Source: Acidimicrobiales bacterium
Lineage (GTDB): Bacteria; Actinomycetota; Acidimicrobiia; Acidimicrobiales; Microtrichaceae
Length of the DNA stretch: 64,000 bases
Direction: 5' to 3'
Assembly (NCBI GenBank): GCA_046331245.1
Contig: JAXLRH010000002.1
Coordinates: forward strand, 402,587-466,586
Shown here: one piece after another, positions 1-64,000 of the stretch
Layout: every line of letters begins with the position of its first letter
Position numbering within the stretch: position 1 is the first letter of the stretch
The notes under the pieces: generated by a model
The model's input: only the letters and a program-made list of their open reading frames with translations
What the model was told of the DNA's origin: nothing
The model's database searches: none
Made by a program: the position numbers and the translations under genes

Positions 1-917
1 CCGACCGTGGCGTTCATGTGCGGGAACTCGGCCAGCGCGTCGACCACGGCACGGGAGATGAACGGCAGGTAGGTGAGCGAGAAGCCCTCCTCCGCCTTGA
101 ACTGCGCCTTGTGCGCACGACGTGCCCGCTCGACCGCTTCGTAGTCGACGTCGATCGCGGTGATCGCATGCGGTGACGTGGCGAGCGACCGCACCATGTG
201 CTCACCGGTGCGGAGACGGATGTTGGAGAGCGGCACCATGGGGTCGCCGGCGCCGGCGATCACCTGGGCGGCGGGAACGGGAGCTGCGGACGCCGCCGGG
301 GCGGGAGCCGCTGCCGCCGGAGCGGCAGGGGCCGCCGGGGCGCCGGTGCTGCGAGCGTCGATCGCCGCGAGCACGTCCTCGCGGGTGATGCGGCCACCCA
401 CGCCGGTGCCGGCGATCGCCGCGGGGTCGAGGCCGTTGTCCTCGACGAGTCGGCGGACCAGCGGCGAGAGCAGACGACCGGCGGTCGCGTCGCCCGCCGC
501 CGGAGCAGGCGCGGGAGCCGGAGCGGCGGGTGCTGCGGGGGGCGCCGGCGCTGCGGCCGGGGCGGGTGCCGGTGCCGGAGGGGCGGGCGGGGCCGGGGGC
601 GCCTCGGCGACGGGCCGGGGCTCGGGCGCCGCCGTCGGAGGAGCGGCCGGCGCCTCGGCAGGAGCGGCTGCGGCCTCACCGGGAGCGTCGCTCAGGATCA
701 CGAGCACCGTGCCCACGTCGACGGTCTCGCCTTCGGGAACCCGGATCTCCGAGATGTACCCGGTGGCGGGCGACGGCACCTCGGAGTCGACCTTGTCGGT
801 CGACACCTCGAAGAGCGTCTCGTCCTCGGCGATGTGGTCGCCGACCTGCTTGAACCACTTGGTGATCGTGCCCTCGGTGACCGATTCACCGAGCTGGGGC
901 ATCACGATTTCAGCCAT
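1..917 (-). CDS. 2-oxoacid dehydrogenase E2 component (dihydrolipoamide acyltransferase), N-terminal part; catalytic domain runs off the window start
   Basis: Minus-strand frame from ATG at 917 reads MAEIVMPQLGESVTEGTITKW...VSTDKV (lipoyl domain with the lipoyl-lysine TDK context). It continues through Ala/Pro-rich linkers and an E3-binding segment into E2 catalytic-domain sequence at position 1 with no stop. It is absent from the ORF table only because it is open at the window edge. The plus-strand 160..999 ORF is its Ala/Gly-rich antisense shadow. Confidence 0.85.
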   Translation of the reverse strand, partial: MAEIVMPQLGESVTEGTITKWFKQVGDHIAEDETLFEVSTDKVDSEVPSPATGYISEIRVPEGETVDVGTVLVILSDAPGEAAAAPAEAPAAPPTAAPEPRPVAEAPPAPPAPPAPAPAPAAAPAPPAAPAAPAPAPAPAAGDATAGRLLSPLVRRLVEDNGLDPAAIAGTGVGGRITREDVLAAIDARSTGAPAAPAAPAAAAPAPAASAAPVPAAQVIAGAGDPMVPLSNIRLRTGEHMVRSLATSPHAITAIDVDYEAVERARRAHKAQFKAEEGFSLTYLPFISRAVVDALAEFPHMNATV

Positions 918-1015
918 CGCTGAGCGTCCTCTCTCGACGGAGGCGGCGAGCCGACTGGCCGCGCCCTCTCCGTGCATGTCTGCAATGCCTCCAAGCTAGT
1001 GGCATCGGTGGGCGG

Positions 1016-1351
1016 TCAGACCCCCGCCGGTCGGACGAGCACCGCGGTGCCGTAGGCGGCCACCTCGTTCATCACGTTGGCGAACACGCCGGTGTCGAAC
1101 CGCATGGCCAGCACGGCGTTCGCGCCGAGCATCGCGGCCTCGTTGCGCAGCCGATCGACGGCCTCGAGCCGCGTCTGGGCCAGCAACGCGGTGTACCCGC
1201 GGGCCTCGCCACCGAAGATCGTGCGGAAGCTCGCGCCCATGTTCGAGAACAGGTTCCGCGAGCGGACGACGAGGCCGAACACCTCGCCGTACACGGCGGC
1301 CACCTCGTAGCCGGGCAGGTCGTTCATCGTGCTCACGAGGATGCGCGGCAT
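1016..1351 (-). CDS. YbjQ/UPF0145 (DUF74) family protein
   Basis: 111-aa core MPRILVSTMNDLPGYEV...GEARGYTALLAQTRLEAVDRL matches the YbjQ-type fold family. The ORF-table frame 1016..1501 has an alternative upstream ATG at 1399. Confidence 0.7.
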   Translation of the reverse strand: MPRILVSTMNDLPGYEVAAVYGEVFGLVVRSRNLFSNMGASFRTIFGGEARGYTALLAQTRLEAVDRLRNEAAMLGANAVLAMRFDTGVFANVMNEVAAYGTAVLVRPAGV

Positions 1352-1526
1352 GGCCGCTTCCTGGTGGGGCTGGGTGAGGTAGGGGTCGGGAGCGCTCATC
1401 GCGCCGACGGTAGCCCCCGGCCGCTCCGCCCCACCTCCACCCTCACCCTGTTTTGGGGCCGGGATGGGCCGGCGGCCCCGGCGGGGCCCGGGGCCAAACA
1501 CGGGGTCGGGAAAACGAGGGGTGGGC

Positions 1527-2939
1527 CTAGTGGAGGGAGCGGCCGGTGAGGGAGAGGACGGTCTCGCCGAACAGCTCGCTCATCGACGGGTGGGGCTGGA
1601 TGAGCGACGCGACCTCGTCGACCGTGGCGCCCCAGTTGACCGCCAGGTAGCCCTGGCCGAGCTGCTCGGTGACCCACGGGCCGACCATGTGGACGCCGAG
1701 GATCGTGCCCGCGGTGCCGTCGGGGCGCTTCTCGGCGATCACCTTCACCAGACCGTCCGTCTCGCCGAGGATCACGGCGCGGCCGTTGCCGATGAAGCGG
1801 TGCTTGTTGGTGACGACGTCGTAGCCGGCCTCCTTCGCGGAGTCCTCCGTGTGGCCGGCGAAGCTCACCTCGGGGTGGCAGTAGATCGCCCACGGCACCT
1901 TGCCGTAGTCGATGGCCGGCGGGTTCTCGCCGAGGATGTCCTTGATGGCGTTGATGCCCTCCATGAACCCGATGTGCGCCAGCTGCGGCGTGGCGATGCA
2001 GTCGCCGATGGCCCACACGCCCGGCTCGCCGGTGCGGCAGTGCTCGTCGACCTCGAAGAAGCCGCGCTCGCTCACCGTGACGGCCGGGCCGGAGGCGACG
2101 ATGCCGGACGCCACGGGGGCACGGCCCACCGAGACGACCACGATGTCGACGTCGAGCGTCTCGCCCTCGCCGAACGACACGGTGGTGCCGCCGCCGGGGC
2201 GGGGCGTGTGCCCCGTGACCGCGACGCCGGTGCGCACGGCGATGCCCTTCTTCTTGAACGAGCGCTCGACGATGTTCGCGGCGTCCTTGTCGCATCCCGG
2301 GAGGATCTTCGGCAGGCCCTCGAGGATGGTGACCTCGGTGCCCATGTCGGCGAGGGTCGAGGCGAACTCACAGCCGATCGCGCCGCCGCCGATGACCGCG
2401 GCCGTCGACGGCAGGGTGCGGAGGTCGAGGAACTCGTCGCTCGTGAACACGATCTGCCCGTCGGGCTGGAAGCCCGGGATGGTGCGGGGCACGGAGCCGG
2501 TGGCGAGCACGATGTTGGTGCCCAGCAGCATGGCCTCGCTGCCGTCGTTGTTGGCCACGTGCACCTGGTGCGAGGGGCCGAGCGTGCCCCGGCCCGAGTA
2601 CACGTCCACCTTGCGGCCGCCGAGGAGCTGCTTGAGGCCGCCCCACATCTGGTCGACCACGCGCTGCTTGCGGTCGACGGTGACGGACCAGTCGATCTTG
2701 GGCTCGTCGACGAACACCCCGAACTCCGCGGCGTGACGCACGGTGCGGTTGACGGCCGCCGACTCGAGCAGCTCCTTCGCGGGGATGCAGCCGCGGTGGA
2801 GACACGACCCGCCCACCTTGTCCTTCTCCACGATCGCGATCTTGAGACCGGCGCTGGCCCCGTAGAGGGCGGCGGCGTAACCACCTGGTCCCCCACCGAT
2901 CACCACGACGTCGTACAGGGCTGGGTTGTTCTGGTCCAC
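1527..2939 (-). CDS. lpd: dihydrolipoyl dehydrogenase (E3)
   Basis: 470 aa. FAD motif VVVIGGGPGGYAAA, redox disulfide GGSCLHRGCIP, NAD motif and C-terminal dimerisation His. GTG start. Confidence 0.92.
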   Translation of the reverse strand: MDQNNPALYDVVVIGGGPGGYAAALYGASAGLKIAIVEKDKVGGSCLHRGCIPAKELLESAAVNRTVRHAAEFGVFVDEPKIDWSVTVDRKQRVVDQMWGGLKQLLGGRKVDVYSGRGTLGPSHQVHVANNDGSEAMLLGTNIVLATGSVPRTIPGFQPDGQIVFTSDEFLDLRTLPSTAAVIGGGAIGCEFASTLADMGTEVTILEGLPKILPGCDKDAANIVERSFKKKGIAVRTGVAVTGHTPRPGGGTTVSFGEGETLDVDIVVVSVGRAPVASGIVASGPAVTVSERGFFEVDEHCRTGEPGVWAIGDCIATPQLAHIGFMEGINAIKDILGENPPAIDYGKVPWAIYCHPEVSFAGHTEDSAKEAGYDVVTNKHRFIGNGRAVILGETDGLVKVIAEKRPDGTAGTILGVHMVGPWVTEQLGQGYLAVNWGATVDEVASLIQPHPSMSELFGETVLSLTGRSLH

Positions 2940-2971
2940 GGGGCGATCCTAAACCCGCCCGCGGACCCGCT

Positions 2972-3052
2972 TCACCGCGTCGTGATCCAGAGCTGCGCGC
3001 CGGCGGCGGCGAGGATGAGGACGCCGCAGACGACTGCGAGGGTGATCAGCAT
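2972..3052 (-). CDS. possible small hydrophobic peptide (26-30 aa) upstream of lpd
   Basis: The frame reads (VSTR)MLITLAVVCGVLILAAAGAQLWITTR*, a single predicted TM helix, 33 nt upstream of the lpd start. There is an in-frame GTG at 3064. It is below the ORF-table size cutoff and is speculative. Confidence 0.2.
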   Translation of the reverse strand: MLITLAVVCGVLILAAAGAQLWITTR

Positions 3053-3121
3053 TCGGGTGCTCACGGCGGTTCAGGTTACGGTGGCCGTGCCCGTCTTTCC
3101 TATTCAGTCCAGGAGATCGCG

Positions 3122-3883
3122 ATGCGCGACGCCGTCGGCAACATCAACTCCGTGCTCGTGCTCGGCGGCGCGTCGGAGATCGCCACCAAGACCGTCGAGC
3201 TCCTCGCCGGCCGGCGTTGCCGCTCGGTCGTCCTCGCGGTTCGAGACCCGTCGAAGGTCGACGACCTCCTCGAGCGGTACCGCTCGCTCGGCATGACGGC
3301 GGAGGCCATCGCGTTCGACGCCGCCGACACGGCCTCGCACCAGAAGGTGATCGACGCGGCGTTCGCGGAGGCCGGCGACATCGACGTCGTGATCAGCGCG
3401 TTCGGCGTGCTCGGCAACCAGAACGAGTTCGACGACGATCCGGCCGCCGCCGCCGACGCGGTCGTCGTGAACTTCGCGGGCCAGGTGTCGGCGCTCACCG
3501 CCGTGGCCGCCGCGATGAAGCGCCAGGGGCACGGCGACATCGTCGTCCTGTCGTCGGTGGCCGGCGAGCGCGTGCGCAAGGACAACGCCGTCTACGGCGC
3601 GACGAAGGCCGGGCTCGACGGCTTCTGCCAGGGCCTCGGCGACCGCCTCGTGGGCACCGGCGTGCATGTCATGACGGTCCGGCCGGGCTTCGTGCACACC
3701 CGCATGACCGAGGGCCTCGAGCCGGCACCCTTCTCGACGACGCCCGACAAGGTGGCCGCCGACATCGTCGCAGGAATGGATCGGCGGGCGACCATCGTGT
3801 GGTCGCCCGCCGTCCTTCGCTCTCTCTTCACCGTGATGCGGCACCTGCCGCGTCCGGTGTGGCGGATCGTGTCGAACCGCTGA
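3122..3883 (+). CDS. SDR-family reductase, DprE2-like (decaprenylphospho-D-erythro-pentofuranosid-2-ulose 2-reductase homologue)
   Basis: 253 aa. The N-terminus MRDAVGNINSVLVLGGASEI, the catalytic region SSVAGERVRKDNAVYGATKAG and the C-terminus closely parallel the M. tuberculosis DprE2 sequence as I recall it. No DprE1-like FAD oxidase is adjacent. Confidence 0.8.
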   Translation: MRDAVGNINSVLVLGGASEIATKTVELLAGRRCRSVVLAVRDPSKVDDLLERYRSLGMTAEAIAFDAADTASHQKVIDAAFAEAGDIDVVISAFGVLGNQNEFDDDPAAAADAVVVNFAGQVSALTAVAAAMKRQGHGDIVVLSSVAGERVRKDNAVYGATKAGLDGFCQGLGDRLVGTGVHVMTVRPGFVHTRMTEGLEPAPFSTTPDKVAADIVAGMDRRATIVWSPAVLRSLFTVMRHLPRPVWRIVSNR

Positions 3884-3898
3884 CCCAGGCGGCGTCCG

Positions 3899-5137
3899 TC
3901 AGACGACGATGGGCGCCGAGACCGGCCAGTCCTTGGGCACCACGTAGATGACGCCCTTCTGGCCACGCACCTCGTACCGGCAGTTGTCGAGGAGGTGCTT
4001 GGCGATCAGCAGGCTGATCTGCGTGGGGTACACGTGCACGGCCTGCCAGGCGGGGCACGTCGAACCGGCGGGCGGATCGAGCACCCAGAACGACTGCGTC
4101 CCGACGGTCACGTAGCGCGGCGTCGAGCCGCAGTGATCCATGAGGAACTTGGCCACGCCGAGGCTGAAGGCGTTGTTGTCGACCTTGAGCGCCGGGAGCG
4201 GCGAAGGGCAGACAGCAGCGGGGGCCGCTGGGACCGTCGTGGTCGTCGTCGTCGGCGCCGTCGTGGTGGTGGTCGCCGGGGGCGTCCACGTGATCACCGC
4301 GAGGCCGTCACCGCTGCGGGTGTCGTTGGACGAGGCCGTGAGGTCCACCGACAGCGCGGCGAAGGACGAACCGCCGCCGCCACCACCGGAGGCATTGGCT
4401 GCGGCCGACCCGCCACCGCCACCACCGTAGGCGCCACCGCCGCCGCCACCACCGGAGGTGCAGCCGTCGGTGCCGCCGTCGCCGCCCACGCCGAACGCGC
4501 CGTCCGCACCGGCGCTGTTGGTGAAGTGCGAGCCACTCGCCGTGCCGCCGAGGCCGCCGGCGCTGATCGTGGCAGCAGTGCCACCGGTCGCCGAACCCAT
4601 GCCGTCGCTGGAGTCGAGGCCGTCGACGGGCGTGTCGCCGCCACCGTGACCGCCTTCGCCACCCGTGTCGGCGCCACCGCCACCACCGGCGCCGCCACCA
4701 CCACCCGCGACGAGGATGCGGTCGTTGAGCGTGTCGCCGCCCTGGCGCACGTCGGTGGCGCCACCGCCGTTACCGCCGGTGAAGGGCTCACAGGACGTCA
4801 CCGACTCGCCGCCGCCGTTCGTGCCGTCGGACCCGCCGACGTGCACCTTCAGGGTCTCGCCGGGCGTCACGGGAACGTCGGCCTGCATGTACCCGCCCTT
4901 GCCGCCGAGCTTGTGGTTGTTGTTGCTGCCGGACGAACCGCCCTGCGCACCGGAGACCTCGATCGTCACGGACGTGACGCCGGCGGGCACGACCCAGTCG
5001 TGGGAGCCGGGTGTCGAGAACGACACCGTGCTTCCGGGGGTTGCCTGCGCCGGCAGGGCGCCGGCGGCGAAACCGGCCGCTACCGCAGCGACTGCGGCGA
5101 AGCCGCCGACCGCAGCTCGAACACGGGTGGATGTCAT
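3899..5137 (-). CDS. secreted glycine-rich-domain protein with Thr-rich linker and Cys-containing C-terminal domain
   Basis: Start MTSTRVRAAVGGFAAVAAVAAGFAAGALPAQA (signal peptide) with a GAGGAG RBS 13 nt upstream. TVSFSTPGSHDWVVPAGVTSVTIEVSGAQGG...VTPGETLKVHVGG is followed by long GGxGG runs (glycine-rich domain type). A poly-Thr linker leads to a C-terminal domain with 5 Cys. Sequence upstream of 5137 in the ORF-table frame is antisense of the neighbouring gene. Confidence 0.65.
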   Translation of the reverse strand: MTSTRVRAAVGGFAAVAAVAAGFAAGALPAQATPGSTVSFSTPGSHDWVVPAGVTSVTIEVSGAQGGSSGSNNNHKLGGKGGYMQADVPVTPGETLKVHVGGSDGTNGGGESVTSCEPFTGGNGGGATDVRQGGDTLNDRILVAGGGGGAGGGGGADTGGEGGHGGGDTPVDGLDSSDGMGSATGGTAATISAGGLGGTASGSHFTNSAGADGAFGVGGDGGTDGCTSGGGGGGGAYGGGGGGSAAANASGGGGGGSSFAALSVDLTASSNDTRSGDGLAVITWTPPATTTTTAPTTTTTTVPAAPAAVCPSPLPALKVDNNAFSLGVAKFLMDHCGSTPRYVTVGTQSFWVLDPPAGSTCPAWQAVHVYPTQISLLIAKHLLDNCRYEVRGQKGVIYVVPKDWPVSAPIVV

Positions 5138-5255
5138 GGAGGAACTCCTCAGGAGGGTCGATGTACCAGCCTCCTGTCGGCCCTCCCGTCGCCCGATTGA
5201 GTGATTTGTTTCACCGGCCCGGCGCGCCTCCCCCACGAGAGGTAGACAGGCAGCC

Positions 5256-6152
5256 ATGGACATCGCCATCACCGGATCGAGCGGACTCATCGGCACCCGC
5301 CTCGTCGCCGCGCTCGAGTCCGAGGGCCATCGCGTCCTGCGCATCGTGCGCCGGGCGAGCGATCGGCCGACCGCCGACGAGGCCATCTGGGACCCGTCGG
5401 CGGGCGCCATCGACGCCACCGCGCTCGAGGGCCTCGACGCCGTGGTCCACCTCGCCGGCGAGGGCATCGCCGAGCGCCGGTGGACGCCGGAGCAGAAGGC
5501 CCGCATCAGCGACAGCCGCTCCGCCGGCACCACCCTCATCGCGAACACCCTCGCCTCGCTCACCCGGCCGCCGCGCCGCCTCCTGTCGGGGTCGGCCATC
5601 GGGATCTACGGCGACACGGCCGCCCGCCCCACCGACGAGTCCTCCCCGGTGGGCACCGGGTTCCTCCCCGACGTCTGCCTCGCCTGGGAGGCCGCGGCCC
5701 AACCGGCGATCGACGCCGGCATCTCCACCGCCTTCCTCCGCACCGGCATCGTCCTCTCGACCGACGGCGGCGCGCTGGCCAAGCAGCTGCCGTTCTTCAA
5801 GGCCGGCCTCGGCGGCCGGAGCGGCAGCGGGCGCCAGTACCAGAGCTGGATCGCCATCGACGACGAGATCGCCTCCATCGTCTGGCTGCTGAGCTCCGAC
5901 ATCACCGGGCCCGTCAACCTCACGGCGCCGAACCCGGTCACGAACGCCGAGTTCGCCAAGGCGCTCGGCGCCGCGCTGCACCGCCCCACCACCGTCATCC
6001 CGATGATCGGTCCGAGGCTGCTGTACGGCCGGGAGCTGGCCGATACGCTCCTGCTCGAGAGCCAGCGCATCCTGCCGGCGAAGCTCGAGTCGGGTGGCTA
6101 CCAGTTCCGCTTCCCCGAACTCGACGCCGCCCTCGCCCACGTGCTGCGCTGA
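5256..6152 (+). CDS. TIGR01777/YfcH-family NAD-dependent epimerase/dehydratase (with DUF1731 C-terminal region)
   Basis: 298 aa. Rossmann motif ITGSSGLIG, then the conserved YfcH-like body and tail. Confidence 0.8.
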   Translation: MDIAITGSSGLIGTRLVAALESEGHRVLRIVRRASDRPTADEAIWDPSAGAIDATALEGLDAVVHLAGEGIAERRWTPEQKARISDSRSAGTTLIANTLASLTRPPRRLLSGSAIGIYGDTAARPTDESSPVGTGFLPDVCLAWEAAAQPAIDAGISTAFLRTGIVLSTDGGALAKQLPFFKAGLGGRSGSGRQYQSWIAIDDEIASIVWLLSSDITGPVNLTAPNPVTNAEFAKALGAALHRPTTVIPMIGPRLLYGRELADTLLLESQRILPAKLESGGYQFRFPELDAALAHVLR

Positions 6153-6189
6153 TCTCGCCGTCCCCCAGCCACCGCCCGGAAGTCGATCC

Positions 6190-6654
6190 ATGCCCCCTCG
6201 TCAGGTCTCCGTCACCCGCGTCATCGCCGCCACGCCCGAAGCGATCTTCCGCATCGTCGCCGACGCCTCCTTCCACCACGTCATCGACGGGTCCGGCACG
6301 GTGCGCGGCACGTCCGGCACACCGGAGCCCCTCGCGCTCGGCTCGCGCTTCGCCATGAAGATGAAGCTCGGCGTGCCGTACGTGATCGGCAGCACGGTCG
6401 TGGAGTTCGAACAGGACCGCCGCATCGCGTGGGCGCACATCGGCAAGCACCGCTGGCGCTACGAGCTCACCCCGCTCGAGCCGGCGGAGGACGGCTCGCC
6501 GCGAACCGAGGTCACCGAGACGTTCGACTGGTCGACGTCGGTGTTCCCGAAGGCCATCGAGCTCGCCGGCTACCCCAAGCGCCACGTCCCCAACATGACC
6601 CGCACGCTCGAGCGCCTCGACGCCTTCGTGCAGAACCGGACGAGCGCCCTGTGA
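6190..6654 (+). CDS. SRPBCC-family (polyketide cyclase/START-like) protein
   Basis: Inner start MPPRQVSVTRVIAATPEAIFRIVAD..., about 154 aa, typical SRPBCC layout. The ORF-table frame begins at 6094. Confidence 0.7.
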   Translation: MPPRQVSVTRVIAATPEAIFRIVADASFHHVIDGSGTVRGTSGTPEPLALGSRFAMKMKLGVPYVIGSTVVEFEQDRRIAWAHIGKHRWRYELTPLEPAEDGSPRTEVTETFDWSTSVFPKAIELAGYPKRHVPNMTRTLERLDAFVQNRTSAL

Positions 6655-7292
6655 GCGACCAGGTCGGCGTCGCCGCGTTCGACTTCGACGGCACGATCAC
6701 CGAGCGCGACACGCTGCTCGGCTTCCTGGAGTTCGTCGGCGGACGTCGCCGGGTCGCCTCGGCGCTCGCCGCGCAGTCGCCCACGTTGGCGAGGGGCCTC
6801 CGCTCCAGCGAGGCGCGCAACACGGCCAAGGAGCGGGTGCTGGGCCAGGTGCTCCGCGGCCGCGCCGTCGACGACGTCACCGACGCCGGGATCCGCTACG
6901 CGGCCACGCTGCCCACCGGGTTCCGCCGGGAGACCCTGCAGCACATCGCTTCGCACCGCGCCGCCGATCACCGCCTCGTGATCGTGAGCGCGTCGCTCGT
7001 GTACTACCTCCGCCCGATCGCCGCCGACCTCGGCTTCGAGGACGTGATCGCGGTGGAGATGTCGGTCGGCGACGACGACCGGCTCACCGGCACCCTCACC
7101 ACCCCGAACGTGCGCCGGGAGCACAAGGCGACCCGGCTGCAAGCCTGGCTCGACGAGCGCCTGGATGGAGCGACGCCCGAGCTGTGGGCCTACGGCGACA
7201 GCTCGGGCGACGATCATCTCCTCGCGATGGCCGACCACGCGACGTGGATCGGCCGGCGGGCCCGTCGTGGGCCCGCCGTGTCGAACGACTGA
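6651..7292 (+). CDS. HAD-IB family hydrolase (phosphoserine-phosphatase-like)
   Basis: GTG start overlapping the upstream stop (GTGA). VAAFDFDGTIT motif I, then the HAD motifs ...YGDSSGD. Confidence 0.75.
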   Translation: MSDQVGVAAFDFDGTITERDTLLGFLEFVGGRRRVASALAAQSPTLARGLRSSEARNTAKERVLGQVLRGRAVDDVTDAGIRYAATLPTGFRRETLQHIASHRAADHRLVIVSASLVYYLRPIAADLGFEDVIAVEMSVGDDDRLTGTLTTPNVRREHKATRLQAWLDERLDGATPELWAYGDSSGDDHLLAMADHATWIGRRARRGPAVSND

Positions 7293-7295
7293 GGA

Positions 7296-8072
7296 TCAGC
7301 TCTTCGGTGGCATCCGGATGCCACCGTCGATGCGGATGTCCTGCGCGTTGATGTAGCTGTTCGTGATGAGCTCCAGCGCCAGGGAGGCGTACTCCTCCGA
7401 CACGCCGAGGCGACGGGGGAACAGCACCGACTGGCCGAGGGCGGCCTTGAACGCGTCGGCGGCCTCGCCCTCGCCGTAGATCGGGGTGTCGATCAGGCCG
7501 GGCGCGATGGTGTTGACGCGGATGCCGGCGGCGCCGAGGTCGCGGGCGATGGTGAGGGTCATGCCGACCACGCCGCCCTTGGACGCCGAGTACGCGGCCT
7601 GGCCGATCTGGCCGTCGTAGGCGGCGACGGACGCCGTGTTGACGATGGCGCCCTTCGCGCCGTCGGCGTCGCCCTCGTTGGCGTTCATCGCCGAGGCGGC
7701 GAGACGGATGCAGTTGAACGTGCCGATGAGGTTGATCTCGATGACCTTGCGGAAGATCTCGAGGTCGTGCGGCTCGCCGTTCTTGCCGATGGTGCGCGTC
7801 GCCCAGCCGATGCCGGCGCAGTTGACGAGCGCCCGGAGCGGGGCCATCTCGACGGCGGCGTCGACGCCGGCCTGGACCTGCTCGGTGTCGCACACGTCGG
7901 CGGCGACGAAGATGCCGCCGATCTCCTTGGCGAGGGCGTCGCCCTTCTCCTGCTGGCGATCGAGGTCCATGACCACGACCTTCATGCCGTTCGCGGCGAG
8001 GATCCGCGAGGTCGCTTCGCCGAGGCCGGAGGCGCCACCCGTGACAATTGCTGATGATCCGGTGATTTCCAT
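7296..8072 (-). CDS. SDR-family 3-hydroxyacyl-CoA dehydrogenase type-2-like oxidoreductase
   Basis: Start MEITGSSAIVTGGASGLGEA (TGxxxGxG). Catalytic YSASK. The ORF-table N-terminal extension is low-complexity antisense. Confidence 0.8.
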   Translation of the reverse strand: MEITGSSAIVTGGASGLGEATSRILAANGMKVVVMDLDRQQEKGDALAKEIGGIFVAADVCDTEQVQAGVDAAVEMAPLRALVNCAGIGWATRTIGKNGEPHDLEIFRKVIEINLIGTFNCIRLAASAMNANEGDADGAKGAIVNTASVAAYDGQIGQAAYSASKGGVVGMTLTIARDLGAAGIRVNTIAPGLIDTPIYGEGEAADAFKAALGQSVLFPRRLGVSEEYASLALELITNSYINAQDIRIDGGIRMPPKS

Positions 8073-8089
8073 GGGGGCGAGCCTAGAGG

Positions 8090-8105
8090 TTGACCGCCCG
8101 GTCAA
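8090..8105. promoter_or_regulatory. 16-bp palindrome TTGACCG-CC-CGGTCAA in divergent promoter region
   Basis: Perfect 7-bp inverted arms between the SDR start (8072, minus) and the J-protein start (8164, plus). Confidence 0.3.
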
Positions 8106-8163
8106 GACAGTCCGGACAGCGCTCGACGGGCCGTCGCGCGACAAGGTGAAGTTCCGGCGGGGA

Positions 8164-8661
8164 ATGGCCGATAGCACGACCATGGACCAGACCTCGAGTG
8201 ATCCTGCATTCCGTCCGGCGCCGTCACGCTCCTTCCCGGGCGGGAACGTGCGCCTCCCGAAGCTCAAGGCCGAGGACCGGGCCGAGCAGCCACGGATCGA
8301 CGTCGTCGGGACGGCGTTCATCGGGGGCGGGACGGCAACGCTCGTCGACGAGCCCGAGCCGTCCGGGTTCACCGGCTACTTCACCTACGAATCGCTCTTC
8401 GAGGAGCCCGAGCCGGTCAACGGCGAGGGGGACGATCCCTACGACGTGCTCAAGGTCAGCCGCGACGACGACTGGCAGACGATCGTGAGCGCGCACCGCT
8501 CGCTCGTGAAGGAGTTCCACCCGGACCGCTTCGTCGACCACCCGGCCGACGTCGTGGCCGCCGCCGAGGACGAGATCAAGCGCATCAACCTGGCCTACAG
8601 CGAGCTCCGCAAGATCCACGCCGCCGACGAGCGTCGGTCGGGCGCCGACCGTCGCGCCTAG
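8164..8661 (+). CDS. J-domain protein (DnaJ-like co-chaperone; J domain C-terminal)
   Basis: The C-terminal segment DPYDVLKVSRDDDWQTIVSAHRSLVKEFHPDRF...INLAYSEL contains the HPD motif. The N-terminal 100 aa are unassigned. Confidence 0.7.
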   Translation: MADSTTMDQTSSDPAFRPAPSRSFPGGNVRLPKLKAEDRAEQPRIDVVGTAFIGGGTATLVDEPEPSGFTGYFTYESLFEEPEPVNGEGDDPYDVLKVSRDDDWQTIVSAHRSLVKEFHPDRFVDHPADVVAAAEDEIKRINLAYSELRKIHAADERRSGADRRA

Positions 8662-8671
8662 TCGCACCGCC

Positions 8672-9181
8672 CTAGAAGAGCTGCTCCTGCACCGTGCCGG
8701 CGGCCGCGGCCGGCGGCTCGTGAACGGTGGACGCATCGGCGAACCCACCGCCCGACGCGCCGCGCCCGAGACGTGAGGCCTCGACGGCCAGCCGGTCGAC
8801 GAGCTGGTTCATCCGATCGGTCGAGTGACCCTTCACCCACGTGAAGCGAACGTCGCCGCGACCGAGCACGAGATCGATGAACGGCTCCCAGAGGTCGCGG
8901 TTCGCCACCGCCTGCTTCTGGGAGTTGCGCCATCCCTTCGCCCGCCAGCCGCGGTGCCACTGCTGGTTGAAGCAGTTGACGACGTAGGTGGAGTCGCTGC
9001 GCACCTCGAGCGGGCCGTCGAGCGCGTGCACCGCCCGGAACGCCGCCATCACCTCCATGCGCTGGTTCGTGCTGGCCGGGTCGAACCCCGACGCGAACCG
9101 CTCCTCGTCCATCGCCCACGCCCAGCCACCGGGCCCCGGGTTCCCGCGACACGCTCCGTCGGTGTACACCACGCGAACCAT
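8672..9181 (-). CDS. rnhA: ribonuclease HI
   Basis: 169 aa, MVRVVYTDGACRGNPGPGGWAWA... with the RNase H DEDD catalytic residues. The 1347-aa ORF-table frame upstream of it is the antisense shadow of aceE. Confidence 0.85.
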   Translation of the reverse strand: MVRVVYTDGACRGNPGPGGWAWAMDEERFASGFDPASTNQRMEVMAAFRAVHALDGPLEVRSDSTYVVNCFNQQWHRGWRAKGWRNSQKQAVANRDLWEPFIDLVLGRGDVRFTWVKGHSTDRMNQLVDRLAVEASRLGRGASGGGFADASTVHEPPAAAAGTVQEQLF

Positions 9182-9219
9182 CGGCGGGGAGGCTAACCGT
9201 AGAGTGGACGCAGACGCCC

Positions 9220-9245
9220 ACATCGACAGCGCGACATCGACAGCG
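9220..9245. promoter_or_regulatory. tandem direct repeat ACATCGACAGCG x2 abutting the aceE RBS
   Basis: Two identical 12-mers 2 nt apart. They are directly followed by GGAGG and the aceE ATG at 9260. Confidence 0.35.
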
Positions 9246-9259
9246 GAGGTTCCCCACCC

Positions 9260-11968
9260 ATGACCGACGACGGTTTCCTCCAGCAGCTGCCCGACGTCGA
9301 TCCGGCCGAGACCGCCGAGTGGGTCGACTCGCTGGAGGCCGTGGCCCAGCAGCGGGGCAAGCCCCGGGCCAGCTTCCTCCTCGGCCGCCTCGAGTCGCGT
9401 GCCAGCCAGCTCGGCATCGACAACTCGGGCCTCGTCACCACGCCGTACCTCAACACCATCGCGCCGTCGCAGCAGCCCTGGTTCCCCGGCGACGAGGACA
9501 TCGAGCGGCGCATCCGAGCGTTCATCCGGTGGAACGCGGTCGCGATGGTCATCCGCGCCAACCACGCCGCCGACGGCATCGGCGGCCACCTGTCGACGTT
9601 CGCCAGCTCCGCAGCCCTGTACGACGTCGGCTTCAACCACTTCTTCCAGGGCAAGGACGACGGCAACGCCGGCGACCACATCTACATCCAGGGCCACGCC
9701 GCTCCCGGCATCTACGCCCGGGCGTTCCTCGAGGGCCGCCTCGACGAGCAGCAGCTCGACCGGTTTCGCCGCGAGATCGGGGGCACCGGCCTCACGAGCT
9801 ACCCGCACCCGCGCCTCATGCCGGACTTCTGGGAGTTCCCCACCGTGTCGATGGGGCTCGGTCCGATCAACTCGATCTACCAGGCCCGCTTCAACCGCTA
9901 CCTCCACAACCGCCGCATCGACGCCACCGACGCGTCGCGCGTCTGGTGCTTCGTCGGCGACGGCGAGACCGACGAGCCCGAGACGCTCGGATCGATCGCG
10001 CTGGCCGGGCGCGAGGGTCTCGACAACCTCACGTGGGTCGTGAACTGCAACCTGCAACGCCTCGACGGCCCGGTGCGCGGCAACGGCAAGATCATCCAGG
10101 AGCTCGAAGGCGTGTTCCGCGGCGCCGGGTGGAACGTGGTGAAGGTGATCTGGGGCACGCCCTGGGACGAGCTCATCGCCAAGGACATCGACGGCGCGCT
10201 CGTCGCCCAGATGAACAACACCGTCGACGGCCAGTTCCAGCGCTATGCCGTCGAGGACGGCGGCTACGCGCGGGAGCACTTCTTCGGGCCCGACCCGCGC
10301 CTGCGCAAGCTCGTCGAGCACCTGAGCGACGAGGACATCGCCGCGCTCCCCCGTGGCGGCCACGACTACCGCAAGCTCTACGCCGCCTATCACTACGCCA
10401 CCCACAACTCCACGGGCCGGCCCACGGTCATCCTCGCCAAGACGATCAAGGGGTGGACCCTCGGCAGCGAGGTGATGGGTCGCAACGCCACCCACCAGAT
10501 CAAGAAGATGACGGGCGTGCAGCTGCAGACGCTGCGCGACCGGCTGCACCTCGGCGACCTCATCAGCGACGCCGATCTCGCCGACGGCGAGCCCCCGTTC
10601 GTGCGGCCACCGGACGGCTCGCCGGAGCAGGAGTACCTGTACGCCCGCCGGCGGGCGCTGGGCGGGGCGATCCCGAGCCGGCGCACCACGGCTCGCCGCC
10701 CGATGAGCCAACCCGACCCGGCGACCTTCGCCGAGCTCCTCGCGGGCTCCGGCGGTCAACCCGCCTCCACCACGACCGCGTTCACGCGACTCCTGCGCAA
10801 CCTCGCCCGCGACCCCAACATCGGCGACCGCATCGTGCCGATCGTTCCCGACGAGGCCCGCACGTTCGGCATGGACTCGCTCTTCCGCGAGCTCAAGATC
10901 TACGCGGCGCAGGGACAGAAGTACGAGCCGGTCGACCACCACCTGCTGCTGTCGTACGCCGAGTCCGCCGACGGTCAGATCCTCGAGGAGGGCATCACCG
11001 AGGCCGGCTCGATGGCGTCGTGGACCGCGGCGGCGACCAGTTACGCCGTGCGCGGGGTCCCGATGGTGCCGTTCTTCACCTTCTATTCGATGTTCGGCTT
11101 CCAGCGCGTCGGCGATCTCATCTGGGCGGCCGCCGACGCCCGGGCGCGCGGGTTCCTGCTCGGCGCGACCGCGGGACGCACGACGCTGATGGGCGAGGGC
11201 CTCCAGCACCAGGACGGCCACAGTCTGGTGCTCGCCTCGACCGTTCCGGCGTGCCGCGCCTACGACCCGGCGTTCGCCTACGAGATGGCGATCCTCGTGC
11301 GCGACGGCATCGAGCGGATGTATGGACGCGGCGAGGACGCGTTCTACTACCTGACCCTCTACAACGAGAACTACCCCATGCCCGCGATGCCCGAGGGCAG
11401 CCATCCCGACGAGGTGGCGCAGGGTGTGGTGGACGGGCTCTACCGATGGCTGCCGTCCCCCGGGGACCACGCGCACTCGGCCACGATCCTGTTCTCCGGC
11501 ACGGCGTGGAGCGCGGCGGCCGAGGCGCGCGACGTGCTCGCCGCCGACTACGACGTCGGCGTGGAGCTCTGGAGCGCCACCTCCTACAAGACCCTGCGGG
11601 AGGACGCGCTCGAGGCCGAGCGGTGGAACCGCCTCCACCCCACCGGAGCGAAGCGGGTGCCGATGGTGACGTCGCTGCTGGAGCAGTCCAGCGGACCCAT
11701 CGTCGCCGTCACCGACTTCATGCGCGCCGTTCCCGACCAGGTGTCGCGGTGGTCGCCGCGACCGTGGACCTCGCTCGGCACCGACGGCTTCGGCCGCTCC
11801 GACGACCGCGCCGCGCTCCGCCGCCACTTCGAGACGGACGCGCCCAACGTGGTCGTCTCGGTGCTCGGTCAGCTCGCCGAGGCCGGCGAGATCGACGCCG
11901 ACATCGTGCAGAAGGCCATCGACCGCTTCGGCATCGACGCCGACGCCCGCTCCCCCTGGACCGACTGA
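9260..11968 (+). CDS. aceE: pyruvate dehydrogenase E1 component (homodimeric type)
   Basis: 902 aa. The ThDP-binding and transketolase-like domains are colinear with AceE. Confidence 0.93.
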   Translation: MTDDGFLQQLPDVDPAETAEWVDSLEAVAQQRGKPRASFLLGRLESRASQLGIDNSGLVTTPYLNTIAPSQQPWFPGDEDIERRIRAFIRWNAVAMVIRANHAADGIGGHLSTFASSAALYDVGFNHFFQGKDDGNAGDHIYIQGHAAPGIYARAFLEGRLDEQQLDRFRREIGGTGLTSYPHPRLMPDFWEFPTVSMGLGPINSIYQARFNRYLHNRRIDATDASRVWCFVGDGETDEPETLGSIALAGREGLDNLTWVVNCNLQRLDGPVRGNGKIIQELEGVFRGAGWNVVKVIWGTPWDELIAKDIDGALVAQMNNTVDGQFQRYAVEDGGYAREHFFGPDPRLRKLVEHLSDEDIAALPRGGHDYRKLYAAYHYATHNSTGRPTVILAKTIKGWTLGSEVMGRNATHQIKKMTGVQLQTLRDRLHLGDLISDADLADGEPPFVRPPDGSPEQEYLYARRRALGGAIPSRRTTARRPMSQPDPATFAELLAGSGGQPASTTTAFTRLLRNLARDPNIGDRIVPIVPDEARTFGMDSLFRELKIYAAQGQKYEPVDHHLLLSYAESADGQILEEGITEAGSMASWTAAATSYAVRGVPMVPFFTFYSMFGFQRVGDLIWAAADARARGFLLGATAGRTTLMGEGLQHQDGHSLVLASTVPACRAYDPAFAYEMAILVRDGIERMYGRGEDAFYYLTLYNENYPMPAMPEGSHPDEVAQGVVDGLYRWLPSPGDHAHSATILFSGTAWSAAAEARDVLAADYDVGVELWSATSYKTLREDALEAERWNRLHPTGAKRVPMVTSLLEQSSGPIVAVTDFMRAVPDQVSRWSPRPWTSLGTDGFGRSDDRAALRRHFETDAPNVVVSVLGQLAEAGEIDADIVQKAIDRFGIDADARSPWTD

Positions 11969-11977
11969 TGCCCGGAG

Positions 11978-12577
11978 ATGGCAGACTCTGACGCCATGGC
12001 GAAGGCGACCATCCCGATCACCAACACCCCCGAGGCGAACCAGCTGCTCGTCGACGATCCGCTCGCGCTCCTGCTCGGCATGCTCCTCGACCAGCAGGTC
12101 CCGATGGAGTGGGCGTTCCTCGGGCCGTACACGCTGCGCGAGCGCCTCGGCGGCACGCTCGACGCCCATGCGATCGCGGCGATGGGCCAGGACGACTTCG
12201 TCACCATCTGCTGCGACAAGCCGGCCATCCACCGCTTCCCCGGCTCGATGGGCAAGCGCATCTGGGAGACGTGCGCGTTCCTCGTCGAGCACTACGACGG
12301 CGACGCGGAGAAGATCTGGAAGGGCGTGAAGTCCGGCGACGAGCTGTACCGCAGGCTGCGCGAGCTGCCGGGCTACGGCGACGAGAAGGCCAAGATCTTC
12401 ATGGCCATCCTCGGCAAGCGCTTCGGCAAGAAGCCCGCCGGCTGGGAGACCGCTGCCGCGCCGTTCAGCGACGAGCAGCCCCGCTCGGTCGCGGACGTGG
12501 CCGACGCCGAGACGCTGGCGCAGGTCCGCGAGTGGAAGAAGGCGAAGAAGGCGGCCAAGAAGTCCAAGCAGGACTGA
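11978..12577 (+). CDS. HhH-GPD family protein (uncharacterised base-excision-repair-like, actinobacterial type)
   Basis: 199 aa with an HhH-GPD-like core and a Lys-rich tail KKAKKAAKKSKQD. Confidence 0.65.
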   Translation: MADSDAMAKATIPITNTPEANQLLVDDPLALLLGMLLDQQVPMEWAFLGPYTLRERLGGTLDAHAIAAMGQDDFVTICCDKPAIHRFPGSMGKRIWETCAFLVEHYDGDAEKIWKGVKSGDELYRRLRELPGYGDEKAKIFMAILGKRFGKKPAGWETAAAPFSDEQPRSVADVADAETLAQVREWKKAKKAAKKSKQD

Positions 12578-12578
12578 G

Positions 12579-13766
12579 TTGGCCACACCGTCGAACGGGG
12601 TGCGCCTCACCGCATGGGGCGTGGTCGCCCTCGCGGTGGCGGTGATCCGCAACCAGCTGTGGGCCTCGCCCAACCTCGCGTTCTTCACGGCGATCTCGAC
12701 GCACCTCGGCAGCAATCCGTTCGGGCACGGCGTCGACGGCGACTACCTGCTCACGAACCTGCTCGGACCGACCATCGCCCGCGCACTCGGCCAGACCCAA
12801 CCCCACGAGTACGCCCGACTCCACGTCGTGCTGCTCGTCGTCGGCCTCGCGCTCGTCGTGGCCGCGGTGTACCGGCGCTTCGGCTACTCGCCCGCCCGGC
12901 TCCTGTGCATCCTTCTCGCCGCGGCGCCGGTCACGACGGTGGCGATGGAGTGGCTGGGCCAGCCCGACGCGCTCACCCTCCCCCTGGCACTCGGCATCGT
13001 GATCGCCCGGCGACGGACCAGCGTGGCGCTGCTCGCCGTGCTCATCGGGCTCAACCACGCCGAGCAGGGCGTGATGATCGCCGGCATCGGCGCCGTCGTC
13101 GCCACCGTGATCGGCGACGAGCCGGGCACCGAGACGACCGCCGACGCTCGGGGATTCGCCCGCCGCGCCCTCCCCCACCTCGCCACGATGCTCGGCGGAG
13201 TCGTCGTCGGCCGTCTGCTCGTCGAGGCCTACCTTCGCCTCGAGGACATCGTCGTCACGAAGCCCCGCACTGCCTATCTCGACCTCGGCGTGAGCGGCTT
13301 CGTCCACCACCACCTCCAGTCGCCGTGGCTGCTGTACAGCCTCCTCGGACCCCTGTGGGCGCTCGCGATCGTGGTGGCCGTCCGCTGCCTGCGACGCGAC
13401 CCCGCGATGGAGCGACGGTCGTGGGGACTCCTCGGGATCGCGCTGGCGGCGGCGGTCCTGCCGATGCTCGTGACCCTGGACGAGACGCGGGTGTACGGCC
13501 TGATCACCGCACCCGTCCTGGTGGGGGCAGCTGTGCTGGCGAGCCGCGCCACCTGGCCCGCGTGGCTCGCGTCTCCACGGCTCCTCCTCGTCGGAACCGT
13601 GCTGCTCGCGGCGGCGCCGGGCATGTTCAACGCGGGCGAGTCGTACTGGGCGCCGGCGCTGCACCCCCGCGAGTTCGCCCGGTTCCTGGTGGACGGCTCG
13701 CACCCGGGCGATCTCACCACCTGGCTCCTGCAGCCGTTCGGCTTCCGGGTGCCCACTGCCAAGTAG
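12579..13766 (+). CDS. integral membrane protein of unknown function
   Basis: 395 aa, about 10 predicted hydrophobic helices. TTG start 1 nt after the upstream stop. Confidence 0.55.
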   Translation: MATPSNGVRLTAWGVVALAVAVIRNQLWASPNLAFFTAISTHLGSNPFGHGVDGDYLLTNLLGPTIARALGQTQPHEYARLHVVLLVVGLALVVAAVYRRFGYSPARLLCILLAAAPVTTVAMEWLGQPDALTLPLALGIVIARRRTSVALLAVLIGLNHAEQGVMIAGIGAVVATVIGDEPGTETTADARGFARRALPHLATMLGGVVVGRLLVEAYLRLEDIVVTKPRTAYLDLGVSGFVHHHLQSPWLLYSLLGPLWALAIVVAVRCLRRDPAMERRSWGLLGIALAAAVLPMLVTLDETRVYGLITAPVLVGAAVLASRATWPAWLASPRLLLVGTVLLAAAPGMFNAGESYWAPALHPREFARFLVDGSHPGDLTTWLLQPFGFRVPTAK

Positions 13767-13778
13767 CCGCCGGCCGGG

Positions 13779-15014
13779 TCAGGTCGCCGGCAGCTCGACC
13801 ACGTCGGCGATGTCGTCGGACGGCGCCGCCGCGAGGTGCAGGGTGTCGCGGGTGCCCCGTGCGCCGGGTCGCGACTGGAGCCGGTACCAGAGTCCGTCGG
13901 GCCCGATCACGACGCGCACGCCCTTCGGCATGCCGAGGCTGTCGTAGTTGAGGGCCACCGAGCGCTTCGGCACGCCGAGCTCCACCAGCTGATCGCGACC
14001 GGCGGCGAGGCGCACCTGGTCGATCGACCACGAGTCCTCGTCAGCCACGACGTCGACACCCGTGTCGCCGCCGAGCCGCCACGCCTCGGCCCACGCCTGC
14101 AGGGTGGGCACCGACAGACGCGACCGGGTCGCGAGATTCGTGAGATCGACGCGACCGGCGGCGACAGCACGTCGGGCGAGGTCGCCGCGCACGCTCCCCA
14201 CCAGACCCGACGGCTGGCCGTCCACGAGCAGCAGCCAGGCCCGCTCGGTGGCGTCAACGGCCAGCTCGTCGACGCGGCGGGGGTCGATGCGGTCTCCCTC
14301 GGTCACGTGTGCCTCCCACGGCAGCGGGCGACCGGGGTGTGCCGGCGCGGCGGCCGTCGACGCGAGCGCGGCCGGCATCGCGATCGGCGGCGCGACCTCG
14401 CTCTCGCCGAGCTCGCGGTCGCCCCAGGCCGCGGCGGCCGGCACCCCGAGCGCGCCGGAGCCGTCGGTCGCCGCCGGCGTGCCTCGCCGCCGTGACCGCA
14501 CCATCGCGACCAGCTCGTCGCGGTCGATCCCACGGAGCAGGAACAGGAGGAACGGGTCGCGGTCGAGCTCCGCGGCAACGAGATAGCACACCGCCGACGC
14601 GTGCTTGCAGGGCTCCGCCCAGTCGGGGCAGGTGCAGTGCGGCCGCAGGTCGCCCGGACCCGGGAGGAGCTCGACGCCGGCGGACCGCACGTCGTCGACG
14701 ATGGCCGGGTCGAGCTCGCCGTCGGCGAGCGCCGCGCTGTGCGCCGACTTGGCGGCGAGCGCGTCGGCCACGCGCTCCCACGCCGCGGCCGGGATCGTCC
14801 GGACGGCGACGTCGGTCGTGTAGTAGCGACCGTACGACCCGGTGACGGTCGCGCGCACCCGGCCGGGCTCGACCATCAGCGCGCCGACGGCGCCGCGACG
14901 GGCGTACGACCGACCCCGGCCCAGCCGGCTCGGGTCGAGGCGCGCCGACCGCTCGAGCGCGTCGAGCCACGCCTGGCCCCACCACGACGACGAGAACACG
15001 AGCTTCGACGCCAT
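13779..15014 (-). CDS. SWIM zinc-finger protein (partner of SNF2 helicase)
   Basis: Starts MASKLVFSSSWWGQAWLDALE. SWIM motif HCTCPDWAEPCKHASAVCY. The ATG overlaps the helicase TGA (ATGA). Confidence 0.8.
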   Translation of the reverse strand: MASKLVFSSSWWGQAWLDALERSARLDPSRLGRGRSYARRGAVGALMVEPGRVRATVTGSYGRYYTTDVAVRTIPAAAWERVADALAAKSAHSAALADGELDPAIVDDVRSAGVELLPGPGDLRPHCTCPDWAEPCKHASAVCYLVAAELDRDPFLLFLLRGIDRDELVAMVRSRRRGTPAATDGSGALGVPAAAAWGDRELGESEVAPPIAMPAALASTAAAPAHPGRPLPWEAHVTEGDRIDPRRVDELAVDATERAWLLLVDGQPSGLVGSVRGDLARRAVAAGRVDLTNLATRSRLSVPTLQAWAEAWRLGGDTGVDVVADEDSWSIDQVRLAAGRDQLVELGVPKRSVALNYDSLGMPKGVRVVIGPDGLWYRLQSRPGARGTRDTLHLAAAPSDDIADVVELPAT

Positions 15015-17809
15015 CAGCGGTCCTCCCCGAGCTGCACCAGCTGCGCGAGCTCGTCGTCGCCCAGCGTGGCGAGCCACGACTCGCCCGACCCGACCACCGC
15101 GTCGGCCAGCGCCTGCTTCTGCGAGAGCACGGCGGCGATCCGCTCCTCGAGCGTGCCCTCCGAGATCAGCTGGTGCACCTGCACCGGACGGTCCTGGCCG
15201 ATGCGCCACGCACGGTCCGAGGCCTGGTTCTCGACGGCGGGGTTCCACCACCGGTCGTAGTGCACGACGTGGGTCGCACGCGTGAGGTTGAGGCCGGTGC
15301 CACCGGCCTTCAGCGAGATCACGAACACGGGGAACTCGCCGGCCTGGAACCGGTCCACCATCGCCGTGCGCCGCTTCAGGGGCACCGAGCCGTCGAGCAT
15401 CTCCGACGCGATGCCGAGCTCGGCGAGCCGGGCCGTGAGCAGGCGACCCATGGCGACGTACTGCGTGAACACGAGCGTGGAGTCCTCGGCGTCGCAGATC
15501 GCGCCGATCAGCTCGTCGAAGGCCTCGAGCTTGCCGGAGCGCCCGGCGAGCGGGGCGGCCTGGTCGAGGTAGTGCGCCGGGTGGTTGCAGATCTGCTTCA
15601 GCGCGGTGAGCAGCTTGAGCACGAGGCCACGACGGGCGATGCCCTCGGTGCGCTGGATCCGGTCGAGGATCTCGTCGGTCGTCGCCCGGTAGAGTCCGGC
15701 CTGCTCGGGGGTGAGGAGCACGGGGTGCACGGTCTCGGTCTTCGGTGGCAGCTCGGGCGCGATGTCGGGATCGTCCTTGCGCCGGCGCAGGAGGAACGGG
15801 GCGATCATGCGGCCGAATCGTTCGGTGACCTCGTCGTCGTGATCGCGTTCGATCGGGATCGACACCCGCCGACGGAACGCGTCGACCGAGCCGAGGAGGC
15901 CCGGCGTCGTCCAGTCGAGGAGCGCCCACAGCTCGGTGAGCCGGTTCTCCACCGGCGTACCGGTGAGCGCGAGCCGCGCCGTCGACGGGATCTGCCGCAT
16001 CGCCTTCGCCGTGGACGAGTTCGGGTTCTTGATGTGCTGCGCCTCGTCCGCCACCACCAGCCCCCACCCGACGGTGGCCAGCGACTCGCGGTCGCGGCGC
16101 GCGAGGCCGTACGTCGTGACGACCACCTCGCCGGCCGCGACGTCGTCGAGCGTGCGCTCCATGCCGACGTAGGTGCGCACCCGGATCGACGGGGCGAACC
16201 GCTCGATCTCGCGCTGCCAGTTCGAGACCACCGACGCGGGACACACGACCAGCGTCGGGCCGGTCGTGGCGCCGATCTCGGCGCGATGGAGCAGCAGCGC
16301 GATCACCTGGATGGTCTTGCCGAGGCCCATGTCGTCGGCGAGGATCCCGCCGAACCCGAGCGCCGACATCTCCTGGATCCAGGCCACGCCCCGACGCTGA
16401 TACGGACGCAGCTCGGCCACGAGGCCGGCCGGGTCGGCGATCTCGTCGGGACGCGCCGCCTGCCGCAGGCGGTCGGCGAGCCGGGAGATCGGGCCGTGGA
16501 CGACCACGTCCACCACCTCGTCGTCGACGGTGACCGAGCCACCGAGCGCAGCGGACAGCGCGTCGGCCGACGTGAGACGGTCGCGCCGCGCCAGCTTCGC
16601 GACCACCGTCGGGTCGACCACCACCCACTCGTCGCGCACCTTCACGAGCGGACGCCGGGCCGCGGCGAGCGCCGCCAGCTCGTCGTCGCTCACTGGCGTG
16701 CCGTCGATGGTGGCCCGCCACGTGAGCTGGCACACCGAGGCGAGGTCGAACGCGCCGGGCGTGTCGCCCGCGCCCGGCGGCGGCTCGACGTGGGCCTCGG
16801 CCTTGAGCGTCCGGGTGAGGACGGTCGGCACCAGCACCTCGATGCCGGCGCCGGCGAGCTCGGTCGCCACCGCGCCGAACAGCTCCATCGCCTCGTCGTC
16901 CGCGAGCTCCAGGTGCTGGGGCTCGGACTGCTCGAGGAGCCGGCGCAGCGGCGGCCACACGCCCGACCCGCGCCGCAGGGCCCGCAGGAGGTCGGTCTCG
17001 GAGCTCGTCTCGAACCACGCGACCGTGCCGGACCACAGGTCGGCGACGTCGACGACCCGGGTCGGGTCGACGGCCGAGCGCAGCTGCAGGTCGCACGAGA
17101 ACGCCGACTCCTCGCCGTCGGGCAGGCGTAGCCGCAGGCCCACGATCGTGCGCTCGGCGTGATCGGAGCCGACGAGCAGCGACCGGAGCCGGGTGACGTC
17201 GTTTGGCTCCGCCGACGCCCACTCCCGCTGACCGATCGCGAGGGGGGCGGCGGGCGTGCGGGGGAACGCGTCGGCGATCGCCTGGTAGAACGCGACGACC
17301 GCCCGCTCCGCCGACAGCATCCGCACCGGCGGCCCCTCGCCGACCACGAGGCAGTGGGCAGCCGGGGGCAGCGACTCCACGAGGTGCGCCCGCAGCGCGC
17401 GGTCCTTCTCGCCCAGCGGAGTGATCACCCACTGGTCGACGCCCTCCGGCGAGATCGCCGGCTGCAGCCGGCCACGCGCGACGAGCGACAGGACGATCTT
17501 CGAGATCTGCGCCCAGGCGGCGAGCGACGCGCTCACCGGTGAGCCACCCACGGGCGACGAGCTGATGGACACCAGCTCGTCGACGACGAGCCCGACCTCC
17601 ACCGTGCGCGCCCGCACCGTGCGCCGACGTACGCCCCGCGCCGTCGGCCACACCAGCTCGACGTCGTCGACGCGCTCGTGGGGACCGCGCGCCACGACCG
17701 GGGTGCGGCGGTCGTCGGACCACAACGCGAGCCGGGTGGCGCGCGCCGGTGTGCCGGGCAGGATCGTGGCGTGGAGGTGCCCGGCCTCCAGTGCCGTTGG
17801 CGCGCCCAC
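15014..17809 (-). CDS. SNF2/RapA-family helicase (HelZ-like)
   Basis: 931 aa. Walker A LADDMGLGKT, DEAQ box (DExH-type), helicase C motifs ...QASDRAWRIGQ. Confidence 0.9.
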   Translation of the reverse strand: MGAPTALEAGHLHATILPGTPARATRLALWSDDRRTPVVARGPHERVDDVELVWPTARGVRRRTVRARTVEVGLVVDELVSISSSPVGGSPVSASLAAWAQISKIVLSLVARGRLQPAISPEGVDQWVITPLGEKDRALRAHLVESLPPAAHCLVVGEGPPVRMLSAERAVVAFYQAIADAFPRTPAAPLAIGQREWASAEPNDVTRLRSLLVGSDHAERTIVGLRLRLPDGEESAFSCDLQLRSAVDPTRVVDVADLWSGTVAWFETSSETDLLRALRRGSGVWPPLRRLLEQSEPQHLELADDEAMELFGAVATELAGAGIEVLVPTVLTRTLKAEAHVEPPPGAGDTPGAFDLASVCQLTWRATIDGTPVSDDELAALAAARRPLVKVRDEWVVVDPTVVAKLARRDRLTSADALSAALGGSVTVDDEVVDVVVHGPISRLADRLRQAARPDEIADPAGLVAELRPYQRRGVAWIQEMSALGFGGILADDMGLGKTIQVIALLLHRAEIGATTGPTLVVCPASVVSNWQREIERFAPSIRVRTYVGMERTLDDVAAGEVVVTTYGLARRDRESLATVGWGLVVADEAQHIKNPNSSTAKAMRQIPSTARLALTGTPVENRLTELWALLDWTTPGLLGSVDAFRRRVSIPIERDHDDEVTERFGRMIAPFLLRRRKDDPDIAPELPPKTETVHPVLLTPEQAGLYRATTDEILDRIQRTEGIARRGLVLKLLTALKQICNHPAHYLDQAAPLAGRSGKLEAFDELIGAICDAEDSTLVFTQYVAMGRLLTARLAELGIASEMLDGSVPLKRRTAMVDRFQAGEFPVFVISLKAGGTGLNLTRATHVVHYDRWWNPAVENQASDRAWRIGQDRPVQVHQLISEGTLEERIAAVLSQKQALADAVVGSGESWLATLGDDELAQLVQLGEDR

Positions 17810-17815
17810 GGCGGC

Positions 17816-18595
17816 TCAGTCCGCCCGGACGGACGCGTTGTGCTCGCGGCTCAGCCAGCCCAACAGCACCGCCACCGCACGGGGATCGTGACGCAGCTCG
17901 TGGCCACCGCCCCCGATGATGCGCAGCTCCGCCGAGCCGTGGGCGTCGGCCAGGACCCGCGCGTCGAGGCTCGGCACGAGGTCGTCGCTCTCGCCGTGCA
18001 TGATCAGCAGCGGTCGCGGCGCCAGCTTCGCAGCAGCGGCCACCGCCGTGAACTGACGGAACTCGGCCGCCCACGAGTCGAAGAGGACGGGGAACCCGGG
18101 CGTCTTGATCACGCCCACCTGGCGGGCGTGCTCGACGAGCCGCCGGGGATGGCGGGCCCAGTCGTCGAAGTCCGCCGGCGCGGCGATGGCCGCCACGCCG
18201 CGCACGTCGGGGTTGCGGGCCCCCTCCGAGATGCAGAGGGCGCCGCCGCTGCCGTAGCCGGCGAGCCACACGCCCGACACTCCCAGCCCGAGCAGGTGCT
18301 GCACGGCGGCGTGGATGTCGTCACGCCAGCCCGACATCGAGAAGTCGCCCTCCGACTGCCCGCAGCCACGGAAGTTGATCGTGAGCGCCGTCCACCCCAT
18401 CTCCGTGGCGATGCGGTCGGCGAGCTCGGGGAACGACTTGCCCGACGCCGGCGACTCCCGGCCGCGGACGGGGAAGCCGTGACAGAGGACGACGCCCGGG
18501 CCGGGCCCGTCCGGCGACGGCGGCGTGGCGAGATGGGCGGACAGCCGGAAACCATGGGACGTCAACGAGTAGTCCATGGTCGGGGTGTTCGCCAT
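17816..18595 (-). CDS. alpha/beta hydrolase (dienelactone-hydrolase-like)
   Basis: Start MANTPTMDYSL. Nucleophile elbow LAGYGSGGAL. Ends 6 nt upstream of the helicase start. Confidence 0.75.
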   Translation of the reverse strand: MANTPTMDYSLTSHGFRLSAHLATPPSPDGPGPGVVLCHGFPVRGRESPASGKSFPELADRIATEMGWTALTINFRGCGQSEGDFSMSGWRDDIHAAVQHLLGLGVSGVWLAGYGSGGALCISEGARNPDVRGVAAIAAPADFDDWARHPRRLVEHARQVGVIKTPGFPVLFDSWAAEFRQFTAVAAAAKLAPRPLLIMHGESDDLVPSLDARVLADAHGSAELRIIGGGGHELRHDPRAVAVLLGWLSREHNASVRAD

Positions 18596-18633
18596 GCGGC
18601 TCCCGGGTGCGTGGTCGGGGCGGAACGGAGCGG

Positions 18634-18852
18634 TCAGCTCGCGGCAGCAGCGCGCTGCGGCTTGAACAGCCGGTAGCCGCGGTTGTTCGCCTCGGTGAGC
18701 GTGTCGGGCCCGAAGCACAGGAACGTCTCCGCCGAGAGGAGCTCGGCGATGAGCGGCTCGTGCTCGGGTGCCAGCTCATCGATGTCGTACACCACCTGCG
18801 TGCGCTTGTCGCCGACGTAGCGGTTGTGCTCGAACTTTCCCAGACGCTCCAT
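18634..18852 (-). CDS. small conserved-looking protein (72 aa), possibly DUF3039-like
   Basis: MERLGKFEHNRYVGDKRTQVVYDIDELAPEHEP... has a composition (K, F, Y, N, E, D) atypical of GC-noise frames. It lies 38 nt upstream of the hydrolase on the same strand. The family assignment is from memory only. Confidence 0.5.
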   Translation of the reverse strand: MERLGKFEHNRYVGDKRTQVVYDIDELAPEHEPLIAELLSAETFLCFGPDTLTEANNRGYRLFKPQRAAAAS

Positions 18853-18936
18853 GTGCCCATCGTAGGCGCGGCGCCACCGTGCTTGACTACCAGGGACACC
18901 GACGCCACGAGCGATGGCCGGTGGGAGGGAGCGCCG

Positions 18937-19740
18937 ATGAGCAGCGTCTGGAATCCCGACACCTACGAGCAGTTCGCCGACCTCCGCGCCAAGCCGTTCG
19001 ACGACCTCGTGTCGCTGATCGAGCCGCCGGAGACACCGCCCGACGTGGTCGACCTCGGGTGCGGCACCGGAGCGCTCACCGCGTCGCTCGCCGAGCGCCT
19101 CGGCGCGCGGTCGGTGCTGGGCATCGACAGCTCGCCGGAAATGCTGGAGCGCGCCGCCGAGCACGACGGGGCCGGCGTGCGCTTCGAACGCGGCGACATC
19201 GCCACCTTCGACCGACCGAGCTCGTTCGACGTGGTGATCTCGAACGCGGCGCTGCACTGGACCGACGACCACCGCGGCACCCTCGGACGATGGGCGCGCG
19301 CCGTGCGCCCCGGCGGCCAGATCGCCGTGCAGCTGCCCGCCAACTTCGCCCATCCGTCCCACACGGTGGCCGTGCGGGTCGGTCAGGACTCCTACTTCGA
19401 CCGACGGTGGCGCAACGGCGGGCAGCCGGCGGACCGGGGTCGCTTCGTGATGCCGCCCGCCGCGTACGCCGAGCTCCTGAACGAGCTGGGCTTCGCCACG
19501 CAGTCGGTGAGCCTGCACGTGTACCCGATGGTGCTGCCGTCGAGCGCGTCCGTCGTCGACTGGGTGCGAGGCACCCTGCTCGTGCCCTACCGCGCCGCCC
19601 TCGCACCCGACGACTACGCCGAGTTCGAGCGCCGCTACGCCAAGGAGCTCGCGCTGGTGATCGGTGGGGAGAGCGGTGAGCGCTCGCCCTACTTCTACGC
19701 CTTCGACCGCATCCTCATGTGGGGTCGTCGGGCCCGGTGA
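18937..19740 (+). CDS. tam: trans-aconitate 2-methyltransferase
   Basis: 267 aa, SAM motif VVDLGCGTG, Tam-like throughout. GGGAGGG RBS. Confidence 0.8.
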   Translation: MSSVWNPDTYEQFADLRAKPFDDLVSLIEPPETPPDVVDLGCGTGALTASLAERLGARSVLGIDSSPEMLERAAEHDGAGVRFERGDIATFDRPSSFDVVISNAALHWTDDHRGTLGRWARAVRPGGQIAVQLPANFAHPSHTVAVRVGQDSYFDRRWRNGGQPADRGRFVMPPAAYAELLNELGFATQSVSLHVYPMVLPSSASVVDWVRGTLLVPYRAALAPDDYAEFERRYAKELALVIGGESGERSPYFYAFDRILMWGRRAR

Positions 19741-20161
19741 CCTGCGGCCCGAACGCGCCGATCGACCGGTAGTAGCCCTCCTGGGCGGTGAGGATCGCGA
19801 CGACCTGCTCGTCGGTGAGCTCGATGTCGGCGTCGTCGGCACGGCCCAGGATGTACGCGAGGGGCTCGTCGTCGGTGACGACCACGAGGGCGGCGTTCAC
19901 CTCGGCGTCGGTGCCGTAGGACGCGACCCCCTTCGTCTGCAGGTAGTCGAGGTGCCACAGCAGCACCTGTCGCACGTCGTCGTAGCTGACCACCGCGCTC
20001 ACCGCCGGGTCGACGTGGTCGCCCACGTAGACCACGGCGTCGTCGAGGTCGTAGACGGCCGGACGCGACTTCCCGGCCTGCTGCGCCGTGACCGATCCCA
20101 CTGCCACCGCCGCCACCACGAACGCCACGAGCGCGCTGAGCACGACGAAGATCCAGATCAC
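19715..20161 (-). CDS. hypothetical membrane-anchored acidic protein
   Basis: An N-terminal TM helix IWIFVVLSALVAFVVAAVAV is followed by a Asp-rich soluble domain. It overlaps the tam 3' end by 26 nt. Confidence 0.4.
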   Translation of the reverse strand: MIWIFVVLSALVAFVVAAVAVGSVTAQQAGKSRPAVYDLDDAVVYVGDHVDPAVSAVVSYDDVRQVLLWHLDYLQTKGVASYGTDAEVNAALVVVTDDEPLAYILGRADDADIELTDEQVVAILTAQEGYYRSIGAFGPQVTGPDDPT

Positions 20162-20204
20162 GCGGACACGCTAGCCACCCGACACGCCGTAGAGTCAGTC
20201 GTCT

Positions 20205-21404
20205 GTGAAGCCACGTAGCAACACGCCCCTGCTGTTGGCGATCGTCGCCGAAGCCATGGGATACGGGGCGATCTTCGGCCTGCTCGCCGACCTCCAGGAC
20301 AAGTTCCACTTCTCCCAGTTCGGCCTCGGGGTGATCGCCGCCTCGGCCTTCCCGGCGGCGCTCGTCGGACAGCTGGGGCTCTCGCGGTACGCCGACCGCG
20401 GCCACACCCGCCGGCTGCTCTGGTTCGGCCTCGCCACGGCCGCAGCGGGCATGGTGTGGTTCTGGCTGGGCAGCTCGCTGGTGGAGTTCACGATCGCCCG
20501 CATGCTGGTCGGCCTGGGCTCGGGCACGTTCATCCCCTCGGCGCGCCGAGCCGTCCTGTGCCGCGACCCCCACAATCCCGGCAAGGCCATCTCCATGGCC
20601 GGCGCGGCGGACATCGGCGGCTTCCTCATCGGCATCCCGGTGGCGAAGCAGCTCGAGGTGGCGTTCAACCACGATCCGAACAAGCCGTTCCTCGTGCTCG
20701 CGCTCGTCCTCCTGGCCATCGGCCCGCTGGCCACCCTCATCGACGAGCCGCCCCGGCACGAGTCGCACACCGGCGGCGACGAGGTGCGCAAGGTGTTCGC
20801 CATCCCCCTGGCACGGGCCGGCATCATCATCGGCCTCGGCTTCGCGGCCCTCATCGGCACGTTCGACTCCATCGCCTCGCGGTTCCTCAAGGACCTCGGC
20901 GGCACCGACAACGAGCTCACCGTCGTGATGATCTCGCTGTTCGTCCCGCTCGTCGTCGCCATGCCCATCGCCGGTCGTCTGGTCGACCGCGTCGGCCCGG
21001 TCCGCGCCGGCACGACCGCGCTGATCGTCTCGTCGCCGATCATCCTGGCGTTCGGCCTCACGCGGCACCTCGGCGTGATCGCGGCCCTCGGGGCCGCCGT
21101 CGCGCTCTGCTACGCGGTCGTCTACACGTCGGGCCAGGCAGCCGTCGCCGGGGCGACGGTGCCGGTCGGGCTGAGCGGGGCCGGACAGGGCGCCTACGAG
21201 GCCACCTACGCCGTCGGCTCCATGATGTGCGCCCTCACCGCGCCCCTCGTCTACATGGCGAACAACTCGATGCCCATGTGGGTCGTCGTGTCGATGCTCA
21301 CGGTCATCGCCGCCGTCGCCGCCTGGTCGACGGCCGGGGCCAGCCGACGCGAGGAGGTCCACATGTCCGAGCTCGAGGAGCAGATGTACGAACAGCAGCT
21401 CTGA
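20205..21404 (+). CDS. MFS transporter
   Basis: 399 aa, 12 TM pattern with MFS signature loops. Confidence 0.85.
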   Translation: MKPRSNTPLLLAIVAEAMGYGAIFGLLADLQDKFHFSQFGLGVIAASAFPAALVGQLGLSRYADRGHTRRLLWFGLATAAAGMVWFWLGSSLVEFTIARMLVGLGSGTFIPSARRAVLCRDPHNPGKAISMAGAADIGGFLIGIPVAKQLEVAFNHDPNKPFLVLALVLLAIGPLATLIDEPPRHESHTGGDEVRKVFAIPLARAGIIIGLGFAALIGTFDSIASRFLKDLGGTDNELTVVMISLFVPLVVAMPIAGRLVDRVGPVRAGTTALIVSSPIILAFGLTRHLGVIAALGAAVALCYAVVYTSGQAAVAGATVPVGLSGAGQGAYEATYAVGSMMCALTAPLVYMANNSMPMWVVVSMLTVIAAVAAWSTAGASRREEVHMSELEEQMYEQQL

Positions 21405-21410
21405 CGCGCA

Positions 21411-21440
21411 GGAGGCCCGGGGCTCGCGCCCCGGGCCTCC
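21411..21440. terminator. GC-rich hairpin between convergent MFS and acyl-CoA dehydrogenase genes
   Basis: GGAGGCCCGGGG-ctcgcg-CCCCGGGCCTCC is a perfect 12-bp stem 7 nt after the MFS stop. There is no U tract. Confidence 0.5.
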
Positions 21441-21503
21441 TCCGTTCCGGCGTTGAATTTCGCCCCTGTAGGGCGTCTGAGCCCGGCGGAACGGGCCGAG
21501 TGG

Positions 21504-22619
21504 TCAGATCCCGATGCGCTGAGCGAGCAGCTCGCGGTGGTAGGTGGGATCGCCGAGGAACAGCTCGGAGCTCTTCGCACGCTTGAAGTACAGGTGCGCC
21601 GGGTGCTCCCAGGTGAAGCCGATGCCGCCGTGAATCTGGATGTTCTCGGCGGTCGTGTGGAAGTACGCCTCCGAGCAGTAGCTCTTGGCGAGGCTCGCGA
21701 CCGACGGCAGCTCGTCGTTCAGCTCCGAGGCGCACCAGCCGGCGTAGTAGGCGGCGGACTTGGCCGACTCGACCTCGAGCAGCATGTCGGCGCACTTGTG
21801 CTTGATGGCCTGGAACGAGCCGATCGGACGACCGAACTGCACGCGGTCCTTGGCGTACTGCACGGCCATCTCGAGGCACTCCTGCGCCCCGCCGACCTGC
21901 TCGGCGGCGAGAGCGACGGCGGCGAGGTCGAGCACGCGGCTGAGGACGTCCCAGCCACCACCCTCGGTGCCGATGAGCGTCGCCGGCGTGTCGGCGAACG
22001 TGAGGCGGGCCTGCTTGCGGGTCTGGTCCATCGTGGACAGCGACTCGCGGGTGAGGCCGGCGGCGTCGCCGGCGACGGCGAAGAGGCTGACGCCCGACGC
22101 AGTGCGGGCGGCGACGATGATCAGGTCGGCGATCGTGCCGTCGAGCACGTACATCTTCTCGCCCGAGATCGTGTACGAGTCACCCGAGCCGGTGGCGGCG
22201 ACGGTGATGCCCGACTCGTCCCACTTGCCGTTGGCCTCGGTGAAGGCCAGCGTGGCGATGGTCTCGCCGGACGCGATGCCGGGAAGGTGCGCGGCCTTGG
22301 CGGCGTCGTCGCCGGAGTGCAGGAGCGTGTTCGCGGCGAGCGCGACGGTGGCGAAGTACGGGGCGCACAGCAGGCGGCGACCCATCTCCTCGAGCACGAC
22401 GATGAGCTCGACGTAGCTGTAGCCCGAGCCACCGAACTCCTCGGGGATGATGAGACCCTGCAGGCCCATCTGCTCACCCATCTGCGACCACACGGCGGGG
22501 TCGTAGCCGGAGTCGGTCTCCATCAGCTCGCGGACGGTGCCCTCGTCGCTCTTGGCGTTGAGGAAGTCACGGACGACCTTGCGGAGCTCTTCTTGTTCTT
22601 CGGAAAAGGCAAAGTTCAT
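21504..22619 (-). CDS. acyl-CoA dehydrogenase
   Basis: Start MNFAFSEEQEEL. ACAD N, M and C domains with the catalytic Glu region. Confidence 0.88.
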   Translation of the reverse strand: MNFAFSEEQEELRKVVRDFLNAKSDEGTVRELMETDSGYDPAVWSQMGEQMGLQGLIIPEEFGGSGYSYVELIVVLEEMGRRLLCAPYFATVALAANTLLHSGDDAAKAAHLPGIASGETIATLAFTEANGKWDESGITVAATGSGDSYTISGEKMYVLDGTIADLIIVAARTASGVSLFAVAGDAAGLTRESLSTMDQTRKQARLTFADTPATLIGTEGGGWDVLSRVLDLAAVALAAEQVGGAQECLEMAVQYAKDRVQFGRPIGSFQAIKHKCADMLLEVESAKSAAYYAGWCASELNDELPSVASLAKSYCSEAYFHTTAENIQIHGGIGFTWEHPAHLYFKRAKSSELFLGDPTYHRELLAQRIGI

Positions 22620-22699
22620 GGGCGACAGACTGGCCGCCACGATCGGCGACGACAACCCGCTCGGTGTACTCGTGTGTACACACCGACTACCCTGCCTCC

Positions 22700-22978
22700 A
22701 TGGAACGAATCGGCGTCCGTGAGCTCCGTGGTGACCTGGCCGCAGCGGTGAAGCGGGCCGGCGCCGGCGAGCGCATCATCGTGACGGTCGGCGGCGCCCC
22801 CGTCGCCCAGCTCGGGCCGCTCGACGCGGGCGGCGACGGCGTGACCGTCGACGACCTCGTGGCCCGCGGGCTCCTCGTGCGGGCGCGCCGCGACGATCGC
22901 CCTCGCCCCGACTTCGTGATGCCGCTGTGGGCGGGCACCCGCCTCGACCAGCTCGTGCGCGAGGTGCGGGGGCGGTGA
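22700..22978 (+). CDS. vapB: type II antitoxin (Phd/YefM or VapB-like)
   Basis: MERIGVRELRGDLAAAVKRAGAGERIIVTVGGAPVAQL. Its 4-nt overlap with the toxin gene is reported with the vapC call. Confidence 0.7.
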   Translation: MERIGVRELRGDLAAAVKRAGAGERIIVTVGGAPVAQLGPLDAGGDGVTVDDLVARGLLVRARRDDRPRPDFVMPLWAGTRLDQLVREVRGR

Positions 22979-23385
22979 CGATCGCGCTCGACACCACCGC
23001 GCTGCTCGCCCGCTACCTCGACGGGCCCTTCCGGCCCGTCATCATCGACGCGATGGACGCCGACCACGACTGGTGCGCCTCGGCGCTCGCGCTCAGCGAG
23101 GCACTCATGCTGATCGAACAGATCGGCGACGACCCCCGCCGCGCCGACCACCTCCGCCGCGCCCTCCGCGACGACTGGGAGCGCGTGCACGTCGTGCCGG
23201 TCGACCAGCGCTGCCTCGACCGCGCCGCCGAGCTCGGGCGCACCCAGCCGCTCCGCACCGTGGACGCGCTCCACCTCGCGGCCGCCGATCGGCTGCCGAG
23301 GCCGGTGCGGTTCGCGACGTTCGACCCCGCCCAGATCCCGGTGGCGATGTCGCTCGGGTTCAGCGTCGTGTCGACGCCGGCCTGA
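22975..23385 (+). CDS. vapC: PIN-domain toxin VapC
   Basis: GTG start overlapping the antitoxin stop (GTGA). IALDTT...E...D...D acidic PIN tetrad. Confidence 0.75.
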   Translation: MTIALDTTALLARYLDGPFRPVIIDAMDADHDWCASALALSEALMLIEQIGDDPRRADHLRRALRDDWERVHVVPVDQRCLDRAAELGRTQPLRTVDALHLAAADRLPRPVRFATFDPAQIPVAMSLGFSVVSTPA

Positions 23386-24343
23386 CGCCGCGGTTCGACT
23401 CGCCGCGCGTCGCGAGCGGCGAGCGCAGCAGAGCTCGCGCCGCGAGGCCGGCGCGTCGGGGCGACGCGATCGACAGGCGCACGGTCATCAGCGCCGCCGC
23501 ACCAACGGCCCGGGCGAAGGCGCCGGTTCCCCACCACTGCGCCGCGAACTGCAGCGTGCCCTCCCACCAGCGCAGCTCGCGCTCCCACCAGTTGGCGGCC
23601 GAACCGCCGCACTCGTGCTCGGCCCACGGCGTGGGGAGGTACAGCAACGTCCACCCGGCGGCCCGGAGCCGGCGACACAGATCGAGATCCTCCCCGTAGA
23701 GGAAGTACCGCTCGTCGAAGCCACCGATGGAGTCGAATGCCTCGCGCCGGATGAGCATCGCCGTCGCGGCGATGGTCTCGACCGCGACCACCGCGTCGGT
23801 GCCGCGGTCGACCTGGTGCGCAGCGCCCAGCGACCGGGCGAGACGCGCCACGAACCCGACCGAGAGCAGCCGCTTCGCGCCCAGCGCCCGACCGAGCAGA
23901 TCGATCGGCCGGAGCTCGCGACCGCCGCTGCGCTCGAGATCGCCGGTCGCCTCCGTGCGGATGAGCCCCTGCGCGGCGCCGGCCGAGGGGTCGGCGGCGA
24001 GCGCCTCCAAGCCGGCGGCGATCGCGATGCGGGTGAGGTCCGCGTCGGGGTTCATGAGGAGCACGTACTCCGCCGTCGACGCGGCGACGGCGCGGTTGAT
24101 GCCGGCGCCGAACCCGGGATTGGTCGGGTCGTGGAGGATCGTCGCTCCGGCCCGCGCCGCCGCGGCGCCGCTGCCGTCGTCGCCATGGTCGACCACGATG
24201 ACGCGGCCGTCGACGCCGTACGACCGGAGGCCGCGCACGCGCTGCTCGATGCGGTCGACGTTGCCGAACGCGACCATCGCGACGTCGACCGTCGGGCGCA
24301 CGCGTCCGGCGACGGCTGCCGGGTCGGTGGCGGCGAGCGTCAC
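23360..24343 (-). CDS. glycosyltransferase family 2 (WbbL/rhamnosyltransferase-like)
   Basis: GTG start overlapping the upstream stop. DXD-type LMNPDADL. YGEDLDLCRRL motif. Confidence 0.8.
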   Translation of the reverse strand: MTLAATDPAAVAGRVRPTVDVAMVAFGNVDRIEQRVRGLRSYGVDGRVIVVDHGDDGSGAAAARAGATILHDPTNPGFGAGINRAVAASTAEYVLLMNPDADLTRIAIAAGLEALAADPSAGAAQGLIRTEATGDLERSGGRELRPIDLLGRALGAKRLLSVGFVARLARSLGAAHQVDRGTDAVVAVETIAATAMLIRREAFDSIGGFDERYFLYGEDLDLCRRLRAAGWTLLYLPTPWAEHECGGSAANWWERELRWWEGTLQFAAQWWGTGAFARAVGAAALMTVRLSIASPRRAGLAARALLRSPLATRGESNRGVRPASTRR

Positions 24344-25068
24344 GCGGCCCGCCGGTGACGCCAGAGGTGACGCACCACGTTCACGCCGTGCTGGGCGCCG
24401 CGCACCGTCATCAGGTTGCGGTGACGACGGCGCGGCGGATGCAGGCACGCCGCGGCCGCCACCTGACGGATCCGGTGACCGGCCGCGCCGAGACGCAGGC
24501 AGAAGTCGACGTCTTCGGGACCGTAGAAGTACGTCTCGTCGAGCCCGCCGACCGCGTCCCACGCCGAACGCCGCACGAGCTGGCAGGCGCCAATGGCGAA
24601 GTCGACGTCCCACGACGGAGCGGTGGTGTCGCCCGTCGGCTCGTAGCCGTCGCGGCGATTGAGGGCCCGCTCGGCCTTCACGCGGAACGTGGGAGCGGCG
24701 CCGGCGCTGTCGGTCGGTCGCTGGTCGACGAAGACCGGCGCGGCCATCGCCACGCCGTCGTCACCGAGCTCGGCCACCAGCCGAGCGAGGCAGTCGGGGC
24801 GGAGCTCAGCGTCGCTGTCGAGGAGGAGCAGGTACGGCGCCGAGCCCAGCCGGGCGCCCTGGTTGCGGGCTGCGGCGACGCCCCGGTTCTCGTCGTTCCG
24901 GACGAGCGCGACGCCCGCCGGCACGGTGACTGGCTCGTCGCTGCCGTTGTCGACGACGACCACGCGCACGTCGACGCCGGTGGATCCGAGTGCCGACTCC
25001 ACGGCCCGCTCGAGACGCGGCCCGTCGTTCCACGTCAGGATCACGACGTCGACGACTGGAACGGTCAC
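24340..25068 (-). CDS. glycosyltransferase family 2
   Basis: VVDVVILTWNDGPRLERAV, LDSDAEL, YGPEDVDFCLRL. Confidence 0.8.
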   Translation of the reverse strand: MTVPVVDVVILTWNDGPRLERAVESALGSTGVDVRVVVVDNGSDEPVTVPAGVALVRNDENRGVAAARNQGARLGSAPYLLLLDSDAELRPDCLARLVAELGDDGVAMAAPVFVDQRPTDSAGAAPTFRVKAERALNRRDGYEPTGDTTAPSWDVDFAIGACQLVRRSAWDAVGGLDETYFYGPEDVDFCLRLGAAGHRIRQVAAAACLHPPRRRHRNLMTVRGAQHGVNVVRHLWRHRRAA

Positions 25069-25085
25069 CCCGATATCCTACCGTC

Positions 25086-26336
25086 ATGGTCACTTTGAGC
25101 GGTCGGGCGACCACGGTGAGGCAGGGATCGTCGATCGCCCTGCGAGCCGCCGGCACCGCGCTCGAGTTCGTCGGCTACGTGATCCTGGCGCGCCGCCTCG
25201 GTCCCGGCGCCTTCGGCCAGATCTCGGTCGCCCTCGTGATCGTGCGGTTCGCCGCGCTCCTCGGCGACAGCGGCGCCGGGTACGGGGGCACCCGTGAGGT
25301 GGCAAGCCGTGGCGTCGACTCCCCGCGTGTCTGGGCCTGGCAGCGCAACCGGCAGATCCGCTCCGTCGGCCTGGCCGTGGTGTTCGTCGTCGCCTGCGCG
25401 GTGTCGGGCCATGTCGCGCTGATGCCGTTCGCGATCGGCCTCGTCGCCCGCGGCGCCCATCGCGACTGGATCGCGCTGGGCGAAGGCGCCGTCGTCCGGT
25501 CGTCGGCGCCGGGCATCGTGCACGGTCTCGTCATCGTCACCGGCGCCGCCCTCGTGTCCTCGCTCGGCGCGGCGGCGATGGTCGCCGGAGCGGCGGCCGC
25601 CGCGTGGATCGCGACCTCGGCCGTCCTGAACCCGCGGCCGGCGCACGCCGCACCGGCAGCCGGCTCCGACACCGGCGGGCTCGCCGGACGCACCGCGACG
25701 ATCGGGTCGTGGGGCCTGGTCGCACTGTTCGCCGACAGCCTCGTCCAGTCGCTCGACGTCGTGCTGCTGTCGTTCCTGCGCAGCAACGCCGAGGCCGGCG
25801 TGTACGCGGCCGTGTACCGCATCCCGAACGCGCTGCTCCTGCTGCTCGGCCTGTCCGTCACCTCCGCCGTCCCGCGCATGGTCGCGCTGCACGCCGACCC
25901 CGAGGCGGCACCGGCGCTCCGCCGTCGATGTCTCCGGCTCGGCGCCGTGCTCGCGGCGGTCACGCTCACGATCGGACTCGTGGCGGTCGGCACGGTCGGC
26001 ACCGTGTTCGGCCCGGCGTACACGGCGGGGCGACGCCCGCTTCTCCTCCTGCTCCTCGCCACGACGTTCACGGCCTTCTCGGTGCCGCTGCGCACGCTGC
26101 AGCTGGTCACCGGGAGCGATCGTGCGGTCGCCCGCGCCGCGGTCACCAACTCGCTGCTCGTCACCGCGGGCTACCTCGTGCTGATCCCGCGCTGGGGGAT
26201 GATCGGCGCCGCTGCGGCAACCGCCGTCGCGCAGTTCCTCTACCTGGTGTTCTTCGTGGCGGTCACGGCCGGTTCCCCGACGGAGGCGGCCGCGGTGTCG
26301 CCCTCGCCGGTGCGGCCGGCGACCTCACGCACGTGA
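25086..26336 (+). CDS. polysaccharide/oligosaccharide flippase (Wzx-like, MOP superfamily)
   Basis: Start MVTLSGRATT. About 12 TM helices. Only 17 nt separate it from the divergent GT2 start, so one of the two starts may be mis-set. Confidence 0.75.
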   Translation: MVTLSGRATTVRQGSSIALRAAGTALEFVGYVILARRLGPGAFGQISVALVIVRFAALLGDSGAGYGGTREVASRGVDSPRVWAWQRNRQIRSVGLAVVFVVACAVSGHVALMPFAIGLVARGAHRDWIALGEGAVVRSSAPGIVHGLVIVTGAALVSSLGAAAMVAGAAAAAWIATSAVLNPRPAHAAPAAGSDTGGLAGRTATIGSWGLVALFADSLVQSLDVVLLSFLRSNAEAGVYAAVYRIPNALLLLLGLSVTSAVPRMVALHADPEAAPALRRRCLRLGAVLAAVTLTIGLVAVGTVGTVFGPAYTAGRRPLLLLLLATTFTAFSVPLRTLQLVTGSDRAVARAAVTNSLLVTAGYLVLIPRWGMIGAAAATAVAQFLYLVFFVAVTAGSPTEAAAVSPSPVRPATSRT

Positions 26337-27544
26337 CCCAGGTACGTCTCGACCGCCGGCGCCCACGAGAACCGTTGCACGGCACGCTCGCGAAGGGCCG
26401 CCGGATCGAACCGGTCCGGTGATGCGATCGTCGTGGCGAGCGCGTCGGCCAGGCGAGCCGCGTCGCGCTCGACGAGGAAGCCGGTGACACCGTCCTCGAC
26501 CGTCTCGCGGAAGCCGCCCTCGGCGACGGCGATCACGGGCGTGCCGGTTGCCAGCGATTCGGGGACCGACAGGCCGAACGGCTCGAGGTGCGCGGCACAC
26601 ACGGTTGCGATCGCCGAGCCGTAGAGCTCGTTCAGGGCGATGTCGGAGATGCCGGCGCGCACGTCGAGGGTGACGCCACGGGCGGTCGCCATCGCTTCCA
26701 GGGTCTCGCGGTAGCGGGCGTCGCCGCGCTCGTTCGGGATGACGAGCGTCGGGCGCAGGTCCACCGGCAGCCGGCCGATCGCCTCCACGACCAGATCGTG
26801 CCCCTTCGCCGGCACGAGCGCGCCGACGGAGAGCACGTGGCCGGACCGGGGAGCGGTCGAGAGCGTGAACCGATCGAGGTCGGTGCCGAGCGGCGACACG
26901 TGGCCCACGCGGCCGTAGGCGCGGGCGACGGCCTCGGCGCTGAAGGCCGAGTTGCAGAGGATGCGATCGGCGGCCCGACCGCTCGCGACGTCGACCGATC
27001 GCAGCCACAGGTTCATCCCGGCCATGGCGCCGCGTGCAGCGACGGCGAGCGGGCCCGAACGCCCGTCGAGCACCCGGGTCGGGTCGAGCTCGTACTCGTA
27101 GCTCTGCCGACGCGGCTCCTGGGCGTAGTACACCGACGGCGTCCGCACGGAGCGGAGCGTGCTGGTGGCGCCGAAGTAGCGGCTGTTGTGGGCGATCACC
27201 ACGTCGTACCCGCCGGCGTCGATCCGTTCGGCCAGCCGCCGCTCGGCCTCGATCACGGCCCGCCAGAGCAGCGGCTCGGCGCCGCGCCCGAGACGTGATG
27301 CCGCCGACGACAGGCATACCGACTCGCGCACCGTGCGCCCGACGGCCTGCGCCAGACGCCCGTCGGCGGCGCCCGGGTAGCGGTCCCACTCCCCGAGGTC
27401 GACGGTGAACTCGTCGTACTCGATCTCGTCGCCGGTCCGCTCGACGAGTTCGGTCATCACCCGCACGGCGCCGCCGGGCGGGAGCAGGTGGCACAGGGCG
27501 GCGCGGATCGGACGCCGCGGAGAACCCGTCACCGCCTCGGACAT
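26240..27544 (-). CDS. glycosyltransferase family 4 (GT1-fold)
   Basis: 434 aa with the EX7E-type C-terminal domain. Its 3' end overlaps the flippase 3' end by about 97 nt. Confidence 0.85.
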   Translation of the reverse strand: MSEAVTGSPRRPIRAALCHLLPPGGAVRVMTELVERTGDEIEYDEFTVDLGEWDRYPGAADGRLAQAVGRTVRESVCLSSAASRLGRGAEPLLWRAVIEAERRLAERIDAGGYDVVIAHNSRYFGATSTLRSVRTPSVYYAQEPRRQSYEYELDPTRVLDGRSGPLAVAARGAMAGMNLWLRSVDVASGRAADRILCNSAFSAEAVARAYGRVGHVSPLGTDLDRFTLSTAPRSGHVLSVGALVPAKGHDLVVEAIGRLPVDLRPTLVIPNERGDARYRETLEAMATARGVTLDVRAGISDIALNELYGSAIATVCAAHLEPFGLSVPESLATGTPVIAVAEGGFRETVEDGVTGFLVERDAARLADALATTIASPDRFDPAALRERAVQRFSWAPAVETYLGHVREVAGRTGEGDTAAASVGEPAVTATKNTR

Positions 27545-27614
27545 GGAGGCAGCCTACGGGCGGATTCCCGCGAATCGGCCCTCAGAACTCGGCCGACGCG
27601 CCGATAGAGAGGGT

Positions 27615-28514
27615 ATGAGCCGTACCGCCGTCAGCACCGCTCCCGCCGACACCGCCGTCAAGCAGGCGGCGCGGCGCGCGGCCGGGGCCGTGGCGACGGG
27701 CGCTCCGGCGCGCGTCCTCGAACGTCTCGGCCGGGCCGGGCTCCTGCCCGCCCCCGTGTGGCGGCACCTGCCGGCGCTGATCCCCGTCGACCTCGACCTC
27801 GGGAGCCGGACGGTCAGCCTCGTGCTGCCCGACCACGACGGCGTCGCCCGCCAGCTGCTGTGGCGCGGACGCCACGCCGAGGAGTGGTTCACGATCGACG
27901 CGGTGCTCGACGGCGCCCGCCGCGGCACGGTGGTCGACGTCGGCTCGAACGCCGGTCTCATGACGGTGGCCGCGGCCGCCGTCGGCGCGAAGGTGTTCGC
28001 GTTCGAGCCGGTGCCCCGGTCGTTCGCATGGACCCAGGAGAACCTCGATCGCAACGGGCTCGCCGGCCGCTGTCGCCTCAGCCCGCTCGCGGTCGCCGAC
28101 ACGGTGGGCACGGCGACGTTCCACGTCCCGTTCGGCGACGCCCCCTCGTCCGCCTCGCTCAGCACCGACGGCTTCCGCGGCCTCGACGGCGAGCTCATCG
28201 ACGTCGGTGTCACGACGCTCGACGCCGTGGGGCTGCCCGCCGGCATCGCGCTGGTGAAGATCGACGTCGAGGGCCACGAGCCCGAGGTGCTCGCCGGCGC
28301 CGAGCACGTGATCGCCACCGACCGCCCTGATCTCGTCCTCGAGGTGAACCACGACGGCCCCTGGGAGGCGCTCGACGCGTGGCTCGCCGGGCACGACTAC
28401 GTGGCGCGACGCCTCGACGGCAGCGAGGAGATCCTCGCGTCGGTGCGGACGCGGCCCGACGACCCGTACCGCAACATCCGGTGCACCCCGGCGGAGCGCA
28501 CGATCAGCAGGTGA
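27615..28514 (+). CDS. FkbM-family methyltransferase
   Basis: VVDVGSNAGLMTVAAAA...FAFEPVP, FkbM fold. The internal ATG at 27615 was chosen to avoid overlap with the divergent GT4 start. Confidence 0.8.
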   Translation: MSRTAVSTAPADTAVKQAARRAAGAVATGAPARVLERLGRAGLLPAPVWRHLPALIPVDLDLGSRTVSLVLPDHDGVARQLLWRGRHAEEWFTIDAVLDGARRGTVVDVGSNAGLMTVAAAAVGAKVFAFEPVPRSFAWTQENLDRNGLAGRCRLSPLAVADTVGTATFHVPFGDAPSSASLSTDGFRGLDGELIDVGVTTLDAVGLPAGIALVKIDVEGHEPEVLAGAEHVIATDRPDLVLEVNHDGPWEALDAWLAGHDYVARRLDGSEEILASVRTRPDDPYRNIRCTPAERTISR

Positions 28515-28979
28515 TCAGTTCCCCCACTTGAAGACCATGAACAGGATGGTCACGACGACGAGCAGCGACTCGGCGGCGCCGAACATCCCGAGCTTGTCGA
28601 TCTTCGCCTTGGCGGCGGCGGTGTCGCCGTTGCGGCTGTCCTCGGCGATGCCGCGGCACCCGGGAGCGAACACCATGCCGCCGAGCGCACCGCCGACGAT
28701 GACGGTGAGGAAGCCGACCGACACGAACGGGTTCTTGAACTCGTAGAACTTGTCGCTCTGGATCACCATCACGACGCCGGTGATCAGGAGGAGGATGAAC
28801 GCGACGTTCTTCAACGTCTTGCCGAGGTAGCCCTGCACCTCGGCCCACCAGGCGTTGACCTCGCCGGACGCGCCGACGGCCTTCCCACTGCCGAGGCCCA
28901 TCGCGAGGTTGCTGCCGAGCCACAGCGCCACCGAGATGATGTGGATCACGAGCATGAGCTTGTAGAGAGTGCCGTCCAT
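28515..28979 (-). CDS. small integral membrane protein (4 TM), unknown function
   Basis: The start MDGTLYKLMLVIHIISVALW was preferred over the upstream ATG at 29021. Confidence 0.55.
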   Translation of the reverse strand: MDGTLYKLMLVIHIISVALWLGSNLAMGLGSGKAVGASGEVNAWWAEVQGYLGKTLKNVAFILLLITGVVMVIQSDKFYEFKNPFVSVGFLTVIVGGALGGMVFAPGCRGIAEDSRNGDTAAAKAKIDKLGMFGAAESLLVVVTILFMVFKWGN

Positions 28980-29010
28980 GAGCCGCGACTGTAGGCCCGA
29001 CGGCGCGAGG

Positions 29011-29637
29011 ATGAGCGACATGTCCGAAACGACGTTGCACCACTCCGACACCGATCTCGAGGTCCACAAGGTCGTCGTCGGCCCGTTCGAGAACAACGTG
29101 TTCGTCCTGCGGTGCCGCCACACCGGTGACGCCGTGCTCATCGACGCGGCGAACGAGCACGAGCGGCTGCTCGAGCTCGCCCGCGGGCTCGGCGTCCGCC
29201 GCGTCCTCGAGACCCACGGCCACTGGGACCACATCCAGGCGATCCCCGAGATGCGCGACGCCGGCTACTCGGTGAGCGTGACGGCCGACGACGCCGCCAT
29301 GCTCCCGAGCTACGACGAGATCATGGAGCACGACGTCGTGATCCCCGTCGGCGACCTCCGGCTGCGCACGATCCTCACCCCCGGTCACACGCCGGGGTCG
29401 ATGTGCTTCCTCGTCGAGGGCAAGCCGCTGCTGTTCAGCGGCGACACCCTCTTCCCCGGTGGCCCGGGCAACACGTCCCTCGAGGGCGGCGACTTCCCCA
29501 CCATCATCCGCTCGATCGACGACCTGCTGTTCACCCCGCTCGACGCTGACACGATCGTGATGCCGGGCCACGGCCTCGACACGACCATCGGCGCGGAGCG
29601 CCCGTCATTCGACGAGTGGGTCGCCCGGGGCTGGTAG
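29011..29637 (+). CDS. MBL-fold metallo-hydrolase (glyoxalase II-like)
   Basis: THGHWDH metal motif, about 208 aa. Confidence 0.8.
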   Translation: MSDMSETTLHHSDTDLEVHKVVVGPFENNVFVLRCRHTGDAVLIDAANEHERLLELARGLGVRRVLETHGHWDHIQAIPEMRDAGYSVSVTADDAAMLPSYDEIMEHDVVIPVGDLRLRTILTPGHTPGSMCFLVEGKPLLFSGDTLFPGGPGNTSLEGGDFPTIIRSIDDLLFTPLDADTIVMPGHGLDTTIGAERPSFDEWVARGW

Positions 29638-30429
29638 CGGCTGCACCCATCGGCGTCCGACCCGACCGGCCACCAGCACGGTCAGGATCATCACGCACGA
29701 GAAGGCCATGAAGCCCGGCACGCCGCCGTCGCCCTCGGCGACTCGCAGGATGCCGTAGGCGGTGGCGAGGATCGTGCCGACCGCGAGCATCCCCTGGATG
29801 ATCTCGGCGCCACGCCCTTCGATCACCGGGTCGGGCGGACGGGTCGCGTAGCCGTGCCAGGTCCACTGCAGCTTCCGCCGGCTGATCACCAACAGCAGCC
29901 AGGCTCCGGCGATGCTGCCGAACACGTGCCCACCGAACTGGAGCAGCTTGTAGAGAGCGACCGATCGACCCCCGACGCTGAAGAGCGGATTGCTCATCGC
30001 CGGCACGGCCTCGACGACGAAGCCGTCGGCGTGGGTGAACGCGTCGAGCACGATGTGGGTGAGCGCGCCCACGAACACGCTGTACGCCGTCACCCACCAG
30101 CGGTGGTGCGACAGCGCGAGCAGGCGGTAGTCGCGCAGTCGCAGGAAGCCGCCCTTGGGCAGCACGGCCGGCACCACGGGCATCGTCCAGCGCCGGAGCA
30201 GCACCGTGAGCAGGTAGCCCGGGATCACGCAGTTCTGCACGATCAGGTCGAGTCGGTGACCGTCGGTCCACAGCGGCATGCCGCCCGGCCCGAACAACCA
30301 TCCGCTCGTGATTCGCCACAGGTCGGGGAGCATCGACCCGACCACCAGGCCGAGCCCGTCCCATCGCCTCGGCGCCCGCATCTTGAGCGGCAGCACCGGC
30401 ACCTGGTGCGCGAAGTAGGTGAACGGCAC
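29605..30429 (-). CDS. DUF4184-family membrane protein
   Basis: The N-terminus MPFTYFAHQVPVLPL is typical of this family. His-rich. Confidence 0.7.
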   Translation of the reverse strand: MPFTYFAHQVPVLPLKMRAPRRWDGLGLVVGSMLPDLWRITSGWLFGPGGMPLWTDGHRLDLIVQNCVIPGYLLTVLLRRWTMPVVPAVLPKGGFLRLRDYRLLALSHHRWWVTAYSVFVGALTHIVLDAFTHADGFVVEAVPAMSNPLFSVGGRSVALYKLLQFGGHVFGSIAGAWLLLVISRRKLQWTWHGYATRPPDPVIEGRGAEIIQGMLAVGTILATAYGILRVAEGDGGVPGFMAFSCVMILTVLVAGRVGRRWVQPLPAPGDPLVE

Positions 30430-30464
30430 GCCGGACAGGGTGGCACAACGGGTACCGTCGCCCC

Positions 30465-30878
30465 GTGACAGGTCCCGCGCTTCCCGCCGACGAGAGACCG
30501 CCCGACCTCACGCCGGTCCACACGGCCGAGCTGCCGCCGACGCCCACGCGCGATCGCAACATCGTCGCGGCGGCGTGGGTCGAGGCGCCGCCCGAGCTGC
30601 TGGCCCTCGCCGACGACCTGCCGGCGCCGGACGGCCCGCTGACCATCGCGTACAAGCGGCGCATCGGCCCGTGGCTGCTGTGGCGCGCCGGGCCGGCCCG
30701 TGGCGCCGACGCTCGCTACCTGGCCGTGCGGTCCGACGACCTCGCGACCCAGTCGACCTTCCGCCTGTTCCCCGACGGATCGGGCGACGGCACCGGGCCG
30801 AGCGGGGCCCGACACGCCCGCTTCCGCGCCTGGAAGGAGGACCTCCTCGGTCGCGCCGACGACCCGGCGCCGACCTGA
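30465..30878 (+). CDS. hypothetical protein
   Basis: 137-aa GTG-initiated frame with coding-like composition. No recognisable domain. Confidence 0.35.
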   Translation: MTGPALPADERPPDLTPVHTAELPPTPTRDRNIVAAAWVEAPPELLALADDLPAPDGPLTIAYKRRIGPWLLWRAGPARGADARYLAVRSDDLATQSTFRLFPDGSGDGTGPSGARHARFRAWKEDLLGRADDPAPT

Positions 30879-30931
30879 GCAGACGTACCGAATACGGTTC
30901 ACGACGTCGGGCGGAGGTGTAGAAACGGCTC

Positions 30932-33070
30932 GTGACCCTTTCCGTTTCCGTCATCGCCATCCTCGTCGTCCTGGTGCTCGCGGCCTTCGTCGTGCTCCGA
31001 TCGCTCGTGCAGATCGGGCCCGCCGAGGTGGGCCTCGTCACCAAGAAGTTCTCCCTCAAGAAGCTCGGTGACGACGACATCATCGCCTTCAACGGCGAGG
31101 CGGGCTTCCAGGCCGATCTCCTGATGCCGGGCCTCCGCTTCAAGCTGTGGCCCATCTTCTCGACGTCGAAGCACCCGTGGGTGCAGGTTCCAGCCGGCGA
31201 GATCGGCGTGATCATCGCCCAGGTGGGCGCACCACTCGCGGTCGGCGCGAAGTCCGCCGTGTACAACGAGGCGCTCGCGAACTTCAGCGACGTCCGCAGC
31301 TTCATCGCCAACGGTGGCCAGAAGGGCGTGCAGCGCCCCGTGCTCCCTCCCGGCACGCTGCTGCCGCTGCACCCCGCTGCGTTCCTCGTCCTGACGCCGA
31401 GCCGGGTGACGGGCATGCCCACCGAGCCCGAGCTGCTGCACCTCGCGAAGCGCGGCCAGCTCGGTCCGGAGTCGTTCGGCCTCAAGCCCGAGCAGCTGCA
31501 GGTGACGGTCATCGCCCCCCAGGGCGACCGCGACTACGTCGGCATCGTCACCGCGCTCGAGGGCCAGCCGCTGTCGAAGGGCGACATCGCGAGCCGCCTC
31601 GGCGGGTACGAGGACATCCGCGTCGGCGAGGAGCGCGGCGCCAACGACGCGCAGATCGTCGAGCAGCTCCTCGGCAGCCAGAACGCCCTGCACAACAACT
31701 ACCAGGACTTCCAGAAGTTCATCGACCACGGCGGCCTCATCGGCCTCCAGCACGATCCCCTGCTCTACGGCGCGTACCTCCTCAACCCGTTCCTCGTGCG
31801 CGTCGAGCTGGTGCCGATGCTCGTCGTCAACCAGGGCCAGGTGGCGGTCATCAAGAGCTTCGTCGGCCTCCCGACCATCGACACGTCGGGCGAGGAGTTC
31901 AAGTTCGGCTCGATCGTCGCCCCCGGCCACCGCGGCATCTGGCGTGAGCCGCTTCGCACCGGCAAGTACCCCATCAACCCCCGCTGCTACGCCGCGGAGA
32001 TCGTGCCCACTTCGATCATCACGCTCAACTGGGCCAACGCCAACAGCCAGGCGCACAGCCTCGACGCGCACCTCTCCCCCATCGAGGGCAAGAGCCGCGA
32101 GGGCTTCATCTTCACCATCGACCTCCAGGTGCAGATCCACGTGCCGGACACGCGTGCGCCGAAGGTGATCTCGATGGTCGGCACCATGATGAACCTGGTC
32201 AACGAGGTGCTGCAGTCGGCCGTCGGCAACCACTTCCGCAACACGCTCCAGCAGCTCGAGGCCATCAAGTTCATCGAGACCCGCCACGAGGTGCAGGCGG
32301 CGGCCTTCCAGCGGGTCACGGAGTACCTGTCGCAGTACCAGGTCGAGACGAAGGGCGTCTACATCCAGGACGTGCAGTTCCCCGAGGACATCGTCGAGGT
32401 GCTGACCACGCGTGAGATCGCGAACCAGGAGAAGGCCACCTTCGAGGAGCAGCAGCGCGCGCAGCTCGCCCGCATCGAGATGGAGCGCACGAAGGGCACC
32501 GCCGATCAGCAGGCCAACCTCGCCGCGTCGCAGGTGGGCATCACCATCAAGCAGAACGAGGCCGACGCCCGCAAGGCGCAGGCCGGCGGCGAGGCCGGGG
32601 CCACGGTCGTCATCGGCGAGGCCGAGGCGTCGAAGCAGCGGGCCATCGCCATCGCCCAGGCCGACGCGATCCGCGCGCAGGGCACGGCGAAGGCCGACGC
32701 CATGCGGGCGCAGGGTGAGGCGCAGGCGAACACCGACCGCCAGACCGGTATGGCGAAGGCGGACGCCCAGCGGGCGCTCGGTCTCGCGCAGGCGGCCGGC
32801 TTCGAGGCTCAGCGCGAGGCGCTGGGCGAGGCGGCCACGGCGGCCGTGAACATCGTCGACGCGATCGGCCGAGGCGACGTGAAGATCATGCCGGAGATCC
32901 TCGTGCAGGGCGGCGCCGGCGGCCCGTTCGAGGCGCTCGCCGCCGCCCTCACCCGCATGGTGCAGAACGGCAACAGCCCGCTCACCCTGCTCGAGCCGCC
33001 GCCCACCGAGGATGACCAGGACGGGCCCGACCTCCCGCCGCCTCCCCCGACGGGCACCCCCGCCGCGTGA
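30932..33070 (+). CDS. flotillin-like SPFH/band-7 protein with extended N-terminal region
   Basis: 712 aa. N-terminal TM, SPFH core, then an Ala/Glu/Gln-rich coiled-coil (AEAEA-type flotillin repeats) and a Pro-rich tail. Confidence 0.85.
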   Translation: MTLSVSVIAILVVLVLAAFVVLRSLVQIGPAEVGLVTKKFSLKKLGDDDIIAFNGEAGFQADLLMPGLRFKLWPIFSTSKHPWVQVPAGEIGVIIAQVGAPLAVGAKSAVYNEALANFSDVRSFIANGGQKGVQRPVLPPGTLLPLHPAAFLVLTPSRVTGMPTEPELLHLAKRGQLGPESFGLKPEQLQVTVIAPQGDRDYVGIVTALEGQPLSKGDIASRLGGYEDIRVGEERGANDAQIVEQLLGSQNALHNNYQDFQKFIDHGGLIGLQHDPLLYGAYLLNPFLVRVELVPMLVVNQGQVAVIKSFVGLPTIDTSGEEFKFGSIVAPGHRGIWREPLRTGKYPINPRCYAAEIVPTSIITLNWANANSQAHSLDAHLSPIEGKSREGFIFTIDLQVQIHVPDTRAPKVISMVGTMMNLVNEVLQSAVGNHFRNTLQQLEAIKFIETRHEVQAAAFQRVTEYLSQYQVETKGVYIQDVQFPEDIVEVLTTREIANQEKATFEEQQRAQLARIEMERTKGTADQQANLAASQVGITIKQNEADARKAQAGGEAGATVVIGEAEASKQRAIAIAQADAIRAQGTAKADAMRAQGEAQANTDRQTGMAKADAQRALGLAQAAGFEAQREALGEAATAAVNIVDAIGRGDVKIMPEILVQGGAGGPFEALAAALTRMVQNGNSPLTLLEPPPTEDDQDGPDLPPPPPTGTPAA

Positions 33071-33076
33071 GGTCGC

Positions 33077-33106
33077 CTATTTCCCCTACGCGCGTGAGGG
33101 AAATAG
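33077..33106. promoter_or_regulatory. AT-rich inverted repeat CTATTTCCC-N12-GGGAAATAG between flotillin stop and sufC start
   Basis: The perfect 9-bp arms are unusually AT-rich for this genome. It lies 7 nt after the flotillin stop and 10 nt before the sufC ATG. Confidence 0.4.
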
Positions 33107-33116
33107 ACTCTCGGCC

Positions 33117-33883
<767 letters not shown>

Positions 33884-33887
<4 letters not shown>

Positions 33888-35149
33888 GCGACACCGAGAC
33901 GGTCGACCCGATCGACGCGGCCACGGTGAAGGCCGACTTCCCCCTCCTCGTGAACACGAAGGCGGGCGCCGGCCACGAGCGGCCCATCGTCTACCTCGAC
34001 TCGGCGGCCACCGCGCAGAAGCCGCAGGTCGTCATCGACGCCCTCACCGACTACTACGAGACGACCAACGCCAACGTCGCACGCGGCGTGTACGAGCTCG
34101 CCGAGGCGTCCACCAACGCCATGGAGCGCGCCCGCCGCAAGGTGGCGGCGTTCATCAAGGCGCCCAGCGCGGACGAGGTGATCTTCACCAAGAACGCCAC
34201 CGAGAGCCTCAACCTCGTCGCCCACAGCTGGGGGCGTGCGAACCTCGGCGCCGGTGACGCCATCGTGCTCACCCAGCTCGAGCACCACGCGAACATCGTC
34301 CCCTGGCACATCCTCGCCGCCGATCTCGGCTTCGAGATCCGCTGGATCCCCGTCGACGACACGGGCCAGCTCGACCTGACCGACCTCGACCGGCTGCTCG
34401 ACGGCGCCAAGCTCGTCGGCCTGTCGGCCATGTCGAACGTGCTGGGCACGCTCACGCCGGTGCGCCACATCACCGACGCCGCCCACGCGGCCGGCGCCGT
34501 CGTCTCGGTCGACGCGTGTCAGTTCGTGCCCCACCTGCCCACCGACGTGGTGGCGATGGGCGCCGACTTCCTCTCGTTCTCGGCCCACAAGATGTGCGGG
34601 CCCACCGGCGTCGGCGTGCTCTGGGGCCGGGCCGAGCTGCTCGACGCGATGCCGCCGTTCCTCGGCGGCGGCGGCATGATCACGAACGTCACCCAGGAGG
34701 GGTTCACGTCCGCGGCGCTCCCCCACAAGTTCGAGGCGGGCACGCCGCCGATCGCCGAGACGGTCGGCCTCGGCGCCGCCGTCGACTACCTGTCGGCGCT
34801 CGGCATGGACGCGGTGCGCGAGCACGAGGTGCGGCTCACGTCGTACGCGCTGCGCACCCTGTCGGGCCGCTTCGGCGACAAGCTCACGATCCACGGCCCG
34901 TCGGAGCCGGCGCTCCGGGGCGGCGTCTTCTCGATGGTGCTCGACGGCGTGCACCCGCACGACCTCAGCCAGATCCTCGACGAGCACGGGGTGTGCGTCC
35001 GGGCCGGCCACCACTGCGCCAAGCCGCTCATGAAAGTTCTCGGCGTCGGCGCGACTGCGCGAGCATCGGTGTACATCTACAACGACGAGCACGACGTCGA
35101 CGCACTTGCCGACTCACTCGACGCCGCGGCGTCGTTCTTCTCGTTCTGA
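33884..35149 (+). CDS. sufS: cysteine desulfurase SufS
   Basis: ATGA overlap with sufC. PLP-lysine context FSAHKMCGPTG. Active Cys in HHCA. Confidence 0.92.
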
Positions 35150-35173
35150 ACGCATTCGAAGTAGGGAGTTCCA

Positions 35174-35674
35174 ATGGCCGGTCTCGAAGATCTGTACCGC
35201 GAGATCATCCTCGATCACTACCGCTCGCCCCGTAACCGCGGCGAGCTCGAGACCCCTCCCGCGACGCGCACCGAGGGCTTCAACCCCCTGTGTGGCGACG
35301 AGATCGTGGTGTACCTCCAGCTCGGCGCCGGCGAGGGTGACGACCGGGTCATCGAGGCCATCCGCATCGGTGGGCAGGGCTGCTCGATCAGCCAGTCGTC
35401 GGCGTCGATGATGTCGTCGGCGGTGCAGGGCAAGACCATCGGCGAGGCGCACGAGGTGATGCGTGCCTTCAAGGCCATGATGTCCATCCACGAGAGCTCG
35501 CTCGACGACAGCGCGCCCGAGGAGCCCACACCCGAGGAGATCGCCGACCTCAAGCTCGGCGATCTCGAGGCGCTGCGCGGCGTGGTGAAGTTCCCCGTCC
35601 GCATCAAGTGCGCCACCCTCTCGTGGAACACGCTCGACCAGGGCATCAAGGAAGCGGTCTCCCCCGGCGAGTAA
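35174..35674 (+). CDS. sufU: Fe-S scaffold/sulfur-transfer protein SufU (NifU-like)
   Basis: NPLCGDE...GQGCSIS...C motifs. Confidence 0.88.
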   Translation: MAGLEDLYREIILDHYRSPRNRGELETPPATRTEGFNPLCGDEIVVYLQLGAGEGDDRVIEAIRIGGQGCSISQSSASMMSSAVQGKTIGEAHEVMRAFKAMMSIHESSLDDSAPEEPTPEEIADLKLGDLEALRGVVKFPVRIKCATLSWNTLDQGIKEAVSPGE

Positions 35675-35715
35675 CTTCTCTGCCTCCGAGTCGATCGGCA
35701 CGGGAGGCGGCGACG

Positions 35716-36759
35716 ATGCGAGAGATGCGGGCACCGATCGTCGCGGGCGTCGTCCTGTTGGCGCTCGTGTGCTCGGCGTGCGGCGGGTCGGACGACGCGA
35801 GGGCCCGCGCCGTCGTCAAGGCCTACGGCGACCGCCGCCACGGAGCGACGACCTCGTCGCCGCTCGCCGCCTTCTTCGGCTACGACGACCCCGAGAAGAT
35901 CAGCGCAACGAGCCGTGAGCAGAACAAGAAGGCCGAGCTGCGGATCGCCACCTGCATGAAGGCCGAGGGGTTCGACTACATCCCCAACATCGCGTCGACC
36001 GACGTGGCGATGGCAACCGACGACACCGACCTCACCGAGCGCCAGTACGCGGCCCGGTGGGGGTACGGCATCACCACCACGCTGGCAGCAGACGGATCGA
36101 CGGTGGACGGCGCCCCCGGCTCCAGCGTCCAGCAGGACGCTCCGTCGACCGACCCGAACGAGGCCATCGTGGCGGCGATGGGCGAGTCGGAGCGCCGGGC
36201 CTACGAGTCGGCCCTGTACGGCGCGTCGTACAACGACGACGGATCGGGCGACTCGTCGACGGACGACGCTCCGTCCGGGTGCCAGTCGACGGCCTACGGC
36301 GACGACGAACCGTCCGCGACGAGCAAGAAGCTGCAGCGCCTGTCGTCGGATCTGTACAAGCGAATCGCAGCGGACACCCGCGTCAAGGCGGCGGCCAAGG
36401 AGTACCGGTCGTGCATGTCAGCCGTCGGCTATCCGAAGGTGAAGTCGCCCGACAACGGCGCCGTCAGCCTCGTCGAGGAGAAGATGCAGAAGCTGTGGGC
36501 GTCGATGAAGCCGCCGACCGGATCGACGGACGGCGGCGACGGCACGAGCTCCTCCGATCCCACCGACGCCACGCCGGTGTTCGACGCTGCGCTCCTGGCC
36601 TCGACGCAGGAGTTCGAGCGACGGCTCGCCGTCGCCGAGCTCGACTGCCGCGCCGCCTACACCACGGTGTCGGAGGACGTCGGCGCGGAATACGAACAGG
36701 CGTTCATCGACAAGAACCGCGGCCTGCTGCAGCAGGCGAAGCAGGAAGGTCTCAGCTGA
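35716..36759 (+). CDS. secreted lipoprotein of unknown function
   Basis: MREMRAPIVAGVVLLALVCSACGG signal/lipobox. Asp/Ser-rich. First gene of the tightly spaced exporter module. Confidence 0.6.
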   Translation: MREMRAPIVAGVVLLALVCSACGGSDDARARAVVKAYGDRRHGATTSSPLAAFFGYDDPEKISATSREQNKKAELRIATCMKAEGFDYIPNIASTDVAMATDDTDLTERQYAARWGYGITTTLAADGSTVDGAPGSSVQQDAPSTDPNEAIVAAMGESERRAYESALYGASYNDDGSGDSSTDDAPSGCQSTAYGDDEPSATSKKLQRLSSDLYKRIAADTRVKAAAKEYRSCMSAVGYPKVKSPDNGAVSLVEEKMQKLWASMKPPTGSTDGGDGTSSSDPTDATPVFDAALLASTQEFERRLAVAELDCRAAYTTVSEDVGAEYEQAFIDKNRGLLQQAKQEGLS

Positions 36760-36761
36760 TC

Positions 36762-38594
36762 ATGGGCCGCCGACGCACACTCGTCGCCGTCGCGGCGATC
36801 TCGATCGTCGCCACGAGCGGCGCCTGGTACGCCGGCAGCCGCATCAGCACGCCGGCCGAGGCGCGCGCCCACGTCAAGGAGCCGAAGCCCTCGCTGATCA
36901 CTGCGCCGGTGGAGCGCCGGGCGCTGTCGTCGAACGTGATCGTCCGCGGCGACCTCACCTACGACGAGTCGACGCCGATCAACCTCGCCAGCCTCTCCGA
37001 GACCAAGGCGGTGATCACCAAGGACCCGCCCGAGGTCGGGAGCGTCCTCGCCGACGGTCAGGTGCTGACCGAGGTGAACGGCCGCCCGGTGTTCGTGATC
37101 CAGGGAGATCTGCCGGTGTTCCGCTCCCTGTCCGCCGGGGCCACGGGCGACGACGTCACCCAGCTCGAGGCCGGGCTCGCCCGCCTCGGCGTCGACCCGG
37201 GTCCGGTCGACGGCACCTTCGACGGCTCCACGCAGGCCGCGATCACCGCGTTCTACCGACGCGCCGGCTACTCCACGAAGGAGCCGACGGCCGAGGCCCG
37301 CGACGCCGCCGAGTCGGCCGACGCCGCGCTCACCGCCGCCCGCCAGGCGCTCCGCTCAGCGGAGAACGCTGCGAAGGACTCGGGGGCCGGCATCAAGACA
37401 TCGGAGCGCCTGCAGCTGCAGTCGGCCGTCGACTCGGCGACGGCGGCGCTCGAGGCGGCGAAGGCAGCGGCCGTCACCGCCTCCAAGGAGGCGAGCGCGC
37501 AGCAGGCGTCACTCGCGAACGAGCTCGAGCAGGCGCGCGCCGCGAAGCGGCAGGCCGACGCCACGCTCGCCGACGCGCAGGTGCCGGGCGCGCTCGACCC
37601 CGACACCGGCGACCCGTACACGAACGCGAAGCTCACCGAGCTCGCGAACGCGACGGTGACAACGGCGTCGGCGATCGTCGCGAAGCAGGCCGAGATCGAC
37701 TCGACCGCAGCGGCGGCCACCGACACGGCACGCGAGAAGTTCGAGGCCATCGCCCAGGCCGACCGTGACCTGCGCATCGCTCAAGCGGCGCAGCTCGAAG
37801 GGCTGAAGCCGGCCGACGGGAGCAGCGCTGCCACCGAGCTGGCGGACGCCCGCCAGGCGGTCGAGGCCGCGACGAAGCACGCGGAGGCGGCCCAAGCGGA
37901 CGTCGGCGTCACCGTCCCACTCGGAGAAGTGGTGTTCGTCCGGGCGCTTCCGCGACAGGTGAACGAGGTGCACCTGCGACGCGGCGACGTCGCGACCGGT
38001 GCGGTCGTCACCATCAGCGGCGCCGACCTCAAGATCCGCTCGTCGGTGGTCGCTGCCGACCGGGCGCTCCTCACCGTCGGCGCCAAGGTGAAGGTGGACG
38101 AGAACGATCTCGACGTCCACTTCACCGGAGTGATCTCCGAGATCGCCGACACGCCAGGGGGCGACACGGGCGGGGGAACCGGCGGCACCGGCAACAGCAG
38201 CTCGTCCGGCGACTCGTCCGGGGGCTTGTCCGGCGACTCGCCCAACGCGAGCGGGAGCGGGGACGGCAGCTCGAGCGGGGTGGCGTCGGACAAGTACCGG
38301 GTCGTGATCGTGCCGGGAGCGCTGCCCGACGGCGAGACCGTCGACTCCCTCGCCGGCGTGAACTTCCGCATCACCGTCCCGGTGAAGTCGACGGCCGGCG
38401 AGGTGCTGGCGGTGCCGCTGGCCGCGTTGTCGGCGACGGCCGACGGCGGGGTGCGCGTGGAGGTGGAAGACTCGCCCGGTCGCACTCGGTTCGTGCGGGT
38501 CACCCGTGGCCTGGCCGCCCAGGGCTACGCCGAGGTGGCGCCGGTGAAGGGCGCCCGGCTCACCGAGGGCGACCAGGTCGTGGTCGGCGCGTGA
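36762..38594 (+). CDS. periplasmic adaptor (HlyD/membrane-fusion protein) with peptidoglycan-binding domain
   Basis: A TM anchor is followed by a PG-binding-like segment TQLEAGLARLGVDPGPVDGTFDGSTQAAITAFYRRAGY, then a long Ala-rich coiled-coil and beta-barrel domain. The start lies 3 nt after the lipoprotein stop. Confidence 0.8.
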   Translation: MGRRRTLVAVAAISIVATSGAWYAGSRISTPAEARAHVKEPKPSLITAPVERRALSSNVIVRGDLTYDESTPINLASLSETKAVITKDPPEVGSVLADGQVLTEVNGRPVFVIQGDLPVFRSLSAGATGDDVTQLEAGLARLGVDPGPVDGTFDGSTQAAITAFYRRAGYSTKEPTAEARDAAESADAALTAARQALRSAENAAKDSGAGIKTSERLQLQSAVDSATAALEAAKAAAVTASKEASAQQASLANELEQARAAKRQADATLADAQVPGALDPDTGDPYTNAKLTELANATVTTASAIVAKQAEIDSTAAAATDTAREKFEAIAQADRDLRIAQAAQLEGLKPADGSSAATELADARQAVEAATKHAEAAQADVGVTVPLGEVVFVRALPRQVNEVHLRRGDVATGAVVTISGADLKIRSSVVAADRALLTVGAKVKVDENDLDVHFTGVISEIADTPGGDTGGGTGGTGNSSSSGDSSGGLSGDSPNASGSGDGSSSGVASDKYRVVIVPGALPDGETVDSLAGVNFRITVPVKSTAGEVLAVPLAALSATADGGVRVEVEDSPGRTRFVRVTRGLAAQGYAEVAPVKGARLTEGDQVVVGA

Positions 38595-39298
38595 CCGCCG
38601 ACGGCGCCGACGTGGTCGTCGCGCTCACCGGGGTCGGTCGCACGTTCGACGGCTCGCCGCCGGTCGAGGCGCTGCGTTCGGTCGACCTCGCCGTCACGCG
38701 CGGCGACTACGTGTCGATCGTGGGCCCGTCGGGGTCGGGGAAGTCGACGCTGCTCAACATCCTCGGTCTCCTCGACCGTCCCTCCGCCGGGCGGTACGAG
38801 CTCGACGGGGTGGACGTGAGCTCGCTGAGCGACGGCCAACGCACGGCGGTGCGCGGGCAGCGCATCGGGTTCGTGTTCCAGGCGTTCCATCTCCTGCCGC
38901 ACCGCACCGTGCTCGAGAACGTGATGCTCAGCCAGCTCTACAACCGCACGCCGCCGAAGGAGCGCCGGGAGCGGGCCCGCGACGCCCTCGAGCGCGTCGG
39001 GCTCGGTCATCGCGTGGAGTTCTCACCGACGACGCTGTCGGGCGGTGAGCGGCAGCGCGTCGCGATTGCCCGGGCGATCGTCACCGGGCCGGCACTGCTG
39101 CTCGGCGACGAGCCGACCGGCAACCTCGACTCGGCGACCACCCGTTCGATCCTCGAGCTCTTCGACGAGCTGCACGCCGATGGGCTCACGTTGATGGTGA
39201 TCACCCACGACCACGAGGTGAGCGAACGCGCCGCCCGCGTCGTGACGATGACCGACGGCGTGCTGCTCGACCCGACGCTCGCGACGGCCGGCGCATGA
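38591..39298 (+). CDS. ABC transporter ATP-binding protein (MacB/LolD-like)
   Basis: GPSGSGKSTL, LSGGERQRVAIARA, DEPTGNLD. GTGA overlap with the upstream gene. Confidence 0.9.
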   Translation: MTADGADVVVALTGVGRTFDGSPPVEALRSVDLAVTRGDYVSIVGPSGSGKSTLLNILGLLDRPSAGRYELDGVDVSSLSDGQRTAVRGQRIGFVFQAFHLLPHRTVLENVMLSQLYNRTPPKERRERARDALERVGLGHRVEFSPTTLSGGERQRVAIARAIVTGPALLLGDEPTGNLDSATTRSILELFDELHADGLTLMVITHDHEVSERAARVVTMTDGVLLDPTLATAGA

Positions 39299-40479
39299 GC
39301 GGGTCACGGCTCGCAGCACGCGACCTCGTCGCCGAGGCGACGGCGGGCGTGCTGGCGCGTCCGGCCCGAGCGATCCTCACTGCGCTCGGCACGGTGCTCG
39401 GCGTCGCGGCCCTCGTGAGCACGCTCGGCCTGGCGAAGACCGCCGGCAATCAGATCGTGACCCGGTTCGACGAGCTCGACGCCACCGACGTCGTCGTCAC
39501 GGCGTCCCGTGGCACGATGCCGCTCGACGCGGAGGCGCGACTCACCCGCCTCAACGGTGTGCGCGCCGCCGGCACGATGAGCGAGGTCGACATCGGCGGC
39601 AGGCTCGCCAGCTCCGTCCCCGTCGACGACCCGCTCGCGTCGAACGAGCTCCCGATCACCGTGCAGGCGGGGTCGCCCGGGCTCTTCCGGGCCGTCCGTG
39701 CGAGCCTCCGCACCGGCCGCTACTTCGACGCCTCCCAGAACGACCTCCCGGTCGCCGTGCTCGGCCCCGGCGCCGCAGCCGACCTCCGCATCAACCGGGT
39801 CGACCAGCAGCCGGCGATCTTCATCGGCGATCTCACGTTCGTGGTCATCGGCATCCTCGACGACGTCGACCGTCGGAGCGAGCTCCTCGACGCGATCGTC
39901 GTGCCGAACGGCATCGCGGCGGCCGACTTCGGCCTGACGGGTGCTAGTTCGGTGCAGATCGACACGAGGGTCGGCGCCGCACGACTCATCGGACGGCAGG
40001 CGCCGATCGCCCTCGCCCCGAACAACCCGAAGCGGCTCCACGCCGAGGTGCCGCCACAGAACGACGCGGTGAAGGGTCAGGTGCAGGGCGACGTGAACGC
40101 GCTGTTCCTCCTGCTGGGCGCGGTGTCACTGCTGGTCGGCGCGCTGGGGATCGCCAACGTGACGCTGGTGTCGGTGCTCGAACGGGTCGGCGAGATCGGG
40201 CTCCGTCGTGCGGTGGGCGCCGCCCGGCGCCACATCGCCGCGCAGTTCCTGCTGGAGTCCACGATGCTCGGGTTCTTCGGCGGTCTGATCGGCACCACGC
40301 TGGCCGTCATCACCATCGTGGTGGTGGCAAAGGTGAAGACCTGGGTGCCGGTGCTCGACGCGTGGCTGCCGATTGCAGCGCCCTTCGCCGGGGCGTTGGT
40401 GGGGCTCGTCTCCGGGATCTACCCGTCCTGGCGCGCCGCATCGGTGGAGCCGATCACCGCGCTGCGATCAGGTCTCTGA
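39295..40479 (+). CDS. ABC transporter permease (FtsX/MacB-like)
   Basis: N-terminal TM, large extracytoplasmic loop, 3 C-terminal TM. ATGA overlap with the ATPase. Confidence 0.85.
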   Translation: MSGSRLAARDLVAEATAGVLARPARAILTALGTVLGVAALVSTLGLAKTAGNQIVTRFDELDATDVVVTASRGTMPLDAEARLTRLNGVRAAGTMSEVDIGGRLASSVPVDDPLASNELPITVQAGSPGLFRAVRASLRTGRYFDASQNDLPVAVLGPGAAADLRINRVDQQPAIFIGDLTFVVIGILDDVDRRSELLDAIVVPNGIAAADFGLTGASSVQIDTRVGAARLIGRQAPIALAPNNPKRLHAEVPPQNDAVKGQVQGDVNALFLLLGAVSLLVGALGIANVTLVSVLERVGEIGLRRAVGAARRHIAAQFLLESTMLGFFGGLIGTTLAVITIVVVAKVKTWVPVLDAWLPIAAPFAGALVGLVSGIYPSWRAASVEPITALRSGL

Positions 40480-40486
40480 CGCCGGC

Positions 40487-42244
40487 TCAGCGAGACAGCG
40501 CCGGCCCGAGATCGCTCAGATCCTTCCACCCGTCGCGGCCGGAGACCTCCACCACCTCGACGCGGGGGTGGGCCGCGGCGACGGCGGCGACGGCGTCGTC
40601 GTAGGCGGCGATGGCCGCCAGCCGGTCGGCACGCGGTCGCTGCCGGGGATCGATGAGCGACGACCAGTCGTCGATGCGGACGATCGCCGCGCGTGTCGCC
40701 GAGTCGCCGGCCTCGACGATGCGAACCTGCCGTTCGAGCAGGGCGCGGTAGCGGCGAGCTCGGCGCTCGGGCGTCTCGGGCCGTGCCGGTTCCAACGTGT
40801 CCCAGTAGCCGGCACCGATGAGCACGACGGCGGGGCGGAAACGGGCGATTCCCCGCGTCCAGCGGTCCGACCAGTGCCGGCAGAACTCGTCGATCTCGTA
40901 CTGCCGCCCGTCGTCGAGGAGCGGCGTCGACGTGTCGCCGGGACAGCCCGGATCGGCGAGCGACCACACCGCGTACGCGTCGTCGCGTCGCAGCCCGTTG
41001 GCGATGGCCGCGCCGACCAGGTCGCCGGTGACCAGCACCCGCTGCTGACCGGGCCGCACGGCCGGCGGGCGGTCGATGGCGTCCCACTGGCCGGCGAGAT
41101 CGTCGCGGGTGTCCATCATGAGCGGGATGAGCGCGACGGCGGCGACGGCGTACCCGGCCACGACCAGAGCCGGGCGCAGGGGTATCCGGCCGCGGCGGAA
41201 GGGTTCCTCGACGAATCGGTACGACACCTCGACCAGCACGGCGAGCACGACGAACCGGAGCACCTGCAGCGCCGGTCCGTCGAAGCCGAGCCGTCGCGTC
41301 GACAGGATGCGCAGCACCGGGATGTGCCACAGGTAGACGCCGTAGCTCACCTGGCCGAGGTGCCGCACCGGCGGCCACTCGAGCACGGCGCTCAGCCACC
41401 TGGGCGCCTGCGCCGAGGCGAACACCAGCGACGCCGCGGCGAGGCAGACGAGCAGGAAGCCCCACGGGTACATCCAGTCGTCGCCGGGCTCGGCGAGCGC
41501 GGCGAACGCGACGAGCCCGGCGAGCCCGACCACCGCGGCGCCGTGCACGAGCGCTTGCCGCCGTGTGGCGGACGGGCCCACGGCGAGGCCGGACAGCGCC
41601 AGGGCCGCGCCGATGAGCAGCTCGAAGGCGCGGGTGTCGGTGCGGAAGTACGCCATGACGCCGCCGACCACGCCCATCGCCGCCGCCGACGCGGCGATGC
41701 CGACCAGCACCACGGCCACGCGCGCGGCCACCGAGCGCACCCGTCGGAACAACAGCCAACCGATCAGCGGCCACAGCAGGTAGAACTGCTCCTCGATCGC
41801 CAGCGACCACAGGTGGTCGAGGACGGTGCGGGAGTTGTGCAGCCACACCCGTGACCCTCCGAACACCGCCTCCACCAGGTTGGTGGTCCACGTGAGCGCG
41901 CCCACGGAGTCGGCGAACTGCCGGGCCGACCCCGTGTCGGTGACGGCCGCCGCGATCGCCGTCACCACGACGAGCACGACGACGGCGGGAACGAGACGTC
42001 GTACCCGGCGGCCCCAGAACGCGCCCAGGTCGATGCGGCCCACCCGTGCATGCTCCGCCTGCAGGATGCCGGTGATCAGGAAGCCCGACATCACGAAGAA
42101 CACGTCGACACCGATGAAGCCGCCGGGCACCACGTCGGGCCAGTAGTGGAAGAGGACGACGGCCACCACGGCGAGCGCCCGGACGCCGTCGAGCGCGGGC
42201 AGATACGACCAGGTGGAGCGACCGTCGTCGCCGGCGGAGCTCAC
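40487..42244 (-). CDS. acyltransferase-3 family membrane O-acyltransferase with C-terminal SGNH hydrolase domain (OatA-like)
   Basis: AT3 core LDGVRALAVVAVVLFHY, then an SGNH-like domain. The GTG start overlaps the ilvA stop. Confidence 0.8.
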   Translation of the reverse strand: MSSAGDDGRSTWSYLPALDGVRALAVVAVVLFHYWPDVVPGGFIGVDVFFVMSGFLITGILQAEHARVGRIDLGAFWGRRVRRLVPAVVVLVVVTAIAAAVTDTGSARQFADSVGALTWTTNLVEAVFGGSRVWLHNSRTVLDHLWSLAIEEQFYLLWPLIGWLLFRRVRSVAARVAVVLVGIAASAAAMGVVGGVMAYFRTDTRAFELLIGAALALSGLAVGPSATRRQALVHGAAVVGLAGLVAFAALAEPGDDWMYPWGFLLVCLAAASLVFASAQAPRWLSAVLEWPPVRHLGQVSYGVYLWHIPVLRILSTRRLGFDGPALQVLRFVVLAVLVEVSYRFVEEPFRRGRIPLRPALVVAGYAVAAVALIPLMMDTRDDLAGQWDAIDRPPAVRPGQQRVLVTGDLVGAAIANGLRRDDAYAVWSLADPGCPGDTSTPLLDDGRQYEIDEFCRHWSDRWTRGIARFRPAVVLIGAGYWDTLEPARPETPERRARRYRALLERQVRIVEAGDSATRAAIVRIDDWSSLIDPRQRPRADRLAAIAAYDDAVAAVAAAHPRVEVVEVSGRDGWKDLSDLGPALSR

Positions 42245-43443
42245 TCCACGATCTCGACGTCGAAGCCCTTGTCGCGGAACGCGCGGAGGACGTCGTGTCG
42301 GTGTTCGTCGTCGCGGGTCTCGAGCACGACCAGGATCTCGACGGCGTTCACAGCCAGTCGCATCCCGGAGCGATGATGCTCGACGTCGACCACGTTGAGG
42401 CGCATCGCCGCGAACTCCGCCGTGAGCTCGGCGAGCGAGCCGGGGCGGTCGGTCGTGACGAAGCGGAGCCGCAGGAACCGGCCGAGCGCGCTGAGGCCGT
42501 GCTCGATGCACTTGCCGAGGAGGAGCGGGTCGACATTGCCGCCGCCGAGCACGAGCGCCGTCGGGCCCACGTCGGGGCCGAGCCGGTTCGCGAGCGCGGC
42601 GGCAAGCGTCGCGGCGCCGGCCGGCTCCACCACCGCCTTCGCGCGTTCGAGCAACAGGAGCATGGCGGCGGTGATGTCGTCGTCGGACACGTCGACCACC
42701 TCGTCCACGAACGCCCGCACGTGCGACAGCGTGAGCTCGGTGGGTGCCTTGAGCGCGATGCCGTCGGCGATGGTGGACGGCGCCACGGACTGGGGTGTGC
42801 CCGCGGCGAGCGAGGCGATCATCGACGATGCGCCGCTCGCGGTGACGCCGATCACGCGCACCTCGGGACGACTCAGCTTGATCGCTGCGGCGACACCCCC
42901 GCACAGGCCGCCGCCGCCGATGGCCACGGCGACGGTCGAGAGGCCCGGCACCTCGTCGAGCAACTCGAGGCCGATCGTGCCCTGTCCCGCCACGATGTCG
43001 GGATGGTCGAAGGGCGGAACGAAGATGCCCTCGTGGTCGGCTGCGAACCGCTTGGCGGCGTCGATGCAGTCGTCCACCGTCGCACCGCCGAGCACGACGT
43101 CCGCGCCGTAGCCCTTCGTCGCCGTCACCTTCGGTAGGGACGCGTCGCCGGGCATGAAGATCGTGGCGCGATGGCCCAGCAGCTGCGCGGCCAGCGCGAC
43201 GCCCTGGGCGTGGTTGCCGGCCGAGCCCGCGACCACGTGCGACCGGGGTGGGAGGCGGCTCAGGCGGTGGTAGGCGCCGCGGATCTTGAACGAGCCCGTG
43301 CGCTGGAGGTACTCCGGCTTCAGCCAGACCTCACGCCTGACGCGGAGCGACAGCGAGTGCGAGCGCGTCGCCGGCGTGGCGCTGACGACGCCGCGGATCG
43401 AGGCTCGGGCGGCCTCGAAGTCAGCGAGTGCGAGCAAGCTCAT
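42241..43443 (-). CDS. ilvA: threonine ammonia-lyase (threonine dehydratase, single ACT domain)
   Basis: PLP-lysine SFKIRGA, GGGGL loop, C-terminal ACT. 400 aa. Confidence 0.9.
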
Positions 43444-43711
43444 CGATGCGCTCCGCCAGGCGGATGTCGCGGGCGGTGACCGCACCGGCGTCGTGGCTCC
43501 ACAGCTCGATCTCGACCTCGTTGTAGACGTTCGACCAGTTGGGGTGGTGATCGGCCTTCTCGGCGGCCAGCGCGACCGACGCCATGAACCCGAACGCCTC
43601 CGCGAAGTCGGCGAACCGGAACGAGCGACGCAGCCGACCGTCGACGAGCGCCCAGCCGGCCGGCGGCGCGAGGTCGTCACCGTCGGGGGTCGTGGGGTCG
43701 TCGGGGGGCAT
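43421..43711 (-). CDS. 4a-hydroxytetrahydrobiopterin dehydratase (PCD/DCoH)
   Basis: ...[44 protein letters not shown] matches the PCD signature. The inner ATG avoids collision with the divergent gene at 43750. Confidence 0.75.
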
Positions 43712-43749
43712 GGCCCCATTCTGGTCGAGCGCCGTTAGGGTCTGGGGCC

Positions 43750-44178
43750 ATGGCTCACGTGCGTTCGGCAATCCTCTGCGACTTCGCCCAGGTACGAGAG
43801 GGCCTGCTGTTCGTGTCGTCCGGCGGCATCACCCGCATCGCGGCGCCCGGCATCGGCGCCCCCGTCTCGTTCTCCGTCGCCGGCGAGCTCGAGGTGCTCC
43901 CACTCGAGGCCGGCTCGACCCACGAGGTCGCCTTCAAGGTGTCGGCCGTCGAGACGTCCACCACGGTGTGGGAGGCCACGCTGTCCATCAGCACGAGCAG
44001 CTCGCCCGACGGGTTGTTCCCCGGCGAGAGCCTGCACGTGCCGTTCGCGTTCCCGGTCGGGCCGTTCGCCGCGGAGACCTTCGGGCCGCACGACCTGAAG
44101 GTGAGCATCGACAACGCCGAGACCGAGCTGCTGACCTTCTACCTGCTGCAGATGGTCACCAACGAGGACCTCACCTGA
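43750..44178 (+). CDS. hypothetical protein
   Basis: 142 aa, coding-like composition, no recognisable domain. Confidence 0.5.
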
Positions 44179-44193
44179 CCAACCCCCCCCACC

Positions 44194-44246
44194 CCGGTTT
44201 CGGGGGTTCGTTGTGCGCGAGGGTGCACAACGAACCCCGAAACCGG
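44194..44246. repeat. palindromic element copy A: CCGGTTTCGGGGGTTCGTTGTG-cgcgagggtg-CACAACGAACCCCGAAACCGG
   Basis: 21/22-bp near-perfect inverted arms with a 10-nt spacer, between convergent genes. Flanked by a C8 run upstream and (CGGGAA)3 downstream. Confidence 0.7.
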
Positions 44247-44279
44247 AGAAATGGGGAGCGGGAACGGGAACGGGCGGCG

Positions 44280-45032
44280 CTAGTCCGCGAAGGTCCAGCG
44301 CACCTCGACGGTGACCGCCGTCTGCACCTCGCCCGCCTGGATGGGCGTGGCCGCACGGTCGGCCTGCGCCGCGTAGGCCAACGGCGTGGACACCGGCGGC
44401 GTCGTCGTGTCGGTCTGTGAGATCGACACGACCTGACCGAGCTTGCGGCCCGACAGCTTCGCGAACTGCTCGGCCTTCTTCCTGGCGTCGGCGAAGGCCT
44501 TGTCGCGGGCTCCGGCGAGGGCGGCCTCGTCGTCGTCGAGGCGGAACGACACCCCCGACACGACGGCGTCGGAGCCACCGGCGGCGGTCGCCGCGTCGAT
44601 GACGGCGCCCACCTTGTCGACGGCGCGCACCTTGGCGATCACCTGGTTGGAGACACGGAAGCCGTCGGCCACCGGACCGGAGTCGGGGTACCGGAACTCC
44701 TGGTTGATCGAGTAGTTCGTGGTCTGCACGTCCTTCTCGGCGACGCCCGCCGCCTTCAACGCGTCGATGAGCTTCGTCGCCGACGTCGCTGCGTCGTTGA
44801 TCGCCGCCGGCGCGGTCGGCCGCTTGACCGACACGCCGATCGAGACGGACACGGTGTCGGGCACGCCGCTCACCTTGCCGGTGCCGGACACGACGATGCC
44901 GTGCTGGGAGCCCGAGGGATCGTTGGTCACGTTCACGACCGGAGCCTTCCCCGTCGACTGGCCGGAGCATCCGACGGCGACGAGCGCCAGGCCGGCGAGG
45001 CCGACGGAACAGACGGTGCGGATTCTGGACAT
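44280..45032 (-). CDS. SIMPL-domain (DUF541) lipoprotein
   Basis: Lipobox LVAVGCSG. SIMPL-like body. Confidence 0.8.
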   Translation of the reverse strand: MSRIRTVCSVGLAGLALVAVGCSGQSTGKAPVVNVTNDPSGSQHGIVVSGTGKVSGVPDTVSVSIGVSVKRPTAPAAINDAATSATKLIDALKAAGVAEKDVQTTNYSINQEFRYPDSGPVADGFRVSNQVIAKVRAVDKVGAVIDAATAAGGSDAVVSGVSFRLDDDEAALAGARDKAFADARKKAEQFAKLSGRKLGQVVSISQTDTTTPPVSTPLAYAAQADRAATPIQAGEVQTAVTVEVRWTFAD

Positions 45033-45099
45033 GGGGTGACCTCCATCGATCGGTGCTGATCGTTGGACGTCGCCGCCGTCACGGAAGTTCCCGGGTTGC

Positions 45100-45912
45100 T
45101 CAGAGGCCGAGCGGATCGGCGAAGGGATCGGCGAACGGGTCGTCGGCGGCAGCCACGGCAGCCGGCGCGTCGTCCCCTCCGGCCTCCTCCACCCACCGGG
45201 CGTAGCCGCTCTCCTCCAGCGTCTCGGCGAGCTCCGGCCCGCCCGACTCGAGGATGCGGCCCTTGGCGAAGATGTGCACCACGTCGGCGTGCAGCTTCTC
45301 GAGGAGCCGGTTGTAGTGGGTGACCGCGATCACGCCGAGGCCCCATTCCGAGGTGGCCTCCTCGACGCGCTGCGACACCTGCGCGAGCGCGTCCACGTCG
45401 AGGCCGGAGTCGATCTCGTCGAGGATCGCGAACTTCGGGCGGAGCACGGCGAGCTGCAGGGTCTCGTTGCGCTTCTTCTCGCCACCGGAGAAGTCGACGT
45501 TGAGGGAACGGCTGAGGAACGCCTCGTCGAGACCGACGCGCTTCGCCTCGGCCCGGAGGTCGGCATCGAAGGTCGTGCCGGAGCGGTGCTGGGCGGCGAG
45601 CGACTCGGTGAGCACGGACTGGAGCGACACGCCGGGCACCTCGGTCGGGTACTGCATGCCGAGGAAGAGACCGGCCTGCGCCCGCTCGTGGGGCGCCAGC
45701 GCTGCGAGATCCACGCCGTCGAGCAGCATCGAGCCGCCGGTGACGACATAGCCGGGCCGGCCCATGAGCACGTGGCTGAGGGTGGACTTGCCCGAGCCGT
45801 TCGGGCCCATGATCGCGTGCACCTCGCCGCTGCGGACCGTGAGGTCGACGCCGGTGAGGATCGGGCGGCCCGCGACCTCGGCGGTGAGACCGGAGATGAC
45901 GAGCTCGCTCAC
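45100..45912 (-). CDS. sufC: Fe-S cluster assembly ATPase SufC (copy 2)
   Basis: GTG start VSELVISGLTAEV. EVHAIMGPNGSGKSTL, FSGGEKKRNETLQ. GTGA overlap with the Rieske gene. Confidence 0.88.
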   Translation of the reverse strand: MSELVISGLTAEVAGRPILTGVDLTVRSGEVHAIMGPNGSGKSTLSHVLMGRPGYVVTGGSMLLDGVDLAALAPHERAQAGLFLGMQYPTEVPGVSLQSVLTESLAAQHRSGTTFDADLRAEAKRVGLDEAFLSRSLNVDFSGGEKKRNETLQLAVLRPKFAILDEIDSGLDVDALAQVSQRVEEATSEWGLGVIAVTHYNRLLEKLHADVVHIFAKGRILESGGPELAETLEESGYARWVEEAGGDDAPAAVAAADDPFADPFADPLGL

Positions 45913-46238
45913 GACACCACCACCGACACGTCGTCGCCGTCGACGACGACCTCGTACACCGCGACCGGACGCGTCGCCGGCAGCGACGTCGCCTCGCCGG
46001 TCTCGAGGTCGAACCCCGAGCCGTGCTTCGGGCACTCCAGCGTGCCCATGTCGTCGTCCACCTCGCCCTCCGACAACGAGACGTCCTGGTGGCTGCAGCG
46101 GTCGGACAGCGCGTACACCTGGTCGCCGAGGCGCACCACGGCGAGCTCACGGTCGCCGATCACGAACTTGCGGACGCCGCCGTCGACGAGGTCGTCGATC
46201 GTGCACAGCGGGTGCCGGACTCCTGGGGAGACGCTCAT
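45909..46238 (-). CDS. Rieske [2Fe-2S] ferredoxin-like protein
   Basis: CSHQ...CPKHG Rieske boxes, 109 aa. ATGA overlap with sufD. GGAGG RBS. Confidence 0.85.
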   Translation of the reverse strand: MSVSPGVRHPLCTIDDLVDGGVRKFVIGDRELAVVRLGDQVYALSDRCSHQDVSLSEGEVDDDMGTLECPKHGSGFDLETGEATSLPATRPVAVYEVVVDGDDVSVVVS

Positions 46239-47524
46239 CGGGTTCCTCCGAGCTTGGCGGCGATCAACGGACGGACGAGCTCGGCCACGGACGGCACCGA
46301 CACGGCGTCGAGCACCTCCTCGAAGAAACCGTTGACGACGAGCCGCTCGGCCACCTCGGGCGGGACGCCGCGGCTCTCGAGGTAGAAGCGCTGGTCCTCG
46401 TCGATGGGACCGACGGCGGTCGCGTGTGCACAGCGGACGTCGTTGTGGTTGATCTCGAGGTTGGGCACCGACTCGGCCCAGGCGTCGTCGGACAACTTGA
46501 TGACCCGGTTGGTCTGCGTGGCGTTGGAACCACGACCCTCGTGGTCGACCCGGATCATGCCGGTGTAGACGGCGTGGGCACGGTCGTCGAGCGCCCCCTT
46601 GAACAGGAGCTCCGACGTGGTGTCGCGGGCCTCGTGCGTCTGGAACGTGCGGAGGTCGTGCATCTGGTCGTCGTCGCCGAGGTAGAGCGCCGAGAGGCGG
46701 CCCGTGGCCCCCCGCCCGACGAGGCGGCAGTCGAAGCGGTTGCGGGCGTAGGCGCCACCGAGCGCGACGTGGGCCAGCCGAACCGTCGCCTCCTGGGCGA
46801 CGGTGGCGGACAGCGCGCCGAGCTGGTTGGTCGCGCCGCCGAGCGCGTTGACGGTGGTCACGCCGACCCGGGCGGCGGGGGCCACTGCGATCTCGACGCG
46901 GGGCACGACGGTGGCCTCGACGTCGGTCGAGGTCGTCCACTCGACGACGTCGAACTGCGAGTTCTCGCCGGCCACGATCACGAGCCGGTTGAGCACGAGC
47001 GCCTGATCGGCGTCGACGACACCGATCACCTGGAACGGGAGGTCGACCACCACGTTGCGCGGCACGGACAGGAGCAGGGGGTCGACGCCGAACGCGACGT
47101 TGAGCTCGGTGAACGCGTCCACGACGGCGACGTGCTCGCTGCTGCCGACGGTGGCGGCGACCTCGGACCCGCCGAGCTCGTCGGCGGACTCCGACAGGAG
47201 GCCGAAGCGGACGCCGAGCTCGGCGATCTCGGGCGCGAGCTCGGCGCTCACGAGGTGCCCGTTGTGGTGCACGAGGCGGCCGGCGTACTTGCCGAGACCG
47301 TCCGACAGCGTGAGCGCCCCGTCGGGAACGACCTCGGACGTCGCCGGCACGGTGAAGCGGTCGAGCTCGATGTCGCCGACGCGGCTGTAGCGCCACTCCT
47401 CGAGCGAGGGATCGGGCAGCGGCGTCACCGCGAAGCGCTCGGCGGCGGCGACGCGCTGCGCCGTCAGCCAGGCAGGGCCGGGCAGGGAGCTGGCACGTGT
47501 GGGGGTGAATGCGTCGGCAGTCAC
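46235..47524 (-). CDS. sufD: Fe-S cluster assembly protein SufD
   Basis: 429 aa, SufD beta-helix with the conserved C-terminal region. Confidence 0.88.
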   Translation of the reverse strand: MTADAFTPTRASSLPGPAWLTAQRVAAAERFAVTPLPDPSLEEWRYSRVGDIELDRFTVPATSEVVPDGALTLSDGLGKYAGRLVHHNGHLVSAELAPEIAELGVRFGLLSESADELGGSEVAATVGSSEHVAVVDAFTELNVAFGVDPLLLSVPRNVVVDLPFQVIGVVDADQALVLNRLVIVAGENSQFDVVEWTTSTDVEATVVPRVEIAVAPAARVGVTTVNALGGATNQLGALSATVAQEATVRLAHVALGGAYARNRFDCRLVGRGATGRLSALYLGDDDQMHDLRTFQTHEARDTTSELLFKGALDDRAHAVYTGMIRVDHEGRGSNATQTNRVIKLSDDAWAESVPNLEINHNDVRCAHATAVGPIDEDQRFYLESRGVPPEVAERLVVNGFFEEVLDAVSVPSVAELVRPLIAAKLGGTR

Positions 47525-47600
47525 GACAGGGTTCCTGGGGGTCGAGCGGGGCCGTCGAATAAGTCCGACGGCGATAGGAGAAATCCTAGTGGGACTGGAC

Positions 47601-48053
47601 TCACTCGGGCCAAGCGTCGAGGATGGCCGTGAACTCGTCGGCGGTGAGCGCCACCGGGCTCGACACCCGCGGCGCCCGCACGATCTCGCACCGGCCGAAC
47701 CGCTCGTCGGCCACGAGCTCGCGCAGCCGCACCGGAGCGTCGAGCAGGTCGAGATCGAGCCCCACCCACGGCTGCTCCGACTCGTTGCGGCTCGACGGCT
47801 GCACGTAGGGCTCGCTCGACACCTCGCCGATCCCCCACACGCCCGTCGTCGGGGCGTTGCGGCCCCCGGTCACCCAGAGCACGCACGGGTGGCCCGGGTG
47901 CACCAGGTCGACGCGGTAGTTGTCGACCATCGGCCACGCGTCGATGGGCTCGCCGGCGCGGATCGCGCCGACCACGTCCCAGACGACCGGATTGGCCTTG
48001 AACAGCCACGCCGCGACCTCGGTGCCGTCCCGCAACCGGGCGACGGGTTCCAT
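47601..48053 (-). CDS. EVE (PUA-like) domain protein
   Basis: 150 aa with EVE-fold hallmarks (WLFKANP..., conserved W/Y positions). Confidence 0.75.
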   Translation of the reverse strand: MEPVARLRDGTEVAAWLFKANPVVWDVVGAIRAGEPIDAWPMVDNYRVDLVHPGHPCVLWVTGGRNAPTTGVWGIGEVSSEPYVQPSSRNESEQPWVGLDLDLLDAPVRLRELVADERFGRCEIVRAPRVSSPVALTADEFTAILDAWPE

Positions 48054-48066
48054 CGACGCGATGACG

Positions 48067-48447
48067 TCAGCCCCGACGGAACCAGCGACGCCAGCCGCGC
48101 TGGTCGCCGCCCGGGCGGCCGGGCCGGAACCCCGACGTGTCGGGACGGGTGGCGTCCACCTCGGCCCGCGTGCGCTCGACGGCGGCGTTCACGATGTTCT
48201 CCGCCTCGTCGAGGAGGTCGCCGATGGACGGATCGACCCCGACGCTCGCGGGCTCGGCCGGCGTCGGCGGAGCGATCAGCGAACCGTGCGACCAGTTCAC
48301 GTCCGCGAGGCGCGGCTGATAGGCGGGGCAGTTGTCGGGGCAGCGCCACGGCGCCTCCGGGGCGAGGTCGAGGTCGCATTTCCGCACGGACTCACCCGTG
48401 GGATAGGTGCGGCTCTCGTAGAACTTGCATCCCTCGCGCATCGGCAT
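48067..48447 (-). CDS. small Cys4 protein of unknown function
   Basis: MPMREGCKFYESRTYPTGESVRKCDLDLAPEAPWRCPDNCPAY carries a C-x16-C-x11-C-x3-C pattern. Ends 13 nt upstream of the EVE gene. Confidence 0.55.
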   Translation of the reverse strand: MPMREGCKFYESRTYPTGESVRKCDLDLAPEAPWRCPDNCPAYQPRLADVNWSHGSLIAPPTPAEPASVGVDPSIGDLLDEAENIVNAAVERTRAEVDATRPDTSGFRPGRPGGDQRGWRRWFRRG

Positions 48448-48469
48448 CGAGCCATTGTAGGTTTGCGCG

Positions 48470-48853
48470 ATGCCCTCCCTCGGATCGCCCCGCTACGTCC
48501 TGTTCACCAACTTCCGGAGGAACGGGACGCGGGTGTCGACGCCGGTGTGGTTCGCGCCGCACGGTGACACGTGGGTGTTCTCGACCGCGCCGGATGCCGG
48601 CAAGGTGAAGCGGCTCCGCAACAACCCGGCGGCCGAGATCGCCGCCAGCGACGTCCGGGGTCGCGTGAAGGAGGGCTCCCCCACCTTCACCGGCACGGCA
48701 CGACTGCTCGACGCCACCGAGACCGCTGCGGCCGAGCGCGCGCTGGCCGCGAAGTACGGACTCCAGTGGAAGGCGCTGCGCCTCAGCGAGCGGGTGCGCA
48801 ACCTCGTCGGCATCAAGGCCGACGCCGCCTACATCTCGGTCACGCTGGACTGA
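48470..48853 (+). CDS. PPOX-class (pyridoxamine-5'-phosphate-oxidase fold) probable F420-dependent enzyme
   Basis: 127-aa split-barrel PPOX pattern (YVLFTNFRRNGTRVSTPVWF...). Confidence 0.7.
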   Translation: MPSLGSPRYVLFTNFRRNGTRVSTPVWFAPHGDTWVFSTAPDAGKVKRLRNNPAAEIAASDVRGRVKEGSPTFTGTARLLDATETAAAERALAAKYGLQWKALRLSERVRNLVGIKADAAYISVTLD

Positions 48854-48857
48854 GCGC

Positions 48858-48881
48858 GAGGCTCAGCCGACGCTCCCCTCC
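48858..48881. repeat. tandem duplicate of the sufB 3' terminus (encodes -EGSVG-stop again)
   Basis: GAGGCTCAGCCGACGCTCCCCTCC matches CAGGCTCAGCCCACGCTGCCTTCC at the true sufB end about 58 nt away, about 20/23 identical. Confidence 0.45.
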
Positions 48882-48920
48882 ACCCGCCCACGCCACCCCA
48901 CACGGAGTGGCTTCGCAGGC

Positions 48921-50318
48921 TCAGCCCACGCTGCCTTCCATCTGAAGCTCGATCAACCGGCTCCACTCCACCGCGTACTCCATGGGGAGTGTGCGGGTGA
49001 TCGGCTCGATGAAGCCGTTCACCACCATCGACATGGCCTGCTCCTCGGAGAGGCCACGGCTCTGCAGGTAGAACAGCTGCTCGTCGGCCACCTTGGAGAC
49101 GGTGGCCTCGTGGCCGATCACCGCGTCCTTCGAGCCCACCTCCATGTAGGGGTAGGTGTCCGAGATCGACTCGTCGTCGAGGATCAGGGCGTCGCACTGC
49201 ACGTGTGAGCGGCAGCCGTACGCACCGTCCTCGATGTGGACGAGGCCGCGGTACGACGTGCGGCCGCCGTCCTTGCTGATCGACTTCGACACGACCTTCG
49301 ACGTCGTCTCGGGCGCGGCGTGCACCATCTTGGCGCCCGTGTCCTGGTGCTGGCCGGGGCCGGCGTAGGCGACGGAGAGCACCTCGCCCGAGGCCTTCGG
49401 TCCGACGAGCGTGCAGCCCGGGTATTTCATCGTGAGGCGGCTGCCGATGTTGCCGTCGATCCACTCCATGTGGCCCTCGGCCTCCACCCGCGCACGCTTG
49501 GTGACGAGGTTGAACACGTTGCTCGACCAGTTCTGGATGGTCGTGTACGTGACACGCGCCGACGGCTTCACCACGATCTCGACCACGGCCGAGTGCAGCG
49601 AGTCCGACGTGTACACCGGGGCGGAGCACCCTTCGATGTAGTGCACCTCGGAGCCCTCGTCAGCGATGATGAGCGTCCGCTCGAACTGGCCCATGTTCTC
49701 CTGGTTGATCCGGAAGTAGGCCTGCAACGGCATCGGCACCTTCACGCCCGGCGGGACGTAGATGAACGAGCCGCCCGACCACACGGCCGTGTTGAGCGAG
49801 CTGAACTTGTTGTCGTTGAGCGGGATGACCGTGCCGAAGTACTGCTTCACGAGCTCGGGGTACTCGCGGAGCGCCGTGTCCATGTCGCAGAAGATGATGC
49901 CGAGCTCGGCGAGGTCCTCGCGGTTGCGGTGGAACACCACCTCGCTCTCGAACTGCGCGGTCACGCCGGCGAGGTACTTCCGCTCCGCCTCCGGGATGCC
50001 GAGCTTCTCGTAGGTCGACTTGATGGCGTCGGGCAGGTCGTCCCAGCTGTCGACCTGATGATCGGTGGGCTTGATGTAGTAGTAGATGTCGTCGAAGTAG
50101 ATCTCCGACATGTCGCCGCCCCAGCGCGGCATCGGCCGCTTCTCGAAGGCGGTGAGCGACTTGAGGCGACGCTTCAGCATCCACTCGGGCTCGTTCTTCA
50201 TCTGCGACATCTCGCGGACCAACGCCTCGTCAAGGCCCTTCTTGGGCTTGAAGACGTAGTCGACGTCGTCGTTCCAGCCGAGCTGGTACTTGCTGAGGTC
50301 GAGATCGATGCTGGTCAT
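48921..50318 (-). CDS. sufB: Fe-S cluster assembly protein SufB
   Basis: Inner start [15 protein letters not shown]. The remainder is colinear with SufB. The ORF-table N-terminal 47 codons lie in the leader/repeat region. Confidence 0.92.
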
Positions 50319-50434
50319 GGCACTCCAATCGGGGGGAGAGCCGACGCCTCGCCGGGGCCGGGAATATCTCCTACGTGCATAGTAACAACCCCAACCCGCG
50401 CACGACCACCGGTGTTCCCGCCCACCTCTCTCGC

Positions 50435-50486
50435 GGTTTTTGGGGTTCGTTGTGTTCACCCCTCGCGCACAACGAACCCCAAAACC
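50435..50486. repeat. palindromic element copy B (inverted relative to A): GGTTTTTGGGGTTCGTTGTG-ttcacccctcgcg-CACAACGAACCCCAAAACC
   Basis: 19/20-bp arms. Its reverse complement is about 90% identical to copy A including the spacer. It lies in the sufB leader, about 115 nt upstream of the sufB ATG, just after the upstream gene stop. Confidence 0.7.
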
Positions 50487-50521
50487 CGAGGAGGAGGAGT
50501 GAGGAGTGAGGACGAGGAGTG
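50487..50521. repeat. purine-rich heptad tract (GAGGAGT-like x5)
   Basis: GAGGAGGAGGAGTGAGGAGTGAGGACGAGGAGTG between palindrome B and the stop of the gamma-carbonic-anhydrase-like gene. Confidence 0.5.
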
Positions 50522-51040
50522 TCAGTCGACGCGTCGGAGCTCGAGCTTGTAGCGGGCGGCGCGATCGACGTAGCTCTGCACGCCGAGGTCGAACCAGCCG
50601 GGCGTCACGGCGTTCTCGCGGATGGTGATCGGCACGCCGAGCGCCATGGCGAGGGGCGGGATCACCTTGCGGTTGGGCACCATCGCGTTGGCGCCGATGA
50701 CCGCCTCGGCGCCCACCACCACCTCGTGCAGCACCACCGAGCCCGAGCCGACGAGCGCCTTGTCCTCGATCGTGCAGCCCTCGAGGTGGACGTTGTGGCC
50801 CACCGTCACCTCGTTGCCGATGCGGGTGGGATGGAAGAACGTGGTGTGCACGATCGTGCCGTCCTGCACCGACGACCGCTCGCCGACGTAGATGAAGCCG
50901 TCGTCGCCGCGGAGCACCGCCGTGGGCCAGATCGACGAGTGGGCGCCGATCACGACGGAGCCGATGATCACCGCGTCGGGGTGCACGTAGGCGTCGGGAT
51001 GGATGTCGGGAACCTGGTCACCCAGGGCGTAGATCGGCAC
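50522..51040 (-). CDS. gamma-carbonic-anhydrase/hexapeptide-repeat family protein (PaaY/CaiE-like)
   Basis: Left-handed beta-helix hexapeptide repeats, 172 aa. Confidence 0.85.
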
Positions 51041-51047
51041 GGTGGCG

Positions 51048-51551
51048 TCAGTCGACCGGGCCGAGCTTGCCGTAGCTGCCCTTGAAGAACAGCAGCGGTC
51101 CGTGCTCCGAGTTGTCGACGCCGAGGCCCCGCACCCGCCCGATCACGATGTCGTGGTCACCGCCGTCGTAGACGTGCTCGAGCGTGCAGTCGATGTGGGC
51201 GATGCAACCGTCGAGCTTGGGGCCGCCGGTGGCGACGGCCGGCGTCCAGTCGAGGCCCTCGAACTTGTCGTCCATCTTCGAGGAGAACTGCCCCGACACC
51301 GGCACCTGCGCGTCGGACAGTACGTTCACCACGAAGTGACCGGCGCCCTTGATGAGCGCCCACGAGCTCGACTGCTTGCCGACGCAGAACCCGACGAGGG
51401 GCGGGTCGAGCGACACCGAGAAGAACGAGCCCACTGCGAGGCCGGCCGGCTTGCCATCGGTGACCGCGGCGACGACGGTGACGCCCGTCGGGAAGTGGCC
51501 GAGCACCTTGCGGAACTCGGCGGAGTCGATGGCGATGGCTTCGTCGGACAC
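51048..51551 (-). CDS. flavin reductase (NAD(P)H:flavin oxidoreductase, HpaC-like)
   Basis: FRKVLGHFPTGVTVV...split-barrel flavin reductase domain. Confidence 0.85.
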   Translation of the reverse strand: MSDEAIAIDSAEFRKVLGHFPTGVTVVAAVTDGKPAGLAVGSFFSVSLDPPLVGFCVGKQSSSWALIKGAGHFVVNVLSDAQVPVSGQFSSKMDDKFEGLDWTPAVATGGPKLDGCIAHIDCTLEHVYDGGDHDIVIGRVRGLGVDNSEHGPLLFFKGSYGKLGPVD

Positions 51552-51587
51552 GGGTCCCCCTGGTCGGTGCTGGATGACGTGCGGAGG

Positions 51588-52064
51588 CTACTGCTCCGCC
51601 GGCCGGGCCTTCGCCGCCAGCTCGGCGCGACGCGCCTCCCAGCCGGCGATCATCGTGCCGAACGCGGCGGGGTTGTAGATGTCCTCCTCGTAGGAGAACT
51701 GGTGCTGGCCCGCGTACTTCAGGAGCGTGAAGTTGTACTCCTGGTGGATCGAGCCGTCGCCCGGATCGCTCATGCGGTTCCACACCTGGCAGATGATCCA
51801 GCCGCGGTCCTCGTCGATGATGTGCCACTCGATCGGGAAGTGCGGCATCTCGTTGCCGGGGTAGGTGTTCGCACACACCTCGGTGATCCAGCGCAGCACC
51901 GCGGCGCGGCCGCCGATCTCGCCGTACATGTGCTCCTTGTAGGTGCAGTCCTCGGTGAAGCAGTTCGCCCACTCGGTCCAGTCGCCGGTGGTGCCACCCT
52001 TCAGCGCGGCGGCCTTGTAGGCGTCGAACGCGTTCTCCAGCTCGTCGCGACTCCAGCGTCCCAT
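51588..52064 (-). CDS. NTF2-like/SnoaL-like protein
   Basis: 158 aa, SnoaL-type pattern, Trp/Tyr-rich. Confidence 0.75.
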   Translation of the reverse strand: MGRWSRDELENAFDAYKAAALKGGTTGDWTEWANCFTEDCTYKEHMYGEIGGRAAVLRWITEVCANTYPGNEMPHFPIEWHIIDEDRGWIICQVWNRMSDPGDGSIHQEYNFTLLKYAGQHQFSYEEDIYNPAAFGTMIAGWEARRAELAAKARPAEQ

Positions 52065-52110
52065 GTGATCCCCCCGATGATGTCGACCGCGGTCGCCGTC
52101 GATCCGGCCG

Positions 52111-53052
52111 TCAGCATGACAGATCGAGCTCGAGCCCCTCGGCCGCGGCGATCACCGACGGACCACGGCGCAGCGCCGACATCGCGGCGGCGTGCTCGCA
52201 CAGCGAGTCGACCGTGTCGTCGTCGTGGGACGGGTCGTGGTGGTACAGCGCCAGCTGCTTGACGCCGGCCTGCGCCGCCACCTCGATCGCGTACTCGGTG
52301 GTGCAGTGGCCCCAGTCGAACCGCTCGGCGAACTCGGGCGCGGTGTACTGCGCGTCGTGGATCAGGAGGTCGACGCCGTCGCACAGCTCCAGCACCGAAT
52401 CGGCCACGACCGTCGACTGGCAGCCGGGCTGCTGGTGGTCGCTCACGTACGCCAGCGACGCACCGCCGACGTCGATGCGGAAGCCGAGCGTGGGTCCGAC
52501 GTGGGGCACGTCGCGTGACGTCACGATCGCCGGGCCGAGCTCGATCGGGTCGCCCGTCGCCTCCTCGAACGTGGTGGTGCCGGCCAGCTGCTCGAGCGTC
52601 ACCGGGAAGTACGGCGGGCACAGGAACTGGTGGAACGCCTCCTCGAGCGTGCGATCCTCCTGCGGCGGGCCGATGATGTGCATCGACGACTCGGCTCGGT
52701 GCAGCGGGGGGAAGAACGGCAGGCCCTGCACGTGGTCCCAGTGGAGGTGGCTCACGAGCGCCGTGGCGCGGAACGGACGGGAGCCGCCGGCGGCGCACAC
52801 GTCGGTGCCCCAGAAGCGGAGGCCGGTGCCCAGATCGAGGACGATCGGATCGAACCCGTCGCCGGTGACGACGACGCAGGCGGTGTTCCCACCGATGCGC
52901 TGGTTCGACTCACACGAGCATGGCGTCGAACCGCGAACCCCGTAGAACTTGACCCTCAGCGCACCAGCCCCTTTGTGCTGACTTCCCCCGTGACAGTTGG
53001 TGACCTTACGACGTTCATCTCGTGTCGAGATAGCCGTTGTGACCGATTTCAT
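52111..53052 (-). CDS. MBL-fold metallo-hydrolase
   Basis: HLHWDH motif. The N-terminal about 33 codons are unusually AT-rich and the start is uncertain. Confidence 0.7.
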   Translation of the reverse strand: MKSVTTAISTRDERRKVTNCHGGSQHKGAGALRVKFYGVRGSTPCSCESNQRIGGNTACVVVTGDGFDPIVLDLGTGLRFWGTDVCAAGGSRPFRATALVSHLHWDHVQGLPFFPPLHRAESSMHIIGPPQEDRTLEEAFHQFLCPPYFPVTLEQLAGTTTFEEATGDPIELGPAIVTSRDVPHVGPTLGFRIDVGGASLAYVSDHQQPGCQSTVVADSVLELCDGVDLLIHDAQYTAPEFAERFDWGHCTTEYAIEVAAQAGVKQLALYHHDPSHDDDTVDSLCEHAAAMSALRRGPSVIAAAEGLELDLSC

Positions 53053-53139
53053 TGTCGTTCAACCACGGACTACCCGCCACGACCTCCGGCGAGACGGTCG
53101 GGGGTTCGTTGTCGGTGGTCACCACTAGTGTCTGCACCC

Positions 53140-54576
53140 ATGGCCCGCCGCAAGCAGACGAGCACGTCCGAGTTCGGCGTCGGCAAACGCGAGAGCCACG
53201 ACTCCTCCGCGTTCTACGAGCGCTTCGAGGCGTCGAACCTCCGGAGCGTCAAGGACTTCGTCCCCGACCCGTCCTTCCCCAGCGCGATCTACTGCGGCGA
53301 CTCCACCGACATGTCCGCCGTGCCCGACGACAGCGTCGCCCTGGTCGTCACGTCACCCCCCTACTTCGCGGGCAAGAAGTACGAGATCGAGTTCGAGCGC
53401 GAGGGCGTGCCCGCCTCCTACCTCGAGTACCTCGAGATGCTGCACGACGTCTTCGCCGAGTGCGTCCGCGTGCTCGAACCGGGCGGCCGCATCGCCGTCA
53501 ACGTCGCCAACCTCGGTCGCAAGCCGTATCGCAGCCTCTCCGCCGACGTCATCCACATCCTGCAGGACCGCCTCGGCCTCTTCCTCCGCGGCGAGATCAT
53601 CTGGCAGAAGGGCGAGGGCGCCAACGGCTCCTGCGCGTGGGGGTCGTTCCGCAACGCGTCCAACCCGGTGCTGCGCGACATCACCGAGCGCGTCGTCGTG
53701 GCCAGCAAGGGCCAGCTCGAACGGGCGCTCGAACGCAAGAAGCGCGAGGCCGCCGGCCTGCCGCATGCGACCGACGTGCTCACCGAGGACTTCATGGCGT
53801 CCACGCTCGACGTCTGGAACATTCCGCCCGAGAGCGCGAAGCGGGTCAACCACCCCGCTCCGTTCCCCGTCGAACTGCCCCAACAGCTCATCGAGCTCTA
53901 CACCTATCGCGACGACCTGGTGCTCGACCCGTTCCTCGGCAGCGGCTCGTCCGTGGTCGCCGCGATCCGCAGCGGCCGGCGCTACGTCGGCTACGACCTC
54001 GACCCCGCGTACGTCGAGATCGCCGCCGGGCGCATCGCCGAGGAGACGGCCGCGCTCGCCGAACCGGCGCCTGCCGACGACTTCGGCGCCCGGGTCCGCG
54101 ACGACGGCAAGGCCGCGCAGAAGCTGGCCCTCGAACAGCTCGAGGCCGCCGGCTTCCGCAACATCGCCGCCGACCGCCGCCTCGGCCGCACCGGCGTCGT
54201 CGTCAACTACGTCGCCGAGGACGCCACCGGTGGCGAGTGGTACGTCGACGTCGCCGGGTCGTTCACCAAGCACCGCGGCGGTCTCCTCCGCACCGACGTC
54301 GTGTGGCGCACGCTCGGTCGGGCCGCCGCGCTCAAGCGATTCCGCGGCCAGGGGCGCACCGAGACTCCCCTGCTGGTCCTCACGTCGCACCTCCCACGTC
54401 GGTCGAGCGAGGGTGACCGCGCGATGCGCGCCGCCGGTCCCGACCTGTTGTTCGACGTCGTCGACATGCTCTCGGCCGACTCCGTCGACCGCCTCCGGTC
54501 GTACTGCTCCGCCGGCGCCGGGCAAGGGCCGCAGCCGGGGTTCTGGAGCGCCGCCGAGCTCGACGCCACCGACTGA
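53140..54576 (+). CDS. DNA methyltransferase, beta-class N4-cytosine/N6-adenine (SPPY type) with about 175-aa extra C-terminal domain
   Basis: Motif IV TSPPYFAGKKY precedes motif I LDPFLGSGSS (beta permutation). The core ends near ...YVGYDLDPAYVEIAAGRI. The C-terminal part (...EWYVDVAGSFTKHRGGLLRTDVVW...) is unassigned. Confidence 0.85.
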   Translation: MARRKQTSTSEFGVGKRESHDSSAFYERFEASNLRSVKDFVPDPSFPSAIYCGDSTDMSAVPDDSVALVVTSPPYFAGKKYEIEFEREGVPASYLEYLEMLHDVFAECVRVLEPGGRIAVNVANLGRKPYRSLSADVIHILQDRLGLFLRGEIIWQKGEGANGSCAWGSFRNASNPVLRDITERVVVASKGQLERALERKKREAAGLPHATDVLTEDFMASTLDVWNIPPESAKRVNHPAPFPVELPQQLIELYTYRDDLVLDPFLGSGSSVVAAIRSGRRYVGYDLDPAYVEIAAGRIAEETAALAEPAPADDFGARVRDDGKAAQKLALEQLEAAGFRNIAADRRLGRTGVVVNYVAEDATGGEWYVDVAGSFTKHRGGLLRTDVVWRTLGRAAALKRFRGQGRTETPLLVLTSHLPRRSSEGDRAMRAAGPDLLFDVVDMLSADSVDRLRSYCSAGAGQGPQPGFWSAAELDATD

Positions 54577-54890
54577 TGGCCCGCCGCGTCGCCTGCGCCG
54601 TGCTGCGGGACGAGTCGCCGATCGTGTTCGTCGCCGAGGACGAAGCGACCCTCAACTGGCTGCTCGCACTACGCCTGATCGCCCAGACCCCGGGGCACCG
54701 CCTCAGCGAGGGATTCCGCGACGAGCTCCGCGCCGCGCTGCGCGAGGAGCGCTGGGGCGACGCCGTGTCCATGTGGGTCATCCACGAGGACGCCGAGCTC
54801 GACGTCGACCCCTCCCTCACGTTCTTCGAGACGAGCGACGCCGAGCTGGCGGCGGACGAGCTGCAGTTCACGCCGCTGTTCCGCGACTGA
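54576..54890 (+). CDS. small hypothetical protein coupled to the methyltransferase
   Basis: 104 aa. The ATG shares one base with the MTase TGA. No recognisable domain. Confidence 0.45.
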   Translation: MARRVACAVLRDESPIVFVAEDEATLNWLLALRLIAQTPGHRLSEGFRDELRAALREERWGDAVSMWVIHEDAELDVDPSLTFFETSDAELAADELQFTPLFRD

Positions 54891-54931
54891 CGCGGCGTCG
54901 CGCCCTGCGCTCCTCTTCTAAGGTCCGGGCC

Positions 54932-55810
54932 ATGACTACCTGGACCGAGGGACGCGTCACCGCGAACGACATCGACTTCGCCTACTTCGAGCAGGGGTCG
55001 GGGCCCCTGGCCCTGTGCATGCACGGCTACCCCGACACGGCGCACACGTGGCGCTACCTGCTCCCCGAGCTGGCGGCCGCCGGCTACCGCGCCGTCGCCC
55101 CGTTCAACCGCGGCTACGCGCCCACCTCGCTCGCCGCCGACGGCGTGTACCAGTCGGGCGTGCTCGGCGTCGACGCCAACGCGCTGCACGAGGCACTCGG
55201 CGCCGACGGTGATGCCGTGATCATCGGCCACGACTACGGAGCGATGGGCGCGTACGCCGCGTCGACCCTCGCGCCCGACCGCTGGCGTCGCGTCGTCGCT
55301 GCAGCGGTGCCGCCCGGCCCGATCGTGGGCCAGAGCATCTTCACCTACGAGCAGCTGAAGTTGAGCTGGTACATCTTCTTCCAGCTCACGCCGTTCGCCG
55401 ACGTCGCCGTGTCGATGAACGACTACGAGTTCATCACCAAGCTGTGGCGCGACTGGTCACCGGGGTACGACGAGGCCATCGACGTCGACCACTTCATCGC
55501 CGCGATGGCGTCTCCCGAGCACCTGAGCGCGGCGCTCGGCTACTACCGACAGACGCTGCAGTTCGAGCTCCAGAAGCCGGAGCTGACGGACGCCCAGATG
55601 GGCACGTTGTCGATCCCCACCATGCCGCTCCTCTACCTCCACGGCCGCAACGACGGCTGCATGGCGCCGTGGGCCGCCGAGGGCGCCGGCTCGGTGCTGA
55701 CGGTGCCGGGCAGCCGCGCCGAGATGGTGGCCGACGCCGGGCACTTCCTCCACCTCGAGCAGCCGGAGGTCGTGAACCGGCTGATCCTCGACTTCCTCGC
55801 GGAGGCCTGA
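54932..55810 (+). CDS. alpha/beta hydrolase (epoxide-hydrolase/haloalkane-dehalogenase-like)
   Basis: HGYPDTAHTW, nucleophile IIGHDYGAMGA, C-terminal His region. Confidence 0.8.
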   Translation: MTTWTEGRVTANDIDFAYFEQGSGPLALCMHGYPDTAHTWRYLLPELAAAGYRAVAPFNRGYAPTSLAADGVYQSGVLGVDANALHEALGADGDAVIIGHDYGAMGAYAASTLAPDRWRRVVAAAVPPGPIVGQSIFTYEQLKLSWYIFFQLTPFADVAVSMNDYEFITKLWRDWSPGYDEAIDVDHFIAAMASPEHLSAALGYYRQTLQFELQKPELTDAQMGTLSIPTMPLLYLHGRNDGCMAPWAAEGAGSVLTVPGSRAEMVADAGHFLHLEQPEVVNRLILDFLAEA

Positions 55811-55813
55811 GGC

Positions 55814-56692
55814 TCACCCCACCGACGCGAAGCCGTGGTCGGTCTCGCGCAGCAGGCCGTCGTCGACCAGCGAGTGGGCCACGCGCAGGGCGCGTGACGC
55901 GTCGCCGGTCCAGCCCAGCAGCGGTGCGAGATCGGCGAGCGCGAGCGGCCTGTCGGCGACGGCGCGGAGCACGCGTCCGCGCGCCTGGCGGTCCGAACCC
56001 TCGAAGGGACCCTGTCGCGTGCTCACGCCGGCCGAGCCCACGGCCGGGTCCGGCTCCGGCCATCCCTCGAGGGCCCACGCGCAGGTCGCGGCCAGCGGGC
56101 AGTCGTCGCAGGCGGGAGTCGGTCGGCAGAGCAACGCACCGAGATCCATCAGCGACTGGTTGTGCGCCCACCCCGTTCCCGGGGCGACGAGATCGTCGGC
56201 GAGCTGCTGCGCCTGACGCGTCGTGAGCGAGCCGCCGCTGCGGCGGGCCAGGACGCGGGCGATGTTGGTGTCGACCACGCCGACGTCGTGCTCGAACGCG
56301 AACGCGAGCACGGCGCGCGCCGTGTACGGACCGATGCCCGGCAGGTCCATGAGCGAGCGGAGGTCGGCCGGCAGCGCTCCTCCGTGCCGTTCGGTCACAA
56401 CCCGGGCCGTGTCGTGCAGCGCCTTGCACCGGCGCGGATACCCGAGCCCGCTCCACACCGCCAGCAGTTCGGCGAGCGGTGCGCCCGCAGCGGCCGCCGG
56501 CGTGGGCCACCGGTCGAGGAACTCCTCCCACTTGGGCACGACGCGGGCCGCCTGCGTCTGTTGCAGCATCACCTCGCTGACCAGCACGGCCCATGGGTCG
56601 CGGGTGTGGCGCCACGGCAGGTCGCGGCGCACCCGCTCACCCCATGCCAGGAGTCCGTCGGTGTCAGTCGCTTCGACGGGTGGCGTGGACAT
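55814..56692 (-). CDS. mutY: A/G-specific adenine glycosylase (short MutY)
   Basis: HhH-GPD with a 4Fe-4S Cys cluster CRPTPACDDCPLAATC. Confidence 0.85.
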   Translation of the reverse strand: MSTPPVEATDTDGLLAWGERVRRDLPWRHTRDPWAVLVSEVMLQQTQAARVVPKWEEFLDRWPTPAAAAGAPLAELLAVWSGLGYPRRCKALHDTARVVTERHGGALPADLRSLMDLPGIGPYTARAVLAFAFEHDVGVVDTNIARVLARRSGGSLTTRQAQQLADDLVAPGTGWAHNQSLMDLGALLCRPTPACDDCPLAATCAWALEGWPEPDPAVGSAGVSTRQGPFEGSDRQARGRVLRAVADRPLALADLAPLLGWTGDASRALRVAHSLVDDGLLRETDHGFASVG

Positions 56693-57452
56693 GCGTGCGA
56701 TACGGGAACGGGAACGACTCGAGCCCGGCGAGGTCGGGGTGCGTCGCGACGAGCTCCCGCACCGCGTCGAGCACCGTCGCCTGGTGGTCGGGGTCGAGCG
56801 ACGCCACGTAGCTCATCGACCGCGCCCGCTCGACCAGCCCGGCCGGCGTGCCGGTCTGCGGATTGTCGTAGACGTGCGACTCCACCGGCGTGAAGCCGCC
56901 GGCGTCGGCGACCACCGCCGACCAGTCCGTGTCCTGGTGCCGGTGGTACGGCCGCACGCCCTCGCCCAGCGCGAGCGAGTCGACCACGTGCGTCCACTCG
57001 CGTATCCACGTCTCGGAGTGGTCCCGCTCGTTCCAGATCATGAACAGCCGCCCGCCCGGTCGCAGCACGCGGTGGATCTCGGCGAGCGCCGCCGGCGCGT
57101 CGAACCAGTGGAACGCCTGCGCCACCGTGACGACGTCGAACGACGCGTCGCCGAACGGGAGCGCCTCGGCGGTGCCGTCGACCACGTGACCGGCGGGCGT
57201 GTCGAGGTGGAACTGCCGGCGCATGCCGGCCACCGGCTCGACAGCCGTCACGTCGAGGCCGGCGGCCATCAGCTGCCGGGTGAAGATGCCGGTGCCCGCC
57301 GCGACGTCGCACACCACGCCGCCCGCAGGCGTCGCTGCGTGCACGAGGTCGATCGCGGCCGGTGCGTACGTCGGACGAACGCCTGCGTACGACGCCGCCT
57401 CACGATCGAAGCCGACGGCGGCAGCCTCCGGCACCCGATCGTCGGCGACCAT
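56664..57452 (-). CDS. class I SAM-dependent methyltransferase
   Basis: VVCDVAAGTGIFT motif I. Overlaps the mutY start by 29 nt. Confidence 0.8.
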   Translation of the reverse strand: MVADDRVPEAAAVGFDREAASYAGVRPTYAPAAIDLVHAATPAGGVVCDVAAGTGIFTRQLMAAGLDVTAVEPVAGMRRQFHLDTPAGHVVDGTAEALPFGDASFDVVTVAQAFHWFDAPAALAEIHRVLRPGGRLFMIWNERDHSETWIREWTHVVDSLALGEGVRPYHRHQDTDWSAVVADAGGFTPVESHVYDNPQTGTPAGLVERARSMSYVASLDPDHQATVLDAVRELVATHPDLAGLESFPFPYRTHVHATRRSD

Positions 57453-57457
57453 CGCGT

Positions 57458-57973
57458 TCAGTCCTCGGTCCAGACCCCGTCGTCGGAGTACGGACGCTGG
57501 CGAGCCGGCGCCGCCTCACGCGACCACACCATCACCTTGCGGCGGAAGTAGCAGACCTCCACGCCGTCCTGGTTGAAGCCCTTGGTCTCGACCTTGACGA
57601 TGCCGCGCTTGCCGTCGGAGAGCTCGCGCTTCTCCAGCACGCGGGTCTCGGCGTAGATCGTGTCGCCGTGGAACGTGGGGTTCTTGTGCTGGAGCGTCTC
57701 GACCTCGAGGTTGGCGATGGCCGCGCCCGACACGTCCGGGACGCTCATGCCGAGCACGAGCGAGTACACGAGGTTGCCGACGACCACGTTGCGCCCCTGG
57801 GGGGTGCTCGCCGCGTACCAGTCGTTGGTGTGCAGCGGGTGGTGGTTCATCGTGATCATGCAGAACAGATGATCGTCGTACTCGGTGATCGTCTTGCCGG
57901 GCCAGTGCTTGTAGATGTCGCCGATCTCGAAGTCCTCGAGGTGGCGACCGAAGGGGCGATCGTGCGTAGTCAC
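57458..57973 (-). CDS. MaoC-like (R)-specific enoyl-CoA hydratase (hotdog fold)
   Basis: GTG start VTTHDRPFGRHLEDFEIGDIY. Hotdog dehydratase motif. Confidence 0.8.
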   Translation of the reverse strand: MTTHDRPFGRHLEDFEIGDIYKHWPGKTITEYDDHLFCMITMNHHPLHTNDWYAASTPQGRNVVVGNLVYSLVLGMSVPDVSGAAIANLEVETLQHKNPTFHGDTIYAETRVLEKRELSDGKRGIVKVETKGFNQDGVEVCYFRRKVMVWSREAAPARQRPYSDDGVWTED

Positions 57974-58085
57974 GGTGCGCCACGGTAGCCGGAAAGGTTC
58001 AGGCGGCCCACCGGGGGGCCGAAAAGGACCTATCGAAGTCTCAGGGAGCAGCGCGGCGTTGACGTCGCCCGGAGCGGGCGACCCG

Positions 58086-60707
58086 GTGGTCGACGGGCGC
58101 GCCCCGGCCAAGGCCGAGAGCTCGCTCCGCGAGGACTTCTGGCGCCGTGTGCTGTTCGGCCGGTGGGGCATCGCCATCGGGTTGTCGCTCGTCTTCGCGC
58201 TCACCCCGAGCTTCGGGCCCGGCCGGGGCTGGATCGCGCTCGGCATGGCGGCGGGCTCCTGCGCCCAGAGCACCGTCCTGTGGCGGGTCATCTCCCGGCA
58301 CGGCAGCCTGCCGCGCGCCTGCACCGTGTCGGACCACGTGTTCGTGGCGATCGCCGGCATCATCGCCCCGGCGACGCTCACCTGGGGGATGATCGTGCTG
58401 GCGATCACCCTGCCGCTTGCGGTGATCGCCTACCAGCGGGGGTTCGCGACGCGACTCGTCGCGGTCTCGACGCCGGCCTTCCTCGTCATCTGCCTGATCC
58501 GCCAGCCTGACCTGTGGCCCATCGGCCTCGCCATCTTCGCCATCGGCGGCCTCGGCAGCGTGTCCCTCGTGGGCTTCGCGACCGAGGAGGAGCAGCGGGT
58601 GCGGGCCCGCTACGGCGACATCCTCGACCAGCTGCAGGTCGTGGTGTTCGAGTCGCCCGGCATCGGCCAGCAGCTCTCGTACGTGAACGACCACGTCGGC
58701 AACATGCTCGGCTTCACCCGCGCCGACTGGCTCCAGCCGTCGTGGTGGGAGTCACGGCTCCACCCCGACGACCACGCCGTCTGGACCGACTCCAACGACC
58801 GCACGATCGCCGGCCAGTCCCACCAGGCCAGCTACCGCATGTACGCCGAGGACGGTCGCCTCGTCCACATCCTCGAGATCACGCGGGTGCTCGACGTCGG
58901 CCGCGGCCGCACCAAGATCCGCGGCGTGCTCGTCGACGTCACCCGCCAGGCGAAGGCCGAGGCCGAGGCGAGTCAGCTCGGCATGTTCGTCGACCAGATC
59001 CCGCTCGCGCTCCAGATCCTCGAGATCGAGGACCCCGACGACATCTCCGCCATCCGCATGGTGGCCGCCAACCGCATGGCCTGTGACAACGTCGAGGCGA
59101 CGCTGGAGGACCTCAAGGCGAAGTGGCCACGCGAGTACGCCACCATCGACAGCCAGCCCGGCAACCTCGAGGCGTTCGCTGCCGTGCGCCGCACGGGCGA
59201 GGCGCTCACCGACTACGAGCGGCCGTGGGTGGACCGCAACGGCGCCGACCGCCGCGTGAACATCGAGGCGTTCGCTCTCGGCGGCAACTACGTGGGCGTC
59301 TCGTACGAGGACATCACCGATCGCGCCAACGCCGAGGCGGCGCTCCGCCACCAGGCCAACCACGACGCCCTGACCGGCCTCCCCAACCGCGTGCTGCTCG
59401 CCGAGCGCCTCGACGCCGCGTTGCGGGCGCTGCGCGAGGAGGAAGCCGACCGCGGCGACGACGCGCTCACCGGCACGGGTGCGCTCCTGATGATGGACCT
59501 CAACCAGTTCAAGGAGGTCAACGACGCCCTCGGTCACCACCACGGCGACCGCCTCCTCGTCGAGCTGAGCAGCCGCCTGCGCGAGATCGCCGGGGGCCGG
59601 CACGTCATCGCCCGTCTCGGCGGCGACGAGTTCGCCATGATCATCGAAGGGGGCACCACCCGCGTCGCGTTCGAGGTGGCGACCGAGATCGGGCGCCGCT
59701 TCGCCGAGCCGACCGTGATCGACGGGGTGACCCTGCAGTCGAACGTGAGCGTCGGCATCGCCCTGTACCCGGAGCACGCCGACGACGCCGACGGCCTGAT
59801 GCAGCGTGCCGACGCGGCCATGTACCGCGCCAAGAAGGGCGGCACCGGCGTCTCCCTCTTCACCCCCGACCAGTCCACGGCGGGCATCCGCCGGCTCCAG
59901 CTCCTCAGCGACCTCCGCACCGCGGTCGGCAACGACGAGCTCATGCTGCACTACCAGCCCCGCGTCGACTTCGGCACCGGACAGATCGAGGGCCTCGAGG
60001 CGCTCGTGCGATGGGAGCACCCCACCTGGGGCCTGCTGCCCCCGGACGAGTTCATCGGGCTGGCCGAGGTGTCGGGCCTCATCCAGGACCTCACGCAGTT
60101 CGTCATCCGCGCCGCCGTCGCCGACTGCGCACGCCTCCGCGAGATCGGCCACTCGCTGCCGGTCGCGATCAACCTCTCGGTGCGCAACCTCTACTCCCCC
60201 GACCTCGTCGAGGGCATCCTCACCTCGCTCGCCGCCCACTCGCTGCCGTCGGAGCTGCTGCGCGTCGAGCTCACCGAGAGCGAGATCATGGACGACCCGG
60301 CCATCGCCATGCAGGTGCTGCAGCGCCTGCGGAGCGAGGGCGTGCAGGTGAGCATCGACGACTTCGGCACGGGGTACTCGTCCCTCTCCTACCTCCGCGA
60401 CCTGCCCATCGACGAGATCAAGATCGACCGCTCGTTCGTCGCCGACATCACGGACGGCGACGACGTCGTGGTGCGCTCGATCATCGATCTCGGCCACGCC
60501 CTCGGCGTGCTCGTCGCCGGCGAGGGCGTGGAGACGGTGCAGCAGTGGGAGCACCTGCGGCGGCTGGGCTGCGACGTCGCCCAGGGGTACCTGATCAGCC
60601 GCCCGCTGGCGTTCGAGACGCTGGTGCGGTTCCTCCACGATCGGGCCGAGTTCGGCACCGACGGACTGCCCACCTCCACCTTGGGAGCGCCGGTTACCCG
60701 CGGGTAA
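58086..60707 (+). CDS. membrane sensor with PAS, GGDEF and EAL domains (c-di-GMP turnover)
   Basis: N-terminal TM helices. PAS-like segments. GGDEF with an intact RLGGDEF. EAL with ELTES and a DDFGTGYSSL loop. Start uncertain (GTG at 58086 chosen). Confidence 0.85.
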   Translation: MVDGRAPAKAESSLREDFWRRVLFGRWGIAIGLSLVFALTPSFGPGRGWIALGMAAGSCAQSTVLWRVISRHGSLPRACTVSDHVFVAIAGIIAPATLTWGMIVLAITLPLAVIAYQRGFATRLVAVSTPAFLVICLIRQPDLWPIGLAIFAIGGLGSVSLVGFATEEEQRVRARYGDILDQLQVVVFESPGIGQQLSYVNDHVGNMLGFTRADWLQPSWWESRLHPDDHAVWTDSNDRTIAGQSHQASYRMYAEDGRLVHILEITRVLDVGRGRTKIRGVLVDVTRQAKAEAEASQLGMFVDQIPLALQILEIEDPDDISAIRMVAANRMACDNVEATLEDLKAKWPREYATIDSQPGNLEAFAAVRRTGEALTDYERPWVDRNGADRRVNIEAFALGGNYVGVSYEDITDRANAEAALRHQANHDALTGLPNRVLLAERLDAALRALREEEADRGDDALTGTGALLMMDLNQFKEVNDALGHHHGDRLLVELSSRLREIAGGRHVIARLGGDEFAMIIEGGTTRVAFEVATEIGRRFAEPTVIDGVTLQSNVSVGIALYPEHADDADGLMQRADAAMYRAKKGGTGVSLFTPDQSTAGIRRLQLLSDLRTAVGNDELMLHYQPRVDFGTGQIEGLEALVRWEHPTWGLLPPDEFIGLAEVSGLIQDLTQFVIRAAVADCARLREIGHSLPVAINLSVRNLYSPDLVEGILTSLAAHSLPSELLRVELTESEIMDDPAIAMQVLQRLRSEGVQVSIDDFGTGYSSLSYLRDLPIDEIKIDRSFVADITDGDDVVVRSIIDLGHALGVLVAGEGVETVQQWEHLRRLGCDVAQGYLISRPLAFETLVRFLHDRAEFGTDGLPTSTLGAPVTRG

Positions 60708-60717
60708 CCTGGCGCAC

Positions 60718-62334
60718 ATGACTGAGCTCTCCGCCGCCGCAGACGCCATCGAGGCCGCCAACCAGGTCGTCGCCTCGGGCATCGCCCGCCTCGCCGAGAT
60801 CGGCATCGACGACAACCAGGTGCTGGCCTACGACGTGGCCCACGCCGCGGCGGCCGTGCAGACGAGCCAGAGCCTGCTGGGTTACGGCAACAAGGGCGAG
60901 GTCGAGGCCGCGATCACGAACGCGTTCGTCGCCGACGCGGTCGCAGAGCTGGCCGGCAAGCTCTTCGGTCGCGAAGCCGAGTGGGGCGTCGCCCCCGGGG
61001 CCCTCGACGGCACCCGCGAGTTCGTCGCCGCCCACCGCGACCCGGCGTTCCTCGCCTCGCTCGCCGGCCTCACCGGCAAGGGCGGCGGCCCCCGCCACCT
61101 GAGCGACGACTTCGAGATGGTGCAGGACGCGTTCCGCCGCTTCGCCGACGAGAAGCTGAAGCCCGTCGCCGAGCACATCCACCGCCACAACGGCGACATC
61201 CCCGAGGACATCATCACCGGCCTCGCCGAGATGGGGGCGTTCGGCCTCAGCATCGGCGAGGAGTACGGCGGCTTCGCGTCGGGCACCGACGCCGACTACA
61301 TCGGCATGGTCGTCGCGACCGAGGAGCTCTCCCGTGGCTCGCTCGGCGCCGGCGGCTCGCTCATCACCCGTCCCGAGATCCTCGCCCGCGCCCTCGAGGC
61401 CGGCGGCACCGAGGAGCAGAAGCAGCAGTGGCTCCCGCTGCTCGCCTCCGCCGAGGTCATGAACGCGGTCGCCGTGACCGAGCCCGACTACGGCTCCGAC
61501 GTCGCTGGCGTCACCGTCATGGCCACGCCCGAGCACGTCGACGGCGTCGACGGCTACGTCATCAACGGCGTGAAGACGTGGTGCACGTTCGGCGCCCGCG
61601 CCGACGTCCTCATGCTGCTGGCCCGCACCGATCCCGACCGCACGATCGGCCACCGCGGCCTGTCGATGTTCATCCTCCCCAAGCTGCGCGGCGAGGGCCA
61701 CGGGTTCGTCGTCCACCAGAACGACATGGAGGGCCCCGGCGCCGGGAAGATGGAGGGGCGCCCGATCGACACCATCGGCTACCGCGGCATGCACTCCTAC
61801 GAGATCGCCCTTGAGAACTGGTTCGTGCCGGCCGACAACCTGATCGGCCTGGAGGGCGGCAAGGGCAAGGGCTTCTACTACCAGATGGCCGGTTTCGAGA
61901 ACGGCCGTCTGCAGACCGCCGCCCGCGCCATCGGCGTCATGCAGGCCGCCTACGAGGCCGCCAAGGTCTACGCCGACGATCGCAAGGTGTTCGGCCAGCC
62001 CATCAGCGAGTACCAGCTCACGCAGGCCAAGCTCGCCCGCATGGCCGTCCTCATCCAGGCGTCACGGCAGTTCGCGTACGACGTGGCACGCCTGATGGCG
62101 AAGGGCGAGGGCACGCTGGAGGCGTCGCTCATCAAGGCCTACGTCTGCAAGGCGGCCGAGTGGGTGACCCGTGAGGCGATGCAGATCCACGGCGGCATGG
62201 GCTACGCCGAGGAGTACGACGTGAGCCGCTACTTCGTCGACGCCCGCGTGCTGTCGATCTTCGAGGGCGCCGACGAGACGCTCTGCCTCAAGGTCATCGC
62301 CCGCCAGCTGGTCGCCAACCACCAGAAGGGCTGA
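60718..62334 (+). CDS. acyl-CoA dehydrogenase family protein (long N-terminal extension)
   Basis: 538 aa. ACAD middle and C-terminal domains. Confidence 0.88.
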   Translation: MTELSAAADAIEAANQVVASGIARLAEIGIDDNQVLAYDVAHAAAAVQTSQSLLGYGNKGEVEAAITNAFVADAVAELAGKLFGREAEWGVAPGALDGTREFVAAHRDPAFLASLAGLTGKGGGPRHLSDDFEMVQDAFRRFADEKLKPVAEHIHRHNGDIPEDIITGLAEMGAFGLSIGEEYGGFASGTDADYIGMVVATEELSRGSLGAGGSLITRPEILARALEAGGTEEQKQQWLPLLASAEVMNAVAVTEPDYGSDVAGVTVMATPEHVDGVDGYVINGVKTWCTFGARADVLMLLARTDPDRTIGHRGLSMFILPKLRGEGHGFVVHQNDMEGPGAGKMEGRPIDTIGYRGMHSYEIALENWFVPADNLIGLEGGKGKGFYYQMAGFENGRLQTAARAIGVMQAAYEAAKVYADDRKVFGQPISEYQLTQAKLARMAVLIQASRQFAYDVARLMAKGEGTLEASLIKAYVCKAAEWVTREAMQIHGGMGYAEEYDVSRYFVDARVLSIFEGADETLCLKVIARQLVANHQKG

Positions 62335-62344
62335 CCGCCGTCCT

Positions 62345-62394
62345 GTTTTGTACCTCGGATCGACCGGCGAGCCGGTCGATCCGGGGTACAAAAC
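62345..62394. terminator. 50-bp near-perfect palindrome between convergent genes: GTTTTGTACCTCGGATCGACCGGC-ga-GCCGGTCGATCCGGGGTACAAAAC
   Basis: 24-bp arms with a single mismatch, 10 nt after the acyl-CoA dehydrogenase stop. It shares the GTTTTG/CAAAAC termini with palindromes A and B but has a different core. Confidence 0.55.
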
Positions 62395-62425
62395 GAGGGT
62401 TGAGCGGGGGTGGGTCGGGCGCGGC

Positions 62426-63655
62426 TCAGGCTGCGGCCGGGTGCAGGTCGGCCGGCGTGAGCTGCTCGTCGAGCAGGCGGGCGAAGCGGACCGGATCGCC
62501 GCCCACCCACGCACGGCACAGCCGGTGCCCTTCGGCGTAGCAGAACACGTACGCCCGCCACGTGGGGTCGTTGAGGAAGCGGACGATCTGCGTGGCGCGG
62601 GCCTCGTCGACGACGAACCAGCGCTGCGCCGTCGCGATGACGTCCTCGACGGAACGGCCGTCGGCGTGGAGGTACATGGCGAGCGTGCCGCGAGCGCGGG
62701 CCGTCACCTCGGAGAAGTGCGCCATGGCGGCGACCGGCTCGACCTCGTAGTTCACCCCGGCCGCCTCCAGCATCGGCGCCACGGCGGGAACGGGGTCGGC
62801 GCCCATGAGCGCCTCGAGCCCGAGGTCGGCAAGGCCCTCCGAGATCAGGCACGACGGCGTGCCGATGAGCGCGATCGTCTCCTCGACGCGGTCGCCCGAG
62901 CGCACCAGGCCCGCCTCCTTGTGGCACGCCTCGGCATGGTGGCCGGGGTACGCCTCGTGGGCGACGAGATGGGCGATCGAGGTGGACAGCACCGGCAGGT
63001 CGGTGTTGATCGTGACGAGGCTGTGGAAGCCGCCCTGGTACACGTTGAAGCCCGACCACGGCTTGTCGCTCACGAGGTCGAACGTGACCCGCTCGCCGGC
63101 GGGCATCCCGAACGCAGCGATCGTCCGCTCCTGCAGCACCTGCGCCAGGTTGTCGATCACCTCCCGGAGTCGGTCGACGGGGATGACGTGGCGGTCACGC
63201 AACGCCGCGGTGCGCTCGGCCAACGGCGCTGCGGTGCCACCGCCGGGCGAGCGGAGCGTGCGGTCGAGCTCGCGCTGCGCCTCGAACACCTCGTCGTCGG
63301 TGATGCGCTGGGGCCGCACGCCGAAGCACAGCTCCACCTCGTCGACGAAGTCGAGGGTGTCGCCGTGCAGCATCCGGGCGACGGTGTGGAGGCCGACGGC
63401 CTGCGACCGCAACCAGCGGCGGCGTTGGGTGTCGAGCTGGTGGTCGGCGACGCTGGCATCGCCGTCGATGTCGACGATCAGCTCACGCGCCTCCTCGACG
63501 AGGTGACCGGCAGGCACCACCGGGGCCGCGTCGATCGCGTCACGCCATGCGGGCGGCCCGTAGTACGAGTCGACGATGTCGGGATTGTGCCGGCCCAGGC
63601 GGAGGCCCAGCTCGACGTAGCGGCGGACGAGCTCGGGCGCTCCGTCGCCGATCAC
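62426..63655 (-). CDS. putative metallopeptidase-like protein (HExxPGHH motif; DUF885-like)
   Basis: VAHEAYPGHH motif. The GTG start overlaps the upstream stop. The family assignment is tentative. Confidence 0.5.
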   Translation of the reverse strand: MIGDGAPELVRRYVELGLRLGRHNPDIVDSYYGPPAWRDAIDAAPVVPAGHLVEEARELIVDIDGDASVADHQLDTQRRRWLRSQAVGLHTVARMLHGDTLDFVDEVELCFGVRPQRITDDEVFEAQRELDRTLRSPGGGTAAPLAERTAALRDRHVIPVDRLREVIDNLAQVLQERTIAAFGMPAGERVTFDLVSDKPWSGFNVYQGGFHSLVTINTDLPVLSTSIAHLVAHEAYPGHHAEACHKEAGLVRSGDRVEETIALIGTPSCLISEGLADLGLEALMGADPVPAVAPMLEAAGVNYEVEPVAAMAHFSEVTARARGTLAMYLHADGRSVEDVIATAQRWFVVDEARATQIVRFLNDPTWRAYVFCYAEGHRLCRAWVGGDPVRFARLLDEQLTPADLHPAAA

Positions 63656-64000
63656 CGGAGGGTCGACCGGAAGAAGCCGAGCGTCTCGTCCCACGCCTCC
63701 GCCGACGCCGCTGCGTCGTACACCTCGGGGCGCGTGTCGTTGAAGAACGCGTGGTGGGTGCCGGGGTGGATCACGAACGAGGCGTCCTTGCCGGCGGCCT
63801 CGAGCTTGGCCGCCATGTCGGCGACGGCGGGCGGACCGAAGTACTCGTCGTATTCGGCGTAGTGGCCGTGGATGGGCGCCGTGACCTTCGTCCAGTCCGG
63901 CTGCGCGCCCTCCCACGGGATGAGGCCGTAGTAAGGAGCGCACGCGCCGACCGCATCGGGGCGAGCACACGCCAGCACGAGGGCGAGGCCGCCGCCCATG
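63652..64000 (-). CDS. dienelactone-hydrolase-family protein, C-terminal part (start beyond window end)
   Basis: ...HGHYAEYDEYFGPPAVADMAAKLEAAGKDASFVIHPGTHHAFFNDTRPEVY is a typical DLH C-terminus. Confidence 0.7.
   Translation of the reverse strand, partial: MGGGLALVLACARPDAVGACAPYYGLIPWEGAQPDWTKVTAPIHGHYAEYDEYFGPPAVADMAAKLEAAGKDASFVIHPGTHHAFFNDTRPEVYDAAASAEAWDETLGFFRSTLR

Follow-up and report, generated by a model that had tools for sequence, protein, structure and literature searches.

Palindromic elements behind stop codons in and around a suf gene block of an Acidimicrobiales genome

Two homologous palindromes at the suf genes

We analyzed a 64-kb window (the whole stretch of DNA under study) of an Acidimicrobiales MAG, an ordinary housekeeping region that contains a suf gene block. 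The minus strand carries, in reading order, a flavin reductase gene (51048-51551), a hexapeptide transferase gene (50522-51040), a palindromic element that we call B, sufB (48921-50318), sufD (46235-47524), sufC (45100-46035), a SIMPL gene (44280-45032), and a second palindromic element, A; three small genes are inserted between sufB and sufD on the same strand. From the far side of A, a DUF6941 gene on the plus strand (43750-44178) runs convergently toward SIMPL. The best SufB matches come from Acidimicrobiales and Microthrixaceae MAGs, with identities of up to 94%, and the SIMPL protein is 100% identical to that of an Acidimicrobiales MAG.

Element A (44179-44279, plus strand) fills the entire spacer between the stop codons of DUF6941 and SIMPL, so that the gene calls agree with an earlier interpretation made from the letters alone (hereafter, the sequence-only reading), which had placed it between two convergent stops. 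It consists of a C-rich tract (44179-44195), a hairpin (44195-44247), and a G-rich tract (44248-44279). The hairpin arms, CCGGTTTCGGGGGTTCGTTGTG and CACAACGAACCCCGAAACCGG, pair with one bulged G; in the full order, CCGGTTTCGGGGGTTCGTTGTG-CGCGAGGGTG-CACAACGAACCCCGAAACCGG, the loop region CGCGAGGGTG pairs further, leaving a GAGG tetraloop. Within the stem lies a 13-bp core helix (44203-44238, in which 44203-44215 pairs with 44226-44238) that is invariant between A and B. Directly 3′ of the hairpin, the plus strand carries a canonical G-quadruplex (G4) motif, GGGGAGCGGGAACGGGAACGGG (44253-44274), whose complement on the minus strand is a C-rich, G-poor tract leading from the SIMPL stop to the hairpin.

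Element B (50400-50521) is homologous to A when read on the minus strand. In that direction, the hexapeptide transferase stop is followed by 34 nt of C/U-rich sequence, the hairpin, and a G-rich tract. The hairpin (50434-50487; full order GGTTTTTGGGGTTCGTTGTG-TTCACCCCTCGCG-CACAACGAACCCCAAAACC) has a perfect 17-bp stem, TTTTGGGGTTCGTTGTG/CACAACGAACCCCAAAA, and a 13-nt loop, and its copy of the core helix spans 50442-50480 (50442-50454 paired with 50468-50480). B thus follows a gene stop, as had been proposed, its hairpin starting 34 nt past it. The accompanying proposal, that B lies inside the sufB leader, was not established, since B, which ends 116 nt upstream of the sufB ATG (50318), is also upstream of an invariant motif. 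This motif, GTTGTTACTATGcaCGTAGGAGATATT (50363-50389, minus strand), lies outside the element, between B and the sufB start codon, and its GTTGTTACTATG..CGTAGGAGATATT is the sole invariant part of the hexapeptide-sufB spacer in an alignment of seven sequences. For that reason, the motif is likely the suf promoter or operator, and we prefer to view B as flanking the 3′ end of the hexapeptide transferase gene.

Across the 64-kb window we found exactly four occurrences of the 13-mer GGGGTTCGTTGTG, at 44203-44215(+), 44226-44238(-), 50442-50454(+), and 50468-50480(-). These are the arms of the two elements, each of which pairs GGGGTTCGTTGTG with CACAACGAACCCC, and all four are identical, in keeping with the placement and build described in the sequence-only reading. 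When up to two mismatches were allowed, the window held six matches to GGGGTTCGTTGTG against 1.4 expected, a number reached in none of 100 shuffles. Whichever strand is folded, A and B give very stable hairpins (-57.7 to -61.5 kcal/mol; z = -3.4 to -5.7). Their opposite orientation was likewise evident, as A on the plus strand and B on the minus strand aligned with a local score of 81 over approximately 81 nt, compared with 46 for the same strand. In blastn, the inverted pair matched at 84% over 75 nt (E 3e-13). The two are therefore related copies, as claimed, at an identity lower than the suggested 90% or so: 82% over the hairpin and 84% over the blastn match. Once B is reverse-complemented, the loops align (CGCGAGG-GTG versus CGCGAGGGGTGAA), together with about 25 nt of flank on each side, so the homology reaches past the 52-bp hairpin in both directions. 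These alignments support the view that A and B are homologous, oriented elements rather than hairpins that evolved independently.

Divergence between the copies is unevenly distributed. In the core helix, 26/26 positions are identical, compared with 37/61 of the other aligned columns, and the chance that 13 pairs would remain unchanged at the background rate is about 0.0015. In an alifold model of A and B, all 26 pairs are kept (52/52 cells), with two compensatory changes outside the core: in the main stem a C-G pair has become U-A, and in an outer flank helix an A-U pair has become U-A; resting on two sequences, these changes are statistically not strong. The comparison suggests that the stem is maintained, and in its center the sequence itself also seems to be under constraint, or else to have been homogenized by conversion. 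Indeed, the invariance of the 13-bp core, with no covariation in it, is a hint of gene conversion or of recognition of its sequence, neither of which a plain structural hairpin would need.

A possible solitary arm, TCGGGGGTTCGTTGT (53098-53112, plus strand), is identical to A at 15/15 positions and has no partner arm; the spacer that holds it separates two divergent genes, one for a Lactamase_B_2 protein and one for a DNA methylase. We did not accept it as a third copy, given its single arm, its marginal E of about 0.04, and its lack of conservation in one of the relatives (L041).

Further elements and a common architecture

Two more elements in the window resemble A and B in their build. Element C (62335-62425, plus strand) is a near-perfect palindrome with 24-bp arms, GTTTTGTACCTCGGATCGACCGGC and GCCGGTCGATCCGGGGTACAAAAC, which form a stem other than that of A and B. 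It occupies the spacer between the convergent stops of an acyl-CoA dehydrogenase gene (plus strand) and an unknown gene (minus strand), folds with z = -6.1 and -7.0, and carries a canonical G4 motif at 62397-62419. A covariance model built from A and B matches C with 26 bits (E 9e-5). Element D (1420-1526, minus strand) directly follows the stop of a dihydrolipoamide-dehydrogenase-like gene (1527-2939, minus strand) and comprises a C-rich tract, GTTTTGGGG, a GC-rich imperfect palindrome, AAAAC, and a G-rich tract. By itself, D does not fold better than shuffled sequence. Compared with each other, C on the plus strand and D on the minus strand reach a score of 34 over 57 nt, including CAAAAC(G)AGGG(T)TGAG..GGTGGG, which exceeds the scores of all 3000 random window segments and all 2000 shuffles.

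The four elements share one plan: a C-rich tract, GTTT(T), a GC hairpin, (A)AAAC, and a G-rich or G4 tract. In this window of 71% GC, with its very few T runs and A runs, we counted three GTTTT (1450, 50436, and 62345) and three AAAAC (1511, 50481, and 62390); each GTTTT is followed by AAAAC 45-61 nt on, and every occurrence lies within an element. A carries the related GGTTTC...GAAACC. For the shorter words, GTTT and AAAC, with 11 and 13 occurrences, we counted five pairs in this order, at four loci, compared with approximately 0.16 expected, and one pair in the reverse order. The flanks are similarly regular. The window has six canonical G4 motifs, half of them directly next to D, A, and C, and all four elements are C-rich and G-poor on the 5′ side and G-rich and C-poor on the 3′ side. 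In A, B, and C, this skew amounts to 20 G versus 3-6 C over 31-36 nt, and the tract upstream of the hairpin of A on the plus strand has 14 C and one G. All four begin 0-34 nt after a stop codon (n = 4). Since the plan is palindromic, transcripts from either direction would present its parts in the same order.

At least four members (D, A, B, and C) are thus present in the window, and A and B are two diverged copies of one subfamily. By "family" we mean these four members, in two sequence subfamilies, within 64 kb of genome. That the element is dispersed, as the sequence-only reading held from A and B, is strengthened by the two additional elements of the same architecture.

Distribution in relatives and public collections

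We compared the suf region with six independent loci of relatives (L015, L016, L041, L042, L043, and L045), which share parts of the order flavin reductase / hexapeptide / sufB ... sufD / Rieske / sufC / (SIMPL) / DUF6941. The hexapeptide-sufB neighborhood is present in L015, L016, L041, and L043, and the sufC-DUF6941 neighborhood in L015, L016, and L045. None of nine relative loci searched (L015-L019 and L041-L044) contains the A/B arms at up to two mismatches, and the A/B covariance model has no match in the relative loci. Element A is absent from L045, L015, and L016. The SIMPL and DUF6941 stops are 2 bp apart in L045 versus 101 bp here, and sufC and DUF6941 are about 20 bp apart in L015 and L016, so the entire A spacer was gained. 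Element B is absent from L015, L016, L041, L042, L043, and L044, the last two being duplicates in this spacer. In L015, L016, L041, and L042 the hexapeptide-sufB spacer measures 73-135 bp, compared with 203 bp here, the excess corresponding to B and its flanks. Because these relatives keep the flanking genes without the hairpins, A and B are each a lineage-specific gain of about 100 bp directly after a stop. Neither the stop codons nor the C-termini of the neighboring genes have been disturbed. A and B therefore vary in presence and absence at orthologous sites, as is expected of mobile elements.

The spacer of L043 and L044 is also 203 bp long, and where B would stand, past the hexapeptide transferase stop, it contains a hairpin unrelated to B, CCGGGCGCC-tgttc-GGGTGCCCGG. 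A hairpin at this position was thus acquired independently by two lineages, which points to repeated selection for it and suggests that it is useful. L043 carries, in addition, an element of the same style, GTTTTGCTACCGGAAATGGCCCC-tcag-GGGGCCATTTCCGGTAGCAAAAC, past the sufB stop between convergent genes; no such element was found in the 7-21 kb sampled from the other relatives. Two GTTT...AAAC pairs, at L045 13378 and L043 7006, are unstructured coincidences in coding sequence. The relatives also spoke against two other explanations. A hairpin that travels with the SIMPL gene is contradicted by L045, which has SIMPL at the same place without the hairpin. A role of the inverted A/B pair in recombination or inversion was rejected because the suf block has the same order and orientation in relatives lacking the elements, and no recombinase is encoded nearby.

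The sequence-only reading had recognized no named repeat family, and Rfam agreed, with none of its families reaching the gathering threshold anywhere in the window; relaxing the search to E<=10 added nothing but generic hairpin models of miRNA precursors, far below threshold. A literature search on palindromic intergenic repeats in Acidimicrobiia found nothing. A pattern search across genomes had been proposed as a way to count copies with the A/B arms. We scanned public collections with the exact-arm pattern GGTTCGTTGTG N4-30 CACAACGAACC, and no further Acidimicrobiia copy was found in 185,579 species-representative genomes, JGI metagenomes, IMG/VR, and PLSDB; the viral (IMG/VR) and plasmid (PLSDB) collections gave no match at all. 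The pattern itself matched 14 genome loci and 21 metagenome loci, all in other lineages, including multi-copy palindromes in Chloroploca/Oscillochloris, a Thermoanaerobaculia MAG, termite-gut-type contigs, Rothia, Microbacterium, and a Solirubrobacterales MAG. We do not regard these as a motif conserved across phyla. The 35 matches share just the demanded 11-mer, with conservation ending at the pattern borders, and no neighboring protein is common between lineages. Moreover, palindromes with 11-bp arms number 28 per 64 kb here, nine times the Markov-model value, a density that predicts tens of chance matches in 596 Gb and so places the cross-phylum matches at chance level. The Solirubrobacterales locus (L002) shows some flank similarity to the elements, the sole such case among the cross-phylum matches.

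Function and spread of the elements

A canonical intrinsic terminator is a GC-rich hairpin followed immediately by a U-rich tract of 7-9 nt. Both A and B instead have the polarity TTT(T)-stem-(A)AAA that was originally described for them. Past the full stems the sequence reads GAAACCGGAG / AAAACCCGAGG on the plus strand and GGGGTGGGG / AAAAACCGCGAG on the minus strand, with no U-tract on either, which upholds the earlier judgment that the elements are not canonical intrinsic terminators. The further step, from a repeat element to something other than a terminator, is a false dichotomy, as all four elements lie directly after stop codons. Actinobacterial 3′-end stem-loops have long stems, often lack U-tracts, and receive top Rho-dependency scores (PMC13613805), and purified mycobacterial RNA polymerase fails to terminate at hairpins without a U-tract, whether NusA and NusG are present or not (PMC3993855). 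Since long U-less 3′ stem-loops are how transcripts normally end in Actinobacteria (PMC13613805), their post-stop position makes a transcript-end function the most likely one for these elements. The RhoTermPredict model, in the description given by 10.1101/2022.06.01.494293 (tool paper PMC6407284), has a rut tract with C>G followed by a palindrome. A C>G tract likewise precedes the palindrome in our elements; its length, 10-35 nt, is below that of the window used by the tool, which is reportedly 78 nt.

From the succession of stop, C-rich/G-poor tract, and long hairpin in both directions, together with the published background, we propose a factor-dependent (Rho-type) bidirectional transcript-end module. 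Stated in full, this reading takes the elements for a lineage-specific family of extended palindromic intergenic elements of about 90-120 bp that act as U-less 3′-end stem-loops, probably Rho-dependent bidirectional terminators or 3′-end protectors, and that spread by duplication or insertion; we give it an even chance of being correct as a whole. An element transcribed from either side would fold into a stem-loop that is longer than 20 bp and has no U-tract behind it. RNA polymerase would not be terminated by the canonical intrinsic route, and the element would instead form the 3′ end of the transcript of the preceding gene or genes. The C-rich tract may serve as a rut-like site for Rho loading, and the hairpin could act as a pause signal and as a block to 3′->5′ exonucleases. 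Neighboring units would thereby be insulated, with B shielding a regulated suf promoter from the upstream operon (hexapeptide transferase), and A and C separating convergent gene pairs. Spread might have occurred by REPIN-like transposition in trans, or by local duplication or conversion.

Some features sit less comfortably with this transcript-end reading. Rho normally prefers unstructured RNA, and a typical rut site is longer than the C-rich tracts found here (10-35 nt). In addition, no established model of termination assigns a role to a U-run on the 5′ side and an A-run on the 3′ side, which counts against a transcript-end function; one simple reading of this polarity is that the A-run past the stem prevents intrinsic termination at the hairpin. 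The fold of D, no better than that of shuffled sequence, and the invariance of the core helix count on the same side.

Among known systems, the closest is TRIT (Tuberculosis Rho-independent terminator motif) of Mycobacterium, with 147 palindromic gene-end copies in M. tuberculosis (Gardner et al. 2011, PMC3152330). TRIT, too, is a sequence-conserved, palindromic, bidirectional hairpin without a canonical U-tract in a high-GC actinobacterium, its copies are tightly tied to gene termini within one lineage, and its conserved stem suggests a factor; a repeated, conserved palindrome at gene termini is what we observe here in four instances. Several differences separate the two. The center of TRIT falls within the coding sequence, by about 8 nt, and our elements begin past the stop codon; it has 147 copies, compared with four elements (two with the A/B arms) in our 64-kb window; the U-run/A-run clamp and the C-rich and G4 flanks seen here are not described for it; and its reported range is Mycobacterium, whereas the present host is an Acidimicrobiales MAG. 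Few mapped M. tuberculosis 3′ ends overlap TRITs, and TRIT function is unsettled (10.1101/2022.06.01.494293).

The elements also resemble REPs and REPINs, which are short extragenic palindromes of lineage-specific sequence whose inverted arms, a short spacer apart, pair into one long hairpin and which lie in both orientations, often at gene 3′ ends (PMC3116915, PMC3337134). Two inverted arms with a short spacer outside genes are indeed found here. As for differences, no RAYT was found among the 50 predicted genes of the window that were scanned, and the elements lack a GTAG-type conserved 5′ tetranucleotide. REPs and REPINs occur in tens to hundreds of copies per genome, the RAYT (Y1 transposase) gene usually being REP-flanked; our 64-kb window contains two copies of the A/B type and four of the wider architecture. 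They are best known from Proteobacteria, and we know of no example from Acidimicrobiia. A MITE has terminal inverted repeats bounded by a target-site duplication, and the present elements are palindromic throughout. With the U-less 3′ stem-loops of Actinobacteria and the Rho model (PMC13613805; PMC6407284), they share a long GC stem, an upstream C-rich/G-poor tract, and a post-stop location. Those stem-loops generally have unique sequences, whereas the elements form a repeat family; relative to the Rho model, ours have short rut-like tracts, an extra downstream G4-capable tract, and the U/A clamp. Finally, a canonical bidirectional intrinsic terminator is likewise a symmetric hairpin between convergent genes with A and T runs at its sides, but here the runs are reversed (T-run 5′, A-run 3′), so that neither transcript would end in a U-tract.

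By these analogies, the elements are probably TRIT/REP-like gene-end palindromes, an Acidimicrobiia analogue of the Mycobacterium TRIT, rather than a new mechanism. How transcription ends in high-GC Actinomycetota is poorly understood, and canonical terminators are rare; TRIT is the one sequence-conserved gene-end motif known there, confined to Mycobacterium and without a settled mechanism. If a distant and uncultured class of Actinobacteria has a second gene-end family of palindromes, unrelated to TRIT, this would suggest that such families originate repeatedly. With its reversed U/A polarity, C-rich and G4 flanks, and invariant core, the element offers a compact, testable object for asking whether such structures terminate, pause, or protect. 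On the practical side, such elements matter for the annotation of operons and 3′ UTRs in MAGs and can break assemblies.

The strongest competitor of the transcript-end reading, which we consider possible though clearly less probable, is that the elements are selfish, non-autonomous mobile DNA (REPIN- or MITE-like), mobilized in trans by a RAYT (Y1) or another transposase encoded elsewhere, without a host function, the post-stop sites being merely tolerated insertions. Homologous copies in opposite orientations 6 kb apart, variable presence among relatives, and an inverted-doublet hairpin that resembles REPINs (PMC3116915, PMC3337134) all fit such an origin, and stems flanked by A rather than U would keep an inserted element from terminating transcription. 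Nonetheless, Pfam detected no transposase, RAYT, or integrase domain among the 50 predicted genes of the window, and no direct repeat that could mark a target-site duplication was recognizable at the boundaries of A or B, which cannot be fixed because the spacers of the relatives are too diverged. The copies differ by about 16-18%, which argues against a recent burst, no copy was found in the other sampled genomes or metagenomes, and the arms of B are not themselves convincing REP-type palindromes. Thus, of the original suggestion of a REP/MITE-like or protein-bound element rather than a terminator, the dispersed homologous family holds, whereas the window supplies neither a transposase nor a defined target-site duplication. 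Mobile origin would, in any case, leave room for a host function, as many REPs have one.

A more elaborate version of the transcript-end reading, which we regard as doubtful, assigns a part to every feature. In it, a self-propagating bidirectional terminator of some Acidimicrobiia would combine a C-tract for Rho loading, a hairpin with a reversed U/A clamp, a G-quadruplex tract that stalls RNA polymerase, and a factor that reads the core helix, and would have been recruited to insulate operons such as suf.

Somewhat more doubtful still is that the GGGGTTCGTTGTG helix is chiefly a sequence-specific protein site, in DNA or dsRNA, serving either an insulator or regulator that brackets sufBDC-SIMPL or a dsRNA-binding termination or processing factor. 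The identity of the core helix (26/26, with the remainder about 39% diverged) and the placement of A and B on both sides of the suf block would be explained, and the possible solitary arm at 53098-53112 does lie in a divergent promoter region; a dsRNA-binding factor was also proposed for TRIT by Gardner et al. (PMC3152330). A dimeric DNA-binding protein, however, fits poorly with arms spaced 10 nt apart in one copy and 13 nt in the other, and C and D have the architecture with a different core sequence. The solitary arm is marginal and not conserved, the suf control motif that is conserved in relatives lies elsewhere, and relatives regulate the same operon without the elements.

That the elements are ordinary intrinsic (Rho-independent) bidirectional terminators is very improbable. 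Their position at gene ends and between convergent genes, and their very stable stems, would suit terminators, and a terminator consensus scan does flag sub-hairpins, CCCCGGTTTCGGGG followed by the U-containing GTTCGTTGTG. The scan flags just these sub-hairpins, however, which are 5-6 bp long with weak tails; it gives no support in B on the plus strand, and its five terminator-like sites in the region are no excess over the 3.4 of shuffled sequences. What follows the full stem on both strands is A-rich and G-rich, the reverse of AAAA-stem-TTTT, and actinobacterial RNA polymerase needs the U-tract (PMC3993855). Least probable of all is that B is a cis-regulatory RNA of the sufB leader, such as an Fe-S- or redox-responsive attenuator, to which A is similar by coincidence: its distance of 116 nt from the sufB start codon would suit such a leader, but B has no Rfam match, is absent from all six independent sequences of relatives with the same operon, and lies upstream of the sole conserved spacer motif, and its homologue A stands between two convergent stops where the operon ends.

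The suf operon and its upstream motif

The region 5' of sufB carries the motif GTTGTTACTATG-NN-CGTAGGAGATATT (50363-50389, reverse strand), which lies 45-70 nt from the start codon and is invariant in the window genome and in six sequences from relatives (L015, L016 and L041-L044); the L016 version reads TTACTA-N9-TAGTAA. This motif is probably the suf promoter or an operator for an Fe-S-responsive repressor. No sufR gene is adjacent. Within the operon, the sufB-sufD interval holds variable cargo, spanning 47601-48853 in the window and positions 12146-14040 and 1899-3432 in the relatives L015 and L042, respectively. The window cargo comprises an opposite-strand PNPOx-like gene, an unknown ORF and a gene encoding an EVE domain; a PAS-GGDEF gene is among the cargo in relatives. 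This interval is a gene-turnover hotspot within an essential operon.

Spacer motifs and a putative toxin-antitoxin pair

Canonical G-quadruplex motifs are scarce in the window, with six in 64 kb, five of which reside in gene-end or gene-start spacers. Four of these are on the forward strand (1366-1390, 1502-1525, 44253-44274 and 62397-62419), and the fifth (48875-48899) is on the reverse strand, here the mRNA strand, and immediately follows the stop codon of sufB. Elsewhere in the window, a PIN-domain gene (22927-23385) is preceded and overlapped by a small ORF (22664-22978), and together they (22664-23385) probably form a VapBC-type toxin-antitoxin pair.

Palindromes in relatives and in other lineages

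In the relative MAG GCA_012510615.1, a perfect palindrome with 23-bp arms, GTTTTGCTACC...GGTAGCAAAAC, lies 3' of sufB (L043, 9517-9566) and is followed by two direct copies of AACTGGTGCGGGAT. Its outer stem is similar to element C, one of the window's palindromic gene-end hairpin repeats. Downstream of an SDR-like gene end in a Solirubrobacterales MAG (L002, 1700-1840), there are two related tandem hairpins, GGTTCGTTGTGGTCGC... and GGTTCCTTGTGGACGC..., with flanks (CCCCGCCCCGG..., ...GAAAGCCGG) similar to those of element A. They may be true distant relatives of the subfamily formed by elements A and B. The left arm of element A is also matched over 15 nt by a solitary stretch at 53098-53112, in the spacer that separates two divergent genes, one for a metallo-beta-lactamase-fold protein and the other for an N6/N4 DNA methylase; this match is not conserved in the relative L041.

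Chloroploca/Oscillochloris and related metagenome contigs (L001, L003-L005, L010, L012-L014, L025 and L039) carry a family of hairpins in multiple copies, TTTTT-GGTTCGTTGTGGCGGC-loop-GCCGCCACAACGAACC-AAAAA, with the same reversed T/A polarity as the window elements. One copy of this type is found ~20 nt 5' of a start codon, at an orthologous site conserved across three species. In metagenome Ga0268261 and others (L022, L024, L026, L027, L029, L030, L033, L034 and L037), many short contigs with a GC content of 36-46% share near-perfect palindromes of ~100 bp (ACATGCAGTCTCTGGTCCCGTGTGGTGCTTGGTTCGTTGTG...). The frequent location of these palindromes at contig ends points to an abundant foldback repeat at which assemblies break.

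Follow-up and report, generated by a model that had tools for sequence, protein, structure and literature searches.

A conserved four-cysteine protein family encoded in the suf locus of Acidimicrobiia

The suf locus of Acidimicrobiia contains a gene for a small protein with four invariant cysteines, here designated Cys4. Its relatives form a compact group with high conservation. Within the known SUF system this family is new, and our searches brought up no family model, no structure and no publication that covers it. The most interesting elements of the locus are Cys4 on its own and an architecture with three operators, rather than the pairing of Cys4 with an EVE-domain gene or an insertion between sufB and sufD.

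In Actinobacteria, Fe-S clusters are assembled mainly by SUF, a system that is often essential and whose list of components is, to our knowledge, regarded as nearly complete. Wastewater, marine sponges and soils harbour Acidimicrobiia in large numbers, and few genetic studies have dealt with this group. A search of the literature on Acidimicrobiia suf operons or on Cys4 returned no paper.

Gene content of the suf locus

The stretch of DNA analysed (64,000 nucleotides of an Acidimicrobiales contig, called the window from here on) has a GC content of 70%, and its suf genes and putative regulatory sites are collected in Table 1. Every gene of the sufB-sufC region passed the curated family thresholds with the exception of Cys4, which gave no match. 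The start of sufB was placed by homology, and a SIMPL/DUF541 gene is the next one after sufC.

The three genes that the initial annotation had located between sufB and sufD (PPOX, Cys4 and EVE) were recovered at the places given there. The remaining geometry was also as described, with 13 nt between the stop of Cys4 and the start of EVE, a PPOX gene convergent with sufB, and 1.4 kb (1,396 nt) from the stop of sufB to the start of sufD. All three are real genes and no chance open reading frames, EVE and PPOX because they pass curated family thresholds and Cys4 because 6,116 homologues carry the invariant cysteines. In a composition scan the GC profile was flat over the sufB-sufC region, and this uniformity across the sufB-sufD interval gives no sign of recent foreign DNA.

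Table 1. Genes and putative regulatory sites of the suf locus in the window (scores in bits vs cutoff where given)
Feature	Position	Strand	Evidence or remark
sufC2-sufS-sufU unit with preceding palindrome	33075-35674	+	third unit of the same suf locus
Palindrome before sufC2-sufS-sufU	33076-33106	+	TATTTCCCCTACGCGCGTGAGGGAAATA
sufC2	ATG at 33118	+	49% identity to sufC
sufS	33887-35149	+	
sufU	35174-35674	+	
sufC	45100-45903	-	TIGR01978, 283 bits vs 213
Rieske-type [2Fe-2S] ferredoxin gene, between sufD and sufC	45909-46244	-	PF00355, E 1.4e-19
sufD	46235-47524	-	TIGR01981, 229 bits vs 222; PF01458
Palindrome, EVE stop to sufD start	47555-47590	-	nhmmer E 4e-5; right half degenerate in source lineage
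EVE (PUA-like), standalone, 150 aa	47601-48053	-	PF01878, 35.1 bits vs 23, E 1.5e-8
Cys4, 126 aa	48067-48447	-	ORF; C7, C24, C36, C40
-10 hexamer TACAAT (predicted)	48454-48459	-	6 nt upstream of Cys4 ATG
PPOX-class F420-dependent oxidoreductase, Rv2061 family	48470-48853	+	TIGR03666, 122.4 bits vs 84.9; PF01243, 34.4 vs 28.1
sufB	48921-50318	-	TIGR01980, 713 bits vs 346; start at ATG 50318
Palindrome before sufB	50356-50384	-	nhmmer E 0.0096; core ACTATGCACGTAGG

The Cys4 protein family

NCBI locus U0Q22_05815 encodes a protein with 100% identity to Cys4 of the window. A word-indexed search returned 6,116 relatives of Cys4, all of them unnamed or "hypothetical" and none with a Pfam domain. 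Those labelled with an organism come, without exception, from Acidimicrobiia-type MAGs, and the family was seen only in Acidimicrobiia-type contigs. In an exhaustive HMM search, it amounted to 274 clusters at 50% identity among 1.84 billion representatives.

Across 70 diverse sequences, with identities down to 34%, the four cysteines (C7, C24, C36 and C40) were invariant together with A29, P30, P33 and P37. The cysteines are spaced C-x16-C-x11-C-x3-C and lie in a nearly invariant N-terminal domain of ca. 57 residues, MRExCKxFESRTYxxGExVRKCDLDLAPEAPWRCPxxC, which includes the motif LAPEAPWRCPxxC. Downstream of this domain come a Pro-rich segment (PPTPxEP), a long acidic amphipathic helix (LLDEAEDIVN...) and a basic C-terminal tail (GWKRFFRR). 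Median identity to the window proteins was 82% for SufB, 67% for Cys4, 60% for SufC, 54% for the Rieske protein and 46% for both SufD and EVE.

Searches against Pfam, NCBIfam and PDB gave no relative of Cys4, and four members of the family compared with Pfam hit no family at E ≤ 10, including WhiB (PF02467) and RbpA. Neither a profile nor a fold match connected Cys4 with the ferredoxin, rubredoxin or zinc-ribbon families. The fold comparison suggested at the outset did not place the protein either: the mean confidence of the AF2 model rose from a pLDDT of 60 with 25 close sequences to 77 with the 70-sequence alignment, its pTM was low (0.34), and the fold search matched nothing.

Apparent fusions of Cys4 to SufBD were considered as evidence of interaction and discarded, as these long proteins align with no more than pieces of the SufBD core and probably stem from frameshift artefacts. 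Two one-off fusions were also observed, one to a GGDEF domain (P0125) and another to an acidic extension (P0175).

Conservation of gene order around Cys4

At least 542 stretches with a Cys4 relative were found (one genome per GTDB species), from which 80 loci were taken with 10-kb flanks and the window proteins were mapped onto them, with gaps estimated from tblastn alignment offsets. The start of sufD lay at most 201 nt after the stop of Cys4 in 58 of the 80 loci, ca. 0.6 kb after it with only EVE between in three, and 1.9 to 4.9 kb after it in six; the fetched DNA of the other 13 had no same-strand sufD downstream. On the upstream side, the distance from the stop of sufB to the start of Cys4 was -1 nt in 15 loci, 27 to 192 nt in 17, and 0.6 to 9.7 kb in 31, and sufB was absent from the fetched DNA in 17. 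An independent sample was obtained by scanning metagenome contigs with a SufD alignment (80 loci, 60 of them with at least 450 nt upstream). Among these 60, Cys4 was found upstream of sufD in 47, directly adjacent and on the same strand in 38 and inverted in three.

The order sufB-Cys4-sufD-Rieske-sufC is thus the common one among the Acidimicrobiia sampled and probably the ancestral state. The Rieske gene was present in every suf locus sampled. Stop and start codons of neighbouring genes often overlap. In one locus read directly (L030), sufB runs into Cys4 as ...GGC TAATG CCC ATG, and the end of Cys4, ...ACG TGA, lies over the GTG of sufD, so that Cys4 is translationally coupled to both sufB and sufD. 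The stop/start overlap of sufB with Cys4 occurs in at least 15 genomes, and homologues with only 33 to 39% identity still follow sufB (L084, L085 and L086).

Both flanks of Cys4 are insertion hot spots, with inserts of up to 9.7 kb. In five loci (L007, L013, L020, L032 and L063) sufB and sufD are absent nearby and sufS-sufU follows a short way downstream of Cys4 in the opposite orientation, in L006 Cys4-EVE stands without any suf gene within 10 kb, and in three of the Cys4-anchored loci (L043, L065 and L068) Cys4 is inverted with respect to sufD.

These comparisons change the initial picture of three genes inserted between sufB and sufD. It holds for PPOX, which appeared elsewhere only in the two closest relatives (L001 and L002) among 160 related loci and is a recent local insertion unrelated to suf. 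It does not hold for Cys4, which belongs to the common order and shows translational coupling with sufB and sufD in many genomes. The suggestion that the small protein is an unrecognised suf-linked gene was borne out. In many genomes Cys4 is linked to sufB, sufD and sufC in a conserved operon context, and such linkage is what operationally defines a SUF component.

Operator-like palindromes and the putative Cys4 promoter

A conserved motif upstream of sufD was modelled with nhmmer and its sites were counted at E ≤ 0.05. A total of 130 were obtained, 58 before sufD, 44 before sufB, 21 before sufC2 and none before Cys4. The motif is a 26-bp palindrome with the consensus ATTnCyMCTAY-N4-RTAGKRnAAAT, in which CTA and TAG are nearly invariant (104 sites), and it is located ca. 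45 to 60 nt ahead of the suf start codons. The copy in L032 is perfect (ATTTCCACTACGCCGGTAGTGGAAAT). Since the motif matches on both strands, we consider it a DNA element and not an RNA structure; Rfam gave nothing credible over positions 44 to 52 kb of the window, and the gain in folding of the EVE-sufD spacer over shuffled sequence was modest (z = -2.3). In the source genome, sufD-Rieske-sufC is probably under a controlled promoter of its own, as predicted from the palindrome that precedes it.

Cys4 has a different kind of upstream region. A hexamer of the form xANNNT was found 6 to 7 nt before its ATG or GTG in 47 of the 49 loci without sufB coupling, compared with a background of 5%. In Actinobacteria, a -10 box at such a spacing before the start codon is a signature of leaderless mRNA, which suggests that the Cys4(-EVE) mRNA is leaderless and made from its own predicted promoter. 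Between Cys4 and EVE in the window, no operator or terminator came out of the motif search or of a sigma-70 promoter and terminator scan, the latter set aside as uninformative in a genome of 70% GC. With the palindrome standing between EVE and sufD and a leaderless-type promoter predicted ahead of Cys4, Cys4-EVE probably forms a unit of its own in the source genome, under a control different from that of the other suf units. The same two features make the co-transcription with sufD that had been proposed for the pair doubtful in the window. A promoter of its own, free of the palindrome, would uncouple the expression of Cys4 from the suf regulon, and such uncoupling would fit a subunit and equally a sensor or regulator.

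Proposed role of Cys4

We give about an even chance to the reading that Cys4 is a small metalloprotein dedicated to SUF that docks on the SufB/SufD scaffold. It is proposed because the linkage is class-wide and has outlasted many rearrangements, because the codons overlap with those of both scaffold genes, because the conservation of Cys4 exceeds that of SufC and SufD, because its four cysteines are invariant, and because its extended architecture is of the kind usual in small subunits that take up their fold on a partner. Against it stand the palindrome-free promoter of Cys4, the locus where Cys4-EVE lies far from any suf gene (L006), the loci with an inverted Cys4, the probable artefacts among the fusion proteins, and the AF2 model with its low pTM and unmatched fold. 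The four cysteines would ligate zinc or an Fe-S cluster, and the conserved Pro-rich segment and acidic helix would dock the protein onto the scaffold, where it could assist, as an accessory subunit, in delivering electrons or handling clusters. Cys4 would be made in step with SufB and SufD in genomes where the genes overlap and otherwise from its own leaderless promoter, into whose transcription unit EVE would have come to sit.

Like the small accessory proteins of the SUF and ISC systems (SufA, SufT, SufU/SufE, isc Fdx and the actinobacterial Rieske protein), Cys4 is small, bears cysteines and is encoded inside an Fe-S operon, and in many genomes it is also coupled translationally to the scaffold genes. 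It differs from them in having no sequence or fold similarity, in its unique cysteine spacing, in an extended arrangement of knuckle, Pro-rich linker, acidic helix and basic tail, and in having been seen only in Acidimicrobiia-type contigs.

The invariant cysteines and the basic tail could also belong to a factor that senses Fe-S or redox state and regulates the suf genes, functionally analogous to the WhiB-like (Wbl) proteins or RbpA. Such a factor might act at the 26-bp palindrome, by itself or together with a DNA-binding partner; we regard this regulatory reading as unlikely. Cys4 shares with those proteins a small size, an actinobacterial origin, a four-ligand metal site (predicted in Cys4) and a basic C-terminal region, and its stand-alone, constitutive-looking promoter without the regulon palindrome would fit them too. 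Its placement between two operator-controlled units and its persistence at the locus after sufB and sufD moved away are consistent with a regulator, as is a crude motif scan in which no SufR-like ORF (RGRP and RRH motifs) appeared in the window or in 166 loci. However, Cys4 has no recognisable DNA-binding domain and no match to WhiB or RbpA even at E = 10, its cysteine spacing departs from the C-x(n)-C-x2-C-x5-C of WhiB-like proteins (PF02467), which leaves it outside that family, and codons overlapping amid structural genes would be unusual for such a factor.

The palindrome itself also argues against a regulatory Cys4, since it fits the published recognition mode of SufR. SufR sites are reported to be palindromes flanked by A/T tracts (bioRxiv 10.64898/2025.12.26.696629). 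Their core is CAAC-N6-GTTG in Synechocystis and Streptomyces and ACACT-N5-TGTGA in Mycobacterium tuberculosis. The Acidimicrobiia palindrome, with A/T tracts on both sides and a position upstream of suf genes, has this SufR-type architecture. It differs from SufR operators in its core (CTAY-N4-RTAG), in being present once before each of three suf units and in having no adjacent sufR; a SufR may be encoded elsewhere in the source genome. We have little confidence in an extended version in which Cys4 would be an Fe-S sensor with a new fold, controlling through the palindrome a regulon of three promoters (sufB; sufD-Rieske-sufC; sufC2-sufS-sufU) and replacing SufR/IscR in Acidimicrobiia, with the co-transcribed EVE adding a nucleic-acid input in Microthrixaceae-like lineages.

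It is also quite improbable, in our judgement, that Cys4 is a zinc-knuckle housekeeping protein without any Fe-S role, whose adjacency to suf is an inherited order devoid of functional meaning. The initial annotation had named an ancestral order and a widely conserved small gene as findings that would speak against a suf role, and both are what the comparison gave; the independent promoter and the many unrelated insertions on either side of Cys4 agree with them. The tightness of the linkage, on the contrary, favours a suf role. Cys4 stays between sufB and sufD or beside sufS-sufU in spite of the large inserts in its flanks, codon overlaps couple it to its neighbour in at least 15 genomes, and neutral synteny would not be expected to outlast such rearrangement.

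The EVE gene as an optional rider

The EVE protein of the window covers positions 2 to 144 of the 145 of PF01878 and matched the structures 2GBS and 1ZCE weakly, with an end-to-end alignment to 2GBS. It has the full EVE profile, as do the standalone EVE proteins of known structure (2GBS, Rpa0253, and 1ZCE, Atu2648), and by analogy with the family it may bind modified bases in an aromatic pocket (PMC7641849). In the census of Bell et al. (2020, PMC7641849), standalone EVE genes of Proteobacteria were described in housekeeping-operon contexts and no suf context was reported, so that a place in the suf operon is a feature of the window-type EVE that lies outside that census.

EVE was found in eight of the 80 Cys4-anchored loci and five of the 80 sufD-anchored ones (ca. 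13 of 160), and in L081. Its distribution is patchy among close relatives, and its place in the suf operon is confined to some Microthrixaceae-like lineages. Where present, it always comes directly after Cys4 on the same strand, ca. 8 to 65 nt away, including L006, L007 and L063, and it is probably co-transcribed with Cys4. The slot after Cys4 is not always occupied by an EVE-like gene: in L085 it holds an unrelated gene, and in L084, which has tandem Cys4 paralogues, the second copy fills it. EVE evolves fast (36 to 73% identity) and has only 44 close homologues, compared with the 6,116 of Cys4. A relative with 47% identity (P0310) is the last gene after those for a Mre11/SbcD-like metallophosphatase, an SMC/Rad50-like ATPase and a NurA-domain protein, in a cluster without Cys4 or suf genes. 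This setting fits the nucleic-acid role known for the EVE family.

An obligate pairing of EVE with Cys4 is contradicted by these frequencies and by the relative located elsewhere. The best reading is that EVE is an optional rider, a lineage-specific gene for a nucleic-acid reader and no general SUF partner. That Cys4 and EVE form one functional module linking the state of nucleic-acid modification to Fe-S assembly is very unlikely, for although EVE keeps its close spacing even where sufB and sufD have been lost and no operator or terminator separates the two genes in the window, ca. 90% of the Cys4 loci lack EVE, its rapid evolution and few homologues set it apart from Cys4, its relative sits in a DNA-processing cluster, and the published census has no suf context.

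Implications for Fe-S assembly in Acidimicrobiia

The locus yields a predicted regulatory map for the suf genes of Acidimicrobiia, with three operator-controlled units and one leaderless gene. An unannotated protein kept in the operon across the class, with a higher identity than SufC and SufD, points either to an accessory function that the known SUF parts lack, be it the donation of electrons or iron, the hand-off of clusters or sensing, or to a lineage-specific solution to a step of the SUF pathway.

Gene context of the EVE and Cys4 proteins

Among the related loci fetched for comparison (labeled L plus a number), a relative of the EVE gene was also found away from suf. In L082 (and L083), it is the last gene of a cluster (47% identity to the window protein, 4-nt overlap). 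The cluster also encodes a metallophosphatase that resembles Mre11/SbcD, an ATPase of the SMC/Rad50-like kind, and a protein with a NurA domain, which looks like a DNA-end-processing or defense-type setting. In the window, an N6/N4 DNA methyltransferase gene (PF01555) lies ca. 5 kb from the EVE gene, and in L086 two such genes are found close downstream of Cys4, with a 66-amino-acid (aa) open reading frame (ORF) in between.

The start codons of the divergent Cys4 and PPOX genes are separated by only 22 nt. Within this spacer, two -10-like hexamers overlap, TACAAT for Cys4 and TAGGTT for PPOX, and since each is located 6 nt from its own ATG, they suggest two back-to-back leaderless promoters.

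One locus, L084, carries tandem Cys4 paralogues between sufB and sufD, one canonical and the other divergent (33% identity to the window protein). The exhaustive HMM search also retrieved, as single instances, a Cys4 domain fused to an acidic, Cys/Asp-rich extension of ca. 300 aa (P0175, 407 aa) and another joined to a GGDEF domain (P0125, 263 aa). Both may be genuine proteins of a sensor type, or else chimeras created during assembly.

SufB and the boundaries of the suf block

In several “Ca. Aldehydirespirator”-type genomes, the SufB match is broken by ca. 1.1 kb, the size expected of an intein. Mycobacterial SufB is known to contain an intein, and we consider these interruptions candidates for a similar element. 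Immediately upstream of sufB, many sampled loci (most of L002 to L077) keep three genes, whose products are a metallo-beta-lactamase-fold protein, a flavin reductase of family PF01613, and a hexapeptide-repeat protein that resembles gamma-carbonic anhydrase. SufBCD uses reduced flavin, to which the adjoining flavin reductase could be tied.

A palindromic hairpin element (arms GGGGTTCGTTGTG / CACAACGAACCCC) occurs just twice in the 64-kb window, once on either side of the entire SIMPL-sufC-Rieske-sufD-EVE-Cys4-PPOX-sufB block. Both copies are located between gene ends and, for this reason, may be terminators or REP-like repeats.

A shared palindrome and three suf units

The fetched loci contain 130 copies of a 26-bp palindrome (ATTnCyMCTAY-N4-RTAGKRnAAAT), nearly all of them ca. 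45 to 60 nt upstream of sufD, sufB, or sufC2 (or sufS). No SufR-like ORF was found near the palindrome-bearing suf genes. The third of these genes, sufC2, encodes a second SufC paralogue (49% identity to SufC) and is the first gene of a sufC2-sufS-sufU unit, ca. 10 kb from sufC and separate from the main suf block, that also appears in L016, L005, L001, and L002. The palindrome precedes this unit as it does sufB and sufD, so that the suf genes of the class fall into three units, each under a predicted operator, and encode two SufC ATPases.

Coordinates of the features described in the window and in related loci
Feature	Locus	Position	Strand
sufC2-sufS-sufU unit	Window	33075-35674	+
sufC2-sufS-sufU unit	L016	14943-17613	
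Palindrome copies	Window	33076-33106; 47555-47590; 50356-50384	
Perfect palindrome copy	L032	12326-12355	
Hairpin element (roughly 65-85 nt)	Window	44186-44249; 50418-50504	
PPOX-Cys4 spacer	Window	48448-48469	
Genes upstream of sufB	Window	50522-53052	-
DNA methyltransferase	Window	53140-54576	+
DNA methyltransferases near Cys4	L086	711-2318	
EVE cluster	L082	1583-6444	
Tandem Cys4	L084	6001-6354; 6393-6788	
SufB interruption	L029	8231-9366	
SufB interruption	L031	7002-8128	
SufB interruption	L036	7060-8195	
SufB interruption	L047	1925-3060	
SufB interruption	L055	8160-9292

Follow-up and report, generated by a model that had tools for sequence, protein, structure and literature searches.

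The stretch of DNA analyzed here, referred to as the window, is 64 kb in length and contains suf genes in three predicted transcription units. The sufB gene is separated by a spacer of 203 nt from the gene upstream, and this spacer had been described as a structured leader containing a palindrome that might act in Fe-S homeostasis. The genes of the locus and the limits of the spacer are as follows.

50522-51040 (−), hexapeptide-repeat, gamma-carbonic-anhydrase-like gene upstream of sufB (Pfam Hexapep)
50319-50521, hexapep-sufB spacer, 203 nt
50323-50326 (−), GGAG Shine-Dalgarno sequence of sufB
48921-50318 (−), sufB coding sequence (TIGR01980, 713.8 bits against a cut-off of 346.4; 94% identical to P0001)
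48067-48447 (−), conserved four-cysteine protein of 126 aa, between sufB and sufD, with four invariant Cys
46235-47524 (−), sufD (Pfam SUFBD_core), GTG start at 47524, heading the second suf transcription unit
45909-46238 (−), Rieske ferredoxin, after sufD in the second suf unit (Rieske-type matches)
about 45100-45900 (−), sufC, after the Rieske ferredoxin in the second suf unit (tblastn synteny)
33117-35674 (+), sufC2-sufS-sufU, the third suf transcription unit
33117-33887 (+), sufC2 (SufC TIGR01978, 317.5 bits), ATG at 33117
ending at 35149 (+), sufS (Aminotran_5)
35174-35674 (+), sufU (NifU_N)

The gene upstream of sufB is the last in a run of MBL, SnoaL, flavin reductase and hexapeptide genes. 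The original prediction took it to be like a gamma carbonic anhydrase, and this is borne out by the Hexapep match and by the best NCBIfam matches, which do not reach their cut-offs and are to gamma carbonic anhydrase, PaaY and CaiE. The features described in the spacer are all found where they had been placed, and they are oriented on the minus strand like the genes. In the direction of transcription there is a pyrimidine-rich CACTCCT-like tract, then a long palindrome (palindrome B), a purine-rich stretch, an AT-rich block TTGTTACTATGCACGTAGGAGATATTCC, the GGAG sequence and the ATG.

The closest relatives of the SufB protein come from Acidimicrobiales and Microthrixaceae MAGs, with identities of up to 94%. 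One protein of the window has a 100% identical match that is assigned to an Acidimicrobiales MAG. Analysis of synteny by tblastn showed that the gene order MBL-flavin reductase-hexapeptide protein-SufB-(four-cysteine protein)-SufD-Rieske-SufC is common to the relatives (loci L013-L016 and others). The genes upstream of sufB differ among related loci and in every case encode enzymes, being hexapeptide protein, alpha/beta hydrolase, prolyl oligopeptidase, YchF or methylmalonyl-CoA mutase.

The palindromes of the window

Three features make up the palindromic part of the spacer, and a fourth is a paralogous copy located elsewhere in the window.

50488-50521 (+), purine (GAG / GAGGAGT-like) tract, pyrimidine-rich CACTCCT on the transcribed strand
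50414-50498 (−), palindrome B, full repeat unit common with copy A, comprising a pyrimidine-rich 5′ flank, the hairpin and a GAGA..GCGGGAAC 3′ flank
50435-50487, palindrome B core, with 20-nt arms at 50435-50454 and 50468-50487, complementary at 19 of 20 positions, and a 13-nt loop
44186-44265 (+), palindrome A, paralogous copy (hairpin of −46.9 kcal/mol, z = −9.2)

The palindrome that had been reported as 52 bp long exists. It spans 53 nt, and a repeat search extends its arms to 37 nt at 78% complementarity. Folded as RNA it has a calculated free energy of −45.4 kcal/mol (z = −7.7), and none of 200 shuffled sequences folds as well, so that the hairpin is far beyond chance. The purine tract reported as (GAGGAGT)n is also present, but it is weak as a repeat, with just two exact units adjacent to one another. 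Tandem Repeats Finder scores it at 39-47, where the default threshold is 50, with a period of 3 or 13. In the predicted fold the stem is lengthened by pairing of the tract with a purine-rich stretch on the 3′ side of the hairpin.

Palindrome A lies 6 kb from palindrome B, between the convergent genes for DUF6941 (43750-44178, +) and SIMPL (44280-45032, −), both identified by Pfam. Local alignment of copy A on the (+) strand with copy B on the (−) strand gives a score of 81 over about 85 nt that includes both flanks, compared with 46 in the other orientation. The two copies are therefore inverted with respect to each other, and they bracket the interval 44.2-50.5 kb with sufB-sufD-sufC. These are the two copies within the 64-kb window, together with a fragment of 12-13 nt at 53101. 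Further long hairpins were found at 62345-62394, 21407-21444 and 7168-7215, all of them between converging ORFs as judged from the ORF coordinates.

The palindrome B unit begins 24 nt past the stop codon of the hexapeptide gene, i.e. at the 3′ end of the upstream run of genes, and some 45-100 nt upstream of the predicted −10 element of sufB. The flanks were read for hairpins A, B and 62345-62394, and none of the three is followed by a U tract. The stem of palindrome B is followed by CCGCGAGAGAGG, and thus does not have the form of a canonical intrinsic terminator. A terminator scan at this position returned only a 6-bp chance hairpin inside one arm.

We then compared the corresponding sites in related loci. 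In L013 and L014, where SufB is 94% and 92% identical respectively, the hexapep-sufB spacers are 134 and 102 nt in length, compared with 203 nt here. Both palindrome B and the purine tract are missing from these spacers, which contain no significant hairpin. The palindrome is also absent from the sufC-DUF6941 junction of both loci, and the SIMPL gene that adjoins palindrome A is missing from them. Fuzzy searches and blastn-short revealed no copy of the palindrome in ~80 related loci. Scanning a genome collection with the palindrome arms gave only an unrelated repeat family of Chloroploca and Oscillochloris and ordinary terminators in Rothia and Microbacterium, and metagenome contigs scanned with a loop-anchored palindrome pattern gave no match. 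The presence or absence of the palindrome thus varies at orthologous sites, as for dispersed repeats of the REP or MITE kind. From its sequence and distribution palindrome B with its flanks (50414-50521) is best read as a lineage-specific, recently inserted hairpin repeat of ~85 nt, at the 3′ end of the upstream operon.

Palindromes A and B resemble REP/BIME-type palindromes in being stable, GC-rich and imperfect, in lying just after stop codons, in being repeated within the genome and in being missing from the orthologous sites of relatives. They differ from them in having two copies in 64 kb and in lacking the conserved GTAG head of REP. Hairpins without a U tract, termed I-shaped, have been described at the ends of mycobacterial genes. 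Palindromes A and B likewise have no U tract, so that termination at these two sites is uncertain. If palindrome B is functional, it would most likely serve as the 3′-end hairpin of the upstream operon. There it could stabilize the upstream transcript, or could end it without a U tract and so insulate sufB from read-through.

The original prediction was rather that palindrome B is an operator or an RNA hairpin controlling sufB according to Fe-S status. A very stable hairpin does indeed lie directly upstream of sufB, its arms hold GTTG and CAAC tetramers that recall the SufR core CAAC-N6-GTTG, and the two copies bracket the suf cluster. The tetramers are however arranged as GTTG-N17-CAAC, and the two genes whose 3′ ends flank palindrome A have no connection with suf regulation. 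Moreover, palindrome B is missing from relatives with 92-94% identity in SufB and from the other loci, while the AT-rich element discussed below is retained in most of them. Since palindrome B is positioned upstream of the conserved extended −10 element, it should also lie outside the transcript that starts at the sufB promoter. A role in the control of sufB is consequently very improbable, and the lead toward a new Fe-S control device at palindrome B can be closed. We give still less credence to the idea that the two palindromes form the ends of a mobile or recombining unit, whether composite, invertible or excisable, that carries the suf cluster. The copies flanking this segment are inverted, and both adjoin lineage-specific insertions, i.e. 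the SIMPL gene and the enlarged spacer. Yet relatives without the palindromes have the same gene order and orientation across the segment, no transposase or recombinase was seen by Pfam within it, the suf genes have essential housekeeping functions, and one of their units, the third, is not within the bracketed interval. The bracketing of the suf cluster by palindromes A and B has been treated as coincidence, but could be meaningful.

A conserved box upstream of the suf genes

An AT-richer segment TACTATGCACGTAGGAGATATTCC had also been noted in the spacer. It is present at about 50362-50385, and proves to be the element that matters. It is part of an imperfect palindrome of 26-29 bp located about 50-70 nt upstream of the sufB ATG, which we call the suf box. 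Scanning with a position-weight matrix and a symmetric consensus revealed further copies, giving three in the window.

50362-50390 (−), suf box 1 (sufB), GGTTGTTACTATGCACGTAGGAGATATTC, of form TTGTTACTAT-N4-GTAGGAGATAT; PWM score 42.2
47557-47585 (−), suf box 2 (sufD), GATTTCTCCTATCGCCGTCGGACTTATTC, 33 nt upstream of the sufD GTG at 47524; 17/22 matches to the symmetric consensus
33079-33104 (+), suf box 3 (sufC2-sufS-sufU), ATTTCCCCTACGCGCGTGAGGGAAAT, 13 nt upstream of the ATG at 33117; 16/22 matches

The symmetric consensus ATTTCTCCTAT-N4-ATAGGAGAAAT was revealed by the secondary copies, which are near-perfect palindromes. We fetched 80 metagenomic sufB loci (SufB 71-89% identical), and with L013, L014 and the window these provided about 78 usable upstream regions. 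The sequence (A/G)TTGTTACTAT-N4-RTAGGAGAAAT, or a close variant, is found upstream of sufB in 74 of the ~78, over a range of SufB identity of 71-94%. The box is kept whatever the neighboring upstream gene, at a distance from the sufB start codon that varies between 33 and 115 nt. Boxes upstream of sufD are found in L013 (at 14041), L014 (11809), L017, L019, L020, L022, L047, L054 and others, and the equivalent of the sufC2-unit box is found in L014 at 19994. In the window there are three matches of at least 16/22, all upstream of suf genes, compared with none in 200 Markov-1 simulations. In the 685 kb comprising the window and the loci, nearly all matches of at least 15/22 are upstream of sufB, sufD or sufC2. 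In some boxes the left flank is additionally complementary to the N4 spacer, but this was sporadic and was not considered further.

Searches with the motif strings found no description of the box in the searchable literature. The AT-rich suf box is a predicted operator of the suf genes, previously undescribed and strongly conserved, that overlaps the sufB promoter. Together the three boxes define a predicted suf regulon in this lineage.

The sufB box has a feature that the secondary boxes do not share. In its left half there is an extended −10 sequence TGnTACTAT, with TG at 50386-50387 and TACTAT at 50379-50384. Relative to the symmetric consensus, TTTCTCCTAT has become TTGTTACTAT, creating TGn followed by TAnnnT. 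The sequence TGnTAnnnT is present in the left half of 55 of 69 sufB boxes, but in none of 16 secondary boxes. A generic sigma-70 scan, which demands a −35 element, found no site, and the predicted promoter is called from the sequence pattern and its conservation. The start of transcription is likely to be near 50372, giving a 5′ UTR of about 54 nt. The spacer had been expected to form a structured leader. The conventional promoter predicted here is downstream of palindrome B, and the deduced 5′ UTR (50373-50319) folds no better than shuffled sequences (z = +0.7), so that such a leader is not confirmed.

At sufC2 the hexamer TAGACT (33104-33109) is followed by 7 nt and then the ATG. This suggests that the sufC2-sufS-sufU transcript is leaderless, with a −10 element abutting the box. 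At sufD we find a hexamer, TAGGAT, that extends into box 2 at its left edge.

A protein bound at suf box 1 would cover the start site together with the −10 element, which makes repression the natural reading, and the position of the box indicates a repressor operator overlapping the sufB promoter. A dimeric repressor located there would block RNA polymerase. As the same box, without the −10 signature, is found at sufD-Rieske-sufC and at sufC2-sufS-sufU, a single regulator would control all three suf units.

The same symmetry might in principle be that of an RNA element acting on translation or mRNA stability through a hairpin in the 5′ UTR. A hairpin of 14-15 bp with a loop of 4 nt can be drawn from the box, and in it one outer pair (columns 7 and 34) switches between A-T and G-C. 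The base before TAG is R, as would fit U-A or U-G pairing, and the right half carries a Shine-Dalgarno-like AGGAG. When the putative hairpin was examined over 69 boxes, however, 74.5% of cells were paired compared with 72.7% in shuffles, and two conserved mismatches persist. There is thus almost no covariation beyond column composition, indicating that the symmetry is a conserved sequence rather than the result of compensatory change. Some copies are palindromic through the center (CTATCTAGATAG), leaving no loop in several loci. The extended −10 in the left half, which is specific to sufB, would place the start of transcription inside the box so that half of it is transcribed. No Rfam family matches at the gathering threshold anywhere in the window, and the interval 50250-50600 gave only miRNA-hairpin noise with E up to 1. 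The loop-less centers, the variable distance from the start codon, the presence of the box at three promoters and the Rfam result favor a DNA operator, and we regard a function in RNA as quite unlikely.

The reading that we prefer is that the spacer contains a conserved suf box operator together with an unrelated insertion, palindrome B. This is probable on the basis of the sequence comparisons. In kind the suf box would be ordinary, a predicted repressor operator, and its moderate interest comes from a cognate factor that is unlinked. The motif nevertheless gives Fe-S cluster biogenesis in Acidimicrobiia, a class of Actinomycetota that is widespread and for the most part uncultured, a clear cis-regulatory signature that is open to testing. 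It could be used for regulon prediction and annotation in Acidimicrobiia MAGs, it gives a handle on the co-regulation of a split suf cluster, and it provides a route to the unlinked regulator, whether or not that is SufR-like.

Candidates for the regulator

In Actinomycetes sufR is generally located upstream of sufB, and in the Tsukamurella and Nonomuraea records that we retrieved it is directly upstream. The original prediction remarked on the lack of sufR beside sufB, and this holds more widely. A tblastn search using Tsukamurella SufR (L097:1722-2453, from the sufR-sufB locus) as query gave no match in the 64-kb window or in ~80 related loci. In the scanned parts of the window we saw neither Rrf2 nor ArsR genes, and Pfam scans of its small unannotated ORFs revealed no DNA-binding protein. 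We also looked for a regulator beside the suf genes. In many loci we inspected the ORFs that lie upstream of sufB or in the intervals separating sufB, the four-cysteine gene and sufD, and none of them is a transcription factor. By Pfam these ORFs were alpha/beta hydrolase, prolyl oligopeptidase, YchF, Peptidase_C26 (glutamine amidotransferase-type), epimerase and methylmalonyl-CoA mutase, and others appeared by eye to be enoyl-CoA hydratase-like, acetyltransferase-like and HAD hydrolase-like. A literature search found no paper linking SufR with Acidimicrobiia.

The suf box can be compared with known SufR operators. The published site in Synechocystis and S. avermitilis is CAAC-N6-GTTG, and the footprinted site in M. 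tuberculosis is ATTTTGTCACACT-N5-TGTGAAAAT (10.1101/2020.08.10.245365). A recent cryo-EM preprint reports that recognition by SufR depends mainly on the A/T tracts at the flanks, which it reads using an AT-hook, with low specificity for the core (10.64898/2025.12.26.696629). Upstream of sufR we retrieved the sites AATTAGGAAACAATCGTGTTGTGAAATA from Tsukamurella and AATTACGGCACACTGATGTTGTGAAAAA from Nonomuraea. An outer frame AATT-N19-AAA(T/A) is common to the suf box and the SufR sites of Tsukamurella, Nonomuraea and M. tuberculosis, although in the sufB copy of the window the left A/T tract is degenerate (GGTT). The architecture resembling a SufR operator is therefore found in the AT-rich box, a part of the spacer separate from palindrome B. 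With the predicted promoter downstream of the palindrome, both observations that the original prediction had named as counting against it are thus made, so far as sequence can tell. By contrast the core of the box, CTCCTAT-N4-ATAGGAG, is unlike the published SufR cores CAAC-N6-GTTG and ACACT-N5-TGTGA.

Because the outer AT tracts share the spacing of known SufR operators, a SufR-like (COG2345) Fe-S sensor encoded apart from the suf genes is the leading candidate for the regulator, although we put it forward tentatively, at rather less than an even chance. Since the core is unlike every published SufR core, the regulator could instead belong to another family, for example Rrf2 or ArsR. The box might then be bound by a protein of the Rrf2/IscR-like or ArsR/MarR type, or by a new factor such as the four-cysteine protein, and we consider this an appreciable if doubtful possibility. 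Consistent with a regulator other than SufR, no sufR was found near any suf gene in the ~80 loci, in contrast to its position in Tsukamurella and Nonomuraea, and the four-cysteine protein is present in most related suf clusters but belongs to no known family. On the other side, the outer frame equals that of the SufR operator, and scanning parts of the window revealed no Rrf2 or ArsR gene. Nor do the properties of the four-cysteine protein lend themselves to this role, for the reasons that follow.

The four-cysteine protein is encoded in most related loci as judged by tblastn, and has more than 6000 homologs, with no precomputed Pfam domain among the 120 listed. We found no Pfam, NCBIfam or PDB relative. 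Its role as a potential regulator was not supported. The C-terminal tail contains a GRP motif that lacks conservation, and the AlphaFold2 model of the protein (mean pLDDT 62) is of low confidence in the cysteine domain and contains no helix-turn-helix. In addition, the gene in the window has its own promoter, which lacks a box and looks leaderless. On the strength of the model the protein is an intriguing but weak regulator candidate. It is unlikely that in Acidimicrobiia sufR has been replaced by an undescribed Fe-S-sensing regulator of the ATTTCTCCTAT-N4-ATAGGAGAAAT box, perhaps the four-cysteine protein (~120 aa) or a partner factor.

In Proteobacteria IscR, a member of the Rrf2 family, is a single Fe-S-sensing dimer that acts at several Fe-S biogenesis promoters. 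The isc and suf systems that it controls resemble the arrangement here in that several Fe-S units have promoters overlapping with palindromes of ~25 bp, and in our case the factor is predicted. The likeness does not extend to an Rrf2 gene, none having been found in the scanned parts of the window. To our knowledge the type 1 and type 2 IscR motifs do not match the suf box, either in sequence or in their CC/GG spacing. The SufR operators of Actinomycetes and Cyanobacteria are similarly palindromes at a suf promoter, with the same A/T-tract frame and an implied repression of Fe-S genes. They differ from the suf box in the core sequence, and here sufR is neither adjacent nor within the 64 kb. Where SufR systems have one operator, ahead of a sufR-sufBDCSU operon, the suf cluster here is split and has three predicted operators.

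Layout of the suf genes

The suf genes of the window are arranged in three separate units with ~10-15 kb between them, and include two paralogues of sufC. The units are as follows.

48921-50318, minus strand: sufB
45100-47524, minus strand: sufD-Rieske-sufC
33117-35674, plus strand: sufC2-sufS-sufU

Each is preceded by a copy of the suf box, the AT-rich imperfect palindrome proposed as an operator. A second block, GGCACYRCNCYACTTTGCC, is conserved in nine related loci (L058, L062, L073, L076, L077, L083, L085, L088 and L091), where it precedes the box by ~60-100 nt. This block belongs to the lineage in which sufB and a prolyl oligopeptidase gene are divergently oriented.

A four-cysteine protein encoded between sufB and sufD

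The gap between sufB and sufD contains a further gene.

48067-48447, minus strand: four-cysteine gene

Homologues of its product are encoded in the same gap in most of the related loci (L013-L095), and in total the protein has more than 6000 homologues. It is ~120 amino acids in length, with four invariant cysteines (C7, C24, C36 and C40) and a conserved LADVNW motif. It also has a linker rich in proline, a confidently predicted C-terminal helix and a basic tail, GWRRWFRR. Searches of Pfam, NCBIfam and the PDB with this protein gave no match. Among the matches listed, none of 120 homologues has a precomputed Pfam domain, and all those that are named are labeled hypothetical. The protein may be an uncharacterized factor of Fe-S assembly or sensing.

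Upstream of the four-cysteine gene (48448-48472) TACAAT is followed by 6 nt and then the ATG, and upstream of sufC2 (33104-33119) 7 nt separate TAGACT from the ATG. Both starts look leaderless. The start of the four-cysteine gene is 22 nt from that of a divergent PNPOx-like gene (48470-48853, plus strand), which by comparison with the closest relatives is an antisense insertion, in this lineage, into the gap between sufB and the four-cysteine gene. The same comparison reveals a SIMPL (DUF541) lipoprotein-like gene (44280-45032, minus strand) inserted after sufC, and palindrome A adjoins it.

Other palindromes and arm matches

The window also contains a nearly perfect palindrome, flanked on both sides by converging ORFs.

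62345-62394: palindrome with 24-bp arms, GTTTTGTACCTCGGATCGACCGGC / GCCGGTCGATCCGGGGTACAAAAC

Its calculated fold has an energy of -48 kcal/mol (z = -10). It is distinct from palindromes A and B, sharing with them a GTTTTG...CAAAAC stem base and pyrimidine-rich and G-rich flanks. One arm of palindrome B, the hairpin upstream of sufB, is matched over 12-13 nt by GGGGTTCGTTGTC at 53101-53113 (blastn-short E = 0.4), in the spacer between the MBL gene and a divergent long plus-strand ORF. This could be a remnant or a chance match.

A repeat family of the form TTTTT-GGTTCGTTGTG-GCGGCGAAGCCGC-CACAACGAACC-AAAAA is present in filamentous Chloroflexota, in genomes of Chloroploca and Oscillochloris (L001, L003-L005 and L009-L012). 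An 11-nt arm is identical in these repeats and palindrome B, which is probably a coincidence arising from the search pattern.
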